Shown here: in pieces, positions 1 to 13,897 of the stretch
How the letters are laid out: each line of letters starts with the position of its first letter
Numbering within the stretch: the stretch's first letter is position 1
Source of the DNA: Candidatus Woesearchaeota archaeon
GTDB lineage: Archaea; Nanobdellota; Nanobdellia; Pacearchaeales; GW2011-AR1
Length of the DNA stretch: 13,897 bases
Direction of reading: 5' to 3'
Assembly: GCA_964362025.1 (NCBI GenBank)
Contig: CAYICW010000004.1
Coordinates: 1-13,897, forward strand
Made by a program: the position numbers and the translations under genes
Notes under the pieces: model-generated
What the model was told of the DNA's origin: nothing
The model's database searches: none
Seen by the model: the letters and a program-made list of their open reading frames with translations, nothing else

Positions 1-222
1 CTCTTCCAGTTTTTTTGCTAGTTCAGAGCCTGAAAGGCTGATGAAGCCAGGATAATTTTCAACCAAATGAGTTGTGGTGATTACTCCCCCTATTGGAAGC
101 TCTGTGCCATGAGAATGCCCTAAAACAAGGGTTTTTAACTGGAGTCTTGCGGCATACATCGCGGCAGCCAATCCTGTTCCTCCGCCGCCAATCACAACGA
201 AGTCATAATTTTTATCTGTCAT
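1..222 (-). CDS. trxB: Thioredoxin-disulfide reductase, N-terminal 74 codons (gene runs off the left edge of the window)
   Basis: Reverse-strand translation from the ATG at 222-220 gives MTDKNYDFVVIGGGGTGLAAAMYAARLQLKTLVLGHSHGTELPIGGVITTTHLVENYPGFISLSGSELAKKLEE. It has the GxGxxG/A FAD-binding Rossmann motif followed by the TTT..VENYPGF signature of low-Mr TrxR. The frame is open to base 1. It is absent from the ORF track because it has no stop inside the window. Confidence 0.85.
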   Translation of the reverse strand, partial: MTDKNYDFVVIGGGGTGLAAAMYAARLQLKTLVLGHSHGTELPIGGVITTTHLVENYPGFISLSGSELAKKLEE

Positions 223-320
223 CAGATAATTGATGGTTTTTTCTTATTTAAACCTAACCAAAATTTATTTGCAATCAAAAGAACATATAAACTTAAATAT
301 ATATTTGCCTCCTGAATTTT

Positions 321-638
321 ATGGATTATTTAAACATAAAGGGTTTAGAATTACTGGTTAATCTGGATATAAATTTGAGTGAAAAACAAACCGCAATATT
401 TAAACAAAAATTTGATTATATTATAGAAATATATAAGGAAAAACATACAGAAATTGATTATATTGGCTTGATACAGGTAACCGCTGTTGCTTATTCTTAT
501 GTCAATAATGAGAAAAATCCTGATGAAAAGTTGCAGACTGAATTTTATGAAAGATTAAAAATAAATTCTCTTGTGTTGGATATAAGCAGAAGATCGCCCT
601 TACAAAGGGGAATAATTCCTGGACATACAATGAATTAA
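321..638 (+). CDS. Hypothetical protein (105 aa), no recognisable motif
   Basis: ORF from the track. An A/T-rich TATA-like element (aaacttaaatatata, about 290-304) lies just upstream. No family recognised. Confidence 0.45.
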   Translation: MDYLNIKGLELLVNLDINLSEKQTAIFKQKFDYIIEIYKEKHTEIDYIGLIQVTAVAYSYVNNEKNPDEKLQTEFYERLKINSLVLDISRRSPLQRGIIPGHTMN

Positions 639-780
639 AAATCCCAATAATCGGACTGCATTTTGTCTCATCCATCTCAAAAAGATTACTCTTATCTTTT
701 AAAACTTTTGAAGCCAAAAACTGACAATTTTTAACGTTGATGTTTGCAATCTTATAGTAATTTTATAATAGTGACATATA

Positions 781-794
781 GAAATCTTTATAAA
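781..794 (+). promoter_or_regulatory. Archaeal BRE/TATA promoter element (gaaatctttataaa) for the 824-4906 operon
   Basis: Matches a motif recurring in this window, GAAA(T/C)CTTTA(T/A)A(T/A)A. There are 29 nt between the motif end and the ATG at 824. Confidence 0.5.
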
Positions 795-823
795 CTGTTT
801 TTTTCTTTGAGAAGAACATTAAA

Positions 824-2521
824 ATGAGCAGAAAAGGCAGCAAATTAAGGAGCATAGGAACCTATTTCCTTGCGGGATCTTTGGCGGTCGGAAGTGCAGC
901 TTATGCACAGCAAGATGTCTTAAAAAATAATCCTCTTGCACCTAGGCCCGAGTCCTGGGATGGCATTCCCCTTCTATATCAAGATACTAAAGATACTACT
1001 CATAAAAATATTTCTGATGCTACTCCAATCAATCCTGAAAAATCTCAAAATCTCATATACGCTGAAGCGGAATTAACATCTGCAGGAGACGGCGTTCTGG
1101 CAAAATCCTATGTGACTGAAGTGAATGTTTCTCCTGACAATGAATACTCCCTAAAAAGCAAATTTTCCTCAAAAGACAAGATCAAATATTTCTTCACAGA
1201 TGCCAGAAAAGGGCTTGAGAGAATAGTGAAGAAGATGGGGCGTGACAGCAAATTGACCGGAAAAGAAAAAGCCATAAAATATTATTTAAGGGGGCTTGCA
1301 AGAAAGCTAAGATCCAATGATAAAGCCAGCTTAAAGTTGTTAAACACTGCTGTTAAAGATGGAATTATTTCTCCTGAAGAAGACGGGCTTTACAATGAAA
1401 AAGGATGGAAAGTTAAGGATGATGTTTACATGGCTGTTGTCAAGACAAAAAGCCAGGAGACTCCATTATTGTTATATTTCAGACCAAAAACATACGCAGA
1501 AGCAAGAAAAAAAGAAGGCAGGTTGGAACAGGAAATTAAAAAAGAAGCAAAGCCTGAGGAAACTCGTCAGGCGGACGCCAAAATGTCATCCGCAAGCGTG
1601 GCCGAGTTAGAGAAAAAGGACAGTTCAGAGACAATTACAAAATATGAAAAAGAAAAACAGGAAGCAGGAAGGGATAATCTGAGAGTAAAAGAACCAGTTA
1701 TTTCTGATAGTTTAGAAACAAAAGAATCAATTTTTATTGATAGCTCTGCAACAGAAAAACCTTTCATAGAAGTAATCGATGGTATTCTTCAATTGCTAAA
1801 GCCATATGATTCCCTGACAACTGAACAGAAGAAAGAATATCAGATGGAATATGCTAATTTTTGGGGGGCAAAAGATATAGTGGGAGTTAATCCTGAACTT
1901 TATGTTGTCATAGAGGATTCAACAAAAGAAGAGGAAGCAAAGCCCGAGAAAAATGCGGGCGGACCTGGATTTGGATTAGAGGCCGGAGTTGGAAATAACG
2001 GCGAGAAAACAGTCGGAGTTTTTGGAGATGTTCCATTGACATCATGGCTAAAATTAGGAGCATATGCAAATTACTCGGCAGCAAGAGGAAATTCTTATTC
2101 TTACGACGAGAGAACAGAGATTACACAGAGAGAAAGGCAATTGATAGGACCTGCAACTTACAAGCAAAGGACAGACGAAATAACCACAACCCTTGAGGAT
2201 ATGGCAAGAGCAGAAGTAGGAGCTGGAATCACACTAAAGATTTCAGAAAATGTGGAAATTCCATTTAGGGTTGGAGCAAAAATATTGAATGAAAAGGAAA
2301 TCAAAGAGGGAAAGAGCACAATAGTCCATGAAAGAAACGCGCAAATTCTTGGAGAAGCAAAAACAATAACAGGTCAGACAGAAAGCGACAGTCCAGTCAA
2401 CAGATTGTCATTAAGCGCAGGAGCAATATATAATATAAACAAGAACTTGGCTGTTGGCGCTGAATTCAACAGAACAGGAAATTATAATCAAGGACAAGTA
2501 AATTTGAGGGTGGGTTTTTAA
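824..2521 (+). CDS. Secreted protein (565 aa): Sec-type signal peptide, K/E-rich central region, and a C-terminal OMP-like 8-strand beta-barrel domain ending in Phe
   Basis: The N-terminus is MSRKGSKLRSIGTYFLAGSLAVGSAAYA|QQ, a positive n-region, hydrophobic core and AxA cleavage site. The C-terminal ~187 aa (nt 1958-2518) show eight amphipathic alternating-hydrophobic strands (GFGLEAGVG, TVGVFGDVPL, LKLGAYANYS, AEVGAGITLKIS, VEIPFRVGAKIL, LSLSAGAIYNI, LAVGAEFNRT, QVNLRVGF) and a terminal F. Confidence 0.85.
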   Translation: MSRKGSKLRSIGTYFLAGSLAVGSAAYAQQDVLKNNPLAPRPESWDGIPLLYQDTKDTTHKNISDATPINPEKSQNLIYAEAELTSAGDGVLAKSYVTEVNVSPDNEYSLKSKFSSKDKIKYFFTDARKGLERIVKKMGRDSKLTGKEKAIKYYLRGLARKLRSNDKASLKLLNTAVKDGIISPEEDGLYNEKGWKVKDDVYMAVVKTKSQETPLLLYFRPKTYAEARKKEGRLEQEIKKEAKPEETRQADAKMSSASVAELEKKDSSETITKYEKEKQEAGRDNLRVKEPVISDSLETKESIFIDSSATEKPFIEVIDGILQLLKPYDSLTTEQKKEYQMEYANFWGAKDIVGVNPELYVVIEDSTKEEEAKPEKNAGGPGFGLEAGVGNNGEKTVGVFGDVPLTSWLKLGAYANYSAARGNSYSYDERTEITQRERQLIGPATYKQRTDEITTTLEDMARAEVGAGITLKISENVEIPFRVGAKILNEKEIKEGKSTIVHERNAQILGEAKTITGQTESDSPVNRLSLSAGAIYNINKNLAVGAEFNRTGNYNQGQVNLRVGF

Positions 2522-2522
2522 G

Positions 2523-2927
2523 ATGAAAAAAGGAACAATAACACAAGCTTCAGAATACAAATCAGTTGAGGAAAAAGTCTTTACACCCATTGGAAAAAGA
2601 TTACAGGATTTCGGGCAGGCATTTTATGGAGGAGCTGCTATTTATTTCAGAATTCCTACTACTGTTAGAAAAATTATGAATGTCCAAACCATTACAACCA
2701 AGAATGAAGGAGATCTGTCAAATAGTTTTGTATTGGGAGGATTTATTGGATTAATTAGTACGCCAGCTTATATCTTTAAAAATAATTCATTTGAATTAGA
2801 GACTTTACTTTACAGCTTCTTGGCAACAAATGTTATCTCTGGAATTTATGAGTTGGGAAGACTTTCAACAAGCAGGCAAGAACATGTTCGATTAAAAGCT
2901 TCTAAACTGGAGGAAAAAGCAAGATGA
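2523..2927 (+). CDS. Small membrane protein (134 aa, two predicted TM helices)
   Basis: Starts 1 nt after the stop of the upstream gene. SD-like GAGGGTGGG lies at 2506-2514. Hydrophobic segments are FVLGGFIGLISTPAYIF and LLYSFLATNVISGIY. No family recognised. Confidence 0.7.
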   Translation: MKKGTITQASEYKSVEEKVFTPIGKRLQDFGQAFYGGAAIYFRIPTTVRKIMNVQTITTKNEGDLSNSFVLGGFIGLISTPAYIFKNNSFELETLLYSFLATNVISGIYELGRLSTSRQEHVRLKASKLEEKAR

Positions 2928-4669
2928 AAACACAAAAATTAATATTAATTCCAGCAATGCTGATTTTATCAGTCTTCTTACTTTCGGTTATAAGCGCTTC
3001 AAGCGTTACGGTTTCATTATTTTATGACGCTACAACCTCTAACGCGCTTACAATAATGAACGGAGACAGCACAAATATAATAGTAAGCGCTGATTCCATA
3101 TTCGAAAATAGCATGACTGTAAGGATAGATGTGCTGGACAAGGCTGGTGCCTTGGTTTCAAATATATTGGATACATACACTACAAGCGATTCTTATTCAA
3201 AATATTTGGCAATAGGAAAACCCGCATACCTTGGTCCTGGAAATTATACAATAAAAGCAACTGTAACAGGCGCGAGCGGACAAAGCGATACAGACAGTTT
3301 ATATCTTACGGTGTTAACCGTAACTCCAGGAAATACCGCACCTGTAATAACATCTGCTCCTATAATAACAGTAAATGAAACACAAAACTATAATTATCAG
3401 GTTACTGCAACAGATGCCGATGGAGATGCACTCACATATTCATTGACACAAAGCCCACAAAATCCTCCATGGCTCTCAATAAACAGCCTCGGACTTATAA
3501 CCGGAATTGCTCCCAATGTCAGCTCTGATTATTCCTATGCTGTAACAGTGAAGGTTTCAGATGGAAAAGACTTTGACCTTCAGACTTTCCCGATAACTGT
3601 AAAGGATACAAATCAGGCAGGGGACACAACTCCTCCCTTTGTAAATGTGATTTTCCCTGTAAGTGGTGCAACTTATTCAAGCAATTCATTGACATTCATT
3701 ATGAATACAAACGAGCCTACAGCAAGAGCATGGTATGTTTTATTAAGTGACATGATTCCAGTTGACATGACAGAAATAACTTCAACCAGCTTCACAAAAG
3801 ATGTTGTCTTGGGAGATGGCTCTTATGAGGTGGTATTTTATGCGAAGGACCTTGCAGGAAATGTTGGAACAAGCGATATCATAAATTTCTCTGTGAAAAA
3901 AGGCGCAGTTGATACAACTCCCCCTGTCGTAACAGTAATTTCTCCAACAAATAATCTGGTTTATAATTATTCAAACATTAATTTTGAGATAACAGCCAAT
4001 GAAGCATTAAGCAATGCCTGGTTTAGCCTTGACGGTGGAGCAAATGTTTCCCTGAATTCAGTATCCAGCACAGATTTTACAAAGATAGTCGCTGTTGCAA
4101 ACGGAAATCATAATGTTGTTTTCTATGCCCAGGATTTGGCAGGAAATATCGGATCAAGTCAGGTTACTTTCGGTGTGAATGTGATTATTGCGCAGGATAC
4201 AACTCCTCCATACTTAGAAATCTTTTCTCCTGAAGAAGGAATTACATACACTTCTTATATTACTACTTTATCCTTCCTAGCATCTGACCCTAATCTTTAC
4301 ATATGCTGGTACAGTGTGGATGGCGGCGTGACAAGGAATCCCATAACCTGCAATGTTTCGGTAATAGGACTAACTTCTGTTGAAGGAAAAAACAACTGGA
4401 CAGTTTATGCAATAGACCTGGCTGGAAATCAGGCAAGCAAGACAGTTACATTCTATGTAAATATTCCGGGACAGGAAGATAAGAAAAGCTCAAAAAACAA
4501 GGGAGCGAGATATGTTACTGATACCGACGGGACAAAGCAATATCTTAGCCAGTTTGCTCCTCAAACAATTGACGATGATGGAGGAATAAAATTAGCTGGA
4601 GAACAGCCTTCATTCTGGGACAATTTCATAAACTGGCTAAAGAGCATATTCCACTGGATTTTTGGGTAA
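2924..4669 (+). CDS. Surface adhesin-like protein (581 aa): signal/anchor, Ig-like domain, He_PIG/cadherin-like domain, and three tandem DTTPP Ig-like repeats
   Basis: ATGA overlap with the upstream gene, and GGAGG at 2909-2913. The N-terminal hydrophobic segment is LILIPAMLILSVFLLSVISASS. The signature TATDADGDALTYSL...PPWLSIN..GLITG...Y...V.VSDG is typical of putative-Ig (He_PIG) or dystroglycan-type cadherin-like domains. Three ~95-aa repeats each carry DTTPP..V..I.P...Y....W(Y/F)..DG......V.YA.DLAGN, which resembles bacterial Ig-like (Big_5-type) domains. Confidence 0.85.
   Translation: MKTQKLILIPAMLILSVFLLSVISASSVTVSLFYDATTSNALTIMNGDSTNIIVSADSIFENSMTVRIDVLDKAGALVSNILDTYTTSDSYSKYLAIGKPAYLGPGNYTIKATVTGASGQSDTDSLYLTVLTVTPGNTAPVITSAPIITVNETQNYNYQVTATDADGDALTYSLTQSPQNPPWLSINSLGLITGIAPNVSSDYSYAVTVKVSDGKDFDLQTFPITVKDTNQAGDTTPPFVNVIFPVSGATYSSNSLTFIMNTNEPTARAWYVLLSDMIPVDMTEITSTSFTKDVVLGDGSYEVVFYAKDLAGNVGTSDIINFSVKKGAVDTTPPVVTVISPTNNLVYNYSNINFEITANEALSNAWFSLDGGANVSLNSVSSTDFTKIVAVANGNHNVVFYAQDLAGNIGSSQVTFGVNVIIAQDTTPPYLEIFSPEEGITYTSYITTLSFLASDPNLYICWYSVDGGVTRNPITCNVSVIGLTSVEGKNNWTVYAIDLAGNQASKTVTFYVNIPGQEDKKSSKNKGARYVTDTDGTKQYLSQFAPQTIDDDGGIKLAGEQPSFWDNFINWLKSIFHWIFG
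3623..4465 (+). repeat. Three tandem ~95-codon domain repeats inside the adhesin gene (3623-3910, 3911-4195, 4196-~4465)
   Basis: Each unit starts with GA(C/T)ACAACTCC(T/C)CC (DTTPP) and ends after the (V/T)VYA.DLAGN motif. The repeats are diverged at the DNA level and conserved at the motif level. Confidence 0.8.
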
Positions 4670-4678
4670 GGAGATAAA

Positions 4679-4906
4679 ATGACAATAACAAGAGACGAAA
4701 GAACAAGGTTTAATCTTGAAAATTATTTGAAAATGGTTTTTCATCCAGAAGGATATAGGAGATTTATGGAAAGAAGAGTATATGACTTATACATTAAAAG
4801 TCCCGAAGCTGAAGATCTTGTAAATGCCGCAATTTTTGCAGATTATTCTAAATATGTTCTTTTAGGCATTGGAGTCGCAGTGATAACTTATGAACTTATC
4901 AAATAA
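4679..4906 (+). CDS. Small tail-anchored membrane protein (75 aa)
   Basis: AAGGAG SD at 4668-4673, 5 nt before the ATG. The C-terminal hydrophobic segment is YVLLGIGVAVITYELI. It is the last gene of the 824-4906 operon. Confidence 0.6.
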   Translation: MTITRDERTRFNLENYLKMVFHPEGYRRFMERRVYDLYIKSPEAEDLVNAAIFADYSKYVLLGIGVAVITYELIK

Positions 4907-4946
4907 CTAAAACTCCTCATTCATATTTCTCAGGAATTTGCTGGCG

Positions 4947-4960
4947 GAAACCTTTATATA
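4947..4960 (+). promoter_or_regulatory. BRE/TATA promoter (gaaacctttatata) of the vapBC operon
   Basis: Consensus motif with 23 nt between its end and the ATG at 4984, which predicts a leaderless transcript. Confidence 0.55.
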
Positions 4961-4962
4961 AT

Positions 4963-4985
4963 AGTTATACATATAAGTTATACAT
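4963..4985 (+). promoter_or_regulatory. Direct repeat AGTTATACAT x2 (4963-4972, 4976-4985) between the TATA box and the vapB start; candidate VapB/VapBC operator
   Basis: Two exact 10-nt copies with a 13-nt period. The second overlaps the ATG. The operator role is inferred from the known autoregulation of type II TA operons. Confidence 0.35.
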
Positions 4986-5211
4986 GGCAATAGAAGTCAG
5001 GACAAAGAAATGGGGAAATTCAATAGGCATAATCATACCTAGCGAGGCTGTTGAAAGACTAAACATAAAGCCCGAGGAAAAGATAGTAATTGAGATAAAT
5101 AGAAAGGGGAATGTTCTTGAAGAAATGTTTGGAACAATGAAATCCAAAAAGACGGCAAAGATGATGGTTAATGAAGCACGCAAAGAGATGAAAAGCAAAT
5201 GGATGAAATAG
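4984..5211 (+). CDS. vapB: AbrB/SpoVT (MazE-fold) family antitoxin, VapB-like (75 aa)
   Basis: The N-terminal sequence VRTKKWGNSIGIIIPSEAVERLNIKPEEKIVIEI is the swapped-hairpin AbrB/SpoVT signature (KWGNS.G..IP). It overlaps the downstream PIN gene by 13 nt. Confidence 0.85.
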   Translation: MAIEVRTKKWGNSIGIIIPSEAVERLNIKPEEKIVIEINRKGNVLEEMFGTMKSKKTAKMMVNEARKEMKSKWMK

Positions 5212-5573
5212 ACAAATGCCTTGATACTTATGCATTAATTGAGATTAAATTGGGAAATCCAAAATTTAAAGATTATCTAAATCATAATTTTGTCATTGTT
5301 GATTTAATATTGGCAGAATTTTACAGCGTTCTTCTCAGGGAAGAAAATGAAGAAACAGCAAACTTTTGGTTTAAAAAACTTGAAAGTTACTCAATTCCGG
5401 CGAGCAAAGAGATTCTTATTGAAGCGGTAAAATTCAGGCATAAACACAAAAAAGATAATATTTCTTTCTTTGATGCAGTTGGATATATTTTCTCCCTAAA
5501 AAATGGCTATAAATTTGTTACAGGAGACAAGGAATTTCAGGGATTATTAAATGTTGAATTCAAGAAAAAATAA
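5199..5573 (+). CDS. vapC: PIN-domain ribonuclease toxin, VapC-like (124 aa)
   Basis: The conserved acidic residues sit in typical PIN context: LDTYALIE (first Asp), LAEFYSVL (Glu), FFDAVGY (Asp) and VTGDKEF (Asp). The gene is paired with an upstream AbrB-type antitoxin. Confidence 0.85.
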   Translation: MDEIDKCLDTYALIEIKLGNPKFKDYLNHNFVIVDLILAEFYSVLLREENEETANFWFKKLESYSIPASKEILIEAVKFRHKHKKDNISFFDAVGYIFSLKNGYKFVTGDKEFQGLLNVEFKKK

Positions 5574-5606
5574 AAGCTAATTTTTAAAATCTAAAAATCA
5601 ACTTCC

Positions 5607-7220
5607 TTAGAAATCCTCATTCATACCGCGCACAGGATTAACGCTCATCATATTTCCCTTTTTGCCTCTGGACGCAATCACATCATCAATTCTAAGGATC
5701 ATTATTGCAACCTCGCTTGCCGAAGAGATTGCCTGTGTTTTGACCTTCAATGGCTCAATAATCTTTGCCTCAAGAACATTTTCAATCTTGTTCGTGAAAA
5801 GATTCAATCCTGCATTTCTTTCTCCTGAATCATGCCTTGATTTAAGCTCTGTAAGAACATCTATGGGGTCCATTCCTGCATTCTCTGCCAATGTAGAGGG
5901 GATGAATTCCATGGCATTTGCAAATTCCTCGACAGCCAGCTGCTCCCTTCCGGAAAGCCCCTGTGAAAACTCTCGGAGCCTCTTTGTCAATTCCATTTCC
6001 ACTGCTCCTCCTCCAGGAACAACAAGCCCTGATCTGAGAGCGCACGCCACATCGCCCAAGCCGTCTTTTATTGCCCTTTCAACCTCGTCGATGACATGCT
6101 CTGTTCCGCCGTGGATAAGTATTGTAAGCGCCTTTGGATTTTGGCATCCCTTCACATACGTGAATGTATCTTCACCGTGCTTTACTTCTTCAACAACCTC
6201 TGCGTTTCCCAATTCAAAAGGAGTCAGTTCGCTAAGGCTTGAAACAATCTTTGCTCCTGTTGCTTTTGCAAGTTTTTCTATGTCGCTTCTCGCAACTCTC
6301 CTGCATGCAAAAATCTCCTCTTTTGATAGAAGATACTGCGCAAAGTCGTCTATTCCCTTCTGGCAGAAAACAACATTTGCGCCTGAAAATTTCACTTTAT
6401 CAACTATCTCTTTTATTGATCTTTCTTCCTGCAATATGAATCCCTGAAGCTGCTCTGGAGTTGAGATTGAAATCCGCGTTTGTATCTCTGGGTTTTTCAG
6501 CTCCAATGGAAAATCCAGAAGGGCTATTCTAGCATTTTTAACCAATGTTGGCATGTCCGGAGAAACTCTTTCCTTGTCAAGAACTATTCCTGAAATAAGC
6601 TCGGTGTCACTTATCCCGTCTCCTTTTGATTTTTCTATTTTTATGTCCTTCAAATCTATTTTTCCGTTATTTTCAATCTGTTTTATGGCCCGCAAGATTA
6701 TGTCTGCAAATAATTCTTTTGAATCCTCTGCCCCTTTTCCAGTCATTGCAGTTATTGCCACCTGCCTAAGCACATCCTCATCATCTTTTGTTATTCTCAG
6801 CGCAATATCATTAAGAATTTCCTTTGACTTTTCAGCTGCAATCCGATATCCTTTTGTTATAACAGTGGGATGTATCTTCATATCCAAAAGTTTTTCTGCA
6901 TTTTCAAGAAGCTTTCCGGCTATCATAACAGCGGTAGTTGTCCCGTCCCCGACTTCTGCTTCCTGTGTCTTTGCAATCTCCACCATCATTTTTGCAGCTG
7001 GATGCTCTATCTGCATCTCCTCAAGTATTGTAACACCGTCATTGGTGATAACTATGTCGTTCGAAGGAGACACTAGCATCTTGTCCATCCCTCTTGGACC
7101 CAAGGTTGTCTTGACTATGTCTGCAACCATTTTTGCGGCGAGTATGTTATTTCTCTGCGCGTCTTTTCCTATTATTCTCTGAATATCCTCAGGCATTAGA
7201 ACCATTGGCTTGTCTGTCAT
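5607..7220 (-). CDS. ths: Thermosome subunit (group II chaperonin, 537 aa)
   Basis: Full-length match to group II chaperonin signatures: [28 protein letters not shown] (ATP binding), [11 protein letters not shown] and IEPLKVK. GGAGAA SD at 7235-7230 on the minus strand. Confidence 0.97.
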
Positions 7221-7543
7221 TCTATGCTATTCTCCATAGGCCCTTCTACTTCCAATATTTTTAATAATTTATTCTTAACTCTGTTATATAGTACTTTTTT
7301 CATCTTTAATTTTTCCAACAGCACTTTTTTAACATCCTTTCTGATGCTTATTACTTCAACTCCTCCCCAGACTTGGTCCAAATTAACTACATATCCCTTA
7401 TCTATAAGACCATTGATAATAGGAACTGCCTCATCCAATTTACTTCTCTCATATCTCTTTAAACTTCCATTACTATCTATCACATCATAACGAATAAATG
7501 GTGTTTCAGAATCATCGCTCCAGATATAAATATTCCCTATCAT
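7217..7543 (-). CDS. Hypothetical protein (108 aa) translationally coupled to the thermosome gene
   Basis: Its TGA stop overlaps the thermosome ATG (ATGA at 7220-7217, minus strand). A TATA-like aatatttataag lies about 28 nt upstream of its ATG. No family recognised. Confidence 0.6.
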   Translation of the reverse strand: MIGNIYIWSDDSETPFIRYDVIDSNGSLKRYERSKLDEAVPIINGLIDKGYVVNLDQVWGGVEVISIRKDVKKVLLEKLKMKKVLYNRVKNKLLKILEVEGPMENSIE

Positions 7544-7651
7544 TTTTTATACAATTCAGAAACAAATAATTCCTCTTATAAATATTATTATGTTGTAGAG
7601 AACATGTCTTGTTTTGGCAAAATTTATTAAGTAAAAGCACCATAAATTGGC

Positions 7652-8215
7652 ATGGAAAGCATCCTGGTTGCAGACATTATGACTAGGGATCCTGTAAGCA
7701 TCGAGCCGGGCGCCACTCTTCTGGATTGCGCAAAGATGATGGTAAAAAAAAGAGTCGGGAGCCTTCTTATTGTTCACAAGAAAAAATTATTGGGATTTAT
7801 TGACGAAAAAGACATATTGTGGGCCATGATAAAGAAATCCAAAGATGATCTTTCAAAAATAATGGCTCTTGACATAGCCCCCAGGAAGATAGCAACAATA
7901 AATCCTTTCATAAGCATAAAGGAAGCTGTAAAAAAAATGAAAAAACTGAAGTTTGAAAGGCTTCCGGTCATACACAACGGCGAATTAGTTGGGATAATCA
8001 CCTCCAAGGACATACTGGAATTCTATCCGGAATTATATTCTGAGCTTGATGAGATGTCTGCAATAAGGGAGGAATACAGAAAGCTTCTAAGAGTCAAAAA
8101 AGCGCAGATAATACCAAGAACCCGTGATGGAATATGCGAAGAATGCGGAAAAAGGGACATCCTGTTCAAGGTGAACGGGATGCTTATGTGCGAAAGCTGC
8201 AGAAGCCGGATATAA
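7652..8215 (+). CDS. CBS-domain pair protein with C-terminal CxxC...CxxC zinc ribbon (187 aa)
   Basis: Two CBS modules are present (VADIMTRDPVSIEP...VGSLLIV.....LLGFIDEKDIL and ...INPFISIKEAVKKM....ERLPVIHNGELVGIITSKDIL). The C-terminus is CEECGKRDILFKVNGMLMCESC. Confidence 0.9.
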   Translation: MESILVADIMTRDPVSIEPGATLLDCAKMMVKKRVGSLLIVHKKKLLGFIDEKDILWAMIKKSKDDLSKIMALDIAPRKIATINPFISIKEAVKKMKKLKFERLPVIHNGELVGIITSKDILEFYPELYSELDEMSAIREEYRKLLRVKKAQIIPRTRDGICEECGKRDILFKVNGMLMCESCRSRI

Positions 8216-8315
8216 TTTAGATGTTAAAGCGCATACTATCCTTGCAGGCAAAATATAATTTTAGTTAAGTATTTAAATAATATCCTTGTCTTATAAGCAA
8301 ATAAGGTAAAAACAA

Positions 8316-8819
8316 ATGTCAGAAAAAGAGACAATATTCTCGAGCAAGATAAAATACAACGGGGTTTTTTCTTTTACGGAATTTTATAAGTTTTGCTATG
8401 AATGGTTAAGTGACGAAACTGGATTAAGCATCCATGAAGATAAGTATGGGGAAAAGCTAATGGGAGATTCAAAAGAGATAGTGGTTGAATGGACTGGCGA
8501 GAAAAAAATGACTGACTACTTCAAATTTGAGGCAAAAATAACAATTAAGGTAAAAGATCTGACAAAAGTTGAGGCTAATCAGGGCGGGGCGAAGGTGCAG
8601 ATGAACAAAGGCAGCGTTGAAGTCGGAATAAAGGGCAATCTTGTAAGGGATTATGAAGGAAAATTTGAGACAACTGCTTTCAAGAAATTTTTAAGAAGCA
8701 TATATGAAAAATGGGTTATTGCATCGAGGATAGAGCATTATGAGGACAAAATAATCGGCAGCTGCGATGAGTTCTTGTCGCAGGCAAAAGCCTATCTTGA
8801 TCTTGAGGGAAAACGGTAA
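8316..8819 (+). CDS. Hypothetical protein (167 aa)
   Basis: Clean ORF with typical codon composition. No family recognised. Its last five codons and stop (GAGGGAAAACGGTAA) form the start of the 51-bp tandem repeat. Confidence 0.7.
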   Translation: MSEKETIFSSKIKYNGVFSFTEFYKFCYEWLSDETGLSIHEDKYGEKLMGDSKEIVVEWTGEKKMTDYFKFEAKITIKVKDLTKVEANQGGAKVQMNKGSVEVGIKGNLVRDYEGKFETTAFKKFLRSIYEKWVIASRIEHYEDKIIGSCDEFLSQAKAYLDLEGKR

Positions 8820-8917
8820 ATTTTTCCGCGTCGTTTTATTTAATGAAAAACGCCGGAGGGAAAACGGTAAATTTTTCCGCGTCGTTTTATTTAATGAAAA
8901 ACGCCGGAGGGAAAACG
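8805..8917. repeat. Perfect 51-bp tandem duplication (8805-8855 and 8856-8906) plus an 11-nt third start (8907-8917); a further degenerate box GAGGAAAACGATGA lies at 8937-8950
   Basis: The unit is GAGGGAAAACGGTAAATTTTTCCGCGTCGTTTTATTTAATGAAAAACGCCG and the two copies are identical by eye. Each unit holds two 6-bp hairpins, GGAAAA-n8-TTTTCC and CGTTTT-n9-AAAACG, plus T-tracts. Confidence 0.9.
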
Positions 8918-8954
8918 ATGAAATTGAAAAAAGACAGAGGAAAACGATGACATA

Positions 8955-8968
8955 GAAATCTTTAAATA
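8955..8968 (+). promoter_or_regulatory. BRE/TATA promoter (gaaatctttaaata) for the 8990 gene
   Basis: Consensus motif with 21 nt between its end and the ATG at 8990. Confidence 0.5.
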
Positions 8969-8989
8969 CAAATTCTTTCTGATTTGAAT

Positions 8990-10375
8990 ATGAAAAGAGT
9001 ATTTATTTTAATGATTCTGCTTGTATTGGCTCTTCCATTTGTGCTTTCTTTGAATTTAAATGTCGAGAAAACAAGCTCTGGAGAGGTTATGATTGCTGAC
9101 TTGAAAAAACCGGCTGATTTTAACCTTAAAATAGCAAATCTGGGCGCGGCAGACTATATAGAATTTTATAATTTGCTTGGATTTCAGATGTTTCCCATCG
9201 GAACAACCTATATCGGCGCTGGAGAAACAAAAGAGATAGTTTTGAGGGTTTCCCCCCTAGGAGACCTAAAAACAAGGGGGCATTACACCTTTGATTATTT
9301 CATAAGGGGAGGAGACAAGTCAGAGACAAAACAAACATTGACTTTCCAGATAATAGATTTGAAGGATGCTTTTGAGGTTGGCTCTGGAAATATAGAAACA
9401 CAATCAATGTCCCTTCAGATATATATTCATAATAAAAATAACTTCAACTTTGGAAATATAACCGCCAAATTCAATTCAGCCTTCTTTGATTTTGAAAAGC
9501 AATTCAGCCTTGGACCATATGAAAGAAAAAATTTTGACATTCAATTAAACAAAGAGGACTTCAATAGCCTGATGGCAGGATTCTATACCTTGAATGTTGA
9601 GGCAGAGGTTGGGGGAAAGACCGCTGAGATTGAGGGTGTCATAAAATATGCTGAAAAAGATGTGCTGGCAACAAGCTCAACAAATTACGGATTTGTAATA
9701 AACACAGAAGTTATCAAAAAAATAAATGAGGGGAATGTTGTTGCGCAAACAGAAACAGTAGTCAAAAAAAACATTATTTCGAGGCTATTTACAACCCTTA
9801 CTCCTGAACCAGACAGTGTTGACAGGCAGGGCTTGACTGTTTATTATGTATGGAACAGGGAATTAAATCCAGGGGAAACGCTGGAGATAACAGCAAGAAC
9901 CAACTGGCTGTTCCCTCTTGTTGTTATATTATTGATTGTGGCAATAGTTTTGCTTGTGAAACAATATTCAAGGACCAACATTGTGCTGAAGAAAAGAGTT
10001 AATTTTGTAAGGGCCAAGGGAGGCGAATTTGCGCTAAAGGTTTCCATATTTGTGAATGCAAAAAAATATGTGGAAAGAGTAAACATAATAGACAGGCTTC
10101 CTCCTCTTGTGAAGCTGTATGAAAGATACGGCGGGGAAAAGCCAACAAGAATCGACGAGAAGAACAGGAAACTGGAATGGAATTTCGAGAAGCTTGAAGC
10201 AGGGGAAACAAGAGCATTGTCCTACATAATATTCTCAAAGGTTGGAATATTGGGAAAATTCGCGCTTCCATCTGCAAGCGCAATATATGAAAAAGACGGG
10301 GAAATAAACGAGACAGAATCCAATAAGGCTTTCTTTATAACAGAGCCAAGAGTCAAGGGTCCTGAAGAGAGATAA
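8990..10375 (+). CDS. Bitopic membrane protein (~461 aa): signal peptide, large beta-sandwich-like ectodomain, one TM helix, and a further CARDB/DUF11-like beta domain after the TM
   Basis: The track starts at a TTG (8984), but the ATG at 8990 fits the promoter spacing better. The signal-like N-terminus is MKRVFILMILLVLALPFVLS. The TM helix is WLFPLVVILLIVAIVLLV. Recurrent motifs of the type ...GET.E(I/L)....(V/Y).. occur (GAGETKEIVLRV, NPGETLEITART, EAGETRALSYIIF), as in CARDB/DUF11-type archaeal surface domains. Confidence 0.8.
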   Translation: MKRVFILMILLVLALPFVLSLNLNVEKTSSGEVMIADLKKPADFNLKIANLGAADYIEFYNLLGFQMFPIGTTYIGAGETKEIVLRVSPLGDLKTRGHYTFDYFIRGGDKSETKQTLTFQIIDLKDAFEVGSGNIETQSMSLQIYIHNKNNFNFGNITAKFNSAFFDFEKQFSLGPYERKNFDIQLNKEDFNSLMAGFYTLNVEAEVGGKTAEIEGVIKYAEKDVLATSSTNYGFVINTEVIKKINEGNVVAQTETVVKKNIISRLFTTLTPEPDSVDRQGLTVYYVWNRELNPGETLEITARTNWLFPLVVILLIVAIVLLVKQYSRTNIVLKKRVNFVRAKGGEFALKVSIFVNAKKYVERVNIIDRLPPLVKLYERYGGEKPTRIDEKNRKLEWNFEKLEAGETRALSYIIFSKVGILGKFALPSASAIYEKDGEINETESNKAFFITEPRVKGPEER

Positions 10376-10380
10376 GAAGG

Positions 10381-11126
10381 TTAATTATCTTTTTTAATAA
10401 CAAGGACAAAATCACCCATTTTAGGGTCGTTAAATAAATCTTCCTTTGGCCAAAGTTTAATCTCCTCAATAACCTTAAACCCTGTGGATTTTAAATCCTC
10501 CAAGAGATATTTCATAACTTACTTTATATTCGCCTTTCCTTATAGCCGAGAGGTATAATTCATTAAACAGTGCGAATAATTGTTTTTCTGTCGGTTTTTC
10601 TGTCTTTAAGAGATATTTAATTCTCTCGGCATATAATTTAGAAGCACTATCTGCAGCGCCAATTGGCTCTTTGAACTTTGAAACTAATTTCTCATAAATT
10701 ACCAAAATGCCTTTGTTAGATAAGCGATTGGAAATATTTTCAAGGTATGCTCTTTTTTCTGTATCTTTAATATGATGATAAGAAGAAGTGGCTACAATAA
10801 CATCAAATTTTTCAGGAATTCTTACTTTAACAGCATCTTCCTGAATAAATTTATAATTTGGATATTTTATTAACTGACTTTTTGCAAAGTCCAAAAACGA
10901 TTTGTTTATATCTACTCCCACATAAGAAACATTCTTTAATTTAGTCAGCCATTTTTCTAGGAAAAATACCTGTGCCACAGCATAAATCCAAAATATTTAT
11001 TTTTGAGAAGCCCTTCGTGAATTCCTGAATATTTTTGAAAACCTCATCAAAGTTTTTTCTTTCTAAATTAGTATCTATATATTCATCATATATTCTTGGG
11101 TCTAATTCACATAGGCTGTCTGACAT
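10381..11126 (-). pseudogene. Class I SAM-dependent methyltransferase interrupted by two +1 frameshifts (three ORF fragments)
   Basis: Fragment 1 (11126/11192-10941) ends in motif I, ILDLCCGTGIF. Fragment 2 (10978-10475, one base offset) continues EKWLTKLKNVSYVGVDINKSFLDFAK...FDVIVATSSYHHI...GILVIYE. Fragment 3 (10518-10381, one more base offset, not in the ORF track) reads (K)YLLEDLKSTGFKVIEEIKLWPKEDLFNDPKMGDFVLVIKKDN*, a typical methyltransferase C-terminus. The first break lies at the T5/A5 runs in GGTATTTTTCCTAGAAAAATGG (about 10950-10970). Confidence 0.7.
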
Positions 11127-11244
11127 TATTATAATAGTCTTGGAGGGGTATTTATTATTTTCTATATTGCTAATTATCCTGATATTAATCAAATTTCTTT
11201 CAATAACAAACCTTAAAAATCAATATCCTCTTTTATTTTCATAT

Positions 11245-11388
11245 CCCTCCATAGCTCAGTGGCAGAGCGTTCGGCTGTAGATTATTTAAGCGAATCTAAG
11301 GCGGATATTCCCTACGACGGAAATTAAATGAAACCCCAAAAGCCGAGCAGTACCCGAGAGATCCCCGGTTCGAGTCCGGGTGGAGGGA
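11245..11388 (+). tRNA. tRNA-Tyr (anticodon GTA at 11277-11279) with a ~72-nt intron at the canonical 37/38 position; CCA not encoded
   Basis: Manual fold. Acceptor CCCTCCA/TGGAGGG with C1-G72 (the archaeal/eukaryal Tyr identity pair). D arm GCTC-AGTGGCA-GAGC. Anticodon stem TTCGG (11270-74)/CCGAG (11354-58). Variable loop AGATC. T arm CCCGG-TTCGAGT-CCGGG. Discriminator A at 11388. Confidence 0.85.
11281..11352 (+). other. tRNA-Tyr intron (~72 nt) with a bulge-helix-bulge-like splice motif
   Basis: C75-T76-G77-T78 pair with G47-C48-A49-G50 (coordinates 113xx/112xx) to form a 4-bp central helix. It is flanked by a 3-nt bulge AGA (11279-81) on the 5' strand and TAC (11351-53) on the 3' strand. 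The outer helix is weak (T-A, T.G). An internal ATTTAA(11284-89)/TTAAAT(11324-29) stem is present. Exact splice sites may be off by 1 nt. Confidence 0.6.
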
Positions 11389-11393
11389 TTTTT
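11389..11393 (+). terminator. Oligo-T tract (T5) immediately after the tRNA discriminator base
   Basis: TTTTT follows A11388. Oligo-T tracts are the usual archaeal termination signal. Confidence 0.4.
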
Positions 11394-11427
11394 ATAATCT
11401 ATGTTAGATGCTATATATAACAACAGA

Positions 11428-11441
11428 GAAATCTTTATATA
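11428..11441 (+). promoter_or_regulatory. BRE/TATA promoter (gaaatctttatata), the best consensus copy in the window, upstream of two micro-ORFs
   Basis: There are 22 nt between the motif end and the ATG at 11464, the same spacing as the vapB and 8990 promoters. Confidence 0.5.
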
Positions 11442-11463
11442 GCGAGGGAAGGCATCCTCAAAA

Positions 11464-11559
11464 ATGCAAGACGAGGAAATCAACGCATTTCCGAGAAATA
11501 AAGATTGTATAGAAATATTTAAAAATCAGGCATATTTATTAAAAAATAATAAAAAATGA
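11464..11559 (+). CDS. Candidate micro-protein (31 aa, MQDEEINAFPRNKDCIEIFKNQAYLLKNNKK)
   Basis: Not in the ORF track because it is too short. The ATG is at leaderless distance from a consensus promoter. Its stop overlaps the next ATG (ATGA at 11556-11559). Confidence 0.3.
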   Translation: MQDEEINAFPRNKDCIEIFKNQAYLLKNNKK

Positions 11560-11660
11560 GGTCAAAAGGGGATAAAACTATTGAGTTAGTTCCGGAAGAG
11601 GAAGAAGATCAGGAAGAGTTATTTGAAGAGGAGATTGATTCTTTGGATCTTGACGGTTAA
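11556..11660 (+). CDS. Candidate acidic micro-protein (34 aa, MRSKGDKTIELVPEEEEDQEELFEEEIDSLDLDG)
   Basis: ATGA-coupled to the preceding micro-ORF. It is followed by T-tracts (taatttttatttttt). Its stop overlaps the stop of the convergent metzincin gene within TTAA (11657-11660). Confidence 0.35.
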   Translation: MRSKGDKTIELVPEEEEDQEELFEEEIDSLDLDG

Positions 11661-12571
11661 TTTTTATTTTTTATATTTAAATTTATTCCATTATTCTCCT
11701 TGCTTAACTCGGCTTCGTCGGAAGATACAATGAATTTCAGTTCACTGGTTTTTATCTGTAGCACCAGAATATTTTTAAGAGTTATTTTTGTGCCATAACC
11801 TATTTTCAATTCCTCTATATCCAGTTCTTTTATCAGTTTTCCATCGGCATATATTTCCATTGTTGAATTCTTAGAGTCCGCAAGGCCCTCGTTCATAACC
11901 GTGATATTTGCATCCAAATATTTTCCATGCATGACTGCGGACGCATTTTCTATGGACAAATCAATATAACTTGGAGTGGAATATAAATTGTTTATTGTGT
12001 CTATCATGTCCTGACTTATTTCCTGATTGCAGCTGCTAAAATTATACATTATATTATTTGGATTTGGAGAATGGTCAAATCCAAGAACATGAAACAGCTC
12101 ATGTATTCCCACATTTGGACTAGCGCATTGTGATTCTCTTATTAGAAGAATTTGCCCTCCTTTTATAACATTAAAATTGGAAGTCATTGTTACGTTTGTC
12201 GGGCCTCCTTCTCCAGCGATAAACAATTCCCCCTCTCTTTTATTTTTTGAATCGCATGTCACACTTATTTCCTCGTTGCTTACAACCTGATAAAAATTCA
12301 ACGAGGTTTTATTGGCGATTATTCCAAAAGCCCTTTCCATATCTTCCTGCTTGCCAAGCGGGCAATTATCTACACGGTAGGAAATGTTCAAGGTTGGAAA
12401 TCTCATATTAGGATGAAACTGCATTCCCTTGTCTGATGCATTCAGGCTAAAATTATAATTTCGCTCTTTAAATCCAAAGTTAATATCATTAAATGGAACT
12501 ATCCAATAAAGACCTAAAAGGATAATTACCACAAGGAAAAAGACAAAACTTAAAAAAATCCTTAGGTTCAT
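11657..12571 (-). CDS. Membrane-anchored zinc metalloprotease of the metzincin clan (matrixin-like HExxHxxGxxHS) with a C-terminal CARDB-like beta-sandwich (304 aa)
   Basis: The N-terminal TM is IFLSFVFFLVVIILLGLYWIV. The zinc site HELFHVLGFDHS lies at nt 12103-12068 and is followed by the Met-turn NNIMY. The C-terminal ~100 aa (LSIENASAVMHGKYLDANITVMNEGLADSKNSTMEIYADGKLI...) resemble CARDB. A TATA box, ttttatataa (minus strand, 12601-12592), lies 20 nt upstream of the ATG. Confidence 0.85.
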   Translation of the reverse strand: MNLRIFLSFVFFLVVIILLGLYWIVPFNDINFGFKERNYNFSLNASDKGMQFHPNMRFPTLNISYRVDNCPLGKQEDMERAFGIIANKTSLNFYQVVSNEEISVTCDSKNKREGELFIAGEGGPTNVTMTSNFNVIKGGQILLIRESQCASPNVGIHELFHVLGFDHSPNPNNIMYNFSSCNQEISQDMIDTINNLYSTPSYIDLSIENASAVMHGKYLDANITVMNEGLADSKNSTMEIYADGKLIKELDIEELKIGYGTKITLKNILVLQIKTSELKFIVSSDEAELSKENNGINLNIKNKN

Positions 12572-12682
12572 ATTAGTATATTAATGCTAAATTATATAAA
12601 ACTTGTTAAAAAACTTTATCCCTAATCCACAATGGACAAGAGGGACAAGAAAAATAAAAAAGAAATAGATTAAATAAAAAGT

Positions 12683-12907
12683 TTAATAATCCATATCCCA
12701 ATCATCAGCGTCCTTTTTTTCTTCGTCTTCTTCTGTTTCCTCGCCAGTTTCCTCGCCAGTTTCTTCCTCAGGCTCTTTTATCAAAGATGTGCTCTTTTTT
12801 TCGTTTTCTTTTTTCATCTCAAAGACAAAAGTTTGAATGTCTTTTAAAGTTTTCTGTGGTTTTTTGGGGTTTTTTAATTGCTTAGCTTTAAATACTATAT
12901 AAATCAT
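12683..12907 (-). CDS. Hypothetical small protein (up to 74 aa) with a basic N-terminal half and a highly acidic C-terminal tail ending DDWDMDY
   Basis: ORF from the track. It contains the codon-level tandem repeat GEET x3. The start is uncertain (Met1 at 12907 or Met31 at 12817). No family recognised. Confidence 0.4.
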   Translation of the reverse strand: MIYIVFKAKQLKNPKKPQKTLKDIQTFVFEMKKENEKKSTSLIKEPEEETGEETGEETEEDEEKKDADDWDMDY

Positions 12908-13006
12908 TTTTAATTATAATCGTTGGAAATAGAGCTTTCGGGCATGAACTTGCTTTATCAATGTTCAGTCTTGGCATACTATTTCTGTTATAAAGTAAGT
13001 TAAAAT

Positions 13007-13897
13007 ATGGAAAAATTCAAGAAATTGGGCTTGAGTGAAGAGCTTTTGAAATTACTAGAAAAAGCAAACTTCAGCGAGCCAAGCGAAATACAGGAGAAAG
13101 TAATTCCTTTAATCTTAGAAGGAAAGGATGTTATCGGCGGCTCTGCCACGGGGAGCGGAAAAACCCTTGCATTTGGGGCGGGAATTATAGAAAAAACTAT
13201 TCCTGGAAGAGGCTCGCAGGTTTTGATTCTGGTTCCAACAAGAGAGTTGGCTGAACAGGTAGGCAATGTATTCATAAGATTTTCAGGCTACAGGCAATTA
13301 AATGTTGCAATTGTTTATGGGGGAGTAAACATAAGCAATCAGATAAAATCATTAAGGAATTCGGAGATTATTGTTGGAACTCCGGGAAGAATTCTTGACC
13401 ATCTTGAAAGAGGCACAATAAATTTTTCACATATAAAAGTATTAGTTTTAGATGAGGCTGACAGAATGCTGGACATGGGATTTATATATGATGTTGAAAA
13501 GATAATAAGAAATTGTCCGAAGGAAAGGCAAACTCTTTTGTTCTCTGCCACAATCTCCCCAGAAATAGAGGATATCGCCAGCAAGCACATGCGAAATCCA
13601 AAAAGCATTTCTGTTGAGTCATATGTTGATGCTGAAAAATTGAAGCAGATTTATTATGATGTTCCTAATAATCTAAAATTTTCCCTTCTTGTGCATTTGC
13701 TTCAAAAAGAAAAATACGGGCTGGTGATGGTATTTTGCAACACAAGGCATAATACAAACTTTATCGGCAATAACCTGAAGAATTTAGGAATAGACACATT
13801 GGTTATACACGGGGGACTGACGCAGAATAAAAGAAACGGCATCATGGAAAAATTCAATGAAAATAAAGTTTATGTTCTTGTATGCACTGATATTGCC
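13007..13897 (+). CDS. DEAD-box ATP-dependent RNA helicase, N-terminal 297 codons (runs off the right edge of the window)
   Basis: Manual translation from the ATG at 13007 is open to the window end. Motifs found: Q motif (F.EPSEIQ), I (ATGSGKT), Ia (PTRELA), Ib (TPGR), II (DEAD), III (SAT), IV (MVFCNT) and the start of V (TDIA). It is absent from the ORF track because it has no stop inside the window. Confidence 0.93.
   Translation, partial: MEKFKKLGLSEELLKLLEKANFSEPSEIQEKVIPLILEGKDVIGGSATGSGKTLAFGAGIIEKTIPGRGSQVLILVPTRELAEQVGNVFIRFSGYRQLNVAIVYGGVNISNQIKSLRNSEIIVGTPGRILDHLERGTINFSHIKVLVLDEADRMLDMGFIYDVEKIIRNCPKERQTLLFSATISPEIEDIASKHMRNPKSISVESYVDAEKLKQIYYDVPNNLKFSLLVHLLQKEKYGLVMVFCNTRHNTNFIGNNLKNLGIDTLVIHGGLTQNKRNGIMEKFNENKVYVLVCTDIA

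What the first reader, a model, noticed from the sequence alone, without database searches (positions are those of the whole stretch)
1958..2521. Bacterial-OMP-like 8-strand beta-barrel domain with a C-terminal Phe beta-signal in an archaeal gene
The last ~187 aa of the 565-aa secreted protein form eight amphipathic strands with alternating hydrophobic residues, separated by alternating short turns and long polar loops. The protein ends ...QVNLRVGF, with hydrophobic residues at -1/-3/-5/-7 and a terminal Phe. That is the signature of BamA-dependent outer-membrane proteins of the OmpA/OmpX/OMP_b-brl type. The N-terminus is a classical Sec signal peptide with an AYA|QQ cleavage site. The genomic context is unambiguously archaeal: a thermosome, a BHB tRNA intron, and TATA/BRE promoters, one of which drives this gene. 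Archaea generally lack an outer membrane and Bam machinery. The domain is therefore either a bacterial acquisition put to a new use (a pore inserted into a host membrane, or a soluble barrel), evidence of an outer envelope layer in this lineage, or a convergent beta-rich fold.
Basis: partly seen in the sequence, partly recalled or inferred. Interest (0 to 1): 0.75.

Follow-up and report, generated by a model that had tools for sequence, protein, structure and literature searches.

The report
Bacterial-type membrane barrel in tiny archaea
A family of ultra-small (DPANN/Nanoarchaeota) archaea carries a secreted protein ending in an eight-stranded beta-barrel of the type otherwise known only from bacterial, mitochondrial and chloroplast outer membranes, always encoded next to an Ig-like surface protein, which raises the question of which membrane it sits in.

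Summary
Window 824-2521 (+) encodes a 565-aa protein with a Sec-type signal peptide, an N-domain with no known fold, a K/E-rich spacer and a C-terminal 187-aa domain (nt 1958-2518). That domain matches Pfam OMP_b-brl (30.7 bits, cut-off 28.7). AlphaFold2 models it as all-beta (pLDDT 75-91), and its top 50 PDB fold matches are all outer-membrane barrels (OmpA, Ail, OmpX).

The domain has eight amphipathic strands; strands 3-6 extend as a long polar sheet. The terminal Phe occurs in 58 of 68 family members, with hydrophobic residues at -3/-5/-7.

The contig is not chimeric. The gene lies in conserved synteny with thermosome, PCNA and primase on independent contigs from Nanoarchaeota, Woesearchaeota and Pacearchaeota MAGs.

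New here: the gene is always followed directly by an Ig-like (He_PIG/Big_13) type-I membrane protein. The "extracellular" extension is the best-conserved part of the barrel.

I read it as a lipid-embedded OmpX/Ail-like anchor forming a two-gene envelope or attachment module. Whether the lipid layer is the archaeon's own outer layer or a host membrane is unresolved. No BamA-like gene was seen, but whole genomes could not be searched. No paper describing this was found.

The parts
787..794 (+). TATA-like box TTTATAAA, about 30 nt upstream of the start codon
   Evidence: Read directly from the sequence. It is consistent with an archaeal promoter giving a near-leaderless mRNA. Not tested.
824..2521 (+). 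Gene for the 565-aa OMP-like protein (signal peptide, N-domain, spacer, beta-barrel)
   Evidence: ORF call. 14 homologs by word search and 69 representatives in 1.84 billion proteins. Annotated publicly only as a hypothetical protein of a Nanoarchaeota archaeon.
824..907 (+). Sec-type signal peptide, residues 1-28, with predicted cleavage AYA|QQ
   Evidence: Sequence reading. An AxA-like motif after a hydrophobic core is present in 64 of 68 family members by a crude pattern. No predictor was run.
1046..1519 (+). Conserved N-terminal alpha/beta domain (residues ~75-232), fold not matched to anything known
   Evidence: AF2 on a 13-sequence alignment gives pLDDT 81 and pTM 0.76. There is no significant match in PDB (best E 0.025, TM ~0.3) or BFVD, and no Pfam or NCBIfam hit. 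Invariant positions are G88, G90 and Y122. The domain is absent from short family members.
1520..1957 (+). Variable K/E-rich spacer (residues ~233-378), partly helical, with a small LLKPYDSLTTEQK element
   Evidence: pLDDT is below 50 except for residues 311-350. Length varies from about 20 to about 170 aa among homologs.
1958..2518 (+). C-terminal eight-stranded OMP-type beta-barrel domain (residues 379-565)
   Evidence: Pfam OMP_b-brl at 30.7 bits. AF2 pLDDT 75-91. Foldseek top hits are OmpA, Ail and OmpX; TM-scores normalised to the target are 0.46-0.63 for eight-stranded barrels. Dyad amphipathicity is shown.
2099..2197 (+). Polar beta-hairpin extension 1 (residues 426-458) carrying the family hallmark RERQLIGPxTYKQRTDEITT
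   Evidence: Strand map. Residues R436, G442, Y446, R449 and D451 are 83-95% conserved over 42 sequences. A loose form of the YKxRTDE motif is present in 68 of the 80 proteins gathered.
2294..2392 (+). Polar beta-hairpin extension 2 (residues 491-523) with the conserved GKSTI..ERN motif
   Evidence: G496, S498, I500, R504, N505 and I515 are 81-86% conserved.
2483..2518 (+). Last strand with a beta-signal-like C-terminus (YNQGQVNLRVGF)
   Evidence: Terminal Phe in 58 of 68 members. Among those 58, hydrophobic residues occur at -3/-5/-7 in 86-90% and at even positions in only 7-10%. This strand aligns to the C-terminal strand of Ail and OmpX.
2523..2927 (+). Small 134-aa protein with hydrophobic segments between the two conserved genes; variable filler
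   Evidence: It is homologous only to the ORF in L004. The ORFs at the same position in other loci are unrelated, and L001 and L026 have none.
2924..4669 (+). Partner gene: 581-aa Ig-like surface protein (signal peptide, PKD-like, He_PIG, Big_13 and Glucodextran_B-like domains, C-terminal hydrophobic tail)
   Evidence: Pfam hits. A homolog starts 3-440 nt downstream of the barrel gene in every locus that has at least 500 nt of downstream sequence. Its N-terminal 240 aa are 40-85% identical, usually more conserved than the barrel. Most homologs end in a TM helix plus a basic tail.

Best explanation
**What the protein is.** The gene encodes a Sec-exported envelope protein. Its C-terminal 187 residues fold into an OmpX/Ail-like eight-stranded transmembrane beta-barrel. 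This is shown at the level of sequence profile and predicted fold.

**How it probably works (inferred).**
- The barrel is a lipid anchor. One face of every strand is hydrophobic, and by alignment to Ail and OmpX that face points to the lipid.
- Strands 3-6 continue as a polar four-stranded sheet. This sheet carries the family's most conserved residues and is therefore a binding surface for a conserved ligand.
- The N-terminal domain and the charged spacer hang from the same side of the membrane as the two chain ends.
- The protein works as a pair with the Ig-like type-I membrane protein encoded immediately downstream. That partner is anchored by a C-terminal helix in the archaeal cytoplasmic membrane and projects a stalk of Ig domains.
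- Together they link the cytoplasmic membrane to a second lipid layer that holds the barrel.

**Which layer is not resolved.** I lean towards an outer-membrane-like layer of these Nanoarchaeota themselves, because every feature of the protein is that of a resident outer-membrane protein (about 0.35). Insertion into a host cell's membrane is the alternative (about 0.2). Without a known Bam machine, insertion would have to be spontaneous, as small eight-stranded barrels can do in vitro (established knowledge, not tested here), or rely on an unidentified factor.
For: **Barrel identity.** Pfam OMP_b-brl at 30.7 bits against a 28.7 cut-off. 23 of 42 members hit it independently, and apart from NtrZ the other families matched are outer-membrane barrel or porin families. 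The profile search of PDB puts Ail and OmpX on top, aligned to the terminal Phe. AF2 pLDDT is 75-91, and the top 50 Foldseek PDB hits are all outer-membrane-type barrels, with no lipocalin, avidin or sandwich among them.

**Membrane-type pattern.** Dyad hydropathy difference is 2.1-4.1 in the eight strands and 0.2-1.4 in the extensions. The other face is rich in Gly, Ser and charged residues, as in small OMP lumens (sequence).

**Selection on the C-terminal signal.** 58 of 68 members end in Phe, with alternating hydrophobic residues before it.

**Export.** A signal peptide is present in almost all members.

**Module.** The Ig-like gene follows within 3-440 nt in about 20 distinct loci. These include a short form that lacks the N-domain and the most divergent member, at 26% identity. 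The partner has a signal peptide and a C-terminal TM helix with a basic tail.

**Conserved extension.** Conservation is highest in the extension tips and lowest in the turns on the chain-end side.

**Vertical inheritance in archaea.** Conserved synteny with PriS, PCNA and thermosome, hits only in Nanoarchaeota, Woesearchaeota and Pacearchaeota MAGs, and no compositional anomaly.

**Precedent.** Double membranes have been reported in some archaea, including the DPANN ARMAN cells (PMC4243693).
Against: - No Omp85/BamA, POTRA, Skp, SurA or Lpt family, and no second OMP-like gene, appears in about 250 kb of flanking DNA. Whole genomes could not be searched.
- Nothing is known about the envelope of these lineages.
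- The partner and the other secreted proteins of the window have the signal-peptide plus C-terminal-helix layout typical of single-membrane archaea. This argues against an outer membrane of the archaeon's own.
- The conserved extension lies on the far side of the barrel from the chain ends. A partner anchored in the cytoplasmic membrane could therefore not reach it in a simple own-outer-membrane geometry.
- That the hydrophobic face points outward was inferred from alignment and fold matches, not measured on coordinates.
- The full-length protein scores 1 bit below the Pfam cut-off.
Confidence: 0.5

Rival explanations
1. Host-directed anchor. The archaeon is an ectosymbiont with a single membrane. 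It exports the protein, the barrel ends up in the membrane of the host cell, and the archaeon's own Ig-like adhesin holds on to it. This would be a self-provided receptor, analogous in logic to the Tir-intimin pair.
For: - DPANN archaea are predominantly obligate ectosymbionts (PMC11329633).
- The partner looks like a surface adhesin: variable numbers of He_PIG, cadherin-like and Big domains on a cytoplasmic-membrane anchor.
- The conserved barrel extension and the conserved N-terminal tip of the partner could dock if they face each other across an intercellular gap.
- No Bam-like or other OMP genes are nearby.
Against: - Insertion from outside would put the chain ends on the archaeal side. 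Two ~33-residue, highly charged hairpins would then have to cross the host bilayer without a machine.
- The opposite orientation requires delivery into the host periplasm and use of the host Bam complex. No route for that is known.
- Hosts of these lineages are unknown.
- The gene is a single-copy, syntenic, core-like gene rather than a variable accessory gene.
Confidence: 0.2
2. Not a lipid-embedded barrel. The domain is an OMP-derived fold that now works outside any bilayer. For example, its hydrophobic belt could be buried in an oligomer, in the S-layer, or against the hydrophobic or amphipathic C-terminal tail of the Ig-like partner, so that it serves as a protein-protein connector.
For: - Archaea of this group are not known to have an outer membrane or Bam.
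- Lipid-facing residues are mostly small (Ala, Val, Leu), with only a partial aromatic girdle.
- The window's partner ends in a Trp/Phe-rich amphipathic tail instead of a TM helix.
- The extension is conserved like an interface, not like an exposed loop.
Against: - The alternating pattern, the Gly-rich lumen face, the strand lengths and the terminal Phe are all conserved over members that share only 25-30% identity.
- All structural neighbours are integral membrane barrels.
- No example of an OMP_b-brl domain working outside a membrane is known to me.
Confidence: 0.15
3. Diffusion pore. The barrel is a porin-like channel that exchanges metabolites across an outer layer or across a host membrane.
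For:
- Symbionts with reduced genomes need to take up metabolites.
- Fold matches include OmpG, OmpF and KdgM.
Against: - There are eight strands, with Gly, Ser and charged residues pointing inward. Barrels of the OmpX/OmpA/Ail size class have no open channel (established knowledge).
- The porin matches have TM-scores of 0.1-0.3 normalised to the target, against 0.46-0.63 for eight-stranded barrels.
Confidence: 0.05
4. Artefact. The gene is bacterial DNA mis-assembled or mis-binned into an archaeal contig.
For: The domain type is otherwise bacterial, and the window is a short metagenomic contig.
Against: - The same gene order recurs on independent contigs from different samples and assemblers: PriS, PCNA, then the OMP-like gene, the Ig-like gene, thermosome, CBS, a 167-aa protein, a 463-aa protein and M10 peptidase.
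- Archaeal marker genes lie on both sides.
- All five genome hits are DPANN MAGs.
- GC content is uniform.
Confidence: 0.02

Closest known systems
OmpX / Ail / Lom-type small outer-membrane proteins of Gram-negative bacteria (within the Pfam OMP_b-brl group)
   Same: Both have a signal peptide, eight antiparallel amphipathic strands and short turns on the chain-end side. In both, strands protrude beyond the membrane as a beta-sheet used for binding, and the C-terminus ends in Phe with alternating hydrophobic residues. These proteins are the best sequence-profile and fold matches.
   Different: - Encoded by archaea.
- Preceded by a ~350-residue N-terminal domain plus spacer in most members.
- The protruding sheet is much longer (two hairpins of ~33 residues). 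It is the most conserved region rather than the most variable one.
- Always paired with an Ig-like membrane protein.
- Sequence similarity to the bacterial families is only at threshold level.
OmpA (barrel plus periplasmic domain that ties the outer membrane to the cell wall)
   Same: Both have an eight-stranded barrel joined by a flexible linker to a globular domain on the chain-end side. A role as a tether between envelope layers is plausible. OmpA is the top Foldseek hit (9fzd, E 2e-6).
   Different: - Domain order is reversed: the soluble domain comes first.
- The soluble domain is not an OmpA_C peptidoglycan-binding domain. It has no Pfam hit and no fold match.
- These archaea have no peptidoglycan (general knowledge).
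Classical autotransporters (type Va secretion)
   Same: Both have an N-terminal passenger-like region followed by a C-terminal beta-barrel with a terminal Phe. Four family members give weak hits to the Autotransporter beta-domain model.
   Different: The barrel has 8 strands, not 12, and no helix is predicted to plug it. The lumen is too narrow to pass a chain. The autotransporter fold matches are poor (TM 0.13-0.20).
Ihomp1 (Imp1227), the dominant protein of the Ignicoccus outer membrane, and archaeal double-membrane envelopes in general
   Same: An archaeal protein proposed to reside in a membrane outside the cytoplasmic membrane. Archaea with two membranes interact closely with other organisms (PMC4243693).
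   Different: From my own knowledge, Ihomp1 is a small alpha-helical pore-forming protein, not a beta-barrel. I found no published description of an OMP-type beta-barrel in a characterised archaeal outer membrane.
Intimin-Tir (a pathogen supplies its own receptor to the partner cell's membrane)
   Same: This is only an analogy for the host-directed rival. An Ig-domain adhesin on one cell would bind a co-encoded protein placed in the other cell's membrane.
   Different: There is no homology. Tir is helical and is delivered by type III secretion. In that system the barrel belongs to the adhesin (intimin), not to the receptor. No delivery route is known here.

Membership tests
Pfam OMP_b-brl (PF13505), membrane beta-barrel clan | Score at or above the family's gathering threshold | tested here: met
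   The domain alone scores 30.7 bits against 28.7 (E 4e-7). The full-length protein scores 27.7, just below the cut-off. 23 of 42 family members hit at E<0.01, best 9e-9. The database's precomputed annotation also lists PF13505 for several members. This is a borderline but reproducible match.
Pfam OMP_b-brl (PF13505), membrane beta-barrel clan | Closed antiparallel barrel of eight amphipathic strands with all-next-neighbour topology | tested here: met
   The AF2 model has pLDDT 75-91. Foldseek gives probability 1.0 to OmpA, Ail and OmpX, with TM-scores of 0.46-0.63 normalised to eight-stranded targets.
Pfam OMP_b-brl (PF13505), membrane beta-barrel clan | N-terminal cleavable signal peptide | tested here: met
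   Sequence reading of the n-region, h-region and AYA|QQ. An AxA-like motif occurs in 64 of 68 members. No dedicated predictor was available.
Bam-dependent outer-membrane proteins | C-terminal beta-signal: terminal aromatic residue with hydrophobic residues at -3, -5 and -7 | tested here: met
   F565, V563, L561 and V559 in the window. 58 of 68 members end in Phe. Among those 58, 86-90% are hydrophobic at odd positions and 7-10% at even positions. The Gly at -6 of the refined consensus (recalled from memory) is usually Asn here.
Bam-dependent outer-membrane proteins | The organism has an outer membrane and an Omp85/BamA insertase | not testable with these tools
   No Bac_surface_Ag, POTRA, Skp, SurA or Lpt family occurs among the genes of six flanking contigs. 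No other ORF with a beta-signal was found in about 250 kb. Whole genomes of these MAGs could not be searched, and the ultrastructure is unknown.
Ail/OmpX/Lom family | Significant sequence similarity over the whole barrel | tested here: inconclusive
   The profile search of PDB puts Ail and OmpX on top, but only at E 0.008-0.09 and mainly over the last two strands. The single sequence finds nothing.
OmpA family | OmpA_C-like peptidoglycan-binding domain attached to the barrel | tested here: not met
   No Pfam or NCBIfam hit outside the barrel. The N-domain has no fold match.
Classical autotransporter | 12-stranded C-terminal barrel traversed by a linker helix | tested here: not met
   Eight strands. 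Autotransporter structures match poorly, with TM 0.13-0.20.

The most novel reading that the evidence does not exclude
A clade of Nanoarchaeota (Woesearchaeales/Pacearchaeales) makes genuine OMP-type transmembrane beta-barrels with a conserved beta-signal. Two readings follow.
- These archaea have an outer membrane of their own that takes up beta-barrels without any known Bam machine. That would be the first beta-barrel outer-membrane protein in Archaea.
- They plant the barrel in a host cell's membrane and grip it with the co-encoded Ig-like adhesin. That would be a self-supplied receptor for symbiont attachment.
Probability: 0.4. Interest if true: 0.9.

Novelty: new variant of a known kind. 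Interest (0 to 1): 0.74.

Why it matters
Transmembrane beta-barrels with a C-terminal Phe signal are treated as a hallmark of the outer membranes of diderm bacteria and their organelle descendants, where Omp85-family machines insert them. A conserved, vertically inherited family of this kind in DPANN archaea would mean one of two things.
- Some of these uncultured archaea have a second lipid layer that accepts beta-barrels. This bears on how outer membranes and barrel insertion evolved, and on whether Bam is needed at all for small barrels.
- The barrel is used across cells. This would give a first molecular handle on how Woesearchaeota-type symbionts attach to hosts.

The strict pairing with an Ig-like membrane protein gives a defined two-protein system. 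It can be tested directly by expression, liposome insertion, co-folding, tomography and metaproteomics.

Tried and rejected
**Searches that gave nothing useful**
- Exact look-up of the window protein's contig: not on record.
- Profile search of the 5.8-billion protein set with the 42-sequence barrel alignment: one hit only, so no use for finding bacterial relatives.
- Search with the short family member P0054: found only itself, though its contig could then be read.
It was repeated with A1.
- Single-sequence search of PDB: nothing relevant.
- NCBIfam: nothing for the protein.
- N-domain fold searches against PDB and BFVD: no significant match, only weak Ig-like noise.
- Viral contigs: no relatives, so a viral or mobile origin is not supported.
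- Literature: six searches combining DPANN, Woesearchaeota, Nanoarchaeota, beta-barrel, OMP_b-brl, PF13505, BamA, double membrane and cell envelope found no paper describing this family. One paper mentions a possible distant PopA relative in Altiarchaeales, which is a different family (PMC12228718).

**Ideas considered and rejected**
- Chimeric contig: rejected on synteny.
- Porin function: rejected on eight strands and a filled lumen.
- Autotransporter: rejected on strand number.
- A barrel in the archaeon's own cytoplasmic membrane with the extension outside: topologically impossible for a Sec-exported chain, because both chain ends lie on the far side of the barrel.
- The small gene between the two conserved genes as a third module component: rejected because it is not homologous between loci.

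**Not relied on**
- A length correlation between the barrel protein and its partner (rho 0.66, n=11) is weak, is not corrected for phylogeny and loses significance without one point.
Full report
**1. What is in the window**

The finding covers nt 1958-2521, the last 187 codons and the stop of the ORF at 824..2521 (+), which encodes 565 aa. The window has a fairly even base composition, 33-42% G+C. It also carries:
- a group II chaperonin (thermosome) at 5607-7220 (-): Pfam Cpn60_TCP1 at 605 bits and NCBIfam thermosome_alpha at 762 bits against a cut-off of 450;
- a tRNA gene at 11245-11388 (+) with an insertion of about 75 nt after the start of the anticodon loop. Rfam finds it and ARAGORN misses it;
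- several secreted proteins with Ig-like, CARDB or metallopeptidase domains.

A TATA-like TTTATAAA lies at 787-794, about 30 nt upstream of the start codon.

**2.

The protein starts with a Sec-type signal peptide, MSRKGSKLRSIGTYFLAGSLAVGSAAYA|QQ. It ends with ...YNQGQVNLRVGF, which places F, V, L and V at -1/-3/-5/-7.

- *Sequence profile.* Pfam's OMP_b-brl model matches residues 387-562. The full protein scores 27.7 bits and the isolated domain 30.7 bits, against a cut-off of 28.7 (E 4e-7).
- *Structure prediction.* AlphaFold2 on a 14-sequence alignment gives an all-beta C-terminal domain with pLDDT 75-91.
- *Fold search.* A Foldseek search of the PDB returns only outer-membrane-type barrels among the 50 best matches. 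These include OmpA (9fzd, E 2e-6, probability 1.0), Ail, OmpX, the OmpA transmembrane domain 1qjp (TM 0.58 normalised to the target) and a designed eight-stranded transmembrane barrel (TM 0.63). Larger porins and autotransporters match much less well.
- *Family profile.* A profile of 42 family domains searched against PDB sequences puts Ail and OmpX on top (E 0.008). The alignment runs through the last two strands to the shared terminal Phe.

**3. Anatomy of the domain**

From the DSSP string and the sequence, the eight membrane-type strands are 382-390, 395-404, 409-420, 459-472, 477-490, 524-537, 542-551 and 554-565. Turns on the side of the chain ends are 2-4 residues long.

Strands 3-4 and 5-6 do not stop at the membrane edge. 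They continue as two polar hairpins (426-458 and 491-523), each about 33 residues long. This is a longer version of the protruding sheet of OmpX and Ail.

Over the 42-sequence alignment, the mean hydropathy of alternate positions differs by 2.1-4.1 units in the eight strands and by only 0.2-1.4 in the extensions. The non-hydrophobic face is rich in Gly, Ser, Thr and charged residues, as in the lumen of small outer-membrane proteins. By the alignment to Ail and OmpX, the hydrophobic face is the lipid-facing one. This is an inference, because I could not inspect the coordinates.

**4. The family**

- *Size and layout.* A word-based search found 14 homologs. An exhaustive phmmer search of 1.84 billion cluster representatives with the barrel domain found 69 proteins, 52 of them below 1e-10. 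Nearly all have the same layout: signal peptide, N-domain, variable K/E-rich spacer and C-terminal barrel.
- *Variants.* A few members are short forms of 230-270 aa with only a signal peptide and the barrel. One has a different 580-aa N-terminal region.
- *Hallmark motif.* 68 of the 80 proteins gathered carry a loose form of the hallmark ...LIGPxTYKxRTDE..., which lies in the first extension, including all the weaker hits I read in full. Phmmer therefore reached no ordinary bacterial protein.
- *Link to bacterial families.* The link is visible only at profile level. 23 of 42 members hit OMP_b-brl on their own (best E 9e-9). Apart from NtrZ, a short match of unclear meaning, the remaining hits are all to other outer-membrane barrel families such as Autotransporter, OMP_b-brl_3, Toluene_X and BBP2.
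- *C-terminal signal.* 58 of 68 complete domains end in Phe. Among those 58, positions -3, -5 and -7 are hydrophobic in 86-90% and the even positions in 7-10%. Most exceptions have the same motif followed by a short tail.
- *Public annotation.* The protein is annotated only as "hypothetical protein [Nanoarchaeota archaeon]".

**5. The organism and the question of chimerism**

A scan of one genome per species (185,579 species) found five loci. All are in MAGs labelled Nanoarchaeota, Woesearchaeota or Pacearchaeota.

Independent contigs from other samples and assemblers carry the gene in the same neighbourhood as in the window (other members lie next to arginyl-tRNA synthetase and TrmB):
- upstream: DNA primase small subunit, PCNA and a pyridine-nucleotide oxidoreductase;
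- downstream: the Ig-like gene, the thermosome (78-96% identical), the CBS protein, the 167-aa and 463-aa proteins and the M10/CARDB peptidase.

Archaeal markers lie on both sides, so the gene is a resident, vertically inherited gene of these DPANN archaea. No relatives were found on viral contigs.

**6. New: a strictly conserved gene pair**

In every locus that has at least 500 nt of sequence downstream, a homolog of the window's 581-aa Ig-like protein (2924-4669) starts 3-440 nt after the barrel gene. That is 25 loci, about 20 of them distinct. The set includes the short form that lacks the N-domain (L028) and the most divergent member at 26% identity (L029). The six loci without a hit all end within 470 nt of the gene.

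The partner has a signal peptide, a PKD-like domain and a He_PIG domain in a conserved N-terminal 240 residues. These are 40-85% identical, usually more conserved than the barrel. A variable number of Big_13, cadherin-like or Glucodextran_B-like domains follows. Most homologs end in a C-terminal transmembrane helix with a basic tail. The window's copy ends instead in a Trp/Phe-rich amphipathic tail.

The small ORF that sometimes lies between the two genes (2523-2927 in the window) is not homologous between loci and is absent from some.

**7. New: the extension is the conserved part**

In bacterial outer-membrane proteins the surface loops are normally the most variable part. Here the extension tips are the best conserved: R436, G442, Y446, R449, D451, G496, S498, I500, N505 and I515 are 81-95% conserved. 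The turns on the chain-end side are the least conserved. The extension therefore looks like an interface with a conserved ligand rather than a surface under diversifying selection.

**8. The N-domain**

Residues ~75-232 fold with confidence (pLDDT 81, pTM 0.76). They match nothing significantly in the PDB or BFVD or in Pfam or NCBIfam. Short family members lack this domain yet still pair with the Ig-like gene, so the coupling is between the barrel and the partner.

**9. Mechanism**

*Shown:* an exported protein with an OMP-type barrel, a conserved beta-signal-like end and a conserved polar extension, in an obligatory gene pair with an Ig-like type-I membrane protein, in DPANN archaea.

*Inferred:* the barrel is embedded in lipid. 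It cannot sit in the archaeon's own cytoplasmic membrane with the extension outside, because both chain ends are on the opposite side of the barrel from the extension and the whole chain is exported. It therefore needs a second lipid layer. I considered two versions.
- *(a) An outer-membrane-like layer of the archaeon itself.* The N-domain and spacer would lie in the intermembrane space and the Ig-like partner would span that space from the cytoplasmic membrane, forming a tether in the manner of OmpA or Lpp. Every feature of the protein itself fits this. Double membranes have been reported in some archaea, including the DPANN ARMAN cells, all of which interact closely with other organisms (PMC4243693).
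- *(b) The membrane of a host cell.* The archaeon's Ig-like adhesin would hold the barrel. This fits the ectosymbiotic lifestyle and the monoderm-style anchoring of the partner and of the other secreted proteins. It has no known delivery route, and it requires long charged hairpins to cross a bilayer.

I put (a) at about 0.35, (b) at about 0.2, a non-membrane role at about 0.15 and a pore at about 0.05.

No Omp85/BamA, POTRA, Skp, SurA or Lpt family and no second barrel gene was seen in about 250 kb of flanking DNA. That is a small part of the genomes and does not settle the matter.

**10. Comparison with what is known, and novelty**

By fold and profile the domain belongs with the small eight-stranded outer-membrane proteins (OMP_b-brl; OmpX/Ail-like). 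It differs from them in several ways:
- the host domain of life;
- an added N-terminal domain of unknown fold;
- a much longer and conserved extension;
- an obligatory Ig-like partner;
- no evidence for an insertion machine.

It is not an OmpA-family protein, because it has no OmpA_C domain. It is not an autotransporter, because it has eight strands.

Six full-text searches found no description of such proteins in archaea. The only near mention is a possible distant PopA relative in Altiarchaeales, which is a different family (PMC12228718).

I rate it a new variant of a known kind. The finding is solid and surprising to a specialist, and it turns the question [quoted passage not shown] into a testable one.

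Noticed in passing
window 11245-11388 (+): A tRNA gene with an insertion of about 75 nt after the start of the anticodon loop, presumably an archaeal intron. Rfam finds it at 52 bits; ARAGORN reports no tRNA in the window.
   Followed up: partly
window 8805-8925: A 51-bp tandem repeat, 2.4 copies at 97% identity, in the spacer between the 167-aa gene and the 463-aa secreted-protein gene. A second array with a 29-bp period overlaps it at 8895-8958. It creates a spurious 62-aa ORF with a repeated peptide.
   Followed up: no
window 10475-11192 (-): A class I SAM-methyltransferase appears split into two overlapping ORFs. The 83-aa ORF ends ...LDLCCGTGIFPRKMAD* and the 167-aa ORF carries the Methyltransf_11/12/25 hits. 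This suggests a frameshift or a sequencing error near 10941-10978.
   Followed up: partly
window 4984-5573 (+): An AbrB/MazE-like antitoxin (75 aa) and a 124-aa ORF lie between the Ig-like gene and the thermosome. I took the second ORF to be a PIN-like toxin from its position only; it gave no NCBIfam hit and was not scanned against Pfam. Syntenic contigs L001 and L025 have MazE-PIN pairs at other positions, so the pair looks mobile.
   Followed up: no
window 2924-4669 (+), last ~20 codons: The window's Ig-like partner ends in a Trp/Phe-rich amphipathic tail (FWDNFINWLKSIFHWIFG), as do L012 and L028. Most homologs end in a transmembrane helix plus a basic tail. There are thus two kinds of C-terminal anchor in one family.
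   Followed up: partly
window 5607-12571 and loci L025, L026: A long conserved synteny block: thermosome, CBS-domain protein, a 167-aa protein, a 463-aa signal-peptide/TM protein and an M10 metallopeptidase with a CARDB domain. It is shared by contigs whose barrel proteins are only 36-42% identical to the window's overall (barrel domain 44-57%).
   Followed up: partly
L025 11553-13089 (-): In this contig the thermosome gene is broken into five short ORFs (65, 86, 172, 37 and 144 aa). This is probably due to assembly or sequencing frameshifts rather than a pseudogene.
   Followed up: no
window 1754-1873 (residues ~311-350 of the barrel protein): A small confidently folded element lies inside the otherwise disordered spacer (LLKPYDSLTTEQKKEYQ...ANFW). 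It is duplicated in the closest homolog P0002 and recognisable in P0006. Its role is unknown.
   Followed up: no
proteins P0054, P0071, P0072, P0064 (family members from other metagenomes): The barrel occurs with different N-terminal parts: none (230-260 aa short forms) or a 580-aa acidic, Cys-containing region (P0064). The barrel therefore behaves as a modular anchor.
   Followed up: partly
L027 8524-10362: Two transposase genes (rve and DDE_Tnp_1) lie just downstream of the barrel / Ig-like / SNase gene cluster in this contig.
   Followed up: no

Follow-up and report, generated by a model that had tools for sequence, protein, structure and literature searches.

A conserved gene pair for a putative OmpA/OmpX-like β-barrel protein and an Ig-domain stalk in Woesearchaeota/Pacearchaeota-type DPANN archaea

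The window analysed here is a stretch of 13,897 nucleotides from contig CAYICW010000004.1 of a Candidatus Woesearchaeota archaeon (assembly GCA_964362025.1). As listed in Table 1, four ORFs follow one another on its forward strand. It was found that the TAA stop codon of gene 1 and the ATG of gene 2 are separated by a single nucleotide, that genes 2 and 3 share an ATGA overlap (−4 nt, positions 2924-2927), and that 9 nt lie between the stop codon of gene 3 and the start codon of gene 4. An SD-like motif precedes all three internal genes and none of the six other window genes that were tested (per-position background, 4.2%). The first of these motifs, GAGGGTGGG, lies where gene 1 encodes its conserved C-terminal ...R-V-G-F, and other loci do not conserve it; thus, it may be partly a by-product of coding. 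The AAGGAG motif is also found ahead of a non-homologous small ORF downstream of gene 3 in two relatives (L001 and L002). Upstream of gene 1 lies a TATA-box-like element, TTTATAAA, and a TTTATAA or CTTATAA box recurs at this distance in 7 of 8 homologous loci (the relatives with such a box being L001, L003, L004, L005, L006, and L008). The four ORFs, their spacings, and their SD-like motifs coincide exactly with those in the initial annotation, and the TATA box upstream of gene 1 proved to be conserved in relatives. These sequence features indicate that genes 1-4 make up one tightly packed transcription unit, and the tight unit of exported or membrane proteins described at the outset is real. 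As for tRNA genes in the window, an intron-bearing one was detected with Rfam and none with ARAGORN.

Table 1. Features of the four-gene locus. Positions are those of the window; aa, residues of the encoded protein.
Feature	Position	Strand	Description
TATA-box-like element TTTATAAA (TTTATAA)	787-794	+	~30 nt upstream of the gene 1 ATG; putative promoter of the unit
Gene 1	824-2521	+	ORF, 565 aa
Gene 1, predicted signal peptide	824-907	+	aa 1-28, MSRKGSKLRS...GSAAYA|QQ; basic n-region, short h-region, AxA|Q site by inspection
Gene 1, N-terminal globular domain	1049-1501	+	aa 76-226; predicted alpha/beta, unrecognised fold
Gene 1, K/E-rich linker	1502-1966	+	variable length, mostly disordered by prediction; small conserved LLKPYDSLTTEQK motif at aa 324-336
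Gene 1, C-terminal domain	1967-2521	+	aa 382-565; predicted 8-stranded OmpA/OmpX-like beta-barrel, ends ...VNLRVGF
SD-like motif GAGGGTGGG	2506-2514	+	ahead of gene 2, within the last codons of gene 1
Gene 2	2523-2927	+	134 aa; small protein in a variable slot, 1 or 2 weak hydrophobic segments (aa 69-85, 92-108)
SD-like motif GGAGG	2909-2913	+	ahead of gene 3
Gene 3	2924-4669	+	581 aa; predicted exported Ig-domain stalk
Gene 3, parts			aa 1-25 signal peptide; 26-228 D1-D2; 229-515 D3-D5; then linker; 564-581 tail FWDNFINWLKSIFHWIFG
SD-like motif AAGGAG	4668-4673	+	ahead of gene 4
Gene 4	4679-4906	+	75 aa; C-terminal hydrophobic segment aa 59-75, lineage-specific accessory ORF

Are all four genes conserved together? 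Co-conservation was assessed among related archaeal loci, which spanned ~20 kb at most. Gene 2 falls into only 3 clusters among 5.8 billion proteins; its homologues occupy the equivalent slot in L009, L010, and L012 and are confined to a sub-clade. A database search with gene 4 returned gene 4 itself alone, and a single relative was found in L004 (40% identity, E = 1e-13). The slot between genes 1 and 3 is empty in about half of the lineages, while the rest carry at least six mutually unrelated small ORFs, some of which encode soluble or lipobox-bearing proteins. An all-against-all phmmer comparison of the slot ORFs detected no shared family beyond close relatives, and the idea of one conserved small adaptor in the slot was rejected on this result. 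A faint likeness (E = 0.02-0.05 in a tiny database) links three Gly-rich 2-TM hairpins. The 2-TM description of gene 2 and the tail-anchored description of gene 4 are plausible but weak, since the best 17-residue Kyte-Doolittle values are 1.76 and 1.25 for the former and 1.64 for the latter. Genes 2 and 4 are thus best described, from their sequence distribution, as lineage-specific small ORFs in variable slots.

In contrast, genes 1 and 3 lie next to each other in every one of the 19 non-redundant lineages that were informative, even where the family match is among the weakest, and all of these lineages belong to Nanoarchaeota, Woesearchaeota, or Pacearchaeota. Each barrel gene examined is followed directly by a gene 3 homologue, with a gap of 1-5 nt or a single small ORF in between, and the adjacency is kept though the flanking genes differ. 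The pair sits in a housekeeping neighbourhood, and a secreted nuclease gene was seen downstream of it in several loci. Since genes 1 and 3 are co-conserved and genes 2 and 4 are not, the conserved unit is a two-gene cassette with variable accessory ORFs. The comparative evidence thus identifies the core as a two-gene envelope cassette of Woesearchaeota/Pacearchaeota-type DPANN archaea.

This distribution bears on the proposal that all four genes encode one dedicated surface-display or attachment apparatus, with a pore or anchor, two small membrane adaptors, and an adhesin. The tight spacing, the SD coupling, and the single promoter speak for such an apparatus, and small ORFs with hydrophobic segments recur around the pair elsewhere. 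Against it stand the restriction of gene 2 to one sub-clade, the single detectable relative of gene 4, and the roughly half of lineages that have no intervening ORF, with unrelated ORFs in the others. In addition, the barrel predicted for gene 1 (see below) has eight strands, as do OmpA and OmpX, whose barrels are too narrow for a secretion pore. The missing co-conservation already largely refutes the four-gene apparatus, which I consider very improbable. Of the four-gene module first proposed, the tight unit and the co-conservation of genes 1 and 3 hold, while the conservation of genes 2 and 4 does not. The remark that no described system has this composition stands, as none was found. A cell-contact or attachment function of the unit is a candidate.

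Some 90 representatives of the gene 1 family were found in 1.84 billion proteins, and the family keeps a constant architecture. Looking up the translated gene 1 by exact sequence gave no match, and the homology search recovered the identical protein. Is the gene genuinely archaeal? The matched Pfam family is essentially bacterial, and the signal peptide and the terminal Phe have a bacterial look, so that bacterial contamination, a chimeric assembly, or a recent non-functional transfer had to be weighed. The source of the window is archaeal, as it encodes a thermosome (762 bits), and related contigs carry archaeal PCNA, primase, EF-1alpha, L35Ae, and diphthamide synthase. The metagenome-assembled genomes of the family members are named Nanoarchaeota, Woesearchaeota, and Pacearchaeota. 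All contexts examined are archaeal, with gene 1 lying between archaeal genes on more than 20 independent contigs from different samples; contamination and chimerism were rejected on this ground. Even the two weakest-scoring members whose contigs were examined, P0085 (E = 1e-8) and P0100 (E = 7e-4), are archaeal, and no clearly bacterial member was seen among the listed matches of the family profile search. Furthermore, the GC content of gene 1 agrees with that of its flanks, the TATA box upstream of it is of the archaeal type and conserved, and the family has diverged to less than 30% identity yet kept the same architecture and partner gene. An artefact of this kind is therefore extremely improbable.

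The gene 1 product is predicted to consist of a signal peptide, an N-terminal globular domain, a linker, and a C-terminal barrel. A Sec signal peptide pattern was also recognised by inspection in nearly all full-length family members. The N-domain was modelled by AF2 with a pLDDT of 84.9 and a pTM of 0.80, and its HMM matches 58 of 98 family representatives. It matched nothing in Pfam or NCBIfam, and Foldseek returned no structural neighbour in PDB (best E 0.73) or BFVD (best E 0.41); the confident model thus gives no functional clue. In the linker, whose length and sequence differ between members, pLDDT is below 50 at residues 231-310 and 352-378, while an island at ~311-350 reaches 78-83. 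Neither PHROGs nor PADLOC had a match to genes 1, 2, or 4, and gene 3 gave a single weak one of unknown function; on these results, a phage or defence reading of the genes was set aside.

The initial annotation had noted a barrel-like C-terminus in gene 1, and the evidence turned out to be stronger than it had suggested. The isolated barrel domain matches Pfam OMP_b-brl (PF13505) with 30.6 bits, above the cutoff of 28.7, while the full-length protein stays just under it (27.7 bits). The same Pfam family is matched by 12 of 13 gene 1 family members (E <= 0.01). In the AF2 model, which was built on a 14-sequence alignment and has a pLDDT of 86-91, eight strands are placed at residues ~382-390, 395-404, 409-420, 461-472, 477-488, 524-537, 542-551, and 554-565. 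The turns T1-T3, of 4 residues each, lie on the side of the termini, and two long polar hairpins, 421-460 (L2, 40 residues) and 489-523 (L3, 35 residues), lie on the opposite side. The top Foldseek matches in PDB are OmpA (9fzd, 1qjp, and 1bxw), Ail (3qra), OmpX (1qj9), and a designed transmembrane barrel (6x9z), with E = 2e-6 to 2e-4 and a probability of 1.0; the target-normalised TM-scores of 0.46-0.63 are only moderate because of the long hairpins. The autotransporter barrels NalP, EspP, and AaaA appear lower in the list (0.13-0.20). An autotransporter (Type V secretion) reading was rejected since the barrel has 8 strands and not the at least 12 needed to house a linker or passenger segment. 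A search of PDB sequences with the barrel profile gave a chance match only; thus, only Pfam and the fold reveal the relationship to OMPs.

Independently of AF2, column hydrophobicity alternates in all eight strands in an alignment of 66 sequences. The pattern is of the lipid type, with outward hydrophobic residues and inward polar or Gly residues, and the 4-6 outward hydrophobic residues of each strand form a continuous belt. Phe565 is invariant in the 66 aligned members (66/66), and a terminal F is present in 79 of the 101 sequences listed. By sequence and model, the gene 1 barrel specifically matches the transmembrane barrels of the bacterial OmpA/OmpX class, and every sequence and model hallmark of the OmpA/OmpX/Ail class can be recognised in it. 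The analogy with bacterial OMPs is incomplete in one respect. In the 66-sequence analysis the long hairpins are among the best-conserved parts of the barrel domain and match the strands in conservation, which is not typical of surface loops in bacteria.

The Ig repeats and the aromatic amphipathic C-terminus first ascribed to gene 3 were both borne out, the former by Pfam matches to Big_13, He_PIG, and Glucodextran_B, the latter at residues 564-581. The variable domains D3-D5 comprise two Big_13 domains and one Glucodextran_B-like domain. Conservation is 0.62-0.68 in the distal D1-D2 and 0.35-0.43 elsewhere; D1-D2 is thus the best-conserved part, as expected of a partner-binding tip. Of 11 homologues, 7 have a full C-terminal TM helix with basic residues after it, and 4 have an amphipathic tail. 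The window gene 3 has the aromatic amphipathic tail FWDNFINWLKSIFHWIFG instead of a full TM helix. By its sequence, the gene 3 product is a Sec-exported string of ~5 Ig-like domains whose C-terminus is held by a TM helix or, in the window, by the amphipathic aromatic tail.

Such a build, in which beta-sandwich domains stand between a signal peptide and a C-terminal TM helix with basic residues, is generic for archaeal coat proteins. It may be asked, then, whether the pair belongs to the S-layer or cell coat of a single-membrane archaeon, gene 3 being an anchored coat or stalk protein and the barrel a hydrophobic oligomerisation or lipid-binding module within the coat, outside any lipid. The housekeeping neighbourhood of the pair agrees with this, the strong conservation of the hairpins would fit protein-protein packing, and oligomeric 8-stranded OMPs that pack via a large loop are known (PMC12228718). 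On the other hand, the outward hydrophobic belt of 4-6 residues per strand and the polar interior are the inverse of a soluble barrel and fit a bilayer, and the invariant terminal Phe and the OMP-type topology are hard to account for without a membrane. Gene 3 also gave no sequence match when compared with PDB chains, solved S-layer proteins included. On balance, this coat reading of the pair seems unlikely.

The best explanation as a whole may be a two-gene cassette in which the barrel and the Ig stalk bridge the archaeal membrane and a second lipid layer, and I would give it about an even chance. The Ig stalk would stand on the archaeal cytoplasmic membrane, and the gene 1 barrel would be inserted in the second lipid layer, which might be an outer membrane of the archaeon itself or belong to a partner cell. 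The predicted topology would put the N-terminus of the barrel on the side facing the archaeon, and the N-domain would therefore hang on the flexible linker in the space between the layers. There it could dock onto the conserved D1-D2 tip of the gene 3 stalk and so tie the two layers together. The cassette would then be an archaeal counterpart, built on protein-protein contact, of outer-membrane tethers such as OmpA or OmpM, and the conserved hairpins of the barrel may serve oligomerisation or the binding of a conserved ligand. A physical contact between the two products is suggested by the adjacency of their genes, which could instead reflect the co-expression of two envelope proteins acting independently.

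If the second layer were that of another cell, the barrel might also be a delivered effector, i.e. a secreted protein that inserts into the host membrane as a harpoon or for lipid extraction, independently of any archaeal outer membrane, with gene 3 as an adhesin joining the cells. Small 8-stranded OMPs such as OmpA and OmpX can fold into bilayers in vitro without BAM. A precedent is PopA, a predator beta-barrel reported to enter the prey membrane (PMC12228718), and the secreted nuclease gene after the pair in several loci would suit a scavenging context. In this case two highly charged hairpins of 35-40 residues would have to cross the target membrane unaided, and secretion beyond the Sec step is only presumed. 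I regard delivery of this kind as quite unlikely.

What would the bridging cassette mean? A transmembrane β-barrel with a C-terminal Phe signal is usually read as the mark of a bacterial outer membrane or of an organelle derived from bacteria. Such barrels are not known from archaeal outer membranes, where these are present, nor is an outer membrane or BAM-like machinery known in the archaea studied here. No prior description of the gene 1 family or of beta-barrel OMPs in these archaea was found in the part of the literature that was covered. A lineage-wide archaeal family that has all the OMP sequence hallmarks and is locked to a membrane-anchored Ig stalk is thus unexpected. If the bridging reading is true, these cells either own an outer membrane or plant the barrel in the membrane of a partner cell. 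A far-reaching form of it is that DPANN cells of the Woesearchaeota/Pacearchaeota type make genuine lipid-embedded barrels of the kind seen in bacterial OMPs, which would be a first for Archaea, and that the barrel and the Ig stalk form a purely proteinaceous tether of two membranes, assembled with no recognisable BAM or with one of an unknown kind; this is a tentative proposal and may well be wrong. Is there a second membrane in these uncultivated DPANN cells? Can the barrel be assembled without BAM? Is the pair the physical link between symbiont and host? With their delimited domains and the invariant Phe, the two proteins provide a concrete target for labelling in cryo-ET, for folding in vitro, and for tests of interaction, and the gene pair can serve as a marker for the lineage.

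Compared with known systems, the putative gene 1 barrel resembles OmpX, Ail, and OmpA in its Sec signal peptide, its eight amphipathic antiparallel strands with a polar or Gly interior, its short turns on the side of the termini and long hairpins opposite (as in OmpX and Ail), and its C-terminal ...Φ-x-Φ-x-F. It differs in that the hosts are archaeal at every locus examined and not diderm bacteria or organelles, that the barrel is C-terminal, after an N-domain and a linker, and that the hairpins are much longer (~35-40 residues) and highly conserved. Moreover, the gene 1 family profile does not retrieve the bacterial families.

The likeness to the tethers OmpA and OmpM/SlpA is one of architecture only: an outer-layer barrel, a linker, and a globular inter-membrane domain that would fasten the layers. 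OmpM and SlpA are arranged in the order of an N-terminal anchor domain, a stalk, and a C-terminal barrel, and their barrels are much larger than that of gene 1. In contrast to these tethers, gene 1 is proposed to engage a membrane-anchored Ig stalk instead of a cell-wall polymer, and no OmpA_C, SLH, or other wall-binding domain was detected in gene 1 with Pfam.

Archaeal coat and stalk proteins such as the SlaB-type S-layer stalks have a C-terminal membrane anchor. Gene 3 resembles them in its signal peptide, its tandem beta-sandwich domains, and, in most homologues, the C-terminal TM helix with basic residues; as in SlaA/SlaB-like systems, it shares an operon with the gene of a partner. This partner is predicted to be a lipid-type barrel instead of a canopy protein, and gene 3 has no sequence relation to the solved S-layer proteins.

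A protein of a second, outer membrane is known from another archaeon. Ihomp1 (Imp1227), which dominates the outer membrane of Ignicoccus hospitalis, is a small, oligomeric, alpha-helical protein. It is not a beta-barrel, and it is unrelated to gene 1 in sequence and in lineage. Two-membrane archaea have been documented in Ignicoccus, ARMAN, the SM1/Altiarchaeum group, and Methanomassiliicoccus (PMC4243693). The PopA and BT1926-type OMP superfamilies are oligomeric "lipid-trapping" small or porin-like barrels in which a large conserved loop mediates the oligomer, and a possible distal archaeal relative has been mentioned in Altiarchaeales (PMC12228718). PopA has 16 strands and a plug, while the gene 1 barrel has 8 strands. 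The one hint of a BT1926-type arrangement is the unusually conserved long hairpins of the gene 1 barrel. The gene 1 family belongs to a DPANN lineage other than Altiarchaeales and comes with an N-domain and a partner gene.

The initial annotation had described four ORFs (genes 1 to 4) as a candidate apparatus for surface attachment. The ORFs lie exactly where it had placed them, and their spacing was reproduced: genes 1 and 2 are 1 nt apart, genes 2 and 3 overlap by 4 nt (ATGA), and genes 3 and 4 are 9 nt apart. An SD-like motif was found ahead of each of the three internal genes and ahead of none of the six other window genes tested, against a background of 4.2% per position. The motif ahead of gene 2, which other loci lack, consists of codons for the conserved ...R-V-G-F terminus of gene 1. 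About 30 nt upstream of gene 1 is a TTTATAA box, and such a box (TTTATAA or CTTATAA) was found at the same distance in seven of eight homologous loci. The next gene downstream of the four-gene unit, a MazE-antitoxin/PIN-toxin pair, has a TATA-like box of its own.

Are the four genes conserved together? Genomic contexts were collected by exact-protein lookup, a scan of GTDB species genomes, and a metagenome scan, and the components were mapped by tblastn. At 90% identity, the barrel genes (gene 1 and its homologues) form 18 clusters, to which three more divergent loci are added. The co-conservation stood for genes 1 and 3: a gene 3 homologue, encoding an Ig-like stalk, follows on the same strand in 19 of the 19 lineages with enough downstream sequence, with no counter-example among them. 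In the only two uninformative lineages, the sequence stops no more than 470 nt past the barrel gene. In the loci of the weakest members of the gene 1 family, P0085 and P0100, the partner gene starts 1-3 nt past the barrel stop codon. The adjacency is kept despite differing flanking genes, which are thermosome, EamA, and Pyr_redox_2 genes in one locus group and genes for ArgRS and a membrane-anchored SNase in another. Co-conservation failed for gene 2, whose homologues are limited to a subset of loci (L009, L010, and L012), and for gene 4, whose sole relative (40% identity) is in L004. By homology search, gene 1 has 14 clusters and gene 2 has three (among 5.8 billion proteins), and gene 4 matches nothing but itself. 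The slot between genes 1 and 3 is empty in about half of the lineages; the remainder have one small ORF there, and these ORFs represent six or more families unrelated to each other, comprising 2-TM hairpins, proteins with a lipobox, and soluble proteins. In summary, what is conserved is a cassette of two genes, around which the accessory slots vary; genes 1 and 3 are coupled translationally and share one conserved TATA box upstream. Since co-conservation is lacking, the four-gene apparatus is largely refuted and very improbable.

Lipobox-like signal peptides (...GMSGC, ...LSLYGC, and ...AMALGC) were found on three unrelated slot ORFs, which suggests lipoproteins in these archaea.

Positions of the features in the window and in loci with homologues of the pair (L numbers)
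Feature	Sequence	Position (strand)
Gene 1, barrel gene (565 aa)	window	824-2521 (+)
Linker motif of gene 1 (aa 324-336)	window	1793-1831
Gene 2 (134 aa)	window	2523-2927 (+)
Gene 3, Ig-stalk gene (581 aa)	window	2924-4669 (+)
Gene 4 (75 aa)	window	4679-4906 (+)
MazE/PIN pair	window	4984-5573 (+)
Spurious ORF	window	8767-8955
51-nt tandem repeat	window	8805-8925
29-nt repeat	window	8895-8958
Gene for 463-aa exported protein	window	8984-10375 (+)
tRNA gene (144 nt)	window	11245-11388 (+)
Metalloprotease gene	window	11657-12571 (-)
Lipobox-like slot ORF	L002	8756-9085
Lipobox-like slot ORF	L031	3042-3371
Lipobox-like slot ORF	L022	564-1010
Staphylococcal-nuclease-like gene	L003	13482-14318
Staphylococcal-nuclease-like gene	L005	7702-8481
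Staphylococcal-nuclease-like gene	L014, L015, L023, L025, L028	
EamA-family transporter gene	L004	6910-7761
EamA-family transporter gene	L006	2758-3609
EamA-family transporter gene	L008	7074-7931
EamA-family transporter gene	L012	1035-1871
EamA-family transporter gene	L024, L031	
Split thermosome gene	L002	11553-13089 (-)

The surroundings of the cassette have features of their own. In the window, the MazE/PIN pair (13-nt overlap) separates the cassette from the thermosome gene. In L001 and L002, such a pair lies upstream of the cassette instead, in different orientations, and other loci, for example L004, have none between cassette and thermosome. Its behaviour is that of a mobile toxin-antitoxin module. 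In the second locus group, the Ig-stalk gene is followed by a staphylococcal-nuclease-like gene whose product is membrane-anchored; the L003 version includes a lamin-tail domain, and those of L003 and L005 have their own TATA-like box. The product is likely an extracellular DNA-scavenging enzyme encoded next to the cassette. In several contexts that otherwise differ, the gene immediately upstream of the barrel gene encodes an EamA-family transporter (61-67% identity between loci), and a Pyr_redox_2 gene often adjoins it; the window starts too near gene 1 to show either. Genes for a 463-aa exported protein of no known family (signal peptide and late TM helix) and for a secreted M10/astacin-like metalloprotease with a CARDB domain are conserved near related loci. 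The gap between the former and the ORF at 8316-8819 contains a 51-nt tandem repeat (2.4 copies, 97% identity, TRF score 226), which a 29-nt repeat overlaps and through which the spurious ORF reads.

The window is archaeal, as it has a thermosome gene (762 bits with the NCBIfam thermosome model) and an intron-bearing tRNA gene. The tRNA gene (52 bits with Rfam), which was missed by ARAGORN, evidently has an intron that is long (about 70 nt) and typical of archaea. On a related contig (L002), the thermosome gene is broken into at least four ORFs, either as a pseudogene or by assembly frameshift errors. A protein identical to gene 1 has been deposited from a MAG named "Nanoarchaeota archaeon". 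The gene 1 family is archaeal in every context examined; P0085 (E = 1e-8) adjoins EF-1alpha and thermosome genes and P0100 (E = 7e-4) adjoins the gene for ribosomal protein L35Ae. That contamination or chimerism accounts for gene 1 is refuted by more than 20 independent archaeal contexts, the matching GC content, and the conserved archaeal promoter, and its probability is negligible.

In the family alignment, the gene 1 proteins begin with a signal peptide that ends in AxA|Q. Next come a conserved N-domain and a K/E-rich linker, whose length differs greatly between members, and then a C-terminal domain about 185 residues long, with Phe as its last residue. The N-domain occurs in 58 of 98 family representatives, and its confident model (pLDDT 84.9, pTM 0.80) has no structural neighbour in PDB or BFVD. 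In the otherwise disordered linker, a short conserved motif, LLKPYDSLTTEQK, is modelled with confidence (pLDDT 78-83); the L001 homologue has two copies of it, and several distant members have a recognisable version. With OMP_b-brl, the Pfam model of a bacterial family of outer-membrane barrels, the full-length protein scores just under the cutoff (27.7 versus 28.7 bits) and the isolated C-terminal domain above it (30.6 bits), and 12 of 13 family members match the same model. AlphaFold2 predicted the domain as an all-beta meander (pLDDT 86-91), whose best PDB matches by Foldseek are the OmpA transmembrane domain, Ail, OmpX, and a de novo designed transmembrane barrel (probability 1.0, target-normalised TM-scores 0.46-0.63). 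As a model-independent test, 66 family members were aligned to the domain profile and the mean hydrophobicity of each column was calculated. Eight segments alternate cleanly, each with 4-6 outward hydrophobic positions, and the inward positions are occupied by Gly, Glu, Lys, Arg, Asn, or Ser. Judged from the alignment, this pattern is that of a lipid-embedded barrel and opposite to that of a soluble barrel. The last residue is Phe in all 66 members, in the context Φ-x-Φ-x-Φ-x-F. The turns on the side of the termini have four residues, and two polar hairpins (40 and 35 residues) lie on the opposite side. The hairpins are conserved as highly as the strands, with 16 of the 27 most conserved columns, which suggests a conserved partner or oligomerisation. 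When 1.84 billion representatives were searched exhaustively with the profile, only 90 members emerged; almost all have 360-555 aa and carry the domain at the very C-terminal end. The huge bacterial OMP families were not reached. Thus, the gene 1 family is small and distinct.

Gene 3 encodes a signal peptide, about five Ig-like domains (an N-terminal PKD-like, a He_PIG/Big_9, two Big_13, and one Glucodextran_B-like domain), a linker, and a C-terminal hydrophobic element, and no PDB chain is similar to it in sequence. The C-terminus is a full TM helix followed by basic residues in seven of 11 homologues and a short aromatic amphipathic tail in the other four, including that of the window. Homologues have 492-775 aa and a varying count of middle domains. 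The distal domains D1-D2 (aa 26-228) are clearly the best conserved, with a majority fraction of 0.62-0.68 versus 0.35-0.43 for the membrane-proximal domains. This generic, coat-like build, together with the conserved hairpins, would suit an S-layer or coat system with the barrel as a packing module; the bilayer-like hydrophobic belt and the invariant terminal Phe argue against such a system, which is unlikely.

Both products are exported, one with an OMP-type barrel and the other as an Ig stalk with a C-terminal membrane anchor. By barrel topology, both barrel termini would be on the short-turn side, so that the N-domain and the flexible linker would lie on the face of arrival, outside the archaeal cytoplasmic membrane. 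The stalk would be anchored by its C-terminus, and its conserved D1-D2 tip may reach into the same space as the N-domain. The simplest reading is a protein bridge from the cytoplasmic membrane to a second lipid layer containing the barrel. From this entirely computational evidence, I infer the bridge mechanism with about even confidence. The second lipid layer could be an outer membrane of the archaeon's own or the membrane of a partner cell. Two-membrane archaea, ARMAN-type DPANN cells among them, are documented (PMC4243693), and PopA, a predator's barrel that reportedly enters the membrane of the prey, is a precedent for the partner-cell option (PMC12228718). It is a tentative and rather doubtful proposal that the archaeal barrels are truly embedded in lipid, which would imply a second membrane. 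Alternatively, the gene 1 product might be a delivered effector that inserts into a host, which seems quite improbable.

In fold and sequence signature, the barrel domain agrees with the OmpA/OmpX/Ail class in everything that could be tested. The defining biological context of that class is a diderm bacterium with an outer membrane and BAM, whereas the gene 1 family is archaeal in the contexts examined. Thus, the barrel is described as OMP-like in structure and is not filed as a member of a bacterial OMP family. The gene 1 hairpins protrude on one side, a trait shared with OmpX and Ail, but they are longer and, unlike those of bacterial OMPs, as conserved as the strands. An autotransporter was rejected since the gene 1 barrel has eight strands, and membership among OmpA/OmpM-type tethers was rejected since gene 1 has no wall-binding domain. 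The proposed bridge resembles the bacterial OmpA and OmpM/SlpA tethers in architecture only; these bind a wall polymer, whereas a protein partner is proposed here. In the literature, which was covered incompletely, I found no description of the gene 1 family or of beta-barrel OMPs in these archaea; the nearest remark concerns a possible distal PopA relative in Altiarchaeales (PMC12228718). The proteins carry the annotation hypothetical at NCBI. On the sequences compared, the cassette appears to combine a fold that is already known, though not expected in this domain of life, with a new architecture and a partner that is obligate.
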